Origin: Escherichia coli
GTDB taxonomy: Bacteria > Pseudomonadota > Gammaproteobacteria > Enterobacterales > Enterobacteriaceae
DNA length: 64,000 bases
Reading direction: 5' to 3' (one strand)
Assembly (NCBI RefSeq): GCF_050920415.1
Contig: NZ_CP169309.1
Part shown: one piece after another, positions 1 through 64,000 of the stretch
How the letters are laid out: each line of letters begins with the position of its first letter
How positions within the stretch are numbered: the first letter of the stretch is position 1
Translations under genes and position numbers: made by a program
Notes under the pieces: model-generated
Told to the model about the DNA's origin: nothing
The model's database searches: none
The model's input: the letters and a program-made list of their open reading frames with translations, nothing else

Positions 1-179
1 AGGACTTACAAAGCAAAGCACCTGATAAAAATATCGTTATTTTTACCCATAATCATTGCCTGACATATATTGCTAAAGATAAGCGTGATGCGACATTTAA
101 ACCTGATTATCTGGATGGCTTAGTTATGCATGTGGAAAAAGGCAAAGTTTATCTGGATGGGGAATTCGTTAACCACTGA
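1..179 (+). CDS. ais: 3' end of a histidine-phosphatase-like gene (Ais-like); partial, start lies outside the window
   Basis: Open frame running into the window and ending at TGA 177-179 (translation ...[44 protein letters not shown]); convergent with nudI as expected from the K-12 neighbourhood. Family assignment is by position and weak motif only. Confidence 0.45.
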
Positions 180-217
180 TTTTTCAATCTGACAGCCAGT
201 AATGGCTGCCATCACTG

Positions 218-643
218 TTACAGAAGACCTTTCAAACGTAACGTTTTTCGGGTGGCGACATTCAAATCATAGTGCGCTAGATCTTCAGGTTTTACCCACG
301 CGTAGTCCTGAAACTCTTCGTTTATTTTCACTTCTCGGTTGGCTGATACACAGTCAAAGATCAGGTAAATCATATAAATTTCTTCCTTGCGACCATCTGC
401 ATACATCTTGGTACGAATATCATCGCTGAAGGTCCACGGCGTGATTTCTGTCAAAATCAGCTGTTCTCCCAGTTCTTCACGAATTTCGCGGCGTAGTGCC
501 TCTTCAATTCGTTCACCAGGCTGCACGCCGCCACCCGAAAGCGCCCATTGACCGGGGAAAACGCCGCGATCGTCGGCCATTTTACACAGCAAATAAGCAC
601 CATCATTTTGAATCAAAGGGCAAACAATAGTCCGTTGTCGCAC
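218..643 (-). CDS. nudI: Nudix hydrolase NudI (nucleoside triphosphatase)
   Basis: Minus-strand ORF 218..688; translation contains the Nudix box ([24 protein letters not shown]). Start set to in-frame GTG at 643 preceded by AAGGA, giving [10 protein letters not shown]...; the longer ORF start has no RBS. Confidence 0.85.
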
Positions 644-921
644 GGGGATATTCCTTATAAATAAAAAGAAACCATGAGAATACGGCAACTCAGAAATATG
701 TGAAAGTGACAGTAATCTCTTTTGCGATGATAACTGTACTTATTATTATTTTTGTGTGTATCGATACAGTGTGTTTATTTTTTCAGCGTTTAATTATTTG
801 AGAAGTATTTAGTTACAATAAGTGACTAGATCCCTTTTTTCGCTCATTGAATCCTCAGCGCCAGGCAGTACAATCCCGCAGCTTTGGGAATTATGATTAA
901 TTGCTTGTGGGAAAGGGGATA

Positions 922-1464
922 ATGAAAAAAATTGCGCTAGCAGGTCTGGCCGGAATGCTGTTGGTTTCTGCATCGGTCAATGCAATGAGCATCAGCGGCC
1001 AGGCGGGTAAAGAATACACCAATATTGGTGTCGGTTTTGGTACGGAATCGACGGGCCTGGCGTTAAGCGGTAACTGGACACATAACGACGACGACGGTGA
1101 CGTCGCGGGCGTAGGGCTGGGGTTGAATCTGCCTCTTGGTCCGTTAATGGCGACCGTTGGCGGAAAAGGCGTTTACACCAACCCGAATTACGGCGATGAA
1201 GGTTATGCTGCGGCGGTAGGAGGTGGTTTGCAGTGGAAAATAGGCAACAGCTTCCGTTTGTTTGGCGAGTATTACTACTCTCCAGATTCGCTCTCCAGCG
1301 GTATTCAAAGTTATGAGGAAGCGAATGCTGGTGCGCGTTACACCATTATGCGTCCAGTCAGTATTGAGGCAGGTTATCGCTATCTGAATCTGTCGGGTAA
1401 AGATGGTAACCGCGACAACGCCGTGGCTGACGGTCCATATGTTGGCGTTAACGCCAGTTTCTGA
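922..1464 (+). CDS. yfaZ: YfaZ family outer-membrane protein (signal peptide, beta-barrel-like)
   Basis: ORF 901..1464; start placed at ATG 922 (MKKIALAGLAGMLLVSASVNA signal peptide) preceded by AAAGGGGA RBS; C-terminal aromatic residue (…GVNASF) typical of OM beta-barrels. Confidence 0.8.
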   Translation: MKKIALAGLAGMLLVSASVNAMSISGQAGKEYTNIGVGFGTESTGLALSGNWTHNDDDGDVAGVGLGLNLPLGPLMATVGGKGVYTNPNYGDEGYAAAVGGGLQWKIGNSFRLFGEYYYSPDSLSSGIQSYEEANAGARYTIMRPVSIEAGYRYLNLSGKDGNRDNAVADGPYVGVNASF

Positions 1465-1563
1465 TGCCTTCCGGCGCGGCATTCTGTCGCGCCATTCAGT
1501 TTCTTACTACGCCTTATCTCCCTTTGCGTTATAGTGATTCGATAACAAAAGCAGGAGATAACC

Positions 1564-2766
1564 ATGTTAACAGTGGAAATGTTATCCACCGGGGATGAAG
1601 TGTTACACGGGCAAATCGTTGACACTAACGCTGCCTGGCTGGCCGATTTTTTCTTTCATCAGGGGTTGCCATTATCTCGCCGCAATACGGTGGGGGATAA
1701 CCTTGATGACTTAGTCACCATTCTGCGCGAACGTAGTCAGCACGCCGATGTGCTGATCGTCAATGGCGGACTGGGGCCGACCAGTGATGATTTAAGCGCA
1801 CTCGCCGCTGCGACTGCAAAAGGAGAAGGCCTGGTGCTGCATGAGGCCTGGCTCAAAGAGATGGAACGTTATTTTCGCGAACGTGGACGGGTGATGGCAC
1901 CGAGCAACCGTAAACAAGCGGAGCTACCTGCCAGTGCAGAATTTATCAATAACCCGGTAGGCACCGCTTGTGGTTTTGCCGTGCAGCTTAATCGTTGCCT
2001 GATGTTCTTTACCCCCGGCGTACCGTCAGAATTTAAGGTGATGGTCGAGCACGAAATCCTGCCGCGCCTGCGCGAGCGTTTTTCTTTACCGCAGCCGCCG
2101 GTTTGTCTGCGTTTGACTACCTTTGGTCGTTCGGAAAGCGATCTGGCGCAAAGCCTGGACTCCCTGCAACTGCCGCCGGGCGTTACAATGGGCTATCGCT
2201 CTTCTATGCCGATAATTGAACTTAAGCTGACCGGACCGGCAAGCGAGCAACAGGCGATGGAAAAACTGTGGCTGGACGTTAAACGTGTTGCCGGACAGAG
2301 CGTGATTTTCGAAGGCACCGAAGGACTGCCCGCGCAGATCAGTCGCGAATTGCAGAGCCGCCAGTTCAGCCTGACGTTGAGCGAGCAATTCACCGGTGGT
2401 TTATTGGCTTTGCAACTTTCTCGCGCAGGTGCTCCATTGCTGGCGTGTGAAGTAGTTCCTTCACAGGAAGAAACCCTGGCGCAAACTGCGCACTGGATTA
2501 CAGAACGGCGTGCCAACCATTTTGCCGGGCTGGCACTGGCTGTTTCTGGTTTCGAGAACGAACATCTCAACTTTGCGCTAGCCTCGCCAGACGGCACTTT
2601 CGCTCTGCGTGTGCGTTTCAGCACTACGCGCTACAGCCTGGCTATCCGTCAGGAAGTGTGCGCAATGATGGCACTGAATATGCTGCGCCGTTGGTTAAAC
2701 GGTCAGGACATCGCCAGTGAGCATGGCTGGATTGAGGTTGTTGAGTCCATGACTTTATCTGTCTGA
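1564..2766 (+). CDS. yfaY: CinA-like protein (competence/damage-inducible family, MoCF-binding N-domain)
   Basis: 400-aa ORF with AGGAGA RBS 8 nt upstream; N-terminal LSTGDE(V/L)L..G...DTN motif characteristic of the CinA/MoaB family; position matches K-12 yfaY. Confidence 0.8.
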   Translation: MLTVEMLSTGDEVLHGQIVDTNAAWLADFFFHQGLPLSRRNTVGDNLDDLVTILRERSQHADVLIVNGGLGPTSDDLSALAAATAKGEGLVLHEAWLKEMERYFRERGRVMAPSNRKQAELPASAEFINNPVGTACGFAVQLNRCLMFFTPGVPSEFKVMVEHEILPRLRERFSLPQPPVCLRLTTFGRSESDLAQSLDSLQLPPGVTMGYRSSMPIIELKLTGPASEQQAMEKLWLDVKRVAGQSVIFEGTEGLPAQISRELQSRQFSLTLSEQFTGGLLALQLSRAGAPLLACEVVPSQEETLAQTAHWITERRANHFAGLALAVSGFENEHLNFALASPDGTFALRVRFSTTRYSLAIRQEVCAMMALNMLRRWLNGQDIASEHGWIEVVESMTLSV

Positions 2767-2985
2767 TTCCGCCACTCCGTGCCGGTTTACTGCACCGGCA
2801 CGTTCCCCCTCCGGCAAAATTTGTCCAACCTGTTGTACTCAATAAGAAAAAATCCGTGCGCTGATTCACAAATTTGTGCGTAATTTCTCCAGTCCGCTGG
2901 ACGAGGTGCGGGATTTGATGCGCTTCACAATTTTACTCCCCCTGAGCAACGAGACTGATTCCAGTATCTAAGACTGGAGTCCAGT

Positions 2986-3768
2986 ATGTTGGAATCAAGC
3001 AAAGTTCCCGCCCTGACACGGGCTATTGATATTCTCAATTTGATTGCCCGCATTGGCCCCTGTAGTGCTGCGACGATCATTGACACATTGGGGATCCCTA
3101 AAAGCACGGCCTATTTGCTGCTTAATGAACTCAGGCGTCAGCGTTTTCTTAGCCTTGATCACCAGGAAAATTTTTGTTTGTGGACCAAGCTGGTGGAGCT
3201 TTCCGGTCATGCGTTAAGCAAGATGGATCTCCGGGAACTGGCTCGACCGCGTTTGACGCAACTGATGGATACCACCGGGCTGTTATGTCACCTGGGGATT
3301 ATTGATAACGGCAGCGCTTATTACATTTTGAAAGTGGAGTCATCAGCCACTATCAGCGTGCGTTCCCATGAAGGAAAAAGCCTTTCGCTTTATCGCTCCG
3401 GAATAGGTAAATGCCTGCTAGCCTGGCAACCTGCATCTGTACAGCAAAGTATTATCGAAGGGCTGGTCTGGGAGCAGGTGACACCCACAACGATTACTCA
3501 TCCACAGCAACTTCACGAAGAACTGGCGCGTATTCGCCGTCAGGGCTGGAGCTATGACAACGGCGAAGATTACGCCGATGTCCGTTGTGTCGCTGCGCCG
3601 GTGTTTAACGCCAATAACGAGCTTACCGCTGCGATCTCGGTGGTCGGTACCCGCTTACAAATCAATGAAGAATACCGTGATTATCTGGCGGGCAAGGCCA
3701 TTGCCTGCGCCAGGGATATTTCACGTCTGTTGGGATGGAAAAGTCCCTTTGACTTACAGGCCTCATAA
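2986..3768 (+). CDS. rhmR: IclR-family transcriptional regulator of L-rhamnonate utilisation
   Basis: 260-aa ORF; N-terminal HTH ([15 protein letters not shown]) and C-terminal IclR effector domain; immediately precedes rhmD-rhmT-rhmA. Confidence 0.85.
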
Positions 3769-3782
3769 CAATGGAGAACAGC

Positions 3783-4988
3783 ATGACCCTACCAAAAATC
3801 AAACAGGTTCGCGCCTGGTTTACTGGCGGTGCGACAGCAGAAAAAGGCGCTGGCGGCGGTGATTATCACGACCAGGGGGCGAATCACTGGATTGACGATC
3901 ATATTGCCACCCCGATGAGTAAATACCGCGATTACGAGCAGTCACGCCAGTCATTTGGCATTAACGTTCTTGGCACGTTGATTGTTGAAGTCGAAGCAGA
4001 AAACGGCCAGACCGGATTCGCCGTTTCGACAGCCGGTGAAATGGGCTGTTTTATTGTCGAAAAACACCTTAACCGTTTCATTGAGGGTAAATGTGTCAGT
4101 GATATCAAACTGATCCACGATCAAATGCTCAATGCCACCCTGTATTACTCCGGCTCTGGTGGCCTGGTGATGAATACGATTTCCTGTGTCGATCTGGCTC
4201 TGTGGGATCTGTTCGGCAAAGTGGTCGGGCTTCCGGTTTATAAACTTTTAGGCGGCGCAGTTCGTGATGAGATTCAGTTCTACGCCACAGGTGCGCGTCC
4301 GGATCTGGCAAAAGAGATGGGCTTTATCGGTGGCAAAATGCCGACGCACTGGGGGCCACATGATGGCGATGTGGGGATCCGCAAAGATGCCGCTATGGTC
4401 GCGGATATGCGTGAAAAATGCGGTGAGGATTTCTGGTTAATGCTCGACTGCTGGATGAGTCAGGACGTGAACTATGCCACCAAACTGGCCCACGCTTGCG
4501 CGCCCAATAACCTGAAATGGATCGAAGAGTGCCTGCCGCCACAGCAGTATGAAGGTTATCGCGAACTGAAACGCAACGCGCCAGTCGGAATGATGGTCAC
4601 CAGCGGTGAGCATCACGGCACACTGCAATCTTTCCGTACGCTTTCAGAAACCGGTATCGACATTATGCAGCCGGATGTTGGCTGGTGCGGTGGCTTAACC
4701 ACGCTGGTGGAAATTGCCGCAATCGCCAAATCCAGAGGGCAACTGGTGGTGCCGCACGGTTCGTCTGTTTACTCTCACCATGCGGTGATCACCTTCACCA
4801 ATACGCCATTCAGCGAATTCCTGATGACCAGCCCGGATTGTTCAACGATGCGTCCGCAATTTGATCCGATTCTGCTTAATGAGCCAGTGCCGGTGAATGG
4901 TCGTATTCATAAATCAGTGCTTGATAAACCCGGTTTCGGCGTCGAGCTCAATCGTGACTGCAATTTGAAACGCCCCTACAGCCACTAA
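3783..4988 (+). CDS. rhmD: L-rhamnonate dehydratase (enolase superfamily)
   Basis: ORF 3771..4988; start placed at ATG 3783 ([13 protein letters not shown]...) with GGAGA RBS; mandelate racemase/enolase-superfamily fold inferred from the translation. Confidence 0.85.
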
Positions 4989-5044
4989 TCATTCCGGGCG
5001 TTGCTTTGACAACGGTAACGCCCACATATTCTAAGGAGCTTTTT

Positions 5045-6334
5045 ATGAGCACCGCTTTGCTTGACGCCGTGGTGAAGAAAAACCGTGCGCGTTTAATTCC
5101 GTTTATGTTGGCGCTGTATGTGCTGGCGTTTCTCGACCGTTCGAATATCGGTTTTGCCAAACAGACCTACCAGATTGATACCGGGCTGAGTAATGAAGCT
5201 TATGCGCTGGGAGCAGGCATTTTCTTTGTGGTATATGCGTTTCTGGGTGTTCCGGCGAATCTTTTGATGCGCAAACTGGGGGCAAGAACCTGGATTGGTA
5301 CGACAACACTGCTGTGGGGATTTCTTTCGGCAGCCATGGCATGGGCCGATACTGAAGCGAAATTTCTGATCGTTCGCACTCTGCTTGGTGCTGCGGAGGC
5401 CGGGTTCTTCCCTGGTATGATTTATCTCACCTCGCAATGGTTTCCGCAGCGTAATCGCGCCAGCATTATGGGGCTGTTCTATATGGGCGCACCGTTGGCG
5501 TTAACACTGGGATCACCGCTTTCCGGCGCGCTGCTGGAGATGCATGGATTTATGGGGCATCCCGGCTGGTTCTGGATGTTTGTGATTGAAGGATTGCTGG
5601 CAGTCGGCGCTGGTGTATTCACATTCTTTTGGCTTGATGACACGCCGGAGCAGGCTCGTTTTCTGAGTAAAGAAGAAAAAACGTTGCTTATCAACCAACT
5701 GGCAAGTGAAGAACAACAGAAAGTGACTTCTCGACTGAGCGATGCGCTGCGTAATGGGCGAGTCTGGCAACTGGCGATTATCTACCTGACCATTCAGGTG
5801 GCGGTTTACGGATTAATTTTCTTCCTGCCGACGCAGGTTGCTGCATTGTTGGGGACAAAAGTGGGCTTTACGGCGTCGGTGGTCACCGCCATTCCGTGGG
5901 TCGCGGCCTTGTTTGGGACCTGGCTTATTCCGCGCTATTCCGATAAAACCGGCGAACGGCGTAATGTCGCGGCGCTGACATTACTGGCGGCGGGCATTGG
6001 TATTGGTCTCTCCGGGCTGCTTTCTCCAGTACTGGCGATCGTAGCGCTGTGTGTTGCAGCCATCGGGTTTATTGCCGTGCAGCCGGTGTTCTGGACGATG
6101 CCGACACAACTGCTTTCCGGTACGGCGCTGGCGGCGGGGATTGGTTTTGTAAACCTGTTTGGTGCAGTGGGCGGGTTTATTGCCCCGATCCTGCGCGTGA
6201 AAGCAGAAACGTTGTTTGCCAGCGATGCGGCTGGATTACTGACGCTGGCAGCGGTGGCGGTCATCGGTTCGCTGATTATTTTCACTCTGCGTGTAAATCG
6301 CACTGTTGCGCAGACCGACGTGGCACATCATTAA
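5045..6334 (+). CDS. rhmT: MFS transporter (putative L-rhamnonate transporter)
   Basis: ORF 5006..6334; start at ATG 5045 ([12 protein letters not shown]...) preceded by AAGGAG; translation is polytopic and hydrophobic, typical of a 12-TM MFS permease. Confidence 0.85.
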
Positions 6335-6350
6335 TAGGTTAAGGAACACC

Positions 6351-7154
6351 ATGAACGCATTATTAACCAATCCCTTTAAAGAACGTTTACGCAAGGACGA
6401 AGTGCAAATTGGTCTGTGGTTAAGCTCGACTACTTCTTATATGGCAGAAATTGCCGCCACCTCCGGTTATGACTGGTTGCTGATTGACGGGGAGCACGCG
6501 CCAAACACCATTCAGGATCTTTATCACCAGCTACAGGCGGTAGCGCCCTATGCCAGCCAACCCGTGATCCGTCCGGTGGAAGCCAGTAAGTCGCTGATTA
6601 AACAAGTCCTGGATATTGGCGCGCAAACTCTACTGATCCCGATGGTCGATACTGCCGATCAGGCACGTCAGGTGGTGTCTGCCACGCGCTATCCTCCCTA
6701 CGGTGAGCGTGGTGTCGGGGCCAGTGTGGCACGGGCTGCGCGCTGGGGACGCATTGAGAATTACATGGCGCAAGTCAACGATTCGCTTTGTCTGTTGGTG
6801 CAGGTGGAAAGTAAAACAGCACTGGATAACCTGGACGAAATCCTCGACGTCGAAGGGATTGACGGCGTGTTTATTGGACCTGCGGATCTTTCTGCCTCGT
6901 TGGGCTACCCGGATAACGCCGGGCACCCGGAAGTGCAGCGAATTATTGAAACCAGTATTCGGCGGATCCGTGCTGCGGGTAAAGCGGCTGGTTTTCTGGC
7001 TGTGGCTCCTGATATGGCGCAGCAATGCCTGGCGTGGGGAGCGAACTTTGTCGCTGTTGGCGTTGACACGATGCTCTACAGCGATGCCCTGGATCAACGA
7101 CTGGCGATGTTTAAATCAGGCAAAAATGGGCCACGCATAAAAGGTAGTTATTGA
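6351..7154 (+). CDS. rhmA: 2-keto-3-deoxy-L-rhamnonate aldolase (HpcH/HpaI aldolase family)
   Basis: ORF 6306..7154; start at ATG 6351 ([24 protein letters not shown]...) preceded by AAGGAA; HpcH/HpaI-type aldolase by recalled similarity. Confidence 0.85.
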
Positions 7155-7194
7155 TATCAAAGGCCCATGGGGATCGGCTGTGGGCCTGTGTTAA

Positions 7195-7368
7195 TTAGTG
7201 GTTATTCGCTGCCAGATCGGCTTCGCTTAGCTGGGTGGCAGCGAGCACCAGGTCACGATCAATGCCCTGTTCCAGCATGCGCAAAGCAATTTTAATGGCT
7301 TGTTCATGCATGCCCTCCTGCCAGCCAATTTGATGCCCTTCCTGCCGTAGCCGTTCAGCAATAGTCAT
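7195..7368 (-). pseudogene. ypaA: ypaA: truncated paralog of the rpnE C-terminus (57 codons)
   Basis: Minus-strand frame ATG 7368 to TAA 7195 translates [35 protein letters not shown]..., near-identical to the start and end of the rpnE C-terminal segment encoded at 7381..7620 (direct nucleotide repeat visible). Confidence 0.7.
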
Positions 7369-7380
7369 CAATCTCTCCTT

Positions 7381-8340
7381 TTAATAACAGTTCGGAATAT
7401 CAGCATCAGTGAGTTGGGTTGTCGCCAGCACAATCTCACGTTCAAAGCCCTGTTCCAGCATGCGCAAGGCAATTTTAATGGCTTGTTCATGCATACCTTC
7501 TACTTTGCCTTTCTGCAAACCCTCCAATTTCCCCTCCTGCCAACCTTCAATTTTACCTTCCTGCCAGCCAATTTGGTGTCCTTCCTGCCGTAGCCGTTCA
7601 GCAATAGTCATCAATTTCTCCTTTTGTAGTGGTGAACGTTCGGCAATCTCCTCAATAAAACGGGTGAAACGGGAGGTATCGCCGCATTGCAGCAGATAAT
7701 TAAACAGCGTTTGTAGCTGGCTGTCATTAGTGAAGCCTCTAACCAAAAGCGTGGTGATCCTGTCGACCATACCGATTAAATCGCGGTCGCGAATATGCTT
7801 TTGAATCAGTTCAAGCAGAGCTATACGCCGATGTTGCATGATCTCATCGTCAGGCACGATGGTGATATCCACCAACGGAAAAGCTTCGGTGTACAACTGC
7901 CGGGCAAGTTGCGGATCGTCAAACTCATCCAGCCAGTTAAGTGAGTATGGGTAGGGCGAGGTTTCGCCGTGATAAAACAGCAACGGCACCACCAGCGGGA
8001 CTCTGTCATAGCCTTTGTCAAGGTGACGCTGCATGGCGGCGGTGGCATAGCGCATTAGCCGAAAAGCCATATTCTTTTCTGCAGAGCTTTGATGTTCAAT
8101 CACGCAGTAGATATAGCCGTTACCGTCGCTGGTTTCCACGGACCACAAAACATCCGAGTAGTAAGCGCGTAAACTTTTTTCAATAAAGCTGGTGGGTTCC
8201 AGGCGTAAGGTTTGCAGGTTGCAAAGTTTACGCAGTGGCTCCGGTAGATGTATTTCGAGAAAATCCCGCGCGGTTTCGGGCGAGAACATAAAGGTTTTAA
8301 ACACCGCATCATGCGGGGAGGAGGTTGTTGATTCGGTCAT
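7381..8340 (-). CDS. rpnE: Rpn-family recombination-promoting nuclease (transposase_31 / PD-(D/E)XK-like)
   Basis: 319-aa minus-strand ORF; N-terminal SPHDAVFK...YSDVLW...IEHQS region typical of Rpn/YhgA-like proteins; C-terminus carries EGWQEGK-type heptad repeats. Confidence 0.8.
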
Positions 8341-8533
8341 GGTTGTCCGTCACCTGATATTTATGATGACGCGACATTACGCGGATCTCAGAACAATGAC
8401 ATCTGCCAGTTTCTGCCTTTGCGAGACGTTTTCAGAAGAATTTTCAAAGCGATGCAACGCATACACTGGATGCGGAATCACGTACGCAAAAATGCCCGAT
8501 AAGCAATGCGCTTACCGGGCATCACAAGGAAGA

Positions 8534-12598
<4,065 letters not shown>

Positions 12599-12745
12599 TG
12601 TTATCCCTCTGAAGTTCGTTTTTTTACCATTTAGCCATAGTAAAAACATGAATTGTTTGATTTCGCGCATATTCGCTCATAATTCGAAAGTGAAACGTGA
12701 TTTCATGCGTCATTTTGAACATTCTGTAAATCTTATTTAATAATG

Positions 12746-12761
12746 TGTGCGGCAATTCACA
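12746..12761. promoter_or_regulatory. CRP-binding site in the divergent glpACB / glpTQ control region
   Basis: TGTGCggcaatTCACA matches the CRP consensus TGTGA-N6-TCACA and lies between the divergent glpA and glpT starts. Confidence 0.6.
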
Positions 12762-12871
12762 TTTAATTTCTGAATGTTTTCTTAACATCGCGGCAACTCA
12801 AGAAACGGCAGGTTCTCCCACTGAATCAGGCTGTTAATCATAAATAAGACCACGGGCCACGGAGGCTTTCA

Positions 12872-14230
12872 ATGTTGAGTATTTTTAAACCGGCGCCACA
12901 CAAAGCGCGCTTACCTGCCGCGGAGATCGATCCGACTTATCGTCGATTGCGCTGGCAAATTTTCCTGGGGATATTCTTTGGCTATGCTGCTTACTATTTG
13001 GTTCGTAAGAACTTTGCGCTCGCTATGCCTTACCTGGTGGAGCAGGGATTCTCACGCGGTGATTTAGGTTTCGCGCTTTCTGGGATCTCGATCGCCTATG
13101 GATTTTCGAAATTCATCATGGGTTCGGTGTCGGATCGCTCGAATCCGCGCGTTTTCCTCCCCGCAGGTTTGATTCTGGCGGCGGCAGTGATGCTGTTTAT
13201 GGGCTTTGTGCCATGGGCGACATCGAGCATTGCGGTGATGTTTGTACTGTTGTTCCTCTGCGGTTGGTTCCAGGGTATGGGGTGGCCGCCGTGTGGTCGT
13301 ACTATGGTGCACTGGTGGTCGCAGAAAGAACGTGGCGGCATTGTGTCGGTGTGGAACTGCGCACACAATGTCGGTGGTGGTATTCCGCCGCTGCTGTTCC
13401 TGCTGGGGATGGCCTGGTTCAATGACTGGCACGCGGCCCTCTATATGCCCGCTTTCTGCGCCATTCTGGTGGCACTATTCGCCTTTGCGATGATGCGCGA
13501 TACCCCACAATCCTGTGGCTTGCCGCCAATCGAAGAGTACAAAAACGATTATCCGGACGACTATAACGAAAAAGCGGAACAGGAGCTGACCGCAAAGCAA
13601 ATTTTCATGCAGTACGTGCTGCCGAACAAACTGCTGTGGTACATCGCCATCGCCAACGTGTTCGTTTATCTGCTGCGTTACGGCATCCTCGACTGGTCAC
13701 CGACCTACCTGAAAGAAGTTAAGCATTTCGCGCTGGATAAATCCTCCTGGGCCTACTTCTTCTATGAGTATGCGGGCATTCCGGGCACCCTGTTATGCGG
13801 CTGGATGTCGGATAAGGTCTTCCGCGGTAACCGTGGGGCAACCGGCGTCTTCTTTATGACACTGGTGACCATCGCAACTATCGTTTACTGGATGAACCCG
13901 GCGGGCAATCCCAACGTCGATATGATTTGTATGATTGTCATCGGCTTCTTGATCTACGGTCCTGTGATGCTGATCGGTCTGCATGCGCTGGAACTGGCAC
14001 CGAAAAAAGCGGCAGGTACGGCAGCGGGCTTTACCGGTCTGTTTGGTTACCTGGGCGGTTCGGTGGCGGCGAGCGCGATTGTTGGTTACACCGTGGACTT
14101 CTTTGGCTGGGATGGCGGCTTTATGGTAATGATTGGCGGCAGCATCCTGGCGGTTATCCTGTTGATAGTTGTGATGATTGGCGAAAAACGTCGCCATCAG
14201 GAATTACAGCAAAAACGCAATGGAGGCTAA
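12872..14230 (+). CDS. glpT: Glycerol-3-phosphate:phosphate antiporter (MFS)
   Basis: 452-aa ORF; highly hydrophobic MFS translation; GGAGG RBS upstream; followed 4 nt later by glpQ. Confidence 0.92.
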
Positions 14231-14234
14231 TGGC

Positions 14235-15311
14235 ATGAAATTGACGCTGAAAAACCTTAGCATGGCGATCATGATGAGTGGAATGATCATGGGAAGCAGT
14301 GCAATGGCGGCGGATAGCAACGAAAAAATAGTCATCGCCCATCGCGGTGCCAGTGGATATTTACCGGAGCATACGCTGCCAGCAAAAGCGATGGCTTATG
14401 CGCAGGGAGCGGATTATCTGGAACAGGATTTGGTGATGACGAAGGATGATCATCTGGTCGTTCTGCATGACCACTATCTTGACCGGGTAACCGATGTCGC
14501 CGATCGTTTCCCGGATCGGGCGCGTAAAGATGGCCGTTACTACGCGATAGATTTTACGCTGGATGAAATTAAGTCGCTGAAATTTACCGAAGGTTTCGAT
14601 ATTGAAAACGGTAAAAAAGTGCAGACTTATCCGGGGCGTTTCCCGATGGGTAAGTCTGACTTCCGGGTGCACACCTTTGAAGAAGAGATTGAATTTGTTC
14701 AGGGGTTAAATCACTCCACTGGGAAAAATATTGGTATCTATCCAGAAATTAAAGCGCCGTGGTTCCATCATCAGGAAGGGAAGGATATTGCAGCAAAAAC
14801 GCTGGAAGTGCTGAAGAAATATGGTTACCTCGGTAAGGACGACAAAGTTTATTTGCAATGTTTTGATGTTGATGAACTGAAGCGCATTAAAAATGAGCTG
14901 GAACCCAAAATGGGCATGGACCTCAATCTGGTACAGTTGATTGCCTATACCGACTGGAATGAAACGCAGCAGAAACAGCCAGACGGAAGCTGGGTCAATT
15001 ACAACTACGACTGGATGTTTAAGCCCGGGGCCATGAAACAGGTGGCGGAATATGCTGATGGTATTGGTCCGGATTATCATATGTTGATTGAGGAGACATC
15101 GCAGCCAGGTAATATCAAACTCACTGGCATGGTGCAAGATGCTCAGCAGAATAAACTGGTAGTACATCCTTACACCGTGCGGTCAGATAAGCTGCCTGAA
15201 TACACTACTGATGTGAATCAGTTATATGATGCTCTGTATAACAAAGCGGGTGTAAATGGGCTGTTTACTGATTTCCCTGATAAGGCAGTAAAATTCCTTA
15301 ATAAAGAGTAA
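14235..15311 (+). CDS. glpQ: Periplasmic glycerophosphodiester phosphodiesterase
   Basis: ORF 14178..15311; start placed at ATG 14235 (MKLTLKNLSMAIMMSGMIMGSSAMA signal peptide) then the GDPD-family motif HRGASGYLPEHT. Confidence 0.9.
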   Translation: MKLTLKNLSMAIMMSGMIMGSSAMAADSNEKIVIAHRGASGYLPEHTLPAKAMAYAQGADYLEQDLVMTKDDHLVVLHDHYLDRVTDVADRFPDRARKDGRYYAIDFTLDEIKSLKFTEGFDIENGKKVQTYPGRFPMGKSDFRVHTFEEEIEFVQGLNHSTGKNIGIYPEIKAPWFHHQEGKDIAAKTLEVLKKYGYLGKDDKVYLQCFDVDELKRIKNELEPKMGMDLNLVQLIAYTDWNETQQKQPDGSWVNYNYDWMFKPGAMKQVAEYADGIGPDYHMLIEETSQPGNIKLTGMVQDAQQNKLVVHPYTVRSDKLPEYTTDVNQLYDALYNKAGVNGLFTDFPDKAVKFLNKE

Positions 15312-15530
15312 TGCTACTGCAGGATGGCGTTCATGCGCCATCCTCTGCTAAAACGAAATAATGCTACTACCGGTTATTCTTTTCATTAACGGGTGCATCC
15401 TGTAAAAAGATGCCAACATAATTTTCGTAAAACTCATTCGTTAAAAAAGCTAACGCTGGGCATTGTTATTCTTTAAACAGTATGAATATGCCTCAATAAT
15501 AAATTGTAATGCAGTTTATACTGTAAAGTA

Positions 15531-24716: not shown

Positions 24717-27344
24717 ATGAGCGACCTTGCGAGAGAAATTACACCGGTCAACATTGAGGAAGAGCTGAAGAGCTCCTATCTGGATTATGCGATGTCGGTC
24801 ATTGTTGGCCGTGCGCTGCCGGATGTCCGAGATGGCCTGAAGCCGGTACACCGTCGCGTACTTTACGCCATGAACGTACTAGGCAATGACTGGAACAAAG
24901 CCTATAAAAAATCTGCCCGTGTCGTTGGTGACGTAATCGGTAAATACCATCCCCATGGTGACTCGGCGGTTTATGACACGATCGTCCGTATGGCGCAGCC
25001 ATTCTCGCTGCGTTACATGCTGGTAGACGGTCAGGGTAACTTCGGTTCCATCGACGGCGACTCTGCGGCGGCAATGCGTTATACGGAAATCCGTCTGGCG
25101 AAAATTGCCCATGAACTGATGGCCGATCTCGAAAAAGAGACGGTCGATTTCGTTGATAACTATGACGGCACGGAAAAAATTCCGGACGTCATGCCGACCA
25201 AAATTCCTAACCTGCTGGTGAACGGTTCTTCCGGTATCGCCGTAGGTATGGCAACCAACATCCCGCCACACAACCTGACGGAAGTCATCAACGGTTGTCT
25301 GGCGTATATCGATGATGAAGACATCAGCATTGAAGGGCTGATGGAACACATCCCGGGGCCGGACTTCCCGACGGCGGCAATCATTAACGGTCGTCGCGGT
25401 ATCGAAGAAGCTTACCGTACCGGTCGCGGCAAGGTATATATCCGCGCCCGTGCGGAAGTGGAAGTTGACGCCAAAACCGGGCGTGAAACCATTATCGTCC
25501 ACGAAATTCCGTATCAGGTGAACAAAGCGCGCCTGATCGAAAAAATTGCGGAACTGGTAAAAGAAAAACGCGTGGAAGGCATCAGCGCGCTGCGTGACGA
25601 GTCTGACAAAGACGGTATGCGCATCGTGATTGAAGTCAAACGCGATGCGGTCGGTGAAGTGGTGCTCAACAACCTCTACTCCCAGACCCAGTTGCAGGTT
25701 TCTTTCGGTATCAACATGGTGGCATTGCACCATGGTCAGCCGAAGATCATGAACCTGAAAGACATCATCGCTGCGTTTGTTCGTCACCGCCGTGAAGTGG
25801 TGACCCGTCGTACTATTTTCGAACTGCGTAAAGCTCGCGATCGTGCTCATATCCTTGAAGCATTAGCCGTGGCGCTGGCGAACATCGACCCGATCATCGA
25901 ACTGATCCGTCATGCGCCGACGCCTGCAGAAGCGAAAACGGCGCTGGTTGCTAATCCGTGGCAGCTGGGCAACGTTGCCGCGATGCTGGAACGTGCGGGC
26001 GATGATGCTGCGCGTCCGGAATGGCTGGAGCCAGAGTTCGGCGTGCGTGACGGTCTGTACTACCTGACCGAACAGCAAGCTCAGGCAATTCTGGATCTGC
26101 GTCTGCAGAAACTGACCGGCCTTGAGCACGAAAAACTGCTCGATGAATACAAAGAGCTGCTGGATCAGATCGCGGAACTGTTGCGTATTCTTGGTAGCGC
26201 CGATCGTCTGATGGAAGTGATCCGCGAAGAGCTGGAGCTGGTTCGTGAACAGTTCGGTGACAAACGTCGTACTGAAATCACCGCCAACAGCGCAGACATC
26301 AACCTGGAAGATCTGATTACTCAGGAAGATGTGGTAGTGACGCTCTCTCACCAGGGCTACGTGAAGTACCAGCCGCTTTCTGAATACGAAGCGCAGCGTC
26401 GTGGCGGGAAAGGTAAATCTGCCGCACGTATTAAAGAAGAAGACTTTATTGACCGACTGCTGGTGGCGAACACCCACGACCATATTCTGTGCTTCTCCAG
26501 CCGTGGTCGCGTCTATTCGATGAAAGTCTATCAGTTGCCGGAAGCCACTCGTGGCGCGCGCGGTCGTCCGATCGTCAACCTGCTGCCGCTGGAGCAGGAC
26601 GAACGTATCACCGCGATCCTGCCGGTGACTGAGTTTGAAGAAGGTGTGAAAGTCTTCATGGCGACCGCTAACGGTACTGTGAAGAAAACCGTCCTCACCG
26701 AGTTCAACCGTCTGCGTACCGCTGGTAAAGTGGCGATCAAACTGGTTGACGGCGATGAGCTGATCGGCGTTGACCTGACCAGCGGCGAAGACGAAGTAAT
26801 GCTGTTCTCCGCTGAAGGTAAAGTGGTGCGCTTTAAAGAGTCTTCTGTCCGTGCGATGGGCTGCAACACCACCGGTGTTCGCGGTATTCGCTTAGGTGAA
26901 GGCGATAAAGTCGTCTCTCTGATCGTACCGCGTGGCGATGGCGCAATTCTCACCGCAACGCAAAACGGTTACGGTAAACGTACTGCGGTAGCGGAATACC
27001 CGACTAAGTCGCGTGCGACGAAAGGGGTTATCTCCATCAAGGTTACCGAACGTAACGGTTTAGTGGTTGGCGCGGTGCAGGTAGATGACTGCGACCAGAT
27101 CATGATGATCACCGATGCCGGTACGCTGGTACGTACTCGCGTTTCTGAAATCAGCATCGTGGGCCGTAACACCCAGGGCGTGATCCTTATCCGTACTGCG
27201 GAAGATGAAAACGTGGTGGGTCTGCAACGTGTTGCTGAACCGGTTGACGAGGAAGATCTGGATACCATCGACGGCAGTGCTGCGGAAGGGGACGATGAAA
27301 TCGCTCCGGAAGTGGACGTTGACGACGAGCCAGAAGAAGAATAA
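24717..27344 (+). CDS. gyrA: DNA gyrase subunit A
   Basis: 875-aa ORF; catalytic Tyr region ([10 protein letters not shown]), QRDR ([11 protein letters not shown]) and acidic C-terminal tail. Confidence 0.97.
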
Positions 27345-27362
27345 TTTCATCGCCTCATGCCA

Positions 27363-27386
27363 AAAGGGAGTTATCTCCCTTTTTTG
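27363..27386 (+). terminator. Rho-independent terminator after gyrA
   Basis: aaagggagttatctccc followed by TTTTTT: GC stem, short loop and T-run 18 nt after the gyrA stop. Confidence 0.7.
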
Positions 27387-27484
27387 AATTGAAGTCCAGG
27401 CTGCAAAGTCTGGGCTTTTGTCGTATTAGGGCGCGGTAAAGTTTTGCTGTACCCATAAAAAATGGCTGGCTTTACACAAGGAAT

Positions 27485-34337
<6,853 letters not shown>

Positions 34338-35987
34338 GTGAACTGGCGCAGAATCGTCTGGCTATTAGCGTTGGTTACTCTGCCTACGCTTGCGGAGGAG
34401 ACGCCGTTACAACTGGCGCTGCGGGGCGCGCAGCACGATCAACTGTATCAGCTGTCGTCATCAGGCGTGACCAAAGTCTCGGCATTACCTGACACACTCA
34501 CCACGCCGTTAGGGAGTTTGTGGAAACTGTATGTTTACGCCTGGCTGGAGGATACCCATCAACCAGAGCAGCCCTACCAGTGTCGCGGAAACTCCCCGGA
34601 AGAGGTTTATTGTTGTCAGGCTGGGGAGAGCATAACGCGCGATACCGCGCTGGTACGCTCCTGTGGACTCTATTTTGCGCCGCAACGGTTGCATATTGGT
34701 GCAGATGTTTGGGGGCAATACTGGCAACAGCGTCAGGCACCTGCGTGGTTAGCGTCTCTTCCGACGCTGAAGCCAGAAACCTCGGTAACGGTTAAATCGC
34801 TGCTTGATTCATTAGCGACGTTACCCGCGCAAAACAAAGCTCAGGAAATCTTACTGGATGTGGTGCTGGACGAGGCGAAAATCGGTGTCGCATCCATGCT
34901 CGGTAGTCGGGTAAGGGTAAAAACCTGGAGCTGGTTTGCCGATGATAAACAGGAAATCCGTCAGGGTGGTGTTGCCGGCTGGTTAACGGATGGTACACCG
35001 CTGTGGGTTACTGGCAGTGGCACCAGCAAAACGGTACTGACCCGTTATGCGACGGTGCTTAATCGGGTATTGCCAGTGCCGACGCAAGTTGCCAGTGGGC
35101 AATGTGTAGAGGTGGAGCTGTTTGCCCGTTATCCGCTGAAGAAAATCACGGCGGAAAAGAGTACGACAGCAGTAAAACCCGGCGTACTTAATGGGCGCTA
35201 TCGTGTGACGTTTGCCAATGGTAACCACATTACGTTTGTCAGCCACGGTGAGACGACCTTACTGACAGAAAAGGGCAAACTGAAATTGCAGTCGCATCTT
35301 GATCGTGAAGAGTACGTTGCCAGAGCACTGGATCGCGAGGCGAAAAGTACGCCCCCTGAGGCAGCGAAAGCTATGACCGTGGCGATTCGCACTTTTTTAC
35401 AGCAAAACGCCAATCGGGAAGGCGATTGCCTGACCATCCCTGACAGCAGCGCCACGCAGCGTGTTTCTGCTTCGCCAGCTACCACGGGGGCGCGAATGAT
35501 GACCGCCTGGACGCAGGATCTCATCTATGCGGGCGACCCGGTCCATTATCACGACAGTCGCGCTACCGAAGGGACGCTTTCCTGGCGGCAAGCCACCGCC
35601 CAGGCGGGGCAGGGAGAGCGTTACGACCAGATACTCGCGTTTGCTTATCCCGACAACAGCCTTAGCCGCTGGGGATCGCCACGCTCAACCTGCCAGTTAT
35701 TACCCAAAGCGAAAGCCTGGCTGGCGAAAAAAATGCCGCAGTGGCGGCGTATGTTACAAGGCGAGACGGGGTACAACGAACCAGACGTGTTTGCGGTCTG
35801 TCGTTTAGTCTCAGGTTTCCCCTATACCGATCGGCAGCAGAAACGGCTGTTTATTCGTAACTTCTTTACGCTTCAGGATCGGCTGGATTTAACCCATGAG
35901 TATCTGCACCTGGCCTTTGATGGTTATCCCACCGGGCTTGATGAGAACTATATCGAAACGCTGACCCGACAATTATTAATGGACTAA
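34338..35987 (+). CDS. yfaQ: YfaQ (DUF2300-type) protein
   Basis: 549-aa ORF starting at GTG 34338 immediately after the yfaS stop, with AGGTGA RBS inside the yfaS 3' end; N-terminal signal peptide (IVWLLALVTLPTLA). Confidence 0.75.
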   Translation: MNWRRIVWLLALVTLPTLAEETPLQLALRGAQHDQLYQLSSSGVTKVSALPDTLTTPLGSLWKLYVYAWLEDTHQPEQPYQCRGNSPEEVYCCQAGESITRDTALVRSCGLYFAPQRLHIGADVWGQYWQQRQAPAWLASLPTLKPETSVTVKSLLDSLATLPAQNKAQEILLDVVLDEAKIGVASMLGSRVRVKTWSWFADDKQEIRQGGVAGWLTDGTPLWVTGSGTSKTVLTRYATVLNRVLPVPTQVASGQCVEVELFARYPLKKITAEKSTTAVKPGVLNGRYRVTFANGNHITFVSHGETTLLTEKGKLKLQSHLDREEYVARALDREAKSTPPEAAKAMTVAIRTFLQQNANREGDCLTIPDSSATQRVSASPATTGARMMTAWTQDLIYAGDPVHYHDSRATEGTLSWRQATAQAGQGERYDQILAFAYPDNSLSRWGSPRSTCQLLPKAKAWLAKKMPQWRRMLQGETGYNEPDVFAVCRLVSGFPYTDRQQKRLFIRNFFTLQDRLDLTHEYLHLAFDGYPTGLDENYIETLTRQLLMD

Positions 35988-35991
35988 TGCT

Positions 35992-36768
35992 ATGCGAAAG
36001 ATTTTTCTTCCGTTGTTACTGGTGGCGCTTTCGCCTGTTGCCCATGGCGAAGGTGTGCAGGAAGTCGAGATTGATGCACCGCTCTCTGGCTGGCATCCGG
36101 CAGAGGGTGAAGATGCCAGTTTTTCACAATCGATCAATTACCCGGCGTCGTCCGTCAACATGGCAGATGATCAAAATATCTCAGCGCAGATCCGCGGCAA
36201 AATAAAGAATTATGCGGCGGCGGGTAAAGTTCAGCAGGGCCGGTTGGTGGTCAACGGTGCCAGTATGCCGCAGAGAATTGAATCCGATGGTTCATTTGCA
36301 CGCCCTTATATTTTCACTGAAGGCAGCAACAGCGTGCAGGTCATCAGCCCAGATGGGCAAAGCCGACAAAAAATGCAGTTTTACTCAACGCCGGGGGCTG
36401 GAGTGATCCGCGCGCGTTTACGGCTGGTTCTCTCGTGGGATACGGACAATACCGACCTCGATCTTCATGTTGTCACGCCGGATGGTGAACACGCCTGGTA
36501 CGGTAACACGGTGCTGAAAAACAGTGGTGCACTGGATATGGATGTCACGACGGGTTACGGACCGGAGATTTTCGCCATGCCAGCGCCAGTTCACGGGCGC
36601 TATCAGGTATATATCAACTACTATGGTGGACGCAGTGAAACGGAATTGACGACCGCCCAACTGACGCTGATCACCGATGAAGGATCGGTTAATGAGAAAC
36701 AGGAAACATTTATTGTACCGATGCGTAATGCTGGCGAACTGACGCTGGTGAAAAGTTTTGACTGGTGA
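35992..36768 (+). CDS. yfaP: YfaP (DUF2135-type) protein
   Basis: 258-aa ORF 4 nt after yfaQ; signal peptide (MRKIFLPLLLVALSPVAHG). Confidence 0.75.
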   Translation: MRKIFLPLLLVALSPVAHGEGVQEVEIDAPLSGWHPAEGEDASFSQSINYPASSVNMADDQNISAQIRGKIKNYAAAGKVQQGRLVVNGASMPQRIESDGSFARPYIFTEGSNSVQVISPDGQSRQKMQFYSTPGAGVIRARLRLVLSWDTDNTDLDLHVVTPDGEHAWYGNTVLKNSGALDMDVTTGYGPEIFAMPAPVHGRYQVYINYYGGRSETELTTAQLTLITDEGSVNEKQETFIVPMRNAGELTLVKSFDW

Positions 36769-36801
36769 TTACTGAGGTTATCTTTACTGTCAATGTTCAA
36801 G

Positions 36802-36836
36802 AAAACGCCCGATGACTTTCGCTATCGGGCGTTTTT
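36802..36836. terminator. Bidirectional rho-independent terminator between convergent yfaP and atoB
   Basis: aaaacgcccgat...atcgggcgttttt: 9-bp GC-rich stem flanked by A-run and T-run, able to terminate both strands. Confidence 0.7.
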
Positions 36837-36841
36837 ACATG

Positions 36842-38026
36842 TTAATTCAATCGTTCAATCACCATCGCAATTCCTTGACCGCCGCCAATGCACAACGTTG
36901 CCAGACCCAGCGTTTTATCGCGTGCCTGCATTGCATGTAATAGTGTGACCAGAATACGCGCACCGCTGGCGCCGATAGGATGCCCCAGCGCGATGGCCCC
37001 GCCGTTGACATTCACTTTCTCAGGATCAAAGCCCAGTGTTTTCCCAACGGCAAGGAATTGCGCGGCAAATGCTTCATTGGCTTCGATAAGATCAATGTCT
37101 GCCAGCTGCAGCCCCGCCAGTTGTAACGCTTTTTGCGTGGCAGGCACTGGTCCCATACCCATCAATGCGGGGGGCACGCCGCCGCTGGCATAACTTTTAA
37201 TACGTGCCAGGGGATTCAGGCCTGCTGCCAGCGCCGCGGATTCTTCCATAATCACCAGAGCGGCAGCACCGTCGTTAATACCTGACGCGTTCCCGGCGGT
37301 GACAGTACCTGCTTTATCGAAGGCCGGACGCAATGCAGCCAGAGCTTCTGTAGTAGAATCTGGTTTCGGGAATTCGTCTTGACTGAAGACGAGGGTTTTC
37401 TTCCGGGTGACAACATTTACCGGGACGATTTCGGCTGTAAAAGCACCGGACTCAATTGCGGCAACCGCTTTACGCTGTGAATGTAGCGCCAGTTCATCCT
37501 GCATTTCGCGGGTAATCCCGTACTCCTTAGCCACGTTTTCGGCGGTAATTCCCATATGATAACCATGGGTGGCGCACATCAGGCCATCGCGCAGGATTAC
37601 GTCATAAACCTGTCCGTCTCCCAGACGATAACCCGATCGCGCTTTTGCATCGAGTAAGTAGGGCGCTAAACTCATATTTTCCATACCCCCCGCCACAATG
37701 CTCTGCGCCTGACCTGCCTGAATTGCCTGGGCGGCAAGCGCCACGCTTTTCAGACCCGAACCACACACCTTATTGACCGTGAATCCGCACACCGTTTCGG
37801 CCAGTCCGCTTTTTAACAGTGCCTGACGCGCCGGATTTTGCCCCAGCCCGGCTTGCAACACGTTACCCATAATCACTTCATCGATATGTTGTGAATCGAT
37901 TTTTGCGCGTTCAATAGCGGCCTGAATTACTGTTGCTCCCAGATCGATGGCGCTGGTGGAGGCGAGTGAACCATTAAAACTACCGATGGCAGTACGTACC
38001 GCACTGACGATGACACAATTTTTCAT
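36842..38026 (-). CDS. atoB: Acetyl-CoA acetyltransferase (thiolase II)
   Basis: 394-aa minus-strand ORF; thiolase signatures ([21 protein letters not shown]..., C-terminal CIGGGQG). Confidence 0.93.
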
Positions 38027-38056
38027 TTTATATTCCTTCTGTCTGTAAAGTTGCCG

Positions 38057-39379
38057 TCAGAACAGCGTTAAACCAATGACGAAAATGACGCCGGAGAAGA
38101 GCAGGGCAGTGATGCAATAGCCCATGATGTCGCGGACACCGAGTCCGGCGATTGCCAGTGCTGGCAGCGCCCAGAACGGTTGTGCCATGTTCATCCATTG
38201 CTCGCCGTAGGCGATCGCCATTACCGATTTACCGAGATCGGCTCCCAGCGCCTGGGCTGCGGGTATCACGAAAGGTCCCTGAATAACCCAGTGACCGCCG
38301 CCAGACGGAACGGCGAAGTTAATCAGTGCAGAACTAAAGAAGGTCATTACCGGGAAGGTGTCTTTGTTCGCAACATTGATGAAGAATTCAGTAATGAGTC
38401 CGCCCAGACCGGAGTGCTCCATCATCAGTTGGATCCCGGCGTAGAAGGGGAATTGCACCAGAATACCGGCGGTACTGCGTGCTGCCGCGCTGATAGCACG
38501 CATATAAGCCATTGGCGTTTTATGTAGCAGCAGACCCGCAATCATAAACATCAGGTTGACGGTATTGATGGTGATGTTGAAGCCATGTTCGCTGAAGTAC
38601 ATCGCCAGGTAAGCGATACCGAGTGCGCCGATGATCAACGTCAGGATGCGACTTTCCTCCAGTCGCTCGGATGGTGGGGCATCTTTCGGTAGCTGCTTCT
38701 GAAAATCAGCCTCTTCCATGAGTAGTTTCGGATCGATACTCACCACGTCGGAGGGTTTTGGCATCATCATGCGGGTAATAAATGGCATCACCACAATCAA
38801 TGCCACAGTGATGAAAATGTTAAAACCACTGAACAGAGTATCGCCCACCGGGATAAGCCCGGCGATATGCTCAACCGGATTGCCCGGTGTGGCAGCCAAC
38901 AGAGGCATTGAACCAGAGAAACCGCCACCCCAGGTAAGAAAACCAATGTAGGCGCAGGCAATGAGCAACGGATAATCAGAACCGGGTACTCGCCGGGCGA
39001 CTTCACGGGCGAACATTGCTCCGACAACCAGACCAAATCCCCAGTTGATGACACAAGCGACTGAACCGAAGAAAGTGACCAGCATGACGCCCTGTACGGG
39101 CGTCTTTGCGGCGGAAGCGGCAGTACGCAGCAAGCTTTTCACCGGAGCAGAGCTGGCAAGGGCATGACCGGTAACGATGATAAGCGCCATCTGCATACCG
39201 AACGCCAGCAAGTTCCAGAAACCGTCCCCCCACATTTTCACCATGCTGATCGGCGTTTGTGGTGTTAACCAAAGCGCGATCACGAACGTTAGCAATGTCA
39301 GCAACATGGCAAAGATCAGTGGATCGGGAAGCCACCGGCTGACAAAACGCGTCATAAAACGCGAAATGCGACCAATCAT
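38057..39379 (-). CDS. atoE: Short-chain fatty acid transporter
   Basis: 440-aa polytopic membrane ORF between atoA and atoB; overlaps the atoA stop by 4 nt. Confidence 0.9.
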   Translation of the reverse strand: MIGRISRFMTRFVSRWLPDPLIFAMLLTLLTFVIALWLTPQTPISMVKMWGDGFWNLLAFGMQMALIIVTGHALASSAPVKSLLRTAASAAKTPVQGVMLVTFFGSVACVINWGFGLVVGAMFAREVARRVPGSDYPLLIACAYIGFLTWGGGFSGSMPLLAATPGNPVEHIAGLIPVGDTLFSGFNIFITVALIVVMPFITRMMMPKPSDVVSIDPKLLMEEADFQKQLPKDAPPSERLEESRILTLIIGALGIAYLAMYFSEHGFNITINTVNLMFMIAGLLLHKTPMAYMRAISAAARSTAGILVQFPFYAGIQLMMEHSGLGGLITEFFINVANKDTFPVMTFFSSALINFAVPSGGGHWVIQGPFVIPAAQALGADLGKSVMAIAYGEQWMNMAQPFWALPALAIAGLGVRDIMGYCITALLFSGVIFVIGLTLF

Positions 39380-40026
39380 AAATCACCCCGCTGCGTATTC
39401 AGATCGGCGGCGACTTCAAACTGAGCTTCGGTTTTGGCACGCACGGTGGCTAAATCACACCCGTCGGCAATTTCGGTGAGCCACATTTTGCCGTCAATGA
39501 AACGAAAGACTGCCAGTTCAGTGACCAGCATATGCACCGCGTGTTGCGCAGTGAGCGGCATTGTGCAGCGGCGCAAAATTTTTGCTGAACCATCTTTGGC
39601 GCAATGTTCCATGGCAATGATCACTTTGCGTGCCCCGGTCACCAGATCCATCGCGCCACCCATACCGGGCACCATTTTTCCAGGCACTACCCAGTTCGCG
39701 AGGTTGGCTTCTTCGTCTACCTGCAAACCACCGAGTACGCAGGCATCAATATGACCACCACGAATCAGCGCAAACGACATTGCGCTGTCGAACATCGCTG
39801 CGCCGGGTAAAATGCCGCATGGTTGCCCGCCAGCGTTCACCAGATCTGGATGCGCTGTAGTGACTGGGCCTAAACCGAGGAAGCCATTTTCCGATTGCAG
39901 AGTGATATGAATATCCTCCGGTAAATAATTGGCGACCATTGTGGGTAAACCGATCCCTAAGTTAACGATGTCACCATCACGAAGCTCTTGCGCCACACGG
40001 CGTGCAATACGTTGTTTCGCATCCAT
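39376..40026 (-). CDS. atoA: Acetate CoA-transferase beta subunit
   Basis: 216-aa ORF with the CoA-transferase family I beta-subunit pattern (…SENG…). Confidence 0.92.
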   Translation of the reverse strand: MDAKQRIARRVAQELRDGDIVNLGIGLPTMVANYLPEDIHITLQSENGFLGLGPVTTAHPDLVNAGGQPCGILPGAAMFDSAMSFALIRGGHIDACVLGGLQVDEEANLANWVVPGKMVPGMGGAMDLVTGARKVIIAMEHCAKDGSAKILRRCTMPLTAQHAVHMLVTELAVFRFIDGKMWLTEIADGCDLATVRAKTEAQFEVAADLNTQRGDL

Positions 40027-40688
40027 TATTTGCTCTCCTGTGAAACGATGATGTGGTCGATAACGGCACCAGGGGTGACAATATGGTCAGGTTGCAGTTC
40101 GCCGGTTTCGACCAGTTCATCTGGCTCCACCAGCGTGATATCAGCCGCAAGGGCAATCAGGGGGTTAAAGTTGCGGGCGCTAAGTTGGTAGGTCAGGTTG
40201 CCAAGTGTGTCGCAACGATGGGCGCGAATGAGCGCCAGGTCGGCGCGCAGTGGACGTTCAAGCAGCCAGGTTTTACCGTCGAGTGTCAGCGTCTGTTTGC
40301 CTTCCTCTACGACGGTGCCGACACCAGTTGGCGTGAGAAAACCACCAAGTCCAGCTCCACCACAGCGAATTTGCTCAATCAATGTACCTTGCGGTACGAG
40401 AACGACCTCCATTTCGCCAGAAATCATGCGCCGTCCGGTTTCCGGGTTGGTGCCGATATGTGAAGCAATTACTTTGCGGACTCGACCATTGACGATGAGC
40501 GGACCGATGCCGGTATCAACAAACGCGGTATCATTGGCTATCAATGTCAGGTCGCGAACACCAGATTCCAGTAATGCTTCCACCAGGCGGGATGGAGTGC
40601 CAATTCCCATAAATCCGCCCACCATGATGGTCATGCCGTCACGAAAGAAGCTGGAGGCGTCTTGTAATGTCATCAATTTTGTTTTCAT
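40026..40688 (-). CDS. atoD: Acetate CoA-transferase alpha subunit
   Basis: 220-aa ORF; CoA-transferase alpha-subunit N-terminus ([11 protein letters not shown]...GGFMGIGTP). Confidence 0.92.
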
Positions 40689-40733
40689 TATTTATCCCTC
40701 TTGCATACACCGTTGTGGGTACAGTCAGGGAAT

Positions 40734-40750
40734 AGCAAGGGGAGTGCCAG
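40734..40750 (-). promoter_or_regulatory. Sigma-54 (-24/-12) promoter of atoDAEB
   Basis: Minus strand reads cTGGCACtccccTTGCt, matching the sigma-54 consensus TGGCAC-N5-TTGCW; about 45 nt upstream of the atoD start; atoC encodes a sigma-54 activator. Confidence 0.75.
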
Positions 40751-40832
40751 AATGAAAATGTTTGATATTGTTTTTTAACTTATTGAATAGTAAAGAATAA
40801 ATAAGGTGGGGATTAAGAGGTTGAATGAACGG

Positions 40833-40871
40833 CTATGCAGAAATTTGCGCACTGTGCAAATTTCTGCATAG
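40833..40871. promoter_or_regulatory. Near-perfect palindrome; candidate AtoC enhancer (UAS) for the ato promoter
   Basis: ctatgcagaaatttgcgcactgtgcaaatttctgcatag is an almost perfect 39-bp inverted repeat about 90-130 nt upstream of the sigma-54 promoter, abutting the atoC 3' end. Confidence 0.65.
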
Positions 40872-40883
40872 CAAGTTTTGGCG

Positions 40884-42269
40884 TTATACATCCGCCGGAT
40901 CGATACCGTATTCCTGGAGTTTATACATCAATGCACGGCGACTGATGCCCAGCATTAAAGCAGTGCGGGTTCGGTTTCCTTCTTGTTGTTCCAGCACTTC
41001 CATAATGATGCGTTTTTCGACGCGTTTAATTTCCTCTTTTAAATTACGCTCACCGACAGGGGCTGTTTTTGCTTCACCAGCACTACAGACTGGCTGACGA
41101 ATCTGCGGCGGAAGATCCTCAGAAAAAATGATCGGGCCTGAATTCATCACGACGGCGCGTTCAATAACGTTGGAAAGCTCTCGAATATTTCCCGGCCATG
41201 ACCATGCGGTAAGCAGTGACATTGCCATCGGATCGATGTCGATAATATCGCGCTGATTCTCACTACTGAATTTTTGCAAAAAGTGATTAGCTAACAGGGA
41301 AATATCTTCCCGGCGATCGCGCAGAGGCGGCAGTATTAAATGAATAACGTTAAGGCGATAAAAGAGATCTTCACGGAATGTGCCTTCTTTCACCATTGCC
41401 TGCAAGTCGCGGTTGGTGGCAGCAATGATGCGGATATCAACTTTTATGGTCTGATGGCCGCCAATCCGTTCAAATTCCCGTTCCTGCAGAATGCGTAGTA
41501 ATTTGGCTTGCAGTACCAGCGGCATTTCGCCAATTTCGTCGAGGAGCAGAGTACCTTCGTTGGCACGTTCAAATAATCCCTGACGCAAGGTTTGTGCACC
41601 AGTAAATGCGCCTTTTTCATGACCAAACAGTTCACTTTCGAGCAACGATTCCGGCAGTGCCGCGCAGTTGACTTTAATGAACGGCCCCTTTGCCCGCCGC
41701 GAATTGTAGTGAATCGCTCTGGCAATCAACTCTTTCCCGGTGCCGCTTTCACCGCTAATCAAGACGCTGGCCTGAGAAAGGGCAATTTTGGCGGTGTCTT
41801 TGCAGATGTCCATCATCGCCGGGCTGTTGGTGAGAATGTGCCCCCATTGCCAGCTGGTGCTAAGTGCCTGGTGCAGATGACGGATCTCTTTTTTCATTGA
41901 CTGGAGTTGTAAAGCGCGCTGAACGATTAAATTCAACTCATCGAGATCAAACGGTTTGATAACATAGTCGAAGGCTCCGCAGCGTAGTGCTTCGACGGCG
42001 GTTTCCACTTCAGCATAGGCCGTCATCAGAATAACGGGTGTCCGTGTCTCATGGCTGCGCATCTCCTTTAGTGCCTTGATGCCGTCCATCTCTGGCATGC
42101 GGATATCCATCAACACCACGTCAGGGTGAATATCGGCAAACAGGTGTAATGCTGTGCGCCCGTTGTTCGCACAATGTGTTTCGAATCCTTGAAGTGCAAA
42201 AGCGGTGCTCAGCATACGGCGAACATTATCTTCATCATCCACAATAAGGATGCGATTAATAGCAGTCAT
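40884..42269 (-). CDS. atoC: Sigma-54-dependent response regulator AtoC (NtrC family)
   Basis: 461-aa ORF: receiver domain (ILIVDDEDNVRRML...D), AAA+ sigma-54 interaction domain (GESGTGKE Walker A, GAFTGA) and C-terminal HTH. Confidence 0.93.
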   Translation of the reverse strand: MTAINRILIVDDEDNVRRMLSTAFALQGFETHCANNGRTALHLFADIHPDVVLMDIRMPEMDGIKALKEMRSHETRTPVILMTAYAEVETAVEALRCGAFDYVIKPFDLDELNLIVQRALQLQSMKKEIRHLHQALSTSWQWGHILTNSPAMMDICKDTAKIALSQASVLISGESGTGKELIARAIHYNSRRAKGPFIKVNCAALPESLLESELFGHEKGAFTGAQTLRQGLFERANEGTLLLDEIGEMPLVLQAKLLRILQEREFERIGGHQTIKVDIRIIAATNRDLQAMVKEGTFREDLFYRLNVIHLILPPLRDRREDISLLANHFLQKFSSENQRDIIDIDPMAMSLLTAWSWPGNIRELSNVIERAVVMNSGPIIFSEDLPPQIRQPVCSAGEAKTAPVGERNLKEEIKRVEKRIIMEVLEQQEGNRTRTALMLGISRRALMYKLQEYGIDPADV

Positions 42270-44092
42270 ACAGTCTGATTTCCCTGCGGGTTGATCGGTA
42301 AAATAAGCGTGAAGGTTGCGCCGTAGCCCGGCAAACTGGCGACGCGAATATCACCCTGATGGGCATTAATGATGCGTTGACTTAACGCCAGACCAAGCCC
42401 GGTTCCTGAGGCTTTGGTAGTGAAAAAGGGATCGAAGATCTTTTTTTGCAGCGAGAGATCAATGCCACTGCCGTTGTCCTCTATCGAAATGGCCTGTTGT
42501 GAGTCGCTATACTGCCAGGTTCGAATGCGAATTTTCCCTCGTGCACTGATAGCCTGGACGGCATTGATCAGGATATTCAGTAGTACCTGTTTGAGCAGTT
42601 CACGATCGGCGCTAATCGGGCTTAATTCATTATCCAGTTCGCTTATGAAGTCGACCCGCGCTTGTACGCCGGCGGTTTGTACCAGTACCAGAGTTTCTTC
42701 AACCAATGCATTGAGGCTGACTTGTTGCCATTGACTGTGGCGTGGGCGTGAAAATTCGAGCAATTGCTGAATAACTTTGTTAATTGAATCGATTTCTTTG
42801 AGTACTACGGACAGATATTCCTGATGTATTGGGTCACTGGTTTGTTGGCGCAAGATCTGTACATAACCACGAATAGCCGTTAACGGATTACGTACTTCAT
42901 GCGCCACGCCAGCCATCAGCTCACCCAGTGTGGCGAGGCGTTCAGCTTGCGCCATGCGGCGTTGGGTTTCTTTGCGGGCAGTTAAATCAGAGAAAATCAC
43001 CAAAGCACCAATCATTTCACCATGCGTATTATGAATACGACTGGTAGTGACACTGAGTTCAATGGTGCGCTCACGGCCTGGAAAACTGATCTCCAGCGCC
43101 ACATGTTCGGTGCCATGTTCCAGCGTATCCAGTACTGGACTGTAGAACGGAGTATTGTCGAACAACATGGAGTAAGGCTGCCCTACCAATTCATGACGTT
43201 GATAGCCAGTGATGACTTCTGCTGCCGGGTTCATGGTGGTTACATCACCCTGGCGGTCAATGGCAATGACGCCATCGGCAGCGTTTTCAATAATCAGATC
43301 GTTAAGTGTTCGCGTTTCACGCAGTGCCTGGGCGAGGTTGTTGACACTCTGACTAATTTGCCCCATTTCACCGGGCAATTGTGGTAATCGAGTGGGAATA
43401 TTTTGCGCCAGAGTCGCGAGACCATCGGTGATGATATCTATATTGGCGCTCAGGCGACGGGAGAAAAGGACAATCAACAGCAGGCTTATCAGCAAACCGG
43501 CGGTGAGCACAATGATAATCCTCACATCCATTTTCCAGGCCTGGCGGCGAATATCTTCGGTTAATTCATTGGCCCAGATATAGCCGAGGATTTCACCATT
43601 ACGCTCAATGGGGATCATTGAATTCAAAATATCGCCGCGCACCTGCCTGCCTGAATAAATCAAAGGAGTATTTGTACGCATGACTTCGCGACCAGGGTGA
43701 TCTGCGGCAATAGTAACGCCCACATTATTCTGATACAGCGCTGAAGGCGCGTAAGTGATTATCGCATCCAGCGTTTTGTTGTAATAACCAGCGCCTATGC
43801 CAGGAAAGGCGTGAGTGATATTTTCAGTAATGGGAGCAAGTTCTGCATTCAGTGCGTGGATTCGCTCCTCACGTGGTAAGTCGTTGTAGAGATCGTAGCG
43901 ATCGCCTAGCGCCTGATTAAGCAGGTTGACCACGGCAGAAAGTTTTTTCTCTTTTTCAGATAAGACTGCTGAACGTCCTTCCGTTTCTACGATATAACCA
44001 ATAGTAAGCGTTGGGACAATGACCATCAGGATTGCCATCAGGATCATTTGATTGCGTAAGCGGCGTGGATAAATCCACTTCATATAATGCAT
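42266..44092 (-). CDS. atoS: Sensor histidine kinase AtoS
   Basis: ORF 42266..44104; start placed at ATG 44092 (MHYMKWIYPRRLRNQMILMAILMV...); H-box (HEVRNPLTAIRG), PAS-like segment and HATPase motifs; overlaps atoC start by 4 nt. Confidence 0.9.
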   Translation of the reverse strand: MHYMKWIYPRRLRNQMILMAILMVIVPTLTIGYIVETEGRSAVLSEKEKKLSAVVNLLNQALGDRYDLYNDLPREERIHALNAELAPITENITHAFPGIGAGYYNKTLDAIITYAPSALYQNNVGVTIAADHPGREVMRTNTPLIYSGRQVRGDILNSMIPIERNGEILGYIWANELTEDIRRQAWKMDVRIIIVLTAGLLISLLLIVLFSRRLSANIDIITDGLATLAQNIPTRLPQLPGEMGQISQSVNNLAQALRETRTLNDLIIENAADGVIAIDRQGDVTTMNPAAEVITGYQRHELVGQPYSMLFDNTPFYSPVLDTLEHGTEHVALEISFPGRERTIELSVTTSRIHNTHGEMIGALVIFSDLTARKETQRRMAQAERLATLGELMAGVAHEVRNPLTAIRGYVQILRQQTSDPIHQEYLSVVLKEIDSINKVIQQLLEFSRPRHSQWQQVSLNALVEETLVLVQTAGVQARVDFISELDNELSPISADRELLKQVLLNILINAVQAISARGKIRIRTWQYSDSQQAISIEDNGSGIDLSLQKKIFDPFFTTKASGTGLGLALSQRIINAHQGDIRVASLPGYGATFTLILPINPQGNQTV

Positions 44093-44258
44093 GCTGAATC
44101 CCACTAGTCTTGTCCGGTATATGACGATTATCAGAGGTTAAGGTGATGATTTCTCGGCGGTGTATCATATTCCAGAGAAGAGAGAACATTGCGGTAACAC
44201 GCTTTTACCGCTACCTTAACCACACTCCATCGGTCACCTGAGGCGGAGCTTCGCCCCT

Positions 44259-47108
44259 TTGAAATACCTTGCTTCTTTTCGTACAACCCTGAAAGCCTCG
44301 CGCTACATGTTCAGAGCATTGGCGTTAGTGCTCTGGCTGTTGATTGCTTTTTCATCCGTTTTTTACATCGTTAATGCGTTGCATCAGCGAGAATCGGAAA
44401 TTCGTCAGGAATTTAATCTGAGTTCCGATCAGGCTCAGCGCTTTATTCAACGCACCTCTGATGTGATGAAAGAGCTGAAGTACATAGCTGAAAATCGCTT
44501 ATCGGCAGAAAACGGTGTGCTTTCGCCGCGTGGACGAGAAACGCAGGCAGATGTGCCTGTGTTTGAACCACTGTTTGCCGACTCCGATTGTTCCGCAATG
44601 AGTAACACCTGGCGAGGTTCTCTGGAGTCATTGGCGTGGTTTATGCGCTACTGGCGCGATAATTTCTCTGCGGCTTACGATCTCAACCGGGTATTTTTAA
44701 TCGGCAGCGATAACCTCTGCATGGCCAATTTCGGTCTACGTGATATGCCAGTGGAACGCGATACCGCATTGAAAGCTTTGCATGAACGCATCAATAAATA
44801 TCGAAATGCACCACAAGATGATAGCGGCAGTAACCTCTACTGGATCAGCGAAGGTCCGCGCCCTGGCGTCGGGTATTTTTACGCCTTGACGCCAGTTTAT
44901 CTGGCGAACCGGTTGCAGGCGCTTTTGGGTGTCGAGCAGACCATCAGGATGGAGAACTTCTTCTTACCTGGTACGTTGCCGATGGGGGTAACCATTCTTG
45001 ATGAAAATGGTCATACCCTGATTTCGCTTACCGGACCGGAAAGCAAGATTAAGAGCGATCCTCGCTGGATGCAGGAACGTTCCTGGTTTGGCTATACGGA
45101 AGGGTTCAGGGAACTGGTGCTGAAGAAAAACCTGCCACCTTCATCGTTAAGCATCGTCTATTCGGTGCCGGTTGATAAGGTGCTGGAGCGCATTCGCATG
45201 TTGATCCTTAACGCGATTTTACTGAATGTGCTTGCCGGAGCCGCGTTGTTTACTCTCGCACGGATGTACGAGCGGCGTATATTCATTCCTGCGGAAAGCG
45301 ACGCCCTGCGACTGGAAGAGCACGAGCAGTTTAATCGCAAGATTGTCGCTTCCGCGCCAGTGGGTATCTGCATTTTGCGTACCGCTGATGGCGTTAATAT
45401 TTTAAGTAACGAACTTGCGCATACCTATCTCAATATGCTTACGCATGAGGATCGCCAACGACTGACGCAAATTATCTGTGGTCAGCAGGTCAATTTTGTT
45501 GATGTCCTGACCAGCAACAATACCAATCTGCAAATCAGCTTCGTCCATTCGCGCTATCGTAATGAAAACGTCGCCATTTGTGTGCTGGTGGATGTTTCTT
45601 CGCGCGTGAAGATGGAAGAGTCGTTGCAGGAGATGGCACAAGCAGCGGAACAGGCGAGCCAGTCAAAATCGATGTTCCTTGCCACCGTCAGTCATGAGCT
45701 GCGAACGCCGCTATATGGCATTATCGGTAACCTGGATCTTTTGCAAACCAAAGAGTTACCGAAAGGCGTCGATCGTCTGGTGACGGCAATGAACAACTCT
45801 TCCAGCCTGTTGTTGAAAATTATCAGCGATATTCTCGACTTCTCGAAGATTGAATCGGAACAGTTGAAGATCGAACCGCGTGAGTTTTCACCGCGTGAAG
45901 TGATGAACCACATCACCGCCAACTATTTGCCGCTGGTGGTACGCAAGCAGCTAGGCTTGTACTGCTTTATTGAACCGGATGTGCCAGTGGCCTTAAATGG
46001 CGACCCAATGCGTTTACAGCAGGTCATCTCCAACCTGTTGAGTAACGCCATAAAATTCACCGATACCGGCTGTATAGTTCTGCATGTTCGAGCTGATGGC
46101 GATTATCTCTCTATCCGCGTTCGCGATACCGGCGTAGGGATTCCGGCGAAAGAAGTGGTGCGCTTGTTTGATCCCTTCTTCCAGGTCGGAACGGGCGTAC
46201 AGCGAAACTTCCAGGGGACCGGTCTGGGTCTGGCGATTTGTGAAAAACTGATCAGCATGATGGACGGCGATATCTCGGTAGATTCAGAACCGGGAATGGG
46301 CAGCCAGTTTACCGTGCGTATTCCGTTGTACGGCGCTCAGTACCCGCAGAAAAAAGGCGTGGAAGGGTTGAGTGGTAAACGCTGCTGGCTGGCGGTCCGC
46401 AATGCGTCGCTCTGTCAGTTCCTGGAAACCAGTTTGCAGCGCAGCGGCATAGTCGTTACAACATACGAAGGGCAGGAACCGACTCCCGAAGATGTGTTAA
46501 TCACTGACGAGGTAGTGAGCAAAAAATGGCAGGGTAGAGCGGTAGTGACCTTCTGTCGTCGCCATATTGGTATTCCGCTGGAGAAAGCGCCAGGGGAGTG
46601 GGTACACAGTGTGGCTGCACCGCATGAGCTACCGGCATTGTTGGCGCGTATTTATTTGATCGAGATAGAGAGCGATGATCCTGCTAACGCTCTGCCGTCG
46701 ACGGACAAAGCGGTCAGCGATAACGACGATATGATGATTCTGGTCGTGGATGATCATCCGATTAACCGGCGTCTGCTGGCAGATCAGTTGGGATCGCTGG
46801 GCTATCAATGTAAAACCGCGAATGATGGCGTCGATGCGCTTAATGTACTTAGCAAGAATCATATTGATATCGTGCTTAGCGACGTCAACATGCCAAATAT
46901 GGATGGTTACCGCTTGACGCAACGCATTCGTCAGTTGGGGCTGACGTTGCCGGTAATCGGAGTAACTGCTAATGCGCTGGCTGAAGAGAAGCAGCGGTGT
47001 CTGGAGTCCGGTATGGACAGCTGCCTGTCGAAGCCGGTAACGCTGGATGTGATAAAACAGACACTGACGGTATATGCCGAGAGGGTTCGGAAATCGCGGG
47101 AATCGTAG
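44259..47108 (+). CDS. rcsC: Hybrid sensor kinase RcsC
   Basis: 949-aa ORF; H-box (SHELRTPLYGI), HATPase domain and C-terminal receiver domain (MMILVVDDHPINRRL...D). Confidence 0.95.
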   Translation: MKYLASFRTTLKASRYMFRALALVLWLLIAFSSVFYIVNALHQRESEIRQEFNLSSDQAQRFIQRTSDVMKELKYIAENRLSAENGVLSPRGRETQADVPVFEPLFADSDCSAMSNTWRGSLESLAWFMRYWRDNFSAAYDLNRVFLIGSDNLCMANFGLRDMPVERDTALKALHERINKYRNAPQDDSGSNLYWISEGPRPGVGYFYALTPVYLANRLQALLGVEQTIRMENFFLPGTLPMGVTILDENGHTLISLTGPESKIKSDPRWMQERSWFGYTEGFRELVLKKNLPPSSLSIVYSVPVDKVLERIRMLILNAILLNVLAGAALFTLARMYERRIFIPAESDALRLEEHEQFNRKIVASAPVGICILRTADGVNILSNELAHTYLNMLTHEDRQRLTQIICGQQVNFVDVLTSNNTNLQISFVHSRYRNENVAICVLVDVSSRVKMEESLQEMAQAAEQASQSKSMFLATVSHELRTPLYGIIGNLDLLQTKELPKGVDRLVTAMNNSSSLLLKIISDILDFSKIESEQLKIEPREFSPREVMNHITANYLPLVVRKQLGLYCFIEPDVPVALNGDPMRLQQVISNLLSNAIKFTDTGCIVLHVRADGDYLSIRVRDTGVGIPAKEVVRLFDPFFQVGTGVQRNFQGTGLGLAICEKLISMMDGDISVDSEPGMGSQFTVRIPLYGAQYPQKKGVEGLSGKRCWLAVRNASLCQFLETSLQRSGIVVTTYEGQEPTPEDVLITDEVVSKKWQGRAVVTFCRRHIGIPLEKAPGEWVHSVAAPHELPALLARIYLIEIESDDPANALPSTDKAVSDNDDMMILVVDDHPINRRLLADQLGSLGYQCKTANDGVDALNVLSKNHIDIVLSDVNMPNMDGYRLTQRIRQLGLTLPVIGVTANALAEEKQRCLESGMDSCLSKPVTLDVIKQTLTVYAERVRKSRES

Positions 47109-47306
<198 letters not shown>

Positions 47307-47957
47307 TTAGTCTTTATCTGCCGGACTTAAGGTCACAGAAGAGAGATAATTCAGCAGAGCAATATCGTTCTCGACACCCAGCTTCATCATCGCAGATTTC
47401 TTCTGGCTACTGATGGTTTTGATACTGCGGTTCAGCTTTTTAGCGATCTCGGTCACCAGGAAGCCTTCCGCAAACAGGCGCAGAACTTCACTCTCTTTTG
47501 GCGAGAGACGCTTGTCACCATAACCGCCAGCACTGATTTTTTCTAACAGGCGAGAAACGCTTTCCGGGGTAAATTTCTTCCCTTTCTGCAGCGCGGCGAG
47601 AGCTTTCGGCAGATCGGTCGGTGCACCTTGTTTCAGCACGATCCCTTCGATATCCAGATCCAATACCGCACTAAGAATCGCCGGGTTGTTGTTCATGGTC
47701 AGAACGATGATCGACAGGCTTGGGAAATGGCGCTTGATGTACTTGATTAAGGTAATTCCATCGCCGTACTTATCGCCAGGCATGGAGAGATCGGTAATCA
47801 ACACATGCGCATCCAGTTTCGGCAGGTTGTTGATCAGTGCTGTAGAGTCTTCAAATTCGCCGACAACATTCACCCACTCAATTTGCTCAAGTGATTTGCG
47901 AATACCGAACAAGACTATCGGATGGTCATCGGCAATAATTACGTTCATATTGTTCAT
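47307..47957 (-). CDS. rcsB: Response regulator RcsB (LuxR/FixJ family)
   Basis: ORF 47307..48002; start placed at ATG 47957 (MNNMNVIIADDHPIVLFGIRKSL...); 216 codons; C-terminal LuxR-type HTH. Confidence 0.95.
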   Translation of the reverse strand: MNNMNVIIADDHPIVLFGIRKSLEQIEWVNVVGEFEDSTALINNLPKLDAHVLITDLSMPGDKYGDGITLIKYIKRHFPSLSIIVLTMNNNPAILSAVLDLDIEGIVLKQGAPTDLPKALAALQKGKKFTPESVSRLLEKISAGGYGDKRLSPKESEVLRLFAEGFLVTEIAKKLNRSIKTISSQKKSAMMKLGVENDIALLNYLSSVTLSPADKD

Positions 47958-47973
47958 GTAATAGGCTACCTTG

Positions 47974-50646
47974 CTACAGCAAGCTCTTGACATAACTGTC
48001 AATGTCGCTGATGTATTTTTCTATTCCTGGAACATCCTTCTCACGAATCAGATGTTCCAGCGTTTCACATAACTGCTTGCCGGGTACCAGATTTAGCATG
48101 GCAAATACGCCTTTAAGACGATGAGCCGTTTGGGCTAACGCAGCAAAGTCACTGGTTGCTGCTTCAGTATACAGCCTCTTAACATCATCCGGTACTGTGT
48201 CTACAAAGAGCGCATAATAGCCGCTGGCATGGAGTTGCGCATTTTCATCTCCGCCCAGAGGCGATTCTGTCACCTCTTCCTGCGCCAGTTGCACTTCAAT
48301 TAATTGTAAGACCGCTTCCTGCATAGCGTTGCTCATATTGAAGTTGACGCACAATTGACCAGGCCCAATTTCCCGTACGCCAGACTCATCATCGCTTAAA
48401 AGCAAGCCAGAGGCAGTAAGATTAGACGGATTATCCGTTAAAAAGATATCATAATCTTGACTAATTAATCTTTCATCGGGTGTGATACAGGTTGCACCCC
48501 AATTTTCTAACTGGCGAGTGACAATATTCCGAATTTCTGCCGAAGTAACATCCACCATTATGCAGACATCATCCAGTAATCGTTCTTCTTCCTCTTCAAC
48601 TTCCGGGTCAGCTGCGAGCATTTTGATATGCACAGAGTAGCGTGTACCAAGCCCATCCCGCGTTTTGATGTTTAAATGACCGCCCAGTTTACGCGCCAGT
48701 TGATCGCTCAACCAGAATGCCAGCGGGTCGGCCTTGCCATAGCGATCGTTTTGGGTCCGGTTGATAAACGGGAAGTGCAAATTATCCATTTCATGAATGC
48801 TTACGCCTTCTCCGGTGTCCAGAATGCGGAACGTCAGGCGGTCTTCGGAGGACTCATCCTGATCAACCTCAAGGGTGATTTTTCCCAATTGCGTTGAGGT
48901 CACGGCATATTGCATCAGTAGTAGCAAAATACGTCGTAAGGCATCGCGATCGCCGCGGCGCATATCGTGTGCTTTCAGATGATTGTTAATCAGCAGTTGC
49001 AGACCTTTACGCTTGATGGCAGGCAATACTGAAGGCACAACTTCATCAATCAAATCCTGCACGGAGAACAGCTCCGTCTCACTTTTCCAGCTATCGTCCG
49101 CAAGCATATTCGCTAACTGTATTTCATCGACCAGCCGCACCAGCACATCTGCCTGATTCGCCAGTTGTTTGCCTTCCGGGGCGTTGAGTTTAGCCGCGCT
49201 CTCCGCCAGGGACTGTGCGGGTTCTTTCAGCGCATCGCCAATGTTTTTCATAAAGGTCATCCGCCCCTGCTGGTTTTTCTCATACAGACGCTGCGCCTGC
49301 TTGAGTTTCTTGTTTACCAGCACTTCGCGATCCTGATCGCGAATAATGAAAATTTGTGTGCGCGGCGCAACCTGGCTGCGGAACATGCGGATCTCATACA
49401 GCTCGTTATTGATCGTCGCCTGAATAATCCCCTGATGCTGTTCCGCCATGGTGGTGATGTTTTGCAGATTTAAATGCGGCAGCAGGTGATCGGCAATTTT
49501 GTTACTTATGACCGTGCGGTTCGATTCCTGATCGTGAACCAGCAGGCCGAGCGGCAGCAGTGAGACTATCTCTTCATTAATTGCCCGTAAAATGCGCAAT
49601 TCGTTATTGACCGCCGTGCTGGGGACGCTTTCTGTACTGCGGCTGGAGAAATGGCGGAATGTGGTATAGCCAAATAACGCCAGCGCCAGCAAACCGATGT
49701 TCAGCAGCAGTGGCAGCAGAATGTTTTGCAACGTATCCAGCAATAAGGTGCCATAAGGAACCTGCCAGACCAGGCGCATATCGGTAGAGTTGAGTGCCGA
49801 GGAGATTTCAATCTTCGTACTGTTAAAGTGGATACTGACGCTATCCGTCCCTTCTTTCTCATTTTCATTGTTTCCCGTTGCCGTCGCGTCTGGCTCAAGG
49901 CGGAAACTGTCCAGCGGCATACCCGGTGGGATCAAATCATTAATCGGCAGATCAAAAGCAACGACCGTTGCCAGATGTCCCGGCTGGTTGAACGTGGTAC
50001 GCAAGGTAAAGTAATGACCGTTCTGCCAGGCCAGGCGGCGCAGGTTAGAAAAACTTTCGCGTTCATCGAGCGCGTTGGCCTGTTGCAACATCTCTGCGCG
50101 ACGTGAATCAACAATGTCGCTGACGGTCGATTCTTTAAATCCGGAGGTGAGATCTTTGAGGGGCAGGGTCGAGATCAGTACCAGACTGTTATCCTGACCA
50201 TTCAGGTAATACATCGACCACGGTACATTTTCTGCGCCCCACAATGTGTCCAGATAGGTGGACATCCGTTGAGTCATCTCAAGCGTTGAGTTGTCGTGAG
50301 AGCCAAAGATTAACGCTTCCGTTTTGCGGCGTGGTTTTTCCAGATAGTAGACATCCTGTTTCAGGCGCGTCTCTTGTAAACCTTCGCCGGAGGAGGGGGA
50401 GGTCGTCGCGGCAATGTTGTCGTAGATCTGCCAGGTCACGTAACGCCAGGTATCGACGCGCTTTTGGATTGCGTGGGTAATGTCGACAATCTGGTAACTT
50501 TTATCTTTCAGCCAGGCGTTAACGGCGCTTTGCACCATTACACCCATCGTCACCAGTAACACAATGATCAACAGTAAAAAGAAGCGGGTAATGCTCCCCG
50601 GTAGGAGTGAAAAGCGGGTCGTGGCCGTTGTCTCTTTCTGACGCAT
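47974..50646 (-). CDS. rcsD: Phosphotransfer intermediate RcsD
   Basis: 890-aa ORF beginning MRQKETTATTRFSLLPGSITRFFLLLIIVLLV... with a C-terminal HPt domain (AHRLKG). Confidence 0.93.
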   Translation of the reverse strand: MRQKETTATTRFSLLPGSITRFFLLLIIVLLVTMGVMVQSAVNAWLKDKSYQIVDITHAIQKRVDTWRYVTWQIYDNIAATTSPSSGEGLQETRLKQDVYYLEKPRRKTEALIFGSHDNSTLEMTQRMSTYLDTLWGAENVPWSMYYLNGQDNSLVLISTLPLKDLTSGFKESTVSDIVDSRRAEMLQQANALDERESFSNLRRLAWQNGHYFTLRTTFNQPGHLATVVAFDLPINDLIPPGMPLDSFRLEPDATATGNNENEKEGTDSVSIHFNSTKIEISSALNSTDMRLVWQVPYGTLLLDTLQNILLPLLLNIGLLALALFGYTTFRHFSSRSTESVPSTAVNNELRILRAINEEIVSLLPLGLLVHDQESNRTVISNKIADHLLPHLNLQNITTMAEQHQGIIQATINNELYEIRMFRSQVAPRTQIFIIRDQDREVLVNKKLKQAQRLYEKNQQGRMTFMKNIGDALKEPAQSLAESAAKLNAPEGKQLANQADVLVRLVDEIQLANMLADDSWKSETELFSVQDLIDEVVPSVLPAIKRKGLQLLINNHLKAHDMRRGDRDALRRILLLLMQYAVTSTQLGKITLEVDQDESSEDRLTFRILDTGEGVSIHEMDNLHFPFINRTQNDRYGKADPLAFWLSDQLARKLGGHLNIKTRDGLGTRYSVHIKMLAADPEVEEEEERLLDDVCIMVDVTSAEIRNIVTRQLENWGATCITPDERLISQDYDIFLTDNPSNLTASGLLLSDDESGVREIGPGQLCVNFNMSNAMQEAVLQLIEVQLAQEEVTESPLGGDENAQLHASGYYALFVDTVPDDVKRLYTEAATSDFAALAQTAHRLKGVFAMLNLVPGKQLCETLEHLIREKDVPGIEKYISDIDSYVKSLL

Positions 50647-50948
50647 TCGTGTTTATGACCTGTTAAAACTTCGCGAAGTGATAGGGCAGTATAAAGGGTA
50701 CAGTGTGAAATTCCAGACTCTTACCTGATTGATGATTCTCTATTCTCCCGTGATATTTATCATCCTGCATTGGGGGAAATAGATGTACAAGTGCCATTTT
50801 GCTGTACAAATAACCTACAAAAAGCCTAACGAAATTAATTGCAAATAAACGAAGATTGCTGGAAATTATGCTGATGTTAATTATTTGTGAAATAGTTAAC
50901 AAGCGTTATAGTTTTTCTGTGGTAGCACAGAATAATGAAAAGTGTGTA

Positions 50949-51051
50949 AAGAAGGGTAAAAAAAAACCGGATGCGAGGCATCCGGTTGAAATAGGGGTAA
51001 ACAGACATTCAGAAATGAATGACGGTAATAAATAAAGTTAATGATGATAGC
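50949..51051 (-). ncRNA. micF: MicF antisense sRNA (represses ompF translation)
   Basis: Minus strand reads GCTATCATCATTAACTTTATTTATTACCGTCATTCATTTCTGAATGTCTGTTTACCCCTATTTCAACCGGATGCCTCGCATCCGG followed by a T-run, matching my recollection of micF with its terminator hairpin; divergent from ompC. Confidence 0.85.
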
Positions 51052-51370
51052 GGGAGATATTCTAGTTGCGAGTGAAGGTTTTGTTTTGACATTCAGTGCT
51101 GTCAAATACTTAAGAATAAGTTATTGATTTTAACCTTGAATTATTATTGCTTGATGTTAGGTGCTTATTTCGCCATTCCGCAATAATCTTAAAAAGTTCC
51201 CTTGTATTTACATTCTGAAACATCTATAGCGATAAATGAAACATCTTAAAAGTTTTAGTATCATATTCGTGTTGGATTATTCTGCATTTTTGGGGAGAAT
51301 GGACTTGCCGACTGATTAATGAGGGTTAATCAGTATGCAGTGGCATAAAAAAGCAAATAAAGGCATATAA

Positions 51371-52489
<1,119 letters not shown>

Positions 52490-52507
52490 TCTCGATTGAT
52501 ATCGAAC

Positions 52508-52531
52508 AAAGGGCCTGCGGGCCCTTTTTTC
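52508..52531 (+). terminator. Rho-independent terminator after ompC
   Basis: aaagggcctgcgggccc followed by TTTTTT about 20 nt after the ompC stop. Confidence 0.8.
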
Positions 52532-52600
52532 ATTGTTTTCAGCGTACAAACACAGTTTTTTGGTGTACTCTTGCGACCGTTCGCATGAGGATAATCACGT

Positions 52601-53656
52601 ATGGAAATAAGCTTTACCCGCGTGGCACTGCTGGCTGCCGCGCTCTTCTTTGTTGGTTGCGATCAAAAACCACAACCCGCCAAAACCCACGCTATTGAAG
52701 TTACCGTTCTCGAAGGCAAAACCATGGGTACCTTCTGGCGTGCCAGCATTCCGGGCATTGACGCCAAACGCAGTGCCGAACTTAAAGAAAAGATTCAGAC
52801 CCAGCTGGACGCCGACGATCAGCTGCTTTCGACCTATAAAAAAGATTCCGCGCTGATGCGATTTAACGACTCGCAAAGTTTATCGCCGTGGCCGGTAAGT
52901 GAAGCGATGGCCGATATCGTCACCACCTCGCTGCGCATTGGCGCAAGGACCGATGGTGCGATGGATATAACCGTCGGGCCGCTGGTGAATCTGTGGGGCT
53001 TTGGCCCGGAACAACAGCCGGTTCAAATTCCCAGCCAGGAACAAATTGATGCGATGAAAGCCAAAACCGGCTTACAGCACCTGACGGTCATTAATCAGTC
53101 GCATCAGCAATATCTGCAAAAAGACCTGCCGGATTTATATGTCGATCTCTCCACCGTCGGCGAAGGCTATGCGGCGGATCATCTGGCACGCTTGATGGAG
53201 CAGGAAGGGATTTCCCGCTATCTGGTGTCGGTGGGCGGCGCGCTGAACAGCCGTGGTATGAACGCTGAAGGCCAGCCGTGGCGGGTAGCGATTCAAAAAC
53301 CGACCGATCAGGAAAATGCGGTTCAGGCCGTGGTGGATATCAACGGTCATGGCATTAGCACCTCTGGCAGCTACCGTAACTATTACGAACTGGACGGCAA
53401 ACGTCTTTCTCATGTTATCGATCCGCAAACCGGGCGTCCCATCGAACACAATCTGGTATCCGTAACGGTGATTGCTCCGACGGCGCAGGAAGCCGATGCC
53501 TGGGATACTGGCTTAATGGTACTGGGGCCGGAGAAAGCCAAAGAGGTTGTTCGCCGGGAAGGGCTGGCGGTTTACATGATCACCAAAGAAGGCGATAGCT
53601 TTAAAACCTGGATGTCACCACAGTTTAAAAGCTTCCTTGTCAGCGAAAAAAATTAA
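52601..53656 (+). CDS. apbE: FAD:protein FMN transferase (ApbE/Ftp)
   Basis: 351-aa ORF with GAGGA RBS; lipoprotein-like signal peptide (ALLAAALFFVGC). Confidence 0.9.
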   Translation: MEISFTRVALLAAALFFVGCDQKPQPAKTHAIEVTVLEGKTMGTFWRASIPGIDAKRSAELKEKIQTQLDADDQLLSTYKKDSALMRFNDSQSLSPWPVSEAMADIVTTSLRIGARTDGAMDITVGPLVNLWGFGPEQQPVQIPSQEQIDAMKAKTGLQHLTVINQSHQQYLQKDLPDLYVDLSTVGEGYAADHLARLMEQEGISRYLVSVGGALNSRGMNAEGQPWRVAIQKPTDQENAVQAVVDINGHGISTSGSYRNYYELDGKRLSHVIDPQTGRPIEHNLVSVTVIAPTAQEADAWDTGLMVLGPEKAKEVVRREGLAVYMITKEGDSFKTWMSPQFKSFLVSEKN

Positions 53657-53729
53657 AGCGCAAGATTGTTGGTTTTTGTGCGATGGTGACCGGGCAGACT
53701 AAAGGCTATCCTTAACCTGGGAGCTGATT

Positions 53730-54794
53730 ATGAAAAACGCCACATGCTTAACTGACGATCAACGCTGGCAATCTGTCTTAGCCCGCGACCCGAACGCCGA
53801 CGGCGAATTCGTTTTCGCCGTGCGCACCACGGGTATCTTTTGCCGTCCGTCTTGCCGAGCCAGACATGCCTTGCGGGAAAATGTCTCCTTCTACGCAAAT
53901 GCCAGCGAGGCACTCGCCGCCGGATTTCGCCCCTGCAAACGTTGTCAGCCAGACAAAGCCAATCCCCGGCAACATCGCCTTGATAAAATTACCCACGCCT
54001 GCCGACTGCTGGAACAGGAAACGCCTGTAACGCTGGAAGCCTTAGCCGACCAGGTGGCGATGAGTCCGTTCCATCTGCATCGGTTGTTTAAAGCGACTAC
54101 CGGAATGACGCCTAAAGCCTGGCAACAGGCCTGGCGCGCTCGCCGTTTGCGTGAATCGCTGGCGAAAGGGGAGAGCGTGACGACGTCTATTCTTAACGCC
54201 GGATTCCCCGACAGCAGCAGTTACTACCGCAAAGCTGACGAAACGCTGGGCATGACGGCTAAACAATTCCGTCATGGTGGCGAAAATCTGGCGGTGCGTT
54301 ACGCGCTGGCTGATTGTGAGCTGGGCCGTTGCCTGGTGGCAGAAAGCGAGCGGGGGATTTGCGCGATATTGCTGGGCGATGATGACGCGACGCTAATCAG
54401 CGAGTTGCAGCAGATGTTTCCCGCTGCCGACAACGCGCCTGCCGATCTGCCGTTTCAGCAACATGTGCGTGAAGTGATCGCCAGCCTCAATCAACGCGAT
54501 ACGCCGCTGACGTTACCGCTGGACATTCGCGGCACTGCTTTTCAGCAACAAGTCTGGCAGGCACTGCGCACGATACCTTGTGGTGAAACCGTCAGTTATC
54601 AGCAACTGGCGAACGCCATCGGCAAACCGAAAGCGGTACGGGCCGTTGCCAGCGCCTGTGCAGCCAACAAGCTCGCTATCGTAATACCCTGTCATCGGGT
54701 AGTCCGTGGTGATGGCACACTTTCCGGTTACCGCTGGGGCGTGTCGCGCAAAGCGCAACTGCTGCGCCGTGAAGCTGAAAATGAGGAGAGGTAA
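53730..54794 (+). CDS. ada: Bifunctional Ada regulator / O6-methylguanine-DNA methyltransferase
   Basis: 354-aa ORF; N-terminal Cys cluster (CRPSCRAR...CKRCQP), AraC-type HTH, C-terminal active site PCHRV. Confidence 0.95.
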   Translation: MKNATCLTDDQRWQSVLARDPNADGEFVFAVRTTGIFCRPSCRARHALRENVSFYANASEALAAGFRPCKRCQPDKANPRQHRLDKITHACRLLEQETPVTLEALADQVAMSPFHLHRLFKATTGMTPKAWQQAWRARRLRESLAKGESVTTSILNAGFPDSSSYYRKADETLGMTAKQFRHGGENLAVRYALADCELGRCLVAESERGICAILLGDDDATLISELQQMFPAADNAPADLPFQQHVREVIASLNQRDTPLTLPLDIRGTAFQQQVWQALRTIPCGETVSYQQLANAIGKPKAVRAVASACAANKLAIVIPCHRVVRGDGTLSGYRWGVSRKAQLLRREAENEER

Positions 54795-55444
54795 TGTTGG
54801 ATCTGTTTGCCGATGCTGAACCGTGGCAAGAACCACTGGCGGCTGGAGCGGTGATTTTGCACCGTTTTGCTTTTAACGCTGCGGAGCAACTGATCCGCGA
54901 TATTAATAACGTTGCCAGCCAGTCGCCGTTTCGCCAGATGGTCACTCCAGGCGGATATACCATGTCGGTGGCGATGACCAACTGTGGGCATCTGGGCTGG
55001 ACGACCAATCGGCAAGGTTATCTCTATTCGCCCATTGATCCGCAAACAAATAAACCGTGGCCCGCCATGCCGCAGAGTTTTCATAATTTATGTCAACGTG
55101 CGGCTACGGCGGCGGGCTATCCAGATTTCAAGCCAGATGCTTGTCTTATCAACCGCTACGCTCCTGGCGCGAAACTGTCGCTGCATCAGGATAAAGACGA
55201 ACCGGATCTGCGCGCGCCGATTGTTTCTGTTTCTCTGGGCTTACCCGCGATTTTTCAATTTGGCGGCCTGAAACGAAATGATCCGCTAAAAAGATTGTTG
55301 TTGGAACATGGCGATGTGGTGGTATGGGGCGGTGAATCGCGGCTGTTTTATCACGGTATTCAACCGTTGAAAGCGGGGTTTCATCCACTCACCACTGACT
55401 GCCGCTACAACCTGACATTCCGTCAGGCAGGTAAAAAAGAATAA
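54794..55444 (+). CDS. alkB: Alpha-ketoglutarate/Fe(II)-dependent dioxygenase AlkB
   Basis: 216-aa ORF overlapping the ada stop by 1 nt (TAATG); contains the HxD...H iron-binding pattern (LSLHQDKDE ... FYHGIQ). Confidence 0.95.
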   Translation: MLDLFADAEPWQEPLAAGAVILHRFAFNAAEQLIRDINNVASQSPFRQMVTPGGYTMSVAMTNCGHLGWTTNRQGYLYSPIDPQTNKPWPAMPQSFHNLCQRAATAAGYPDFKPDACLINRYAPGAKLSLHQDKDEPDLRAPIVSVSLGLPAIFQFGGLKRNDPLKRLLLEHGDVVVWGGESRLFYHGIQPLKAGFHPLTTDCRYNLTFRQAGKKE

Positions 55445-55519
55445 AAATAAGAATTATTATTGCTGTGCGCGCGAAGATGTTTAAACTGCGGGCTGTAATT
55501 CATTGTCCGGGTTTTCTGC

Positions 55520-57163
55520 ATGGAACTTCTTGTACTTGTCTGGCGGCAGTATCGCTGGCCATTTATCAGTGTGATGGCGCTAAGCCTCGCCAGTGCGGCA
55601 TTAGGCATTGGCTTAATTGCTTTTATCAATCAGCGCCTTATCGAAACGGCGGATACCAGTCTGCTGGTATTGCCGGAGTTTCTCGGTTTATTGCTGCTGC
55701 TAATGGCGGTGACGCTAGGTTCGCAACTGGCGCTCACCACTCTGGGGCATCATTTCGTTTACCGACTGCGTAGCGAATTTATCAAGCGGATTCTGGATAC
55801 TCACGTCGAGCGTATCGAACAACTCGGTAGCGCCTCGTTGCTGGCGGGGTTAACCAGCGATGTGCGCAATATCACTATTGCGTTTGTTCGTCTGCCAGAA
55901 CTGGTGCAGGGGATCATTCTCACTATCGGTTCGGCGGCGTATCTGTGGATGCTGTCGGGCAAGATGTTGCTGGTAACGGCTATCTGGATGGCGGTCACCA
56001 TCTGGGGCGGTTTTGTACTGGTGGCGCGGGTTTACAAACATATGGCGACCCTGCGTGAAACCGAAGACAAGCTGTACACGGATTTTCAAACTGTACTCGA
56101 AGGGCGCAAAGAGCTGACTCTTAACCGTGAACGCGCCGAGTATGTGTTTAACAACCTCTACATTCCTGATGCGCAAGAGTATCGCCATCATATCATCCGC
56201 GCAGACACCTTCCATCTTAGTGCTGTGAACTGGTCAAACATCATGATGCTGGGCGCAATCGGCCTGGTGTTCTGGATGGCGAACAGTCTCGGTTGGGCTG
56301 ATACCAACGTTGCCGCGACCTATTCGCTAACGCTGTTATTCCTGCGTACGCCGCTGCTTTCGGCGGTTGGCGCATTACCGACGCTGCTGACGGCGCAGGT
56401 AGCGTTTAACAAGCTGAATAAATTCGCGCTCGCACCTTTCAAAGCTGAGTTTCCGCGTCCGCAGACGTTTCCCAACTGGCAAACGCTGGAGCTGCGCAAT
56501 GTTACGTTTGCTTATCAGGATAACGCGTTTTCCGTTGGGCCGATTAACCTCACCATTAAACGTGGCGAACTGCTGTTTCTGATTGGCGGCAACGGTAGCG
56601 GAAAATCGACACTGGCCATGTTGCTGACGGGCTTGTATCAACCACAAAGCGGCGAAATTTTGCTGGATGGCAAACCTGTCAGCGGCGAACAACCGGAAGA
56701 TTATCGCAAACTGTTTTCGGCAGTGTTTACCGATGTCTGGTTGTTTGATCAACTGCTGGGGCCGGAGGGTCAACCCGCTAACCCGCAACTGGTTGAGAAG
56801 TGGCTGGCGCAGCTGAAAATGGCTCATAAGCTTGAGTTAAGCAACGGGCGTATTGTTAACCTGAAGTTATCAAAAGGGCAGAAAAAACGCGTCGCGCTGT
56901 TGCTGGCGCTGGCAGAAGAACGCGATATTATCCTGTTGGATGAATGGGCGGCGGATCAGGACCCACACTTCCGTCGTGAGTTTTATCAGGTGCTGCTGCC
57001 GCTGATGCAGGAGATGGGTAAAACGATTTTCGCCATCAGTCATGATGATCATTACTTTATCCACGCTGACCGCCTGCTGGAAATGCGCAACGGGCTACTT
57101 AGCGAGCTGACAGGCGAAGAGCGCGATGCTGCTTCGCGTGATGCCGTTGCCCGGACGGCATAA
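55520..57163 (+). CDS. yojI: ABC transporter (fused permease/ATPase) YojI
   Basis: 547-aa ORF: N-terminal TM domain, C-terminal ATPase with Walker A (GGNGSGKST) and Walker B ([10 protein letters not shown]). Confidence 0.9.
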
Positions 57164-57368
57164 TATTTCGACGCTGACCTGGCGGACTGCTGCCGCCAGG
57201 TCAATATTCTAAAAAACCCTTCGTTTCTAATAACCCTATAATTAATCAACGAAATTATAATGTTTCTAAAATTAGAATATAATTTATAAACATTATTTAA
57301 ATGTTGTTACTTAAGTGTTACCGTTGATGCCGCGCAAATCTCACCTGCAATAAAGCGACTAAAAGTAA

Positions 57369-59027
<1,659 letters not shown>

Positions 59028-59029
59028 TG

Positions 59030-59285
59030 ATGTGCCACATCCGGCATGTTATGCCGGATGTGGCGTATGCTGATAAGACGCGCCAGCGTCGCATCAGTCA
59101 ACCGGCTTGGGCGTTAGATGTCGGATGCGGCGTGACCGCCTTATCCGACCTACGGGGTGGAGCACTTCACAGCGGTGTAGGCCTGATAAGACGCGCCAGC
59201 GTCGCATCAGGCAACCGGCTCGGGCGTTGGATGTCGGATGCGGCGTGACCGCCTTATCCGACCTACGGGGTGCCGCACTTCACGG
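59030..59285. repeat. REP/BIME cluster between convergent mqo and eco
   Basis: Two tandem units about 120 bp apart (…gatgcggcgtgaccgccttatccgacctacggggtg…) plus flanking gccggatg / catccggc palindromes. Confidence 0.8.
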
Positions 59286-59289
59286 CAGT

Positions 59290-59778
59290 TTAGCGGACTA
59301 CCGCGTTGTCAATTTTCTCTTCCGCCTTCCAGATGCGGTATTTCACATCTACATTGTCTGGCGTATACACCACGATAGGCAGCTTGCTGTTGTAACGCAG
59401 CATTCCGGCATCGCCCAGATACGCGGTGACAAATTTCTTCTCTTTCTTGCCATCCGGGCAGGCCATCATCGTGGAAACCGGCGAGCTAACTTTATCAAAG
59501 ACGTAATAATCATAGCCCCAGCCTTCCAGCGTTTTGCTTTCCAGCTTCCCGCCGAGACGATGCAAATTGCAATCGACTTCCAGCGTCTGACCGATTAACA
59601 GTTCTACTTTCAGGGTAGATTCATCTTCTTGCGGGGTTAACTGAATCACCTGACGCTTCATGCCTTTTTCAGCTTGCGGATAAGGCGCGATTTTTTCCAG
59701 TGGCTGGACGCTCTCTGCCGCCCAGGCGGAAGTGGTAGCGAAAGCGGCAAACAATACTGCAGGTAGAATGGTCTTCAT
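59290..59778 (-). CDS. eco: Ecotin, periplasmic serine-protease inhibitor
   Basis: 162-aa ORF with signal peptide ([20 protein letters not shown]) and an ecotin-like mature sequence. Confidence 0.93.
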
Positions 59779-60184
59779 TGTTGTATTCCCTTCGTCATTT
59801 ATAGGTTTTCACCGATGATGTCGCTGAAGGTTAACATATTCATCAGATTTATTAATTTGCTTTATGAATAACTAAAAGAACATTCAGACAATTTTACCTT
59901 CTCTTTTAGTGTTAAATTCTGAGGAGTGGTAAAGCCTTGAGAAATATCTCTGGCGAATTAATCGCTATATAAATATGTTTATAACCATTTGAAATGTGAG
60001 CAAAAGCCCGTTTTTGCCACGCTTCCCGCCACTCTTTTGATCCTGCTACAGGTTTTACCTCGATCGGGGTATGCATCTTTGACACATCCTTTAATATCTT
60101 AGCGGCTATAAAAATGGCTTATTAATTATGCGGTTTATTTGGTCGCTCTCAATTTTCAGAGCGTATTAATGATGGAAGGTCAAT

Positions 60185-60679
60185 GTGAAGATTGATGCAT
60201 CCCGTCGGGGCATACTCACTGGTCGCTGGCGCAAAGCCAGTAACGGTATCCGTCCGCCCTGGTCCGGTGATGAATCTCATTTTCTGACCCATTGCACCCG
60301 CTGTGACGCCTGTATTAATGCTTGTGAAAACAACATTCTGCAACGCGGCGCGGGGGGCTATCCGAGCGTTAATTTCAAAAATAACGAGTGCAGCTTCTGT
60401 TATGCCTGCGCGCAAGCTTGCCCCGAATCGCTATTTTCTCCGCGCCACACCAGGGCCTGGGATTTGCAGTTCACCATTGGGGACGCGTGCCTGGCGTATC
60501 AGTCAGTTGAATGCCGCCGCTGTCAGGATAGCTGTGAGCCAATGGCAATTATCTTTCGCCCGACGCTCTCCGGGATCTACCAGCCGCAACTTAATAGCCA
60601 ACTTTGCAACGGATGTGGTGCATGTGCAGCCAGCTGTCCGGTATCAGCCATAACTGCGGAGTATCTCCATGCACACTAA
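60185..60679 (+). CDS. napF: Ferredoxin-type protein NapF
   Basis: 164-aa ORF from GTG 60185 with several CxxCxxCxxxCP 4Fe-4S motifs. Confidence 0.9.
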   Translation: MKIDASRRGILTGRWRKASNGIRPPWSGDESHFLTHCTRCDACINACENNILQRGAGGYPSVNFKNNECSFCYACAQACPESLFSPRHTRAWDLQFTIGDACLAYQSVECRRCQDSCEPMAIIFRPTLSGIYQPQLNSQLCNGCGACAASCPVSAITAEYLHAH

Positions 60680-60932
60680 CTGGCAAGTTTGCAGCCTGGT
60701 CGTGCAGGCCAAAAGCGAACGAATTTCAGACATCAGCACCCAACTGAACGCCTTTCCCGGCTGTGAAGTCGCTGTCAGCGACGCGCCGAGCGGTCAGTTG
60801 ATTGTGGTGGTGGAAGCAGAAGACAGCGAAACGCTGATCCAAACCATTGAGTCAGTACGCAACGTAGAGGGCGTGCTGGCGGTGTCGCTGGTTTATCACC
60901 AGCAGGAAGAGCAAGGTGAGGAAACACCATGA
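60669..60932 (+). CDS. napD: NapD, chaperone for NapA
   Basis: 87-aa ORF overlapping napF (11 nt) and napA (ATGA); [19 protein letters not shown]... Confidence 0.9.
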
Positions 60933-63415
60933 AACTCAGTCGTCGTAGCTTTATGAAAGCTAACGCCGTTGCGGCCGCTGCGGCGGCTGCCGGTCTCAGC
61001 GTGCCGGGCGTTGCCCGCGCCGTTGTTGGTCAGCAGGAAGCCATTAAATGGGATAAAGCACCATGCCGTTTCTGCGGTACTGGTTGTGGCGTTCTGGTCG
61101 GAACGCAGCAGGGGCGTGTGGTGGCCTGTCAGGGCGACCCGGACGCACCGGTTAACCGTGGTCTGAACTGCATTAAGGGCTATTTCCTGCCCAAAATCAT
61201 GTACGGTAAAGACCGTTTGACGCAGCCGCTGCTGCGTATGAAAAACGGTAAATATGACAAAGAAGGCGAATTTACCCCAATCACCTGGGATCAGGCCTTC
61301 GATGTGATGGAAGAGAAATTCAAAACCGCCCTGAAAGAAAAAGGGCCGGAATCGATCGGTATGTTCGGTTCTGGTCAGTGGACTATCTGGGAAGGTTATG
61401 CCGCGTCCAAGCTGTTCAAAGCGGGCTTCCGTTCGAACAACATCGACCCGAACGCGCGTCACTGTATGGCGTCGGCAGTAGTTGGCTTTATGCGTACCTT
61501 TGGTATGGATGAGCCGATGGGCTGCTATGACGACATCGAGCAGGCTGACGCGTTTGTGCTGTGGGGCGCTAACATGGCGGAGATGCACCCGATTCTCTGG
61601 TCGCGCATCACCAACCGTCGTCTCTCTAACCAGAACGTCACCGTGGCGGTGCTTTCTACCTACCAGCATCGTAGCTTCGAGCTGGCGGATAACGGCATCA
61701 TCTTTACGCCACAGTCTGACCTGGTGATCCTGAACTACATCGCCAACTATATCATTCAAAACAACGCGATAAATCAGGACTTCTTTAGCAAACACGTTAA
61801 CCTGCGCAAAGGGGCGACGGACATCGGCTACGGTTTACGTCCGACCCATCCGCTGGAAAAAGCAGCGAAGAATCCAGGTTCTGACGCTTCCGAACCGATG
61901 AGCTTTGAAGATTACAAAGCCTTCGTTGCTGAGTATACGCTGGAAAAAACCGCTGAAATGACCGGCGTGCCGAAAGACCAGTTAGAACAACTGGCGCAGC
62001 TGTATGCCGATCCGAACAAGAAAGTCATCTCCTACTGGACGATGGGCTTCAACCAGCATACCCGTGGTGTGTGGGCCAACAACCTGGTCTACAACCTGCA
62101 CCTGCTGACTGGCAAAATTTCTCAGCCGGGTTGCGGTCCGTTCTCCCTGACCGGGCAGCCTTCCGCGTGTGGTACTGCGCGAGAAGTGGGCACCTTTGCT
62201 CACCGTCTGCCTGCGGACATGGTGGTGACCAATGAGAAACACCGTGATATCTGCGAGAAGAAGTGGAATATCCCGAGCGGCACCATTCCGGCGAAAATCG
62301 GCCTGCACGCGGTGGCACAGGACCGTGCGCTGAAAGACGGCAAACTGAATGTTTACTGGACCATGTGTACCAATAACATGCAGGCCGGACCAAACATTAA
62401 TGAAGAGCGTATGCCGGGCTGGCGCGATCCGCGCAACTTTATCATCGTTTCCGATCCGTATCCGACGGTCAGTGCGCTGGCAGCGGACTTGATCCTGCCG
62501 ACCGCAATGTGGGTAGAAAAAGAGGGTGCTTACGGTAACGCCGAACGCCGTACTCAATTCTGGCGTCAGCAGGTACAGGCACCGGGCGAAGCGAAATCGG
62601 ATCTCTGGCAGTTAGTTCAGTTCTCCCGCCGCTTCAAAACTGAAGAAGTGTGGCCGGAAGAATTGCTGGCGAAGAAACCGGAACTGCGTGGCAAAACGCT
62701 GTATGAGGTTCTGTATGCCACCCCGGAAGTGAGCAAATTCCCGGTATCCGAACTGGCAGAAGATCAGTTGAACGATGAATCCCGCGAGCTGGGCTTCTAT
62801 CTGCAAAAAGGGCTGTTCGAAGAGTATGCATGGTTTGGTCGCGGTCACGGTCACGATCTCGCGCCGTTCGATGACTACCACAAAGCGCGCGGTCTGCGCT
62901 GGCCGGTGGTTAACGGTAAAGAAACGCAGTGGCGTTATAGCGAAGGTAACGACCCGTACGTGAAAGCGGGTGAAGGCTACAAGTTCTACGGTAAACCGGA
63001 TGGCAAAGCGGTGATCTTCGCACTGCCGTTCGAACCGGCGGCGGAAGCACCGGATGAAGAGTACGATCTGTGGCTCTCTACCGGGCGTGTCCTGGAGCAC
63101 TGGCACACCGGCAGTATGACTCGCCGTGTACCGGAACTGCACCGTGCCTTCCCGGAAGCGGTCCTGTTTATTCATCCGCTGGATGCGAAAGCGCGCGATC
63201 TGCGTCGTGGCGACAAAGTGAAAGTGGTTTCTCGCCGTGGCGAAGTGATCTCGATTGTTGAAACGCGCGGTCGTAACCGTCCGCCGCAGGGCCTGGTGTA
63301 TATGCCGTTCTTCGACGCCGCACAGCTGGTTAACAAACTGACGCTGGATGCGACCGATCCGCTCTCGAAAGAGACGGACTTCAAGAAGTGTGCGGTCAAA
63401 CTGGAGAAGGTGTAA
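60929..63415 (+). CDS. napA: Periplasmic nitrate reductase catalytic subunit NapA
   Basis: 828-aa ORF; twin-arginine signal ([20 protein letters not shown]) and N-terminal 4Fe-4S Cys cluster ([10 protein letters not shown]...C). Confidence 0.95.
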
Positions 63416-63421
63416 GCCATT

Positions 63422-64000
63422 ATGTCCCGGTCAGCGAAACCTCAAAATGGTCGCCGCCGCTTTCTGCGCGATGTCGTTCGCACAGCTGGCGGGCTGGCTG
63501 CCGTGGGTGTGGCGCTGGGGTTACAACAGCAAACCGCACGCGCATCTGGTGTGCGGTTGCGCCCGCCCGGAGCCATAAACGAGAACGCCTTTGCCAGTGC
63601 CTGTGTACGTTGCGGTCAGTGTGTTCAGGCTTGCCCTTACGACACCTTAAAACTGGCGACACTGGCCTCTGGCCTGTCGGCAGGTACGCCGTACTTTGTC
63701 GCGCGGGATATTCCTTGCGAAATGTGTGAGGACATTCCGTGCGCCAAAGTGTGCCCGAGCGGTGCGCTGGATCGAGAGATCGAATCGATCGACGACGCGC
63801 GGATGGGGCTGGCGGTGCTGGTGGATCAGGAGAACTGCCTCAACTTTCAGGGGCTGCGCTGCGATGTTTGCTATCGCGAATGCCCGAAAATTGATGAGGC
63901 AATCACCCTGGAGCTGGAGCGTAACACGCGTACCGGTAAGCACGCCCGTTTTCTGCCGACGGTTCACAGCGACGCCTGTACCGGCTGCGGTAAGTGCGAA
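63422..64000 (+). CDS. napG: Ferredoxin-type protein NapG; 5' part only, runs off the window
   Basis: Open frame from ATG 63422 with no stop before 64000 ([33 protein letters not shown]..., Tat-like signal, then CxxCxxCxxxCP motifs). It is missing from the ORF track because it has no stop inside the window. Confidence 0.85.

Follow-up and report, generated by a model that had tools for sequence, protein, structure and literature searches.

A seven-unit allele of the strain-variable four-residue repeat in the Rpn toxin-antitoxin gene rpnE of Escherichia coli

In the current work, a window of 64,000 nucleotides of Escherichia coli DNA was analysed with respect to the repetitive tail of the gene rpnE, and the repeat present in this tail was assigned, with a probability of about 90%, to the hypervariable repeat of four amino acids (a dodecamer at the DNA level) already known from Rpn toxin-antitoxin genes. 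The extra 60 nt present in this tail, which had been reported in a preliminary description of the same DNA, are real and represent one allele of a strain-variable repeat that is already published, so that this observation is correct but not new. That description, while being broadly right, missed the location of the repeat within the internally translated, putative antitoxin RpnE_S, which had also been published beforehand (Zhong et al. 2023, PNAS 120:e2307382120, PMC10400941). The small additions made here are a signature of exchange in the polymorphisms shared by rpnE and the adjacent gene ypaA, and the observation that the unit counts of these two genes never match in loci that carry both.

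The repeat array and its unit

The full-length coding sequence of rpnE (yfaD), corresponding to RpnE_L, is an ORF of 319 codons located at positions 7381..8340 on the minus strand, and is followed by ypaA (rpnE_Ss; 7195..7368, minus strand), a stand-alone second copy of the RpnE_S domain which encodes 57 amino acids from its own ATG. As had been described, the last ~245 nt of rpnE and the ypaA sequence are direct repeats of each other (82-94% identical), the similarity being distributed over two blocks: positions 7216-7317 match positions 7399-7500 at a spacing of 183 nt (82% identical), and positions 7313-7382 match positions 7556-7625 at a spacing of 243 nt (94% identical). The two spacings differ by exactly 60 nt, and an alignment of rpnE with ypaA by MAFFT correspondingly contains a single gap of 60 nt in ypaA, located between GWQ and EGMHEQ and placed at ~7501-7560 on the plus strand, a register which is ambiguous because of the repeats.

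The repeat unit consists of 12 nt encoding four residues (G-x-x-E), nested in a super-period of 24 nt (eight amino acids). The in-frame reading and repeat searches delimit seven such units in rpnE (7486..7569, minus strand), while two units (GWQE GMHE; 7303..7326, minus strand) were counted in frame in ypaA; the difference of five units amounts to the 60 nt mentioned above. Tandem Repeats Finder reported a period of 24 nt at 7495-7566 (3.0 copies, 75% matches), and the repeat search retrieved three 24-mers which are 71-75% identical to one another. The unit of 21 nt originally proposed is thus superseded by one of 12/24 nt, which is returned by Tandem Repeats Finder, the in-frame reading and the repeat search alike. 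The rpnE gene of a strain with a K-12-sized locus, JME66 (L001 among the loci fetched for comparison), measures 900 nt and encodes 299 amino acids with two units, next to a ypaA of 61 amino acids with three units. The length of ~299 codons given for K-12 in the preliminary description is therefore in agreement with our data, and the presence of seven units in the window versus two in K-12 accounts for the difference between 319 and 299 amino acids.

The nuclease, its putative internal antitoxin and ypaA

The identity of rpnE as a member of the Rpn/YhgA-like family is supported by several lines of evidence. The NCBIfam RpnE equivalog NF007418 scored 706.7 bits (cut-off 583) and TIGR01784 scored 175.6 bits in a profile search (threshold 52.1), and a RefSeq locus with 100% identity carries the annotation rpnE (WP_000140541.1). 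Residues 8-209 (7714..8319, minus strand) correspond to the Transposase_31 / PD-(D/E)XK nuclease domain (Pfam PF04754, E = 1.2e-87), in which the PD-(D/E)XK residues and the PDDE motif are present, as D11, D63, E82, Q84 and PDDE163-166. This numbering is the same as that of the residues mutated in RpnA (YhgA), with which RpnE also shares PF04754 (Kingston et al. 2017, J Bacteriol 199:e00787-16, PMC5350276). In contrast to RpnA, the K-12 RpnE was the sole paralog in that study to show no activity when assayed for recombination, toxicity and SOS induction, and RpnE may nonetheless be toxic by analogy with its relatives. PADLOC, which has no Rpn model, gave no Rpn match in the window, and returned a weak, unrelated 'putative invertase' (E = 2.4e-4). 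The RefSeq label of rpnE itself reads 'ISNCY family transposase'. Matches of NCBIfam FliH profiles to residues ~205-287, being far below the family cut-offs or consisting of repeated weak stretches, and a PDB match to a designer PPR protein (5i9h) were discarded as compositional or coiled-coil noise.

In K-12, each of the five rpn genes has an internal start from which a small protein corresponding to the C-terminus, RpnS, is made, and for RpnA, RpnB and RpnC this protein was demonstrated to block the toxic full-length nuclease RpnL (PMC10400941). The window contains the corresponding elements: an internal Shine-Dalgarno sequence AAGGAGA (7617..7623, minus strand) is located in frame, 5 nt upstream of an internal ATG (7611..7609), so that the entire initiation region spans 7623..7609 and a putative intragenic antitoxin, rpnE_S (7381..7611, minus strand), would be translated as a nested in-frame ORF of 76 amino acids from M244. 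The AAGGAGA motif and the internal ATG are kept in all loci, and M244 occupies the same position as M244 of RpnA, which is a proven internal start (PMC10400941). For K-12, RpnE_S was observed by means of Ribo-RET peaks and SPA-tag detection (PMC10400941; bioRxiv 10.1101/520783), and the resemblance between the product of the internal rpnE start and YpaA had been noted by Meydan et al. (bioRxiv 10.1101/520783) before Zhong et al. An internal transcription start for a short transcript has been reported from dRNA-seq data; it was not visible as a consensus match in a simple sigma-70 scan of positions 7100-8500, which retrieved no promoter-like site.

With regard to structure, RpnA_S is a dimeric three-helix bundle, and in RpnS proteins the four-residue repeats are found in the first helix, 8-20 residues past the methionine and in a number that varies among strains (PMC10400941). 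The array of the window starts at residue 15 of RpnE_S, and its number of units is likewise strain-variable (see below). The N-terminal 11 residues of RpnE_S are identical to those of the RpnA_S crystal chain 7th0, to which phmmer assigned E = 0.15. An AlphaFold2 model of RpnE_S, obtained from an 11-sequence alignment of close variants, reached a mean pLDDT of 67 (~48-56 in the repeat zone), and a Foldseek search with this low-confidence model placed RpnA_S 7th0 on top with a probability of 0.99 and, on the other hand, E = 0.16, a result that is suggestive only. A lengthening of helix 1 by the repeat zone was not confirmed by this low-pLDDT model. At the level of domains, precomputed matches to HTH_Rpn_C (PF27070) exist for 319-aa rpnE products and for the exact YpaA protein of the window, while our own Pfam-A profile search of the tail yielded neither HTH_Rpn_C nor DUF4351, and merely sub-threshold matches to Yae1_N and RepB.

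Taken by analogy with RpnA, RpnB and RpnC, rpnE would encode the nuclease RpnE_L and, from the internal Shine-Dalgarno sequence and the ATG at M244, the small RpnE_S, which would bind and neutralise RpnE_L via its long first helix. The array would be situated in this helix, and a change in the number of units would consequently alter toxin and antitoxin together, the number of units possibly setting which partners can pair. Such specificity was shown for RpnC alone, where RpnC_L is neutralised only by an RpnC_S with an equal number of repeats (PMC10400941), and anti-phage activity was shown for the plasmid system RpnP2. By extension, translation of RpnE_S and YpaA, repeat-specific neutralisation and anti-phage activity are presumed to hold for the RpnE allele of the window.

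The second copy of the antitoxin domain, ypaA, begins 12 bases past the stop codon of rpnE and is preceded by the same motif, AAGGAGA (7374..7380, minus strand), located directly after this stop codon, while the NCBIfam profile NF007418 matches ypaA over its positions 244-308. According to Zhong et al. (PMC10400941), ypaA, named rpnE_Ss by these authors, is a second copy of RpnE_S which is expressed in K-12 and which a deletion or a fusion event may remove. Its RefSeq/PGAP annotation is inconsistent: most records present it as a fragment of a pseudogene ('incomplete; missing N-terminus') beginning right after the rpnE stop codon (a remark based on window positions 7195-7380 and on loci L001-L008, L013 and L019), and a few records give it as a proper CDS, under WP_000150333.1 and WP_000150331.1, with the product name 'Rpn/YhgA-type helix-turn-helix domain-containing protein'.

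One could regard ypaA as a functionless leftover of an incomplete tandem duplication, in which case its difference in length from rpnE would reflect drift. The pseudogene flag set by PGAP in most records and the loss of ypaA through fusion in many strains would be in line with this explanation, which is nevertheless improbable, as ypaA possesses its own Shine-Dalgarno sequence, ATG and intact ORF in every two-copy locus for which both copies were parsed, its array varies in frame only, its expression in K-12 is documented by SPA tag and Ribo-RET (PMC10400941; bioRxiv 10.1101/520783), and it is treated as a genuine CDS in some records, under the two accessions given above. In place of the truncated paralog as which it was first listed, ypaA is a tandemly duplicated, intact and separately translated small gene.

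Unit number among strains and exchange between the two copies

Of 5,426 complete E. coli genomes, 5,420 gave a megablast match to the locus, and the match spans vary across genomes in multiples of 12 nt. Unit numbers were determined for 59 fetched E. coli loci and for an evenly spaced sample of 60 rows from the 5,420 genomes. Among the 59 loci, the internal copy in rpnE was found to contain 2, 3, 5, 6, 7, 8 or 10 units and ypaA 2, 3, 4 or 6 units, and each change in the length of either array is in frame. In the 60-row sample, the match spans correspond to two units in ~35 rows, to seven in ~9 rows and to ten in 6 rows, and imply a few rows with 3, 4, 5, 6 or 8 units. The tail is therefore variable in length, as had been suspected, with 2-10 units in rpnE and 2-6 in ypaA, and an identical repeat number in all strains, which would have spoken against this, was not observed.

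Several loci deviate from the arrangement with two copies. In L009, L010 (BL21(DE3)), L011, L014, L021 and L022 there is no separate ypaA and rpnE ends in a ypaA-like manner (...SEADLAANNH); such fusion alleles, which join the N-terminal domain of rpnE to a ypaA-type tail, carry 2, 4, 8 or 10 units. The array of L021 (O169:H41 strain 2014EL-1345-2) is unusual in that the residues preceding it are themselves duplicated, which implies that misalignment can reach beyond the canonical G-x-x-E units. In L051 (GCA_012187305.1, locus at ~385-1500), the tenth codon past the internal start of rpnE is a nonsense codon, by which RpnE_L is truncated and RpnE_S abolished, the downstream ypaA of six units being intact.

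In order to compare polymorphisms between rpnE and ypaA, 17 two-copy loci were used. The 5' part of the shared region (~122 comparable nt, made up of Shine-Dalgarno sequence, start, head and flanking units together with the initial ~45 nt of the tail) contains 11 polymorphisms common to both paralogs and no fixed difference between them, whereas the 3' part (~55 nt) contains 19 fixed differences and no shared polymorphism. Because of these 11 shared polymorphisms and the absence of fixed differences in the 5' part, the sequences indicate that the two genes continue to exchange the part that bears the repeats, through either crossing-over or gene conversion. Fusion alleles, such as that of BL21(DE3), are the expected products of a crossover between the two direct repeats. 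Of the earlier suggestion that ypaA acts as a gene-conversion donor, the exchange itself is thus borne out by shared polymorphisms and fusions, and the role of donor is partly supported.

Alleles differ from one another by whole units of 12 or 24 nt, the 5-unit allele for instance being devoid of the 'GKIE GWQE' of the 7-unit allele. In the 10-unit alleles, GGTAAATTAGAA GGTTTGCAG is reiterated almost perfectly, and near-perfect duplicated 24-mers are found in the longest alleles, for example GGTAAATTAGAAGGTTTGCAG, which is present three times. These whole-unit differences and near-perfect reiterations fit an in-register misalignment by slippage or unequal recombination. Over an evolutionary time scale, the number of units shifts along two likely routes: in-register misalignment by 12 or 24 nt, caused by slippage during replication or by unequal recombination, and sequence exchange between ypaA and the tail of rpnE. 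Recombination was also suggested by Zhong et al., who term the mechanism of expansion an open question (PMC10400941).

Wherever both copies of a two-copy locus could be parsed (the window, L001-L008, L012-L013, L015-L020, L023-L043, L045, L048-L050 and L052-L059), rpnE and its neighbour ypaA carry different numbers of units. Ten distinct rpnE/ypaA combinations were encountered (7/2, 7/3, 7/4, 2/3, 3/6, 5/3, 6/2, 8/6, 10/3 and 10/6), in which one ypaA of six units is paired with an rpnE of 3 or 10 units, and one ypaA of three units with an rpnE of 5 or 7 units. As the haplotypes are non-independent and ~10 combinations provide no statistical power, this mismatch is not put forward as evidence of selection. 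If pairing in RpnE were specific for repeat number, as it is in RpnC, YpaA would not act as a back-up antitoxin for the adjacent RpnE. One could then speculate, with considerable reserve, that YpaA is an orphan antitoxin directed against non-self RpnE alleles, or that ypaA constitutes a silent cassette from which the rpnE array is diversified by gene conversion; the latter, if true, would resemble a miniature antigenic-variation system for a defence gene.

The distribution of alleles among strains also bears on the rate of change. An array acting as a fast, slippage-driven contingency locus would switch its unit number at high frequency within a clone, similar to phase-variable simple sequence repeats, and the tandem units of 12/24 nt, the near-perfect 24-mers of the longest alleles (with GGTAAATTAGAAGGTTTGCAG in three copies) and the many alleles in the species are features that such a locus would be expected to display. 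Yet the units of the window are just 71-75% identical, and changes in multiples of 12 nt produce no ON/OFF frameshift. Within clones, too, the array appears to be stable: in the 60-row sample, the laboratory K-12 derivatives have one common span, the six rows with a span of 315 nt (one of them labelled ST131) are all alike, and there is tight linkage between ypaA allele and rpnE length, the exact ypaA protein of the window adjoining a 319-aa rpnE in 10 of the 10 places read, which belong to independent records. Near-perfect repeats, shifts in frame or promoter spacing and within-clone variation, by which phase-variable contingency loci are defined, do not apply here, and rapid switching is accordingly quite unlikely; the variation lies between lineages and does not look like phase-type switching. 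The earlier wording 'slippage-prone' was consequently an overstatement, given the divergence of the units, the in-frame changes and unit counts that are constant within clones and haplotypes.

That the extra block would be an artefact of assembly or sequencing in a repetitive stretch, which had been named beforehand as a possible objection and might be prompted by the susceptibility of repeats to mis-assembly and by the small number of genomes (3 of 5,420) in which the 1,251-nt query is matched at >=99%, is refuted by the many independent assemblies with an identical allele, seeing that the 7-unit array is identical at the nucleotide level in L002, L003, L015 and L020, that a 319-aa rpnE accompanies the exact ypaA in the ten places mentioned above, that an equal span is present in ~15% of the spread sample, and that the array, at just 84 nt and with imperfect repeats, is within the resolving power of any read technology.

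Relation to known systems and genomic surroundings

The RpnL/RpnS systems RpnA-E of Zhong et al. (PNAS 120:e2307382120) represent the same family, the same rpnE-ypaA locus and the same M244 start as those of the window. Their four-residue repeat, composed of one hydrophobic residue together with charged residues or Gly, is also the one present here, and their statement on strain-variable repeat numbers extends to every RpnS and RpnSs protein of E. coli. The window thus exhibits no difference in kind, its rpnE and ypaA having 7 and 2 units, respectively, versus 2 and 3 in K-12. A comparable case, cited by the same authors, is the TAEL repeat in HsdS of EcoR124I and EcoR124II, where the number of in-frame units of 12 nt (4 aa) in a helical spacer likewise alters specificity; there, the repeat sets the spacing of the DNA target of a restriction enzyme, whereas the rpnE repeat would set the pairing between toxin and antitoxin proteins. 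In the Rpn tails, the repeat number would adjust how toxin and antitoxin of an anti-phage system pair, and its diversity hints at an arms race, an idea that has already been published and to which the window adds only one further allele.

Elsewhere in the window, matches reaching the Rfam gathering score correspond to the MicF sRNA (116.8 bits) and to several naRNA4/CssrE (REP-like) elements, located at 50959-51052 (minus strand), 47221-47297 and 59068-59263 and being unrelated to the rpnE repeat. The rpnE-ypaA locus itself is flanked by glpC on one side and by yfaU/rhmA and yfaV/rhmT on the other. The mechanically predicted ORF of glpC (8534-9799, minus strand) comprises 421 amino acids, while RefSeq gives 396 amino acids starting from MNDTSF; the upstream extension represents open reading frame outside the gene. 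A G+C-rich hairpin (7161..7187, strand not assigned), identified by consensus match only, separates yfaU/rhmA from ypaA, which are convergent, and is a candidate shared terminator.

Follow-up and report, generated by a model that had tools for sequence, protein, structure and literature searches.

The 273-bp spacer at positions 12599–12871 of the window (the whole stretch of DNA that was analysed, 64,000 nucleotides) is almost certainly the divergent control region of the Escherichia coli glpACB and glpTQ operons in essentially its K-12 sequence, which makes the published regulatory map applicable to it. The region is already known and long studied, and it is an ordinary finding: the glpA–glpT spacer is among the most heavily annotated E. 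coli promoter regions, and its recognition is a rediscovery whose main value is that of a positive control, i.e., the CRP site and the divergent control region could be recognized by eye. RegulonDB 8.5 lists 21 binding sites of five regulators for glpTQ (Rydenfelt 2014). The computation covered the identity of the genes, the near-identity to K-12, the matrix scores, the shuffle controls and, with sets of 28 Enterobacteriaceae and 15 more distant Enterobacterales, the phylogenetic footprints. Published footprints, the positions of transcription starts and the dependence on regulators are taken from papers, and the protein assigned to each conserved block is inferred.

The spacer lies between the glpA start codon (12596–12598, minus strand) and the glpT ATG at 12872. 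The glpA coding sequence (10970–12598, minus strand; NCBIfam equivalog NF008313, 1107 bits) carries the glpA annotation in matching E. coli genomes; on the other side stands glpT, coding for the glycerol-3-phosphate:phosphate antiporter (12872–14230, plus strand; NF008433, 977 bits), and the adjoining ORFs as a set match the NCBIfam models for GlpA, GlpB, GlpC, GlpT and GlpQ. The GC content falls to 0.32–0.37 in the spacer core versus 0.52–0.63 in the flanks. Of 5426 complete E. coli genomes, 5419 contain a 471-bp query that spans the spacer, flanked by genes annotated as glpA and glpT. The earlier note's reading of a 273-bp AT-rich divergent glpACB/glpTQ control region is thus upheld by the flanking gene models, by these genomes and by the alignment to K-12. 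The allele itself is a minority one, with at least 99% identity in only 23 of the 5419 genomes: relative to the 272-bp spacer of K-12 MG1655 at the same locus, it has one additional T, in the T-run at 12619–12625, and four substitutions, at 12724, 12770, 12818 and 12868. None of these differences falls within the CRP cores, the composite box or the TTCG repeats discussed below, and all three RegulonDB CRP sites have the same sequence in the window and in K-12; the additional T changes by 1 bp the spacing from a GTTCG half-site to a conserved block in the glpA leader. For window positions 12626–12872, the K-12 coordinate is 2352374 + (12872 - window position). The K-12 glpTQ–glpACB control region was reportedly the subject of work by Larson, Cantwell and van Loo-Bhattacharya in 1992 and by Yang, Gerhardt and Larson in 1997.

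CRP sites and the two documented promoters

The CRP site TGTGCggcaatTCACA, which the earlier note had read by eye, is located exactly at 12746–12761 and forms the core (TGTGCGGCAATTCACA) of a 22-mer at 12743–12764 (CRP site 1, centre 12753.5) standing at -41.5 of glpT, the class II position, and at -90.5 of glpA. With a CRP matrix built from 49 RegulonDB sites, glp sites excluded, the 22-mer scores 15.2 bits, above the training median of 14.2, and ranks first of 64,000 positions, so that a formal scan of the window returns the very site that had been named. Nine of its ten core positions fit TGTGA-N6-TCACA, and the GTG...TCAC positions are invariant or almost so in the 28 Enterobacteriaceae. 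Consensus matching alone operates at chance level (3 matches with at most one mismatch in 64 kb versus 2.07 expected), and the case for a real site comes from the bases around it, from its position and conservation and from the footprints in the literature. The same 16-mer is the RegulonDB site at -41.5 of glpTQ and -90.5 of glpABC (Shimada 2011 Table S5) and was also recovered by genomic SELEX (Shimada 2011 Table S4). The DNase I footprint of CRP-cAMP covers AATGTGTGCGGCAATTCACATT, i.e., this site, such that the element picked out by eye is the protected one; it is required for glpT expression, which in crp and cya mutants is too low to be detected (Kurabayashi 2017).

RegulonDB places CRP sites at -41.5, -91.5 and -131.5 of glpTQ, corresponding to -90.5, -40.5 and -0.5 of glpABC (Shimada 2011 Table S5); the two weaker ones, with cores at 12696–12711 and 12656–12671, had been missed by eye. 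CRP site 2 (12693–12714, core CGTGATTTCATGCGTC, centre 12703.5; -91.5 of glpT and -40.5 of glpA) is weak in E. coli, at 4.2 bits versus 8–16 in Citrobacter, Klebsiella, Raoultella, Buttiauxella and others, and the single CRP-protected region reported in footprinting is a different one (Kurabayashi 2017). The third site is a composite box, TTTGATTTCGCGCATA, at 12656–12671 (centre 12663.5; RegulonDB "CRP site 3", -131.5 of glpT and -0.5 of glpA), which scores 8.7 bits with the CRP matrix (rank 15), holds a degenerate FNR box, TTGAT-TTCG-CGCAT (12657–12670), and overlaps the best GlpR-type 20-mer of the spacer.

The RegulonDB numbering implies a glpT transcription start at about 12795 (12753.5 + 41.5) and a minus-strand glpA start at 12663 (12703.5 - 40.5), 132 bp apart. 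The hexamer TAACAT at 12783–12788 (plus strand) fits as the -10 of the database-derived glpT start, and its TA..AT pattern is conserved, with T and A at 12783–84 invariant and A and T at 12787–88 at least 90% conserved. Rightward transcription of glpT from about 12795 would then combine this -10 with a poor -35 and the class II CRP site at -41.5, a combination that accounts for the absolute requirement for cAMP-CRP; leftward transcription of glpA would begin near 12663, with the weak CRP site at -40.5. Downstream in the glpT leader, the conserved GGCCACGGAGGCT (12855–12867, plus strand), which includes the Shine-Dalgarno sequence GGAGG (12861–12865), is almost invariant in the 28 Enterobacteriaceae. 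A generic sigma-70 scan missed both documented promoters and picked up no more than an unrelated plus-strand TTGAAC/AATAAT pair, as is to be expected of activator-dependent promoters.

The glpT promoter resembles class II CRP promoters such as galP1 and the melR-derived model promoters in that a CRP dimer at -41.5 replaces the -35 element. It differs from them in that its CRP site is shared with a divergent promoter, for which it lies at -90.5, and stands among at least two weak CRP/FNR-type sites at intervals of 40 bp and 50 bp. GlpT is a route by which fosfomycin enters the cell, which lends the region a practical relevance: expression of GlpT depends on CRP site 1 and on any FNR action upstream.

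The FNR-like box and a candidate second glpA promoter

No TTGAT-N4-ATCAA with two or fewer mismatches is present in the spacer, and the best FNR-like site, TTGATTTCGCGCAT, has three mismatches and scores 7.1 bits (rank 27), with 11.8 bits as the minimum of the ChIP-confirmed training sites. The matrix and consensus scans therefore bear out the earlier note's statement that no convincing FNR box could be found, in agreement with the absence of the glpA–glpT locus from both the wild-type FNR ChIP-peak table and the predicted-FNR-site table (Myers 2013). What that statement overlooked is the degenerate TTGAT-TTCG-CGCAT at 12657–12670, which lies within a published footprint: FNR D154A, a mutant insensitive to oxygen, protects in vitro a stretch of 70 bp that includes this word, and its binding to DNA of the glpA–glpT region is specific in footprinting and in gel shifts (Kurabayashi 2017). 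No consensus site underlies anaerobic control in E. coli, where this box is the sole FNR-like element. Its TTGAT half (12657–12661) is invariant in Enterobacteriaceae, and outside that family (Yersinia, Serratia, Pectobacterium, Providencia) the corresponding box scores as a good FNR site, with 11.7–14.2 bits. Counted from the annotated glpA start, the box is at -0.5, and counted from that of glpT, at -131.5; it would stand at -41.5 if transcription of glpA began near 12622.

Nowhere in the spacer is conservation higher than in a block of the glpA leader at 12626–12639 (minus strand; read in the sense of glpA, T(A/G)TGGCTAAATGG), which the glp regulatory map does not account for. The block keeps a fixed 20-nt offset from an invariant ATCAAAC in every family examined. 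Across the 28 Enterobacteriaceae and the 15 more distant Enterobacterales, the stretch from box to block is constant in length and variable in sequence, whereas the ATG of glpA is found at distances of 65 to 139 nt.

The block is a candidate for the extended -10 (TRTGn + CTAAAT) of a further glpA promoter, of class II and FNR-type, whose start is predicted near 12622. Spelled out, glpA would have an anaerobic start at about 12622, FNR bound to TTGAT-N4-CGCAT at -41.5 and a -10 of TRTGn-CTAAAT at 12629–12639, with the annotated start at 12663 belonging to a separate CRP-driven promoter that is occluded by FNR binding. This reading is put forward tentatively, at a little under even chances. The geometry accords with it, the 32 bp from the box centre (12663.5) to the hexamer centre (12631.5) being that of a class II promoter, as do the box-to-block spacing, held constant while the distance to the ATG drifts, the TG at -15/-14 and the invariant T at -7 of the block, the quality of the orthologous box in other families and the D154A footprint. 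An activator at -0.5 of the annotated start, moreover, makes little mechanistic sense. Weighing against the second promoter, the proposed hexamer has T or C at -11 in place of the near-universal A, which argues against a sigma-70 -10; the E. coli box reaches only 7.1 FNR bits, wild-type FNR gave no ChIP peak at the locus (Myers 2013), and a GlpR half-site (AWCGAAC) would account equally well for the conserved ATCAAAC. Such a promoter may also have been described already in older papers. Data on the glpA transcription start were found neither in the supplements of Kim 2012, which hold an orthologue table only, nor in a Shigella anaerobic RNA-seq paper nor by a text search of the literature.

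A precedent for such an arrangement is reportedly the ansB promoter, said to have been shown by Scott, Busby and Beacham in 1995 to be co-activated by FNR at -41.5 and CRP near -91.5. If glpA starts near 12622, it would be ansB-like, with the box at -41.5 and CRP sites at -81.5 and -131.5, and its orthologues in other families are likewise ansB-like in that a strong CRP site precedes their good FNR box by exactly 60 bp. Unlike in ansB, the FNR box of E. coli glpA is degenerate, the proposed -10 lacks A at -11 and the start is hypothetical.

Other identities for the leader block fared poorly. An RNA structure is disfavoured by 0 predicted pairs and no consensus structure in 15 aligned leaders; the best Rfam match, at 19 bits, stays below the gathering score of 40 and is not meaningful; sigma-54, NarL heptamer, NsrR and IHF readings fit poorly by eye, and the ArcA matrix has no top match over 12626–12639. 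A mini-ORF ([A/G]TG-NNN-NNN-stop) has no start codon in Providencia and Moellerella, and in Kosakonia its frame continues into glpA. The mini-ORF pattern does fit E. coli, Citrobacter, Yersinia, Pectobacterium and Edwardsiella, but on account of these failures it was rejected.

GlpR operator candidates

GlpR is a DeoR-family repressor that senses glycerol-3-phosphate; its operator consensus, reportedly set out by Zhao et al. in 1994, is said to be the 20-bp palindrome WATGTTCGWTAWCGAACATW, and purified GlpR is said, from work by Larson et al. in 1992, to give protection that glycerol-3-phosphate relieves. Calibrated against known operators, the consensus is matched without mismatch by the main glpD operator and with 5–8 mismatches by four operator-like 20-mers upstream of glpF. 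The best GlpR-type 20-mer of the spacer, ATTGTTTGATTTCGCGCATA at 12652–12671, has 5 mismatches to WATGTTCGWTAWCGAACATW and scores 12.4 bits (rank 8 of the 64 kb, P = 0.02 versus shuffles), less than the 14.9–24.6 bits of the five GlpR training operators. It sits at one end of a conserved array of TTCG repeats at 12652–12691 (TTCG at 12662, 12672 and 12684, TTTG at 12656), the most conserved long block of the spacer, with column conservation of 0.8–0.9 or higher. A further half-site in the glpA leader, GAAGTTCGTT at 12611–12620 (AACGAAC in the glpA sense), has 2 mismatches to the half-site consensus, and its AAACGAAC is kept in most Enterobacteriaceae; together with the TTCG/TTTG cores it forms a tandem array in helical phase over the glpA promoter. 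The array at 12652–12691 is inferred to be the core of a GlpR operator region over that promoter, and through its TTCG/CGAA repeats GlpR would shut both operons.

The parallel to the GlpR arrays of glpD and glpFK lies in tandem operators of about 20 bp, half-sites of the form WATGTTCGWT and overlap with the promoter, and in the glpF upstream region the degeneracy, too, is equal to that of the glpA–glpT region (5–8 mismatches). It breaks down in the best site, which here has 5 mismatches versus none in the main glpD operator and doubles as a CRP/FNR-like box.

The earlier note had picked out three words as GlpR half-sites. Two of them lie within three mismatches of WATGTTCGWT, "tttgaacat" (inside 12714–12723) with 2 and "atattcgct" (inside 12668–12677) with 3, and the third, "aattcgaaa", has no match at that level. 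Thus the region was chosen rightly, while one of the words fails, the 20-mer at 12652–12671 went unnamed and the number of half-sites in the spacer does not exceed chance, with 10 at three or fewer mismatches versus 9.7 ± 2.9 in dinucleotide shuffles (P = 0.51). That the three words are themselves chance products of AT-rich DNA and no operators is a reading to which roughly one chance in three may be allowed. It draws on this equal density, on the failure of "aattcgaaa" and on the only moderate conservation around "tttgaacat". Set against it, the columns that hold "atattcgct" and the TTCG belonging to "aattcgaaa" are conserved at 0.8–0.9, the two words lie 10–12 bp apart and in phase with the best 20-mer, and the genuine operator-like 20-mers upstream of glpF are equally degenerate. 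Taken literally, single-site scans come close to leaving no GlpR or FNR motif above threshold, an outcome that the earlier note had named as speaking against its reading; this reflects the weakness of the GlpR and FNR motifs and not a wrong locus.

Published work has distant GlpR operators cooperating, and two 20-mers inside glpT score well in E. coli: CATGGGCGACATCGAGCATT at 13212–13231 (5 mismatches, 13.3 bits, rank 5 of the 64 kb) and a second at 13492–13511. Neither has an excess of synonymous-site conservation, and both score poorly in other genera, where the first collapses; they are set aside as weak candidates only.

The ArcA-like repeat and a possible indirect anaerobic control

With a matrix for the 18-bp direct repeat (TGTTA-N6-TGTTA) derived from ChIP-defined ArcA boxes, the scan of the E. 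coli spacer yielded borderline matches only and no good ArcA site. The best match (12771–12788, minus strand) scores 11.3 bits, inside the training range (9.6–21.9) though towards its low end, and coincides with the glpT -10. At 12724–12741 (plus strand), however, the decayed direct repeat CTGTAAATCTTATTTAAT is aligned with a conserved TTGTCATATTTCTGTAAC of other genera that resembles an ArcA or Pho box: the E. coli sequence scores 5–5.7 ArcA bits versus 12–18.6 in other genera and has 8 mismatches to the Pho-box consensus versus 2–4. An ArcA-box-like direct repeat is thus conserved in other genera and decayed in Escherichia. The 64-kb window holds no Pho-box-type 18-mer with three or fewer mismatches. 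A PhoB reading of the repeat has the strong Pho-box match of the other genera in its favour, yet a study of the Salmonella Pho regulon grouped glpT with PhoB-independent organophosphate transporters, and in Salmonella mutation of arcA alters the expression of glpABC; this makes ArcA the likelier reader of the repeat.

Joined to the second FNR-type glpA promoter near 12622, this loss gives a wider picture, held with somewhat less confidence than the promoter by itself: GlpR, CRP and FNR would share one overlapping box, and FNR binding would switch the start from 12663 to the downstream one, where T(A/G)TGGCTAAAT (12629–12639) would serve as an unusual extended -10 without A at -11. The FNR box and the ArcA-like repeat would both have decayed in Escherichia, most other Enterobacterales having kept them.

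The rather unlikely opposing explanation is that FNR and ArcA act only indirectly in E. coli, e.g., via cAMP-CRP levels, nucleoid proteins or glycerol-3-phosphate pools, and that the FNR- and ArcA-like words are remnants or chance occurrences. It is in keeping with the count of zero above-threshold FNR sites in the spacer and the gap in the Myers 2013 site and peak tables, with the response of glpTQ and glpABC to fnr in only one of three expression data sets each (Myers 2013 Table S8), with the lack of any glpA or glpT entry in the ArcA ChIP and expression tables (Park 2013), with the decay of the ArcA-box-like element and with the reported anaerobic rise of the CRP and cAMP levels themselves (Kurabayashi 2017). 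Against it stand the specific binding of FNR D154A, the invariant TTGAT half with the good FNR box of other families and the FNR ChIP-chip peak that appears at the locus only in a strain without H-NS and StpA (Myers 2013 Table S7).

The glpA–glpT spacer and its CRP sites

Few regions of E. coli are as densely annotated as the divergent glpA/glpT control region, for which RegulonDB 8.5 lists 21 sites for five regulators at glpTQ (Rydenfelt 2014, PMC4280137), and what the earlier note found in it is correct and already known. The loose ends are a conserved block in the glpA leader, which may belong to a second glpA promoter, and the apparent decay of anaerobic-regulator motifs in the Escherichia lineage. 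The identity of the locus is confirmed by NCBIfam equivalog matches of the flanking ORFs (GlpA, 1107 bits; GlpB; GlpC; GlpT, 977 bits; GlpQ) and by 5419 of 5426 complete E. coli genomes, in which a 471-bp query that covers the spacer matches between genes annotated as glpA and glpT. The glpA start codon (12596–12598, minus strand) and the glpT ATG (12872) delimit 273 bp (12599–12871), exactly as had been proposed, and the spacer is AT-rich (core GC 0.32–0.37 vs 0.52–0.63 in the flanks). Just past glpC, an ORF at 7381–8340 (minus strand) matches Rpn-family recombination-promoting nuclease/ISNCY transposase models (707 bits).

Identity to the 471-bp query is 100% in few strains and 95–99% in most complete E. 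coli genomes; taken as a whole, the allele is uncommon, only 23 of 5419 reaching at least 99% identity. Relative to K-12 MG1655, the spacer has one extra T (T-run 12619–12625) and four substitutions (12724, 12770, 12818 and 12868). Since these leave the CRP cores, the FNR-like box and the TTCG repeats untouched, the K-12 literature transfers directly. The run of 7 T, against 6 in K-12, shifts the spacing between a GTTCG half-site and the conserved leader block by 1 bp.

A symmetric 22-bp CRP matrix, built from 49 RegulonDB sites in Shimada 2011 Table S5 with the glp entries left out, ranks site 1 (12743–12764; 15.2 bits, training median 14.2) first in the 64 kb, with TGTGCggcaatTCACA at 12746–12761, precisely where the earlier note had placed a CRP site. 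The same 16-mer is the genomic-SELEX CRP box for the spacer (Shimada 2011 Table S4), its sequence is protected in the cAMP-CRP DNase I footprint, and in crp and cya mutants glpT expression drops below detection (Kurabayashi 2017, PMC5352689). The bare consensus matches three times at ≤1 mismatch in 64 kb vs 2.07 expected; thus, the consensus alone discriminates site 1 less well, the signal being carried by flanks and context. RegulonDB places site 1 at −41.5 of glpT and −90.5 of glpA and lists two more sites that the earlier note did not report: site 2 (core 12696–12711, centre 12703.5; −91.5 glpT/−40.5 glpA), at 4.2 bits and rank 152 in 64 kb, and site 3 (12656–12671, centre 12663.5; −131.5 glpT/−0.5 glpA), at 8.7 bits and rank 15. 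Kurabayashi 2017 (PMC5352689) reported a single CRP-protected region. The RegulonDB positions put the annotated starts at ~12795 (glpT) and ~12663 (glpA), 132 bp apart, and the glpT −10, TAACAT, lies at 12783–12788. Two further CRP-matrix matches stand 59 bp apart elsewhere in the window, at 2852–2873 (12.2 bits, rank 4) and 2911–2932 (13.9 bits, rank 2).

A scan with GlpT yielded 80 loci across Enterobacterales, ~45 with divergent glpA; 28 Enterobacteriaceae spacers were aligned and column conservation was taken from 22 non-redundant ones. The conserved blocks are 12626–12639; 12650–12675 with TTCGAA at 12684–12689; CRP site 2, moderately; 12724–12744; CRP site 1, with nearly invariant GTG and TCAC positions; the glpT −10, as TA..AT; and the nearly invariant GGCCACGGAGGCT (12855–12867), upstream of the glpT ATG with the glpT Shine-Dalgarno. 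Conservation of GGCCACGGAGGCT reaches 6 nt upstream of the Shine-Dalgarno GGAGG. The glpT leader (12795–12850) shows no conservation among the 22 spacers.

Candidate GlpR operators

The 20-bp palindrome WATGTTCGWTAWCGAACATW, reportedly the GlpR operator consensus of Zhao et al. from 1994, was calibrated on the K-12 glpD and glpF regions: the main glpD operator has 0 mismatches, its neighbour 6, and four operator-like 20-mers upstream of glpF have 5–8, and real GlpR operators are therefore degenerate. On a matrix derived from five 20-mers of glpD and glpF, the top match in the spacer is ATTGTTTGATTTCGCGCATA at 12652–12671 (5 mismatches, 12.4 bits, rank 8 of 64 kb; P = 0.02 against dinucleotide shuffles). 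The earlier note had picked the right region for GlpR, but its detail is weak: its three strings are all present, with tttgaacat (2 mismatches) and atattcgct (3) qualifying as half-sites and aattcgaaa failing, and the impression of several half-sites is at chance level for AT-rich DNA (10 at ≤3 mismatches vs 9.7 ± 2.9 in dinucleotide shuffles, P = 0.51).

Two GlpR-like 20-mers inside glpT, at 13212–13231 (13.3 bits, rank 5) and 13492–13511, show no excess of synonymous-site conservation. Outside Enterobacteriaceae, glpA upstream regions (loci L050, L057, L063, L040, L038 and others) carry direct TTCGTTTTT repeats every 10–11 bp, in the stretch that separates the FNR box from a near-perfect CRP site, an arrangement that suggests GlpR half-sites as direct, not inverted, repeats.

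Anaerobic regulators across Enterobacterales

With an FNR matrix from 63 sites at FNR ChIP-seq peaks (Myers 2013 Table S6), the top score in the spacer is TTGATTTCGCGCAT at 12657–12670 (7.1 bits vs a training minimum of 11.8), and the FNR consensus has no match at ≤2 mismatches within the spacer. The failure to find a convincing FNR box by eye is thereby upheld, qualified by a degenerate half-box that lies within a footprint: the oxygen-insensitive FNR D154A protects 70 bp starting 32 bp from CRP site 1, and TTGAT-TTCG-CGCAT was pointed to within this stretch (Kurabayashi 2017, PMC5352689). Myers 2013 has neither a predicted FNR site nor a wild-type ChIP peak at the spacer, a peak appearing only in a strain without H-NS and StpA (Table S7), and scores each of glpTQ and glpABC as activated by FNR in one out of three sets of expression data. 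A 14-mer inside the glpA coding sequence, TTGCTGCGGATCAA at 12224–12237 (11.9 bits, 1 mismatch), outscores all of the spacer and is probably a chance match.

Among Enterobacteriaceae, the TTGAT half of the box is invariant, while the other half varies (CGCAT, AGCAT, AGCAA, AACAT; GCTCAA in one Klebsiella species), with scores of 6–12.5 bits and one of 16.7. In Yersinia, Serratia, Pectobacterium, Dickeya, Brenneria, Providencia, Moellerella and Edwardsiella, the box is TTGTTCCTTATCAA, TTGCTCTTTATCAA or TTGTTCTTTATCAA, scoring 11.7–14.2 bits, with a strong CRP site exactly 60 bp upstream in all but one locus. Since these orthologous boxes fall inside the validated FNR-site range, the best reading of the E. 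coli box is that it descends, in degenerate form, from a genuine FNR site. This comes with the caveat that the invariant ATCAAAC is also compatible with the GlpR half-site AWCGAAC, so that its reader protein cannot be assigned from conservation alone.

An ArcA matrix from 115 boxes (Park 2013 Table S3) recovers the rcsD (50874–50891, 21.5 bits) and mqo (57304–57321, 21.0 bits) boxes, both identical to entries in that table; a CRP-like match (50883–50904) and an FNR-like one (50750–50763) lie nearby. The spacer reaches only 11.3 bits, at 12771–12788 (minus strand), overlying the glpT −10, and neither glpA nor glpT is listed in the ChIP and expression tables of Park 2013. Most genera have, in the interval from CRP site 2 to site 1, a direct repeat, TTGTCATATTTCTGTAAC or TTGTAATAAAAATGTAAC, scoring 12–18.6 ArcA bits with 2–4 mismatches to the Pho-box consensus; the TTGTCATATTTCTGTAAC form is conserved in Citrobacter, Klebsiella, Enterobacter, Kosakonia, Cedecea and Buttiauxella. 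The corresponding E. coli position is 12724–12741 (aligned with loci L008, L019, L022, L036 and L043 in alignment A2 of glp loci), where E. coli and E. albertii retain only 4–6 ArcA bits and have 8 Pho-box mismatches, and the repeat appears decayed in both; no 18-mer in the 64-kb window matches the Pho-box consensus at ≤3 mismatches. In Salmonella, an arcA mutant has raised glpABC expression, and a Pho-regulon study grouped glpT with PhoB-independent transporters. ArcA is the likelier reader of the conserved repeat, rather than PhoB.

A conserved block in the glpA leader

Conservation in the spacer peaks at T(A/G)TGGCTAAATGG in the glpA sense (ACCATTTAGCCAtA on the plus strand; 12626–12639), a block that falls inside the annotated glpA leader and is not accounted for by the published map consulted here. 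RNA structure, Rfam and mini-ORF readings do not explain it. Its offset from the ATCAAAC of the FNR/CRP-like box is fixed at 20 nt in every Enterobacterales family examined, though the sequence between varies, and the block lies anywhere from 65 to 139 nt away from the glpA ATG. This fixed offset, together with a class II geometry (box at −41.5, TG at −15/−14, hexamer CTAAAT, invariant T at −7), makes a second glpA promoter starting near 12622 possible, of which the block could be the extended −10; against this, position −11 of the hexamer is T or C, not A. A candidate GlpR-type half-site, AACGAAC (12611–12618), would fall just downstream of such a start. An NsrR ChIP-seq summit in strain CFT073, 41 bp upstream of the glpA ATG, maps to ~12639 (PMC5320621).

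Follow-up and report, generated by a model that had tools for sequence, protein, structure and literature searches.

Wild-type codons 83 and 87 in the gyrA gene of an Escherichia coli chromosomal segment

Introduction

DNA gyrase derives its DNA breakage-reunion domain from the A subunit, GyrA, and it is at the DNA-cleavage site of the enzyme that the fluoroquinolones bind and trap the cleavage complex. On the basis of structural work on the type IIA topoisomerases, Ser 83 and Asp 87, both located in helix α-4, anchor the drug via a water-Mg2+ bridge. The substitutions S83L and D87N/G/Y weaken drug binding and represent the usual first step to resistance. ParC, which is the A subunit of topoisomerase IV, contains a homologous N-terminal breakage-reunion domain, and in this protein the equivalents of the gyrA resistance positions are Ser 80 and Glu 84. 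The feature that distinguishes GyrA from ParC is the C-terminal β-pinwheel with its GyrA box.

Ser 83 and Asp 87 were described by Huseby et al. (PMC5400412) as the key gyrA resistance residues, and the initial resistance event is usually a gyrA mutation at one of these two positions. According to the same report (PMC5400412), the increase in ciprofloxacin MIC that results from a single gyrA mutation is 10-20 fold greater than that from a mutation in parC, acrR, or marR, and the genotype that dominates in the clinic combines gyrA S83L D87N with parC S80I. The ciprofloxacin MIC of the wild type implied therein is about 0.016 mg/L. The limits of the quinolone-resistance-determining region (QRDR) employed here, namely codons 67 to 106, are those of Yoshida et al. 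1990 as they are cited in PMC5400412.

Described in this report is the gyrA gene contained in a stretch of E. coli DNA 64,000 nucleotides in length, which is hereafter referred to as the window.

Results

Identity of the gene

The only long plus-strand open reading frame in this part of the window encodes a protein of 875 residues. Relevant coordinates are provided in Table 1. An in-frame TAG at 24714-24716 lies immediately 5' of the ATG, and thus the gyrA frame cannot reach further upstream. The encoded protein matches TIGR01063, the NCBIfam gyrA equivalog, over its full length with a score of 1310 bits versus a cut-off of 877, and it likewise exceeds the cut-off of a second equivalog, NF004043 (1258.6 bits versus 902). 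Residues 1 to 875 of the full-length E. coli GyrA chains in PDB entries 6rks (chain A) and 8qdx pair with residues 1 to 875 of the window protein, and the GyrA C-terminal domain of PDB entry 1zi0 is matched by residues 535 to 841. The GyrA box, QRRGGKG, is found in the translation. Codon 122 specifies a tyrosine, the catalytic residue of E. coli GyrA that links covalently to DNA.

The genes are ordered as a remnant of yfaL, ubiG (minus strand), gyrA (plus strand), yfaA, and yfaT. This is the arrangement observed in K-12, on the opposite strand, and in NZ_CP169399.1, and the placement of gyrA between ubiG and yfaA corresponds to its orthologous position in the E. coli chromosome. Of 5,426 complete E. 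coli genomes, only one lacks a full-length match annotated as gyrA. Every testable defining feature of GyrA is displayed by the window gene.

Table 1. Coordinates of gyrA, its presumed signals, and neighboring features in the window.
Feature	Position	Strand	Basis or remark
gyrA coding sequence (DNA gyrase subunit A, 875 aa + stop)	24717..27344	+	ORF, TIGR01063, K-12 b2231 identity
TGTTATAAT, presumed extended -10 of the gyrA promoter	24664..24672	+	sequence reading, K-12 identity
QRDR, codons 67-106	24915..25034	+	amino acids same as K-12
Codon 122 (TAT), catalytic Tyr 122, context AAMRYTEIR	25080..25082	+	sequence reading, K-12 identity
Hairpin AAAAGGGAG-UUAU-CUCCCUUUU followed by U run, likely terminator	27362..27385	+	fold: -13 kcal/mol, z = -2.5 versus shuffles
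Antisense ORF, 323 aa	24879..25850	-	mechanical ORF list
Antisense ORF, 206 aa	25863..26483	-	mechanical ORF list
Antisense ORF, 140 aa	26531..26953	-	mechanical ORF list
yfaL/ehaC N-terminal remnant, 327 aa	22621..23604		ORF, Chlam_PMP repeats
yfaL deletion region	22621-23848		junction about 23494-23711
Segment between glpQ and inaA, 1.7 kb	15344-17058		no K-12 counterpart
ORF in the 1.7-kb segment, 367 aa	15531..16637	-	no Pfam match
yfaS, 1,539 aa	29718-34337	+	MG2, A2M_BRD, A2M, and bMG10 domains

Codons 83 and 87

Because the open reading frame begins at 24717, codon n starts at 24717 + 3(n - 1), so that codon 83 occupies 24963-24965 and codon 87 occupies 24975-24977. A previous sequence-only reading of this DNA had assigned these codons as TCG (Ser) and GAC (Asp), respectively, and both direct inspection and a script return the same triplets, which are also the codons of K-12. 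The sequence in this region reads cat ccc cat ggt gac TCG gcg gtt tat GAC acg atc, and the motif harboring the two codons spans GyrA residues 78 to 88. Given that Ser 83 and Asp 87 are both present, the S83L and D87N/G/Y substitutions are absent from the window gyrA, in agreement with that reading. The assignment had been made dependent upon the codon numbering of the reference protein, and the E. coli numbering fits without offset: residues 1 to 875 align on residues 1 to 875 with no insertions or deletions. A chance match for the motif is ruled out by the TIGR01063 score, the identity to the K-12 protein, and the alignment with 6rks.

Comparison with K-12 MG1655 and other strains

A comparison of the window protein with GyrA from K-12 MG1655 (b2231, NP_416734.1) reveals identity at 875 of 875 residues, with the same start, the same TCG and GAC codons at positions 83 and 87, and the same neighbors, ubiG and yfaA. 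At the DNA level, the two genes are equal in length without insertions or deletions and differ at 59 nucleotides (97.75% identity). All 59 differences are synonymous, 58 of them in the third position of a codon and one in the first. Three of these silent changes lie in the QRDR (gene positions 255, 273, and 300). The K-12 residue is observed at positions 51, 67, 81, 82, 83, 84, 87, 106, 119, and 196 (Ala 51, Ala 67, Gly 81, Asp 82, Ala 84, Gln 106, Ala 119, and Ala 196 included). Indeed, since the entire 875-residue protein is that of K-12, all other reported gyrA resistance positions are wild type. The resistant alleles S83L and S83L plus D87N are forms of this gene and are set in the same sequence surroundings, but their codon 83 is TTG and, in the double mutant, codon 87 is AAC; neither change is found in the window gyrA.

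The window as a whole is collinear with K-12 from 2,299,682 to 2,365,196, that is, from napG to ais, at 94.5-97% identity. Closer relatives are E. coli MFDS1022581 (NZ_CP169399.1) and N96 (NZ_CM169999.1), in which the gyrA DNA is 100% identical over 2,628 bp. NZ_CP169399.1 and the window share 99.98% identity, as measured over 41 kb of flanking DNA, the exception being an IS2 insertion in glpQ of NZ_CP169399.1 that is missing from the window.

As a DNA allele, this gyrA is uncommon: exact copies occur in only two of the 5,425 complete genomes compared, and copies with 99% identity or more in 51 of them, which suggests an uncommon lineage.

Frequency of codon 83/87 genotypes

The genotypes at codons 83 and 87 were counted by megablast in a sample of 5,426 complete E. 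coli genomes. The queries were 41 nucleotides in length, such that bases 24964-24978, which take in all bases from position 2 of codon 83 to the end of codon 87, lie inside every possible 28-nucleotide seed. Any mismatch in 24964-24978 abolishes the match, and the genotype classes are therefore mutually exclusive. The counts below are descriptive, and are not population frequencies, inasmuch as clinical and resistant isolates are over-represented among complete genomes. The wild-type core accounts for 2,694 genomes, or 49.6% (2,051 with GTT and 643 with GTC at Val 85), S83L plus D87N for 1,703, or 31.4% (1,372 GTT and 331 GTC), and S83L alone for 487, or 9.0% (415 GTT and 72 GTC). The remaining genomes, about 542 (about 10%) by subtraction, have some other combination or a silent variant. 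No other genotype among the 5,426 genomes is as common as the wild-type 83/87 core.

One full-length gyrA match, with the S83L plus D87N core, comes from a record that bears a plasmid label; mislabelling or misassembly of that replicon could be the cause.

Presumed promoter element and terminator

The 146-nucleotide intergenic region between ubiG and gyrA is identical to that of K-12 at 145 positions, and TGTTATAAT is retained. The sole difference is an A-to-T change located 21-23 nucleotides 5' of the TATAAT hexamer (24667-24672), which would not be expected to affect the expression of gyrA or ubiG. On the basis of the known K-12 promoter, we take TGTTATAAT to be the -10 element of the gyrA promoter. 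Its location was established by visual inspection and by comparison with the identical K-12 sequence. Both the gyrA promoter and its terminator escaped a generic consensus promoter and terminator scan of 24500-27600. The scan requires a -35 match, and TGTTATAAT was missed because the promoter is of the extended -10 type without a good -35 element. Downstream of the coding region, a hairpin located by eye and by folding, AAAAGGGAG-UUAU-CUCCCUUUU, is followed by a run of U residues, and together these likely function as the intrinsic terminator of gyrA.

Neighboring loci

Next to ubiG, the gene for the yfaL/ehaC autotransporter adhesin is reduced to an N-terminal remnant. The responsible deletion removes ∼2.8 kb (K-12 2343296..2340493), which is replaced by about 217 bp. 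It is common to the window, NZ_CP169399.1, and NZ_CM169999.1. The junction sequence is found whole in only five of 5,426 complete E. coli genomes and as such is a rare lineage marker.

Between glpQ and inaA, at the site of the yfaH pseudogene, there is a 1.7-kb segment for which K-12 has no counterpart. No Pfam match was obtained for its 367-residue open reading frame, and in the closest genome the segment is annotated as a frameshifted hypothetical protein and a LysR fragment. The yfaS gene of the window encodes an intact bacterial α-2-macroglobulin, whereas that of K-12 (b4500) is annotated as a pseudogene.

Rfam matches comprise the MicF sRNA upstream of ompC together with naRNA4/REP-type elements, the sites being 50959-51052 (minus strand), 47221-47297, and 59068-59263. 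One naRNA4/REP-type element is positioned between rcsC and rcsB, and a tandem pair is located near eco/mqo, where K-12 has several copies of a 224-bp repeat.

Discussion

The best explanation for these results, and one that is held with near certainty, is that the window gene is the chromosomal E. coli gyrA encoding the gyrase A subunit in its reference, quinolone-susceptible form. No feature of the sequence speaks against this reading. If the numbering were shifted, or if the gene were the paralog parC, the codons referred to as 83 and 87 would not be the resistance sites. ParC shares its fold with GyrA and contains a similar motif, and the window protein does score significantly against the ParC model TIGR01062. 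That score of 580 bits, however, falls short of the cut-off of 629, and the ParC equivalogs as a group remain under their own cut-offs, whereas the GyrA equivalogs are well over theirs. The protein also differs from ParC in having the GyrA box and the length of GyrA, and the synteny with ubiG and yfaA is that of K-12. Both versions of this alternative are ruled out by the family models, the identity to K-12 GyrA without a single insertion or deletion, and the end-to-end alignment with the PDB chains, and the probability that is left to them is negligible. A different question is posed by the three antisense open reading frames in gyrA, which appear in the mechanical list with lengths of 140 to 323 residues. 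That any of them is a real gene is very improbable, if slightly less so than a misidentified gyrA. They lie wholly opposite a strongly conserved gene and are unannotated in both K-12 and NZ_CP169399.1, and their translations are of low complexity and rich in Arg, Phe, Val, and His, as is to be expected when a gene with biased codon usage is read on its complementary strand. Codon bias probably accounts for the open reading frames within 24879-26953 on the minus strand, which would then be artefacts.

What a wild-type gyrA rules out is resistance mediated by gyrA itself and nothing more, and the source strain could still be less susceptible to fluoroquinolones as a consequence of plasmid genes, efflux up-regulation through marR, acrR, or soxR, or changes in gyrB, parC, or parE. 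Within the window there are K-12-syntenic chromosomal genes only. None of parC, parE, gyrB, marR, acrR, soxR, or the plasmid-borne qnr, aac(6')-Ib-cr, qepA, and oqxAB is found in its 64 kb, and these loci are thus unobserved. Because topoisomerase genes other than gyrA, the efflux regulators, and the plasmid-borne genes lie outside of the window, the susceptibility of the strain is not deducible from it. No sign of a resistance gene was found in the non-K-12 DNA of the window, the only extra segment being that between glpQ and inaA. Mutations in efflux regulators are known to lower susceptibility as well (PMC5400412). Against this stands the fact that the first resistance step in E. coli is normally a gyrA mutation, and that clinical-level resistance demands several changes, usually including gyrA S83L (PMC5400412). 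For these reasons, only a low-level loss of susceptibility is plausible with a fully wild-type GyrA, and high-level fluoroquinolone resistance in the source strain is unlikely. Reduced susceptibility through a non-gyrA route is itself considered unlikely, albeit with a small chance of being correct. A slightly smaller chance is assigned to the proposal that the gyrA DNA allele, being rare, is the signature of an uncommon lineage of E. coli, one that may have lower quinolone susceptibility by such routes, and even if true, this would still amount to no new biology. Determinants positioned outside of the window limit the implications of a wild-type, reference-form gyrA but do not contradict it.

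There is nothing novel about the window gyrA, a known gene in the state described in textbooks. Its wild-type condition is unsurprising, given that about half of the complete E. coli RefSeq genomes share the wild-type core. The value of the result is that of routine genotype-to-phenotype annotation, which is uninformative beyond strain typing. Because the protein is identical to the characterized, susceptible GyrA of K-12, the encoded gyrase should, judging from its sequence, be fully as drug-sensitive as the reference enzyme, and gyrA would then add nothing to any quinolone resistance of the source strain.

Follow-up and report, generated by a model that had tools for sequence, protein, structure and literature searches.

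Control region of the atoDAEB operon in an Escherichia coli genome: an AtoC-binding palindrome upstream of a sigma-54 promoter

The DNA between atoC and atoD in this Escherichia coli genome is, with very high confidence, the control region of the atoDAEB operon, in which an AtoC-binding palindrome is followed ~100 bp downstream by a sigma-54 promoter, an arrangement that has already been characterised in E. coli. None of the results speaks against this reading. The palindrome, the promoter and the acetoacetate response of atoDAEB are known from work on E. coli K-12 published between 2007 and 2015. The analysis of the window (the whole 64 kb stretch of DNA) is therefore of use chiefly as a positive control, in which a reading of the sequence alone recovered a validated enhancer-promoter pair with correct coordinates. 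The analysis makes some minor additions: the site resolves into four TGCGCA-like hexamers, whose conservation reaches well outside the enterics; enteric loci keep the enhancer-to-promoter distance within 3 bp even as the sequence of the spacer changes; and the spacer allele of this strain is rare. Possible users are builders of acetoacetate biosensors and annotators of ato loci in other phyla.

The ato locus and the elements of its control region

The gene order rcsC / atoS-atoC / atoDAEB / yfaP is that of annotated E. coli. The genes of the regulatory pair and of the operon are located as follows:

42266..44092, minus strand: atoS; NCBIfam NF008468 AtoS equivalog, 988.7 bits against a cut-off of 646
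40884..42269, minus strand: atoC, a sigma-54-dependent response regulator (enhancer-binding protein) of 461 aa; NCBIfam NF008469 AtoC equivalog, 1002.6 bits against a cut-off of 714
36842..40688, minus strand: atoDAEB operon, from ORFs, NCBIfam matches and E. coli annotations
40026-40688, minus strand: atoD, with its ATG at 40688; passes the AtoD equivalog (444.2 bits against a cut-off of 315)
39376-40026, minus strand: atoA; the product matches TIGR02428
38057-39379, minus strand: atoE; the product matches TIGR00366
36842-38026, minus strand: atoB; the product matches thiolase families

The products of atoDAEB are the alpha and beta subunits of acetate/acetoacetate CoA-transferase, a short-chain fatty acid transporter and an acetyl-CoA acetyltransferase. 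The gene atoS bears this name in the records of identical or near-identical E. coli. A mechanical ORF call starts it from a GTG at 44104 (612 aa), and the 5' end is presumed to lie at 44092 on the basis of the 608-aa K-12 annotation. The 4-nt overlap of atoS and atoC (42266-42269) suggests that the two genes are translationally coupled. AtoC contains the GAFTGA motif for contact with sigma-54 and a Fis-type helix-turn-helix at its C-terminus. It is identical to K-12 AtoC at 459/461 positions (99.6 %), with GAFTGA seen in the alignment.

The minus strand downstream of atoC, which ends with the stop codon TAA at 40886-40884, carries in succession an 11-nt stretch, the palindrome, an A/T-rich spacer of ~82 bp, the promoter and the atoD ATG. 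The control elements are:

40832..40872, no strand: AtoC enhancer (upstream activating sequence), a 41-bp palindrome; from repeat statistics and published AtoC half-sites
40776..40788, minus strand: IHF-like box ATTCAATAAGTTA (also written ATTCAAnnnnnTTA); matches the IHF consensus WATCAANNNNTTR at 8/9 specified positions
40734..40750, minus strand: sigma-54 promoter cTGGCACtccccTTGCt, with the -24 GG at 40748/40747 and the -12 GC at 40736/40735
40722..40726, minus strand: predicted atoDAEB transcription start; the -12 geometry gives 40723, and nearby purines are G40726, A40725 and G40722
40689..40721, minus strand: atoD leader, highly conserved, with the Shine-Dalgarno sequence GAGGG at 40700..40696 and GTACCCA at 40722..40716

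The palindrome and the published AtoC site

The palindrome is formed by two arms of 20 nt each, 40832-40851 and 40853-40872, that lie 1 nt apart and are complementary at 19/20 positions (95 %). On the minus strand, it reads GCTATGCAGAAATTTGCACA-G-TGCGCAAATTTCTGCATAGC at 40872..40832, which can be divided as GC [TATGCA] GAAATT [TGCACA] G [TGCGCA] AATTTC [TGCATA] GC. The sole mismatch between the arms, A40855 against C40849 in minus-strand letters, is the difference between the inner hexamers TGCACA and TGCGCA. No other inverted repeat with 20-nt arms and at least 17/20 matches occurs in the 64 kb window, and in 20 simulated 64 kb windows (first-order Markov) the best inverted repeats reach just 14-16 of 20.

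The original prediction had described a near-perfect palindrome of 39 bp at 40833-40871. This is correct, and a further G:C pair at either end brings the length to 41 bp. The predicted position, about 100 bp upstream of the promoter, also holds, with ~104 bp between the palindrome centre (40852) and the -24 GG. It had further been stated that atoC ends practically inside the enhancer of its own target. The closeness of the two stands, but the gene does not end inside the enhancer in this strain, where a gap of 11 nt separates the atoC TAA from the palindrome.

The proposal that the palindrome is the AtoC enhancer agrees with published data, as the arms correspond to the known AtoC half-sites with 39/40 bases identical (PMC3118216). 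That paper (Pilalis et al. 2011), in summarising Matta et al. 2007 (J Bacteriol 189:6324), describes the AtoC site as an inverted palindrome of 40 bp, verified by experiment, in which two 20-bp sites lie upstream of the start of atoDAEB. It also reports, from promoter mutants in K-12, that both acetoacetate inducibility and the binding of AtoC are controlled by this site, and that binding in K-12 is confirmed in vivo by ChIP and in vitro by EMSA (PMC3118216). According to Table 5 of the paper (PMC3118216), one K-12 half-site is GCTATGCAGAAATTTGCACA, which occupies -184..-165 relative to the atoD start, and its opposite-strand partner GCTATGCAGAAAATTGCGCA occupies -163..-144. Counted from the ATG at 40688, these intervals map exactly to 40872..40853 and 40851..40832, and the comparison with published site data that had been suggested thus ends in exact coincidence of the half-site positions. 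The left arm is the published GCTATGCAGAAATTTGCACA, and the right arm differs from GCTATGCAGAAAATTGCGCA at 1/20 positions. This near-identity to K-12 supports the predicted binding of AtoC to 40832-40872 in the present allele. In 2007, Matta and co-workers are said to have mapped by DNase I footprinting a protected stretch from -146 to -107 relative to the start site, which presumably would fit an atoDAEB start at ~40726.

Promoter, spacer and leader

On the minus strand, c-TGGCAC-tcccc-TTGC-t is found at 40750..40734, with TGGCAC-N5-TTGCT at 40749..40734; from the C of the -12 GC to the atoD ATG the distance is 47 nt. An exact search of the window for TGGCACNNNNNTTGCW finds it once, where 0.12 matches are expected, and 11/100 shuffles contain it at least once. 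When one mismatch is allowed, the 4 matches found against 3.6 expected are at chance level. Taken alone, the sigma-54 motif is only mildly unlikely to occur by chance, and the promoter call is convincing because of its position and conservation rather than because of the motif itself. TGGCAY-N5-TTGCW is present in 12/12 loci compared, and a cognate enhancer-binding protein with GAFTGA, AtoC, is encoded immediately upstream. A sigma-70-like match at 40762-40791 of the plus strand is no more than chance would give (1 found against 1.0 expected).

Sigma-54 ChIP-seq in K-12 lists for atoD the site OS21 with the motif CTGGCACTCCCCTTGCT, a row value of 35 and the mark C (PMC4591121). The value is read here as the predicted distance from the start to the gene, and the mark as denoting a previously confirmed site. 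The promoter 17-mer CTGGCACTCCCCTTGCT at 40750..40734 is identical to the OS21 motif (PMC4591121), and this identity supports the predicted occupancy of the promoter by sigma-54 holoenzyme in this strain. In addition, an RpoN gSELEX peak has been reported in the atoC>atoD spacer (PMC8743547). The minus-strand TGGCAC-N5-TTGC motif proposed upstream of atoD is present and is the sole exact match in 64 kb. With the OS21 value taken as the distance to atoD, the transcription start is predicted near 40723 (PMC4591121), close to the ~40720 originally given.

The spacer between enhancer and promoter contains the IHF-like box, with its centre ~35 bp upstream of the -24 element. In the alignment of Escherichia and Citrobacter loci, the box stands out as conserved while the rest of the spacer has diverged, and the invariant columns T110, A112, A113, T119 and A120 coincide with positions specified by the IHF consensus. 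Bending of the spacer by IHF at the ATTCAATAAGTTA box is therefore probable on sequence grounds. IHF is reportedly required for the induction of atoDAEB, a result that Matta and co-workers are said to have obtained in 2007. IHF-assisted sigma-54 promoters include nifH, Pu and glnHp2. The ato region resembles these in having an A/T-rich spacer with an IHF-consensus-like box between enhancer and promoter; the ato box, with 8/9 consensus positions, is a putative IHF site by its sequence.

The following course of activation is proposed. AtoS would sense acetoacetate and phosphorylate AtoC, phospho-AtoC would bind the 41-bp palindrome at 40832-40872, and sigma-54 RNA polymerase would occupy TGGCAC-N5-TTGCT at 40749-40734 as a closed complex, all of which is shown or has been published for the near-identical K-12 sequence. 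The later steps follow what is general for the activator family. AtoC on the enhancer would assemble into an active AAA+ oligomer, the ~82-bp A/T-rich spacer would loop, probably bent by IHF at ATTCAATAAGTTA, and the GAFTGA loops of AtoC would contact sigma-54, with ATP hydrolysis opening the promoter. Transcription would then start near 40723 and yield a leader of ~35 nt before the atoD ATG at 40688.

The paradigm of a sigma-54 enhancer is the NtrC enhancer of glnAp2 in E. coli and Salmonella, which has two adjacent dimer sites. The ato system shares with it a response-regulator AAA+ activator with a Fis-type helix-turn-helix, activation by DNA looping, paired dyad sites ~100-140 bp upstream of a -24/-12 promoter and half-site cores that are TGCA(C)-like. 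It differs in the regulator and the signal (acetoacetate via AtoS), in the two AtoC dyads being contiguous and forming one 41-bp palindrome, and in the position of the enhancer directly after the stop codon of the regulator's own gene.

The first base of GTACCCA in the atoD leader lies at the edge of the predicted-start interval. The leader RNA has no significant predicted fold (z-score +0.70). The minus-strand CTGTACCC (40724..40717) in this leader is perfectly complementary over 8 nt to nt 4-11 of Spot 42 (spf, L154), and the match overlaps the invariant GTACCC. A passage of PMC7618054 that cites Beisel et al. 2012 reports atoD as a Spot 42 target. The match is weak, since the longest perfect complementarity of 8 nt is reached by 123/2000 shuffles. 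As for the global duplex energy between Spot 42 and the atoD leader, 276/500 shuffled leaders are at least as good.

Conservation, hexamer architecture and alternative readings

Compared with the ato region of K-12, the window has the same locus, the same gene order, the same distances of the half-sites to the atoD ATG and an identical sigma-54 17-mer. The 9-kb locus is 96.8 % identical to K-12, and its lowest 100-nt bin, at 79 %, is 40835-40736 in the spacer, where ~20 substitutions fall in a loop region of roughly 80 bp. The palindrome, the promoter and the leader are nearly invariant. One base differs in the spacer of the right arm, which is AAATTT here and AATTTT in K-12, and this change makes the palindrome more symmetric in the present strain (19/20 compared to 18/20). 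The promoter-proximal half of the spacer is closer to a divergent Escherichia locus (L003) than to K-12. With a 401-bp query (40600-41000), at least 99 % identity to this atoC-atoD intergenic allele is found in 4 of the 3924 matching complete E. coli genomes, making the allele rare. The query is 90-95 % identical in 3907 of the 3924 and has no match in 1502 of 5426 genomes. That the window might come from a divergent species, as the 90-95 % identity of the query to most E. coli could suggest, was considered and rejected, because AtoC matches the K-12 protein at 99.6 % and it is mainly the spacer that has diverged.

Scanning genomes with AtoC yielded one further Escherichia locus (L003) and five from Citrobacter (L004-L008). 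Conserved islands in Escherichia and Citrobacter are the palindrome, the IHF-like box, the -24/-12 elements and the leader with its GTACCCA and its Shine-Dalgarno sequence. The spacer from palindrome to promoter has drifted, with the exception of the IHF-like box. In each of the 8 enteric loci, the enhancer centre lies 103.5-106.5 bp from the GG, and the first hexamer follows the stop codon at a distance of 13 nt, although the intervening bases differ.

Four distant atoSC-ato loci, with AtoC proteins that are 55-57 % identical, extend the comparison: two from a Nitrospiraceae MAG lineage (L009 and L112), one from a Deltaproteobacteria MAG (L010) and one on a metagenome contig (L093). Their gene order is atoS-atoC followed by atoD-atoA or a transporter gene. 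AtoS, AtoC and AtoD of L009 pass the NCBIfam cut-offs. In L010, AtoS passes its cut-off and AtoC scores 713.1 against 714. The identities in L093 and L112 are given by tblastn matches only, which in L093 place atoD, atoA and atoE downstream. All four loci carry [AGCGCA]-N6-[TGCRYA]-GG-[TGCGCA]-N6-[WGCRYA], with the motif starting 6 nt past the atoC stop or overlapping the stop by 2 nt. TGGCAY-N5-TTGCT follows the enhancer, its GG lying 82-128 bp downstream of the enhancer centre. The complementarity between the arms is down to 10-14 of 18. The AtoC C-terminal helix-turn-helix segment NR..TA..LGISRR.L.YKLQEY.I is invariant across the compared lineages.

Over the enteric and distant loci together, the GG is 82-84, 103.5-106.5 or 128 bp away from the enhancer centre depending on the lineage, with steps of about two helical turns among the few lineages available. 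In L010 (about 4372-4410) and L093 (8181-8219), the atoC stop TAG overlaps the first hexamer AGCGCA by 2 nt, and there the regulator gene literally ends within the enhancer of its target.

Each 20-bp arm of the palindrome has an internal dyad symmetry of its own, with a pair of TGCGCA-like hexamers around a 6-bp A/T-rich spacer. The site can be written as [TATGCA]-N6-[TGCACA]-G-[TGCGCA]-N6-[TGCATA]. In enterics, only the central base and the N6 spacers vary, and all hexamers are the same in 7/8 loci; the exception is TGCCTA in one Citrobacter locus. The asymmetry of the inner hexamers, TGCACA and TGCGCA (40855 / 40849), is unchanged in all 8 Escherichia and Citrobacter loci. This invariance suggests that the imperfection of the palindrome is itself conserved and does not reflect random decay. 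AtoC would make its base-specific contacts with the four TGCGCA-like hexamers, of which each arm holds two at a centre-to-centre distance of 12 bp. On this comparison, what is conserved is a set of predicted protein-contact hexamers and not a hairpin. The conservation of these hexamers across lineages, in the distant ones of which the hairpin is not kept, argues for two adjacent AtoC-dimer sites, as in NtrC-type enhancers, a reading that is drawn from the same sequences that it describes.

It is very unlikely that the palindrome acts mainly as RNA, as a 3' hairpin of the atoSC mRNA that terminates transcription or protects from 3' exonucleases, with its likeness to an enhancer being secondary. 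Such a role would suit its start 11 nt past the atoC stop codon, its fold of -33.4 kcal/mol (z = -6.2), with the Citrobacter version folding equally well, and the lack of any other terminator-like site within 40500-41100. However, the stem is followed by CCGUUCAUUCAACC and not by a U-tract, for which reason the palindrome does not qualify as an intrinsic (Rho-independent) terminator; none was found between atoC and atoD (40500-41100). Furthermore, the distant orthologs keep the hexamers while the complementarity of the arms falls, and the L093 region is without a significant fold (z = -0.47). A search of Rfam gave no family at gathering score, with mir-19 (23.7 bits against 50) and the flavivirus CRE (21 against 41) below threshold. 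In K-12, AtoC binds this DNA, which is needed for induction according to PMC3118216. An RNA hairpin or terminator was accordingly rejected as the conserved function, given the missing U-tract, the loss of the hairpin in distant orthologs and the absence of an Rfam match. In enterics, an RNA role may be an extra property besides that of the enhancer. The chance that both features are accidental matches in A/T-rich intergenic DNA, without a regulatory role, is next to nil. The promoter motif could arise in this way, as the exact sigma-54 pattern appears in 11/100 shuffled windows and matches with one mismatch occur at chance frequency. The palindrome, in contrast, exceeds all 20 simulations by at least 3 matches, both elements coincide with experimentally mapped K-12 sites, and both are conserved in position and sequence in 12/12 loci while the intervening DNA has diverged. 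The conservation and the published K-12 binding data effectively refute chance.

A further proposal supplements the enhancer reading and does not replace it. AtoC bound just past its own stop codon could act as a roadblock against read-through from atoSC into atoDAEB, with the tight spacing being selected. This is rather unlikely, although it would account for the distance from the stop to the first hexamer being fixed at 13 nt in Escherichia and Citrobacter and at +6 or -2 nt in distant lineages (-2 being an overlap with the stop codon), and for the lack of an intrinsic terminator between atoC and atoD. Compact spacing may instead reflect a small intergenic region and shared ancestry, and only about three independent distant lineages are seen. 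Similarly doubtful is the broader idea that an enhancer at or over the atoC stop is an ancient selected architecture, in which the four hexamers both activate the sigma-54 promoter and insulate atoSC from the catabolic operon. If true, insulation would be achieved via a roadblock of bound AtoC or, in enterics, via the RNA hairpin encoded by the palindrome. The architecture is seen in Enterobacteriaceae, one Nitrospiraceae MAG and Deltaproteobacteria-type MAGs.

A scan of metagenome contigs with the four-hexamer pattern of the AtoC enhancer gave 72 matches, mostly simple or tandem repeats or matches in unrelated contexts. Only L093 and L112 were junctions of an atoC stop, an enhancer, a sigma-54 promoter and atoD-atoA. 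The scan adds these two loci and is no clean independent test, because the pattern is too periodic and degenerate. Some of the matches adjoin sigma-54-like -24/-12 sequences, such as TTGGCATGATTCTTGCA in L098, or other NtrC-family genes. These lie in L098 (1869-2010), L126 (minus strand, near 826-862), L145 (minus strand, near 1159-1195), L090 and L142, and probably serve as enhancers for different activators whose half-sites are of the TGCRCA type.

Follow-up and report, generated by a model that had tools for sequence, protein, structure and literature searches.

The minus strand at positions 50959–51051 carries the ordinary chromosomal micF gene of Escherichia coli, which encodes the antisense small RNA (sRNA) against the OmpF porin. 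The gene is intact and lies at its usual site by ompC, an assignment to which we give a probability of about 0.98 and against which no substantial evidence speaks. With its discovery in 1984, MicF became the first regulatory RNA known to act in trans; it connects outer-membrane permeability with osmotic and oxidative stress and with stress from antibiotics. The gene itself is already known, and the copy described here qualifies as a member of the Rfam MicF family (RF00033) by every criterion that a sequence comparison can address. From the literature, we infer for this copy transcription, dependence on Hfq and on regulators, and further targets of the lrp type. The value of the result lies in correct annotation: naming micF from raw sequence is useful bookkeeping and no discovery.

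Identity and genomic setting of micF

A permissive scan of positions 48000–54000 within the analysed stretch of DNA (64 kb; the window) returned an RF00033 match at 50959–51052 on the minus strand. It covers model positions 1–94 of 94 (116.8 bits, E = 8.9e-19), and its posterior probabilities are at the maximum across the full-model match. The gathering score of the family is 79. The original prediction had recognised MicF on the minus strand and had named alignment to the Rfam model as the check; the full-length match, far over the gathering score, bears it out. When all 64 kb were scanned, MicF was the top Rfam match at the gathering threshold.

The gene and its surroundings comprise the following features:

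50959–51051, minus strand: micF, 93 nt by homology with K-12 b4439 (Rfam, allele survey)
44259–47108, plus strand: rcsC (NCBIfam, far over cut-off)
47974–50646, minus strand: rcsD, downstream of micF on the same strand (NCBIfam RcsD, 1569 bits; RefSeq annotation of an identical locus)
51386–52489, plus strand: ompC, divergent neighbour, 367 aa (NCBIfam porin OmpC, 773 bits; RefSeq annotation of an identical locus)
52601–53656, plus strand: apbE (NCBIfam, far over cut-off)

The +1 position of the K-12 micF annotation corresponds to 51051. At the other end the U-run reaches 50958, so that the transcript here may be 94 nt long. The interval first proposed for the gene, 50949–51051, was therefore exact at its upper end, which coincides with the K-12 +1, and too long at its lower end, which lies 9–10 nt past the end of the U-run.

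The local gene order is rcsC, rcsB, rcsD and micF, followed by the divergent ompC and apbE, and the RcsB open reading frame (ORF) also scores far over its NCBIfam cut-off. The start of rcsD lies 312 bp downstream of micF on the same strand. The intergenic region between rcsD and ompC (50647–51385) measures 739 bp, in agreement with the roughly 740 bp estimated beforehand. It is 99% identical to that of K-12 MG1655, whose annotation has micF (b4439) at the colinear site; together with the neighbouring genes, this confirms that micF is divergent from ompC, as had been proposed. Only 233 of 5376 E. coli genomes carry the 739-bp haplotype at ≥99% identity. The region is 100% identical and annotated alike in MFDS1022581 (NZ_CP169399.1), which comes from an animal-source food in South Korea. 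In PGAP-annotated RefSeq records, no annotated feature lies under the micF matches.

The whole-window scan also yielded matches to another Rfam family, naRNA4 (RF02564). One lies at 47221–47297, where both strands match in the space that separates the convergent genes rcsC and rcsB; two others lie at 59068–59150 and 59180–59263. They look like palindromic repeats of the REP/BIME type, not dedicated genes.

RNA structure, alleles and conservation

The 93-nt MicF sequence folds with −21.4 kcal/mol (z = −5.4), a value that none of 200 shuffled sequences equalled. The minimum free energy fold consists of two hairpins behind an open 5′ end, in which the first ~25 nt are unpaired and nt 26–30 form only three weak flanking pairs. 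Its elements are as follows:

51006–51021, minus strand: internal stem-loop, MicF nt 31–46, 6 bp with a 4-nt loop (Rfam consensus structure and ViennaRNA fold)
50965–50987, minus strand: rho-independent terminator hairpin, MicF nt 65–87, 10 bp (6 G-C) with a 3-nt loop (terminator scan)
50958–50964, minus strand: U-tail beyond the hairpin, 7 U after the stem (sequence and K-12 alignment)

The RNA thus has both structural hallmarks of MicF, the internal stem-loop and the rho-independent terminator with its U-tail. In Hfq-dependent sRNAs, such a U-tail serves as the Hfq-binding 3′ end. The terminator core, CCGGAUGCCUCGCAUCCGG, lies at 50985–50967 on the minus strand, and flanking AA/UU extends the stem to 10 bp. 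Counting two residues within the stem, the micF T-run has 9 T in all, vs 8 in K-12.

Within the 93 nt, the only difference from K-12 b4439 is a C in place of U at nt 82 (window position 50970; 92 of 93 nt identical). This C turns the pair with G70 from G·U into G-C and hence strengthens the hairpin, for which we calculated −15.8 kcal/mol here vs −12.9 kcal/mol in K-12. The perfect terminator stem singled out in the original prediction therefore reflects a real single-base difference from the K-12 G·U pair. The allele is nevertheless not unusual: among 5374 complete E. coli genomes with the locus, 3231 (60%) contain exactly these 93 nt, and the others are one or a few changes off. The perfect-stem allele is the majority form in E. 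coli, and it is the K-12 reference that carries the minority G·U form.

To place the gene in a wider context, we scanned for the conserved MicF 5′ end with an exact pattern, which located it at no fewer than 120 loci. The matches listed include Citrobacter, Salmonella, Klebsiella, Raoultella, Enterobacter, Kosakonia, Cedecea, Atlantibacter, Mangrovibacter and other genera. Among these 120 listed matches, a divergent OmpC-like gene lies upstream in 110, and rcsD follows downstream on the micF strand in 105; at the other loci the flanking sequence is too short. The listed matches comprise 101 distinct sequences. Identity of nt 1–28 among them stems in part from the search pattern itself and cannot count as independent evidence, while nt 29–35, which the pattern left free, are invariant or nearly so. 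Variation in these 101 sequences falls in the loop of helix 1 (the internal stem-loop), the linker (nt 54–64) and the stem and loop of the terminator, and includes indels of 1–2 nt.

Both helices are preserved across 100 distinct homologues among the matches listed, with 98% of cells in standard pairs. Seven of the 16 pairs show changes on both sides, and six of these seven belong to the 10-bp terminator. None of 500 column shuffles reached these figures, and sliding the 3′ partners by 1–3 columns left only 18–38% of cells paired. In helix 1, 99.7% of cells are paired in the same 100 homologues; its loop is variable and its loop-closing pair is A-U, G-U or G-C. Helix 1 is otherwise almost invariant, and its support is conservation, not covariation.

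The most variable terminator pair of the family is the very pair that distinguishes this allele from K-12 (50982/50970; alignment columns 75/89). It is G-C in 50, A-U in 32 and G·U in 18 of the 100 distinct Enterobacteriaceae homologues among the matches listed. Accordingly, the K-12 G·U pair looks like the wobble intermediate of a compensatory switch between G-C and A-U across the Enterobacteriaceae.

These patterns bear directly on other ways of reading the locus. A TTG-start ORF of 69 aa (50896–51105, minus strand) overlaps micF on its own strand, and such an open frame of 69 codons might suggest that a small protein is encoded here. Neither this ORF nor a 79-aa ORF on the minus strand has a credible Pfam match, and a CDS is annotated there neither in K-12 nor, by PGAP, at the identical locus. 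Moreover, the 1- and 2-nt indels among homologues (alignment columns 54, 56–57, 64–65 and 80–81) would shift any frame, and conservation follows an RNA pattern, in which paired columns covary and loops are free to vary. Together, indels, Pfam, annotations and RNA-type conservation effectively refute a small protein, to which we assign next to no probability. We regard it as just as improbable that the element is a decayed, non-functional copy of micF. Nothing specific speaks for decay apart from the differences from K-12 at −6, in the terminator stem and in the length of the U-run. Against it stand the match to the full model, a 5′ pairing region as in K-12 and an intact −10 hexamer and mar/sox/rob box (see below); furthermore, the change in the stem strengthens the hairpin by the energies given above, and the RNA allele is the one most E. 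coli carry.

Slightly more plausible, and still very unlikely, is that the element chiefly serves rcsD, as its 5′ leader or attenuator, with read-through via a regulated terminator and no independent sRNA. micF and rcsD are indeed adjacent and co-oriented, an arrangement kept in 105 of the 120 loci among the matches listed. However, a hairpin of 10 bp (6 G-C) followed by a U-run is the architecture of an efficient intrinsic terminator, and a discrete RNA of 93 nt has been described (PMC5745476). Some read-through from micF into rcsD may occur, but it would add to the function of the sRNA and would not replace it. An intact micF encoding an independent sRNA is the reading we adopt in what follows.

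Promoter and shared control region

A promoter had been expected near 51060–51100 on the minus strand, and its absence was to count against micF. A generic scan for the sigma-70 consensus found no minus-strand promoter upstream of 51051, this interval included. We attribute the blank to a poor −35 element (AAAACA, 17-bp spacing), as expected for an activator-dependent promoter. Phylogenetic footprinting, in contrast, revealed a conserved −10 hexamer and a mar/sox/rob box in this stretch, so that the expectation failed by the generic scan and held up by conservation:

51059–51064, minus strand: micF −10 hexamer TAGAAT, −13 to −8 (phylogenetic footprinting)
51083–51102, minus strand: predicted mar/sox/rob box ACAGCACTGAATGTCAAAAC, −51 to −32, with 1 mismatch to the consensus AYNGCACNNWNNRYYAAAYN and overlapping the weak −35

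In the 117 upstream regions available among the matches listed, the −10 hexamer always reads TANNAT (TAAAAT in 87, TAGAAT in 22, TAATAT in 7 and TAACAT in 1). Mean identity over these 117 loci is 0.85 in the hexamer and 0.84 in the block of the mar/sox/rob box, vs about 0.5 in the flanks. A box with ≤2 mismatches to AYNGCACNNWNNRYYAAAYN is found at −51 or −50 in 101 of the 117 loci.

The mar/sox/rob box is the class II activator site for MarA, SoxS, Rob and RamA. A MarA ChIP-seq site, gcactgaatgtcaaa, has been listed for ompC<>micF (PMC5684230), and ACAGCACTGAATGTCAAAAC is identical to it. At micF, a class II activator site has been placed at about −41 and a cryo-EM structure with RamA has been determined (PMC8811837); the box described here is centred at −41.5, in agreement with that position. 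The consensus occurs 3 times in the whole window vs 1.35 expected, and 14 of 100 shuffles contained at least 3, so the count alone is not significant. The box carries weight by its position, its conservation and its identity to the ChIP-seq site, not by this count. The conserved −10 hexamer combined with a class II mar/sox/rob box indicates that the predicted micF promoter is present and activator-dependent, as is known for this gene.

Between the −10 hexamer and +1, window position 51057 (micF −6) is T vs A in K-12, and the exact 71-nt promoter context occurs in 935 of 5374 genomes.

OmpR motifs had been proposed for the interval 51060–51380, and an OmpR-type repeat was indeed found there. 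Using the published repeat GTTACATTTTGTTACAT (PMC5438342), we obtained the best match in the region at 51207–51223, where 13 of 17 positions agree; it corresponds to box C1 of ompC. Matches of this quality occur at only two sites in about 128,000 window positions. Weaker ones (10 or 11 of 17) are common in AT-rich DNA, with 17 in the intergenic region and 391 in the window, and only the 13/17 match at C1 was treated as meaningful. The predicted binding region is:

51207–51266, plus strand: predicted OmpR-binding region of ompC, with C1 at 51207–51226, C2 at 51227–51246 and C3 at 51247–51266 (C1 motif match)

We take the boundaries of C2 and C3 from the footprinting literature. The start of ompC we assume to lie near 51307, downstream of a GAGAAT −10 element, which would put C1–C3 at about −100 to −41 from that start. 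Seen from the other side, the OmpR region lies 156–215 bp upstream of the micF +1, in the control region common to ompC and micF.

The other 13/17 match, TTTAAATGTTGTTACTT at 57296–57312 on the plus strand, lies just downstream of an ORF at 55520–57163 that is presumably yojI, by K-12 gene order, and is probably a chance match.

Two positions in and beside C1 differ among strains. The first C1 half-site reads TTTACATTCT here vs TTTACATTTT in K-12, owing to a C at 51215. This C is rare: it is found in two 71-nt haplotypes (61 + 88), that is, in 149 of about 5370 complete E. coli genomes (2.8%). A T at 51205, beside C1, is present in about 20% of E. coli genomes.

A further conserved block lies at 51148–51171 (micF −120 to −97; about −136 to −159 from the ompC start assumed above), 65 bp beyond the mar/sox/rob box and in the same orientation; its 20-nt box-like stretch is placed at 51148–51167 (micF −116 to −97) or at −119 to −100. 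Across the 117 loci among the matches listed, its near-invariant columns, G-C-A-C, A and A-T-C-A-A(-A), are exactly the invariants of the mar/sox/rob box, GCAC-N2-W-N2-RYYAAA. In 51 of these loci the block has ≤2 mismatches to AYNGCACNNWNNRYYAAAYN; the copy in the window has 3. The MarA ChIP-seq table (PMC5684230) lists the proximal box only, and we found no description of the distal block in the literature searched. It is conceivable, though in our judgement unlikely, that the block is an undescribed MarA/SoxS/Rob/RamA site common to micF and ompC, and that the rare C in C1, the −6 variant and the stronger terminator shift the set-point of OmpC, MicF and OmpF. Alternatively, a different regulator may bind the block.

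Predicted pairing with ompF and comparison with known systems

MicF is a 93-nt RNA encoded divergently from ompC that pairs with the ribosome binding site and AUG of ompF and prevents translation initiation; its gene is activated by OmpR, SoxS and MarA (PMC5745476). Lrp and MicF form a double-negative feedback loop, with lrp as a further target of MicF (PMC5175337). In the present copy, the region available for such pairing is identical to that of K-12:

51019–51051, minus strand: MicF nt 1–33, single-stranded 5′ target-pairing region, antisense to the ompF translation-initiation region

As ompF lies outside the window, the K-12 ompF leader served as the target; at ≥99% identity, this leader is present in 5079 of 5420 E. 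coli genomes. MicF nt 1–33 are predicted to form 25 pairs with ompF −17 to +11 (−27.1 kcal/mol), covering the GAGGG Shine-Dalgarno sequence at −14 and the AUG. Dinucleotide shuffling of the 33-mer (n = 1000) gave a mean of −13.7 kcal/mol (sd 2.9) and a best value of −25.2 kcal/mol, and none of the shuffles reached −27.1 kcal/mol. As a control, the same 33 nt paired with the ompC leader at −14.8 kcal/mol. The computed pairing reproduces the published mechanism.

A duplex computed between full-length MicF and the ompF leader was over-extended (56 pairs, z = −1.7, with 18 of 300 shuffles as good) and was dropped in favour of the 5′ 33 nt. It is uninformative because such a calculation takes no account of intramolecular structure and the two RNAs are rich in A and U.

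Taken together with published work, the locus would operate as follows. Transcription of micF would proceed leftward from +1 at 51051 and be ended by the strong intrinsic terminator at 50987–50958, yielding an RNA of about 93 nt. Since the −10 (TAGAAT) is good while the −35 is poor and overlapped by the class II mar/sox/rob box, transcription would depend on activators: on MarA, SoxS and Rob at this box, and on OmpR by way of the intergenic region common with ompC. Helped by Hfq, the unstructured 5′ 33 nt of MicF would pair with ompF mRNA over the Shine-Dalgarno sequence and start codon. This pairing would block binding of the 30S ribosome and so lower OmpF porin synthesis when osmolarity is high or when cells face oxidative or antibiotic stress.

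The closest known system is MicF of K-12 MG1655 (b4439, RF00033), which has the same locus, 5′ pairing region, two helices, mar/sox/rob box, −10 hexamer and ompC/rcsD neighbours. It differs in having U at nt 82, an 8-U run and A at −6, where the window has C, 9 U and T. Orthologues from other Enterobacteriaceae among the matches listed share near-invariance of the first 35 nt, the same architecture and the ompC-micF-rcsD synteny, whereas their loop, linker and terminator vary with compensatory changes, and most genera have TAAAAT as their −10 hexamer vs TAGAAT here. MicC, for which the Rfam scan of the 64-kb window gave no match, offers a functional parallel: it is likewise an Hfq-dependent sRNA divergent from a porin gene (ompN), and its 5′ end blocks the initiation region of the mRNA of another porin, ompC (PMC5745476). 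It differs from MicF in sequence family, locus and target.

Follow-up and report, generated by a model that had tools for sequence, protein, structure and literature searches.

A two-unit REP array in the spacer between mqo and eco of Escherichia coli

The spacer between mqo and eco

The sequence analysed here (the window) is a stretch of 64,000 nucleotides from Escherichia coli (NCBI RefSeq assembly GCF_050920415.1, contig NZ_CP169309.1) that contains the convergent genes mqo, on the plus strand, and eco, on the minus strand. Both genes and their orientation had been named in an earlier reading of this DNA made from its letters alone (the sequence-only reading), and they are confirmed here by the open reading frames and by matches to NCBIfam models. 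The spacer that separates them has 262 bp (59028-59289), and a tandem repeat and a hairpin take up essentially all of it, in agreement with the earlier claim that a repeat cluster occupies the whole of this spacer. The features found, in the positions of the window, are the following:

57381-59027, plus strand: mqo, malate:quinone oxidoreductase (NCBIfam NF003603, 1256.8 bits, full length); stop codon TAA at 59025-59027
59031-59067: locus-specific hairpin, starting 3-6 nt past the mqo stop; perfect 14-bp stem with a 3-nt loop at 59034-59064
59065-59099, minus strand: Z2 REP, copy 1; palindrome intact, foot degenerate (GTATGC for GTAGGCC), head G changed to T
59068-59150, minus strand: match of unit 1 to Rfam RF02564 (naRNA4), 60.2 bits (gathering score 59.5), covering model positions 1-77 of 77
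59070-59182: 113-bp tandem unit 1, in the phase given by the repeat finders
59101-59118: head-to-head linker of unit 1, 18 nt, ACCGGCTTGGGCGTTAGA
59120-59153, plus strand: Y REP, copy 1, GTCGGATGCGGCGTGACCGCCTTATCCGACCTAC; matches Y with 3 mismatches (chance expectation 0)
59154-59176: tail-to-tail linker between the units, 23 nt
59177-59212, minus strand: Z2 REP, copy 2, canonical; matches GCCTGATGCGACGCTGGCGCGTCTTATCAGGCCTAC with 0 mismatches (chance expectation 0)
59180-59263, minus strand: match of unit 2 to Rfam RF02564 (naRNA4), 75.1 bits (gathering score 59.5), covering model positions 1-77 of 77
59183-59295: 113-bp tandem unit 2, in the phase given by the repeat finders; overlaps the stop codon of eco with its final bases
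59214-59231: head-to-head linker of unit 2, 18 nt, ACCGGCTCGGGCGTTGGA
59233-59266, plus strand: Y REP, copy 2, same sequence as copy 1; 3 mismatches to Y
59267-59289: homologue of the tail linker, reaching the eco stop; weak 6-bp hairpin on the minus strand
59290-59778, minus strand: eco, ecotin (NCBIfam NF002987, 262.3 bits); stop codon TAA at 59292-59290

All four REP copies are extragenic, with the stop codons of mqo (59027) and eco (59290) on either side, and a scan of positions 58800-59500 gave no promoter-like sites on either strand. Two mechanically called open reading frames of the plus strand, 59027-59248 (73 aa) and 59107-59598 (163 aa), lie across the REP array and antisense to eco; it is almost certain that neither is a gene. 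Reading frames called within the array, such as 59027-59248, should be disregarded in annotation. The records examined differ in the annotated length of eco, which is 510 nt in the K-12, BL21-type and 23CRST025 records and 489 nt in the others; we assume that this reflects a different choice of start codon.

The 36-mer pointed out in the sequence-only reading occurs exactly twice (59124-59159 and 59237-59272), with 0 occurrences expected from shuffles. Tandem Repeats Finder reported a single array at 59070-59283 with a period of 113, 1.9 copies, 95% matches, no indels and a score of 393, a repeat search paired 59070-59180 with 59183-59293 at 93% identity, and the pairwise alignment of both units had a mean column identity of 96%. 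The tandem duplication that had been proposed is therefore real, its spacing being 113 bp rather than the estimated 120 bp or so. In each 113-bp unit an inverted Z2 REP is joined by an 18-nt head-to-head linker to a Y REP, which is followed by a 23-nt tail-to-tail linker. The head-to-head linker of unit 1 appears in the alignment as a 7-nt insertion with respect to both the naRNA4 model and the other REP array of the window (between rcsC and rcsB, see below). Flanking short palindromes had also been described; the one at the mqo side is present as a perfect 14-bp inverted repeat, whereas at the eco side there is only the weak 6-bp hairpin inside the tail linker.

REP class, folding and the hairpin next to mqo

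The reference strings for Y, Z1 and Z2 used in classifying the REPs are those that Durrant et al. 2024 give in their Methods (PMC11208160). From a fuzzy-regex REP scan only the layout was used, its error counts being inflated. The main proposal of the sequence-only reading, a REP/BIME cluster with a tandemly duplicated unit, is borne out by 0 mismatches in Z2 and 3 in each Y; alignment to the REP consensus had been set beforehand as the test that could refute it, and the units do align to the published Y and Z2. Two of the three mismatches in the Y copies form a compensating change of the stem from C-G to T-A. The REP foot is found as CCTAC after both Y copies and as GTAGGCC before the second Z2, the exception being the first Z2 (GTATGC). 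This first copy is homologous to 59177-59212 in the unit alignment and folds into its hairpin; its mismatches to Z2 number more than 3. The stem mismatch of REPs is visible in the folds as internal loops, and the order along the spacer is Z2 (minus), Y (plus), Z2 (minus), Y (plus), i.e., head-to-head in alternation with tail-to-tail.

As defined by Ton-Hoang et al. (PMC3333891), BIME-2 consist of z2 and y REPs in inverse orientation and in multiple tandem copies, with linkers of variable length and sequence and a copy number that differs among strains, while BIME-1 are formed by z1 and y in single copy with a long linker that binds IHF. The mqo-eco array contains Y and Z2 (not Z1) in alternating orientation, in tandem units of strain-variable number. 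Set against the short S linkers of BIME-2, its linkers measure 18 nt head-to-head (the naRNA4 model and the rcsC/rcsB array both have 11 nt) and 23 nt at the tail. Like BIME-1 (RIB/RIP), it has an inverted REP pair and occupies an extragenic spacer where transcription units have their 3' ends. However, BIME-1 carry Z1, are single-copy and have the IHF site in a long linker, whereas here the partner is Z2, the units are in tandem, and the IHF core motif WATCAANNNNTTR had no match in the spacer on either strand. We rejected a BIME-1 identity because this motif is absent, and the partner REP, a Z2, also speaks against it.

The mqo-eco spacer is very probably a two-unit allele of the known E. coli eco-mqo BIME-2, that is, a non-coding, extragenic Z2-Y-Z2-Y array that follows a locus-specific hairpin. 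The array is already catalogued for K-12 and is present here as an uncommon allele with two units. In the main-text literature we found nothing relevant on a REP/BIME array between mqo and eco, the published record sitting in a supplementary table (Sutormin et al. 2019). The correct label for this spacer is BIME-2 (REP) array, and not gene, terminator or novel repeat; beyond correct annotation its importance is small.

The window contains a second array of this type at 47104-47300, between two convergent reading frames, 44259-47108 (plus strand) and 47307-48002 (minus strand), that the sequence-only reading had named rcsC and rcsB. It is BIME-2-type, with two units of ca. 114 bp formed by Y and Z2 head to head, the first Y being degenerate, and its second unit matched Rfam naRNA4 with 84.3 bits on the plus strand and 62.9 bits on the minus strand. 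The earlier idea that the two spacers carry different REP subfamilies did not hold, as both arrays consist of two Y and Z2 units head to head between convergent genes and both match naRNA4. What distinguishes the rcsC/rcsB array is an 11-nt head-to-head linker (18 nt in mqo-eco), an unrelated 31-nt tail-to-tail linker, the opposite orientation on the plus strand and a few compensatory changes in the stems, among them a Z2 variant GCCAGAT...ATCTGGC.

Both strands of the mqo-eco spacer fold into five strong hairpins, with energies of -138.1 and -128.2 kcal/mol (z of -4.8 and -6.1), and none of 200 shuffled spacers folded as well. We aligned 18 distinct units: one belongs to the rcsC/rcsB array of the window, and the other 17 come from eight strains of E. 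coli plus one other Escherichia species. Across this alignment 96% of the stem cells were paired, against 26-43% when the partners were slid, and three stem pairs showed compensatory changes. A strand-specific analysis of wobble pairs in the Y stem variants gave a mixed result (G-U kept on the minus strand in some and on the plus strand in others), from which no selected transcript was inferred. In the first unit of T7Express and strain 700481 the first Z2 reads CTGATAAGACGC...GCGTCTTATCAG, so that the usual GC/TT stem mismatch has been made a perfect palindrome; this mismatch has been reported as necessary for the binding of TnpA(REP) (PMC3333891).

The hairpin beside mqo falls outside the canonical REPs. 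It is present in the minimum free energy folds of both strands, and as plus-strand RNA three extra pairs, two of them G-U, lengthen its stem to 59031-59067. A 46-nt query found it in 5414 of 5426 E. coli genomes, at one place per genome, on which basis we rejected that it is a dispersed repeat, and it is conserved in Escherichia sp. E1V33. Its right arm matches the head of the Y REP in 14 of 15 positions, and to judge from this likeness it may be a foldback derivative of a REP. At a permissive E-value Rfam gave only two meaningless microRNA matches to this hairpin (E = 0.13-0.9) and, for the rest of the spacer, naRNA4 alone.

On both strands very stable GC-rich hairpins fill the spacer from 3-6 nt past the mqo stop onwards, and their position suits two convergent genes, which raises the question of a bidirectional intrinsic terminator serving both mqo and eco. 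The scan of 58800-59500, run over both strands, returned 0 terminator-like sites, as none of the stems has a T-run after it, the mqo hairpin included. Moreover, the same palindromes belong to a dispersed repeat family and are not a signal specific to this locus, and E. coli Tig228 is devoid of the mqo hairpin, which was lost by a 48-bp deletion. A terminator function of this kind appears unlikely to us. We rejected a classical terminator as well as an internal promoter, the scan being empty on both strands. The array of Tig228 (locus extract 400-727) has three units, and the deletion removed half of the first Z2 together with the hairpin, which is therefore dispensable at least in that isolate.

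Unit number across strains

The comparison of this spacer with other strains, which the sequence-only reading had asked for, was carried out with a query containing only the flanks (400 bp of mqo and 400 bp of eco), and 60 rows were taken at even intervals from the ranked list of 5,421 genomes. Units were deduced from the lengths of the spacers, the sequences being checked for examples of each class. The distribution was:

1 unit: 38 of 60 genomes
2 units: 1 of 60 genomes, a strain identical to the window
3 units: 1 of 60 genomes, and 1 more that also carries the 48-bp deletion
4 units: 1 of 60 genomes
5 units: 5 of 60 genomes
6 units: 9 of 60 genomes
7 units: 3 of 60 genomes
Array interrupted by an IS: 1 of 60 genomes

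In this sample of the ca. 5,400 complete E. coli genomes the array thus varies from 1 to 7 units, as expected for a BIME, with one unit as the commonest form. The K-12 spacer has 714 bp, exactly 262 + 4 x 113, and contains six units in the same layout. It coincides with the window in the locus, the flanking genes, the mqo hairpin, the succession of Z2, 18-nt linker, Y and 23-nt linker, and the 113-bp period; the differences are the number of units (six against two, in spacers of 714 and 262 bp) and a few substitutions, including variants in the loop and stem of Y. As tandem GC-rich palindromes are difficult to assemble and the two-unit form was found in a single sampled genome, identical to the window, we considered whether the duplication could be an artefact of assembly or sequencing, or a chance similarity. 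The 262-bp, two-unit spacer is found in three independent complete assemblies (MFDS1022581, EC42405 and N96) with few unit-specific substitutions, which refutes an assembly artefact, and the whole-number series of alleles from 1 to 7 and the Tandem Repeats Finder score of 393 point in the same direction. The probability that we give to any explanation of this sort is negligible.

The BIME-2 allele with two units was met only in the lineage of the window, which also includes one-unit strains. This lineage is rare: genomes at least 99% identical numbered 2 by the mqo/eco flanks or 6 by napA among ca. 5,420 (window regions 58628-59689 and 60929-63415), the rest being 95-99% identical. The window is identical to strain MFDS1022581. 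Four strains with its exact variant of the mqo hairpin have mqo 3' flanks 98.6-98.8% identical to it, and EC42405, N96 and 2020CK-00188 are among the best napA matches (99.0-99.2%). Among these close relatives there are two units in EC42405 and N96 and one in 2020CK-00188 and 2013C-4282. Besides, the second unit of EC42405 bears the linker variants of unit 1, while that of the window resembles the terminal units of K-12. These differences among close relatives indicate that whole units have been gained, lost and converted over a short time scale. Gain and loss of whole units is a behaviour already described for BIMEs (PMC3333891).

Such changes would arise when the 113-bp units recombine unequally or slip during replication, possibly with the assistance of TnpA(REP), the REP-associated transposase. 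In vitro, BIMEs are bound, cleaved and recombined by this protein, which has also been put forward as the driver of their amplification (PMC3333891). Given this, and a unit number that varies inside a single lineage, it could be argued that the array actively moves as a REPIN-like unit, with TnpA(REP) mobilising it. We find this improbable. The unit with the 18-nt linker occurs at one locus only, the one other genome of a species-representative collection in which it was found having it at the same mqo-eco position, and homologous recombination or slippage accounts for changes in steps of whole 113-bp units. That other genome is Escherichia sp. E1V33, with three units and a first Z2 that has an intact GTAG. 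The contig scan by linker pattern that detected just this genome took exact matches only, and it is uninformative about E. albertii, E. fergusonii and Salmonella. Since the array of E1V33 is at the same locus, it must be older than the species E. coli, and this synteny marks it as an old and resident structural repeat.

The distribution of unit numbers looks bimodal in our sample (one unit in 38/60, five to seven in 17/60, two to four rare). It is highly doubtful that the unit number acts as a selected dial, setting either gyrase recruitment between mqo and eco or the amount of naRNA4-like RNA from eco read-through, with the two-unit allele as a short-lived intermediate, rather than varying neutrally along the phylogeny. 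From a practical point of view, the 113-bp polymorphism provides a convenient strain marker, and the natural series of 1-7 units could be used to relate gyrase cuts or mRNA stability to the number of Y REPs. Scaling tests of this kind would extend known biology and open no new question.

One further variant was found in E. coli 23CRST025 (locus extract 2005-4000, IS CDS 2436-3416), where the mqo-eco BIME array is interrupted by an IS621-family (IS110-like) element. The insertion point lies in the foot of a Y REP, between ...ATCCAACCT and CTACGGGG, with CT on both sides, and the target 11-mer ATCCAACCTAC differs in 3 positions from the usual IS621 target ATCAGGCCTAC (PMC11208160).

Gyrase, transcript ends and the naRNA4 model

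The published record of the array is an entry of Table DS3 in Sutormin et al. 2019 for K-12 ('BIMEs2 2308874-2309528, 654 bp, eco>-<mqo'), which gives the gyrase cleavage sites detected by Topo-Seq in this six-unit allele, the only one to which the cleavage data refer: 11 with ciprofloxacin (Cfx), 7 with rifampicin plus ciprofloxacin (RifCfx), 2 with microcin B17 (Micro) and 5 with oxolinic acid (Oxo). As annotated in the same table, Espeli & Boccard 1997 had located 6 in-vivo gyrase cuts in the K-12 array, a number that agrees with its six Y REPs. Cutting by gyrase is far more frequent in y REPs than in z2, and the signal is undiminished when transcription is blocked with rifampicin (Sutormin et al. 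2019). For the two-unit array of the window a simple prediction would be two gyrase cuts; most of the short BIME-2 entries of Table DS3 have 0 cleavage sites (Sutormin et al. 2019). By extension from the K-12 orthologue, the array as DNA would be a transcription-independent site of gyrase binding and cleavage, mainly in the Y REPs, placed between convergent genes where positive supercoils would accumulate.

At the level of RNA, read-through from mqo or eco would form GC-rich stem-loops at the 3' ends of the mRNAs. To judge from the general behaviour of REPs, these would block 3'-5' exonucleases rather than act as true intrinsic terminators. In the summary given in PMC12306157, REP stem-loops protect mRNA 3' ends, and REPs at 15 nt or less from a stop codon stall ribosomes and interfere with translation. 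If what is described for canonical REPs can be extended to it, the mqo hairpin, only 3-6 nt past the stop, would be near enough to interfere with terminating ribosomes.

Another possible role is suggested by the Rfam matches, both of which fall on the minus strand, i.e., the eco-sense strand. The RNA naRNA4 corresponds to the Y-linker-Z2 unit of REP325 (PMC4550694), an array with which the mqo-eco spacer shares tandem, intergenic Y-linker-Z2 units, both of them above the gathering score. REP325 differs in its locus, yjdM-yjdN, and in having six units instead of two; the linker of the mqo-eco units is 7 nt longer and their Y stem has a compensated change of C-G to U-A. About 80% of REP elements are transcribed, and HU-dependent condensation needs an RNA with two hairpins, Y and Z2 (Qian et al., PMC4550694). 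With both units matching the full RF02564 model on the eco-sense strand (75.1 and 60.2 bits), they might be primarily genes for naRNA4-like RNAs, processed from eco read-through, that would act as proposed for REP325, by HU binding and the bridging of DNA cruciforms (Qian et al. 2015). We regard this as rather unlikely. The model fits effectively any Y-linker-Z2 unit of a BIME-2, including the rcsC/rcsB array, which matches on both strands, so that a match shows sequence class and not function. In addition, unit 1 is barely above the threshold, the spacer has no promoter-like site, and the experiments are confined to REP325, the only array for which naRNA4 has been demonstrated as a discrete HU-binding, DNA-condensing RNA (PMC4550694). 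For the mqo-eco units, a naRNA4-like role would be suggested by their sequence class only, and their assignment as a resident BIME-2 array is the reading that we prefer.

Elsewhere in the window there is a solitary Y-like REP at 19601-19634, aatGCCGGATAAGGCAttttaCGCCGCATCCGGCAtc, that is devoid of the GTAG foot, and the antisense RNA MicF was identified at 50959-51052 on the minus strand by a full-length Rfam match of 116.8 bits, against a gathering score of 79.
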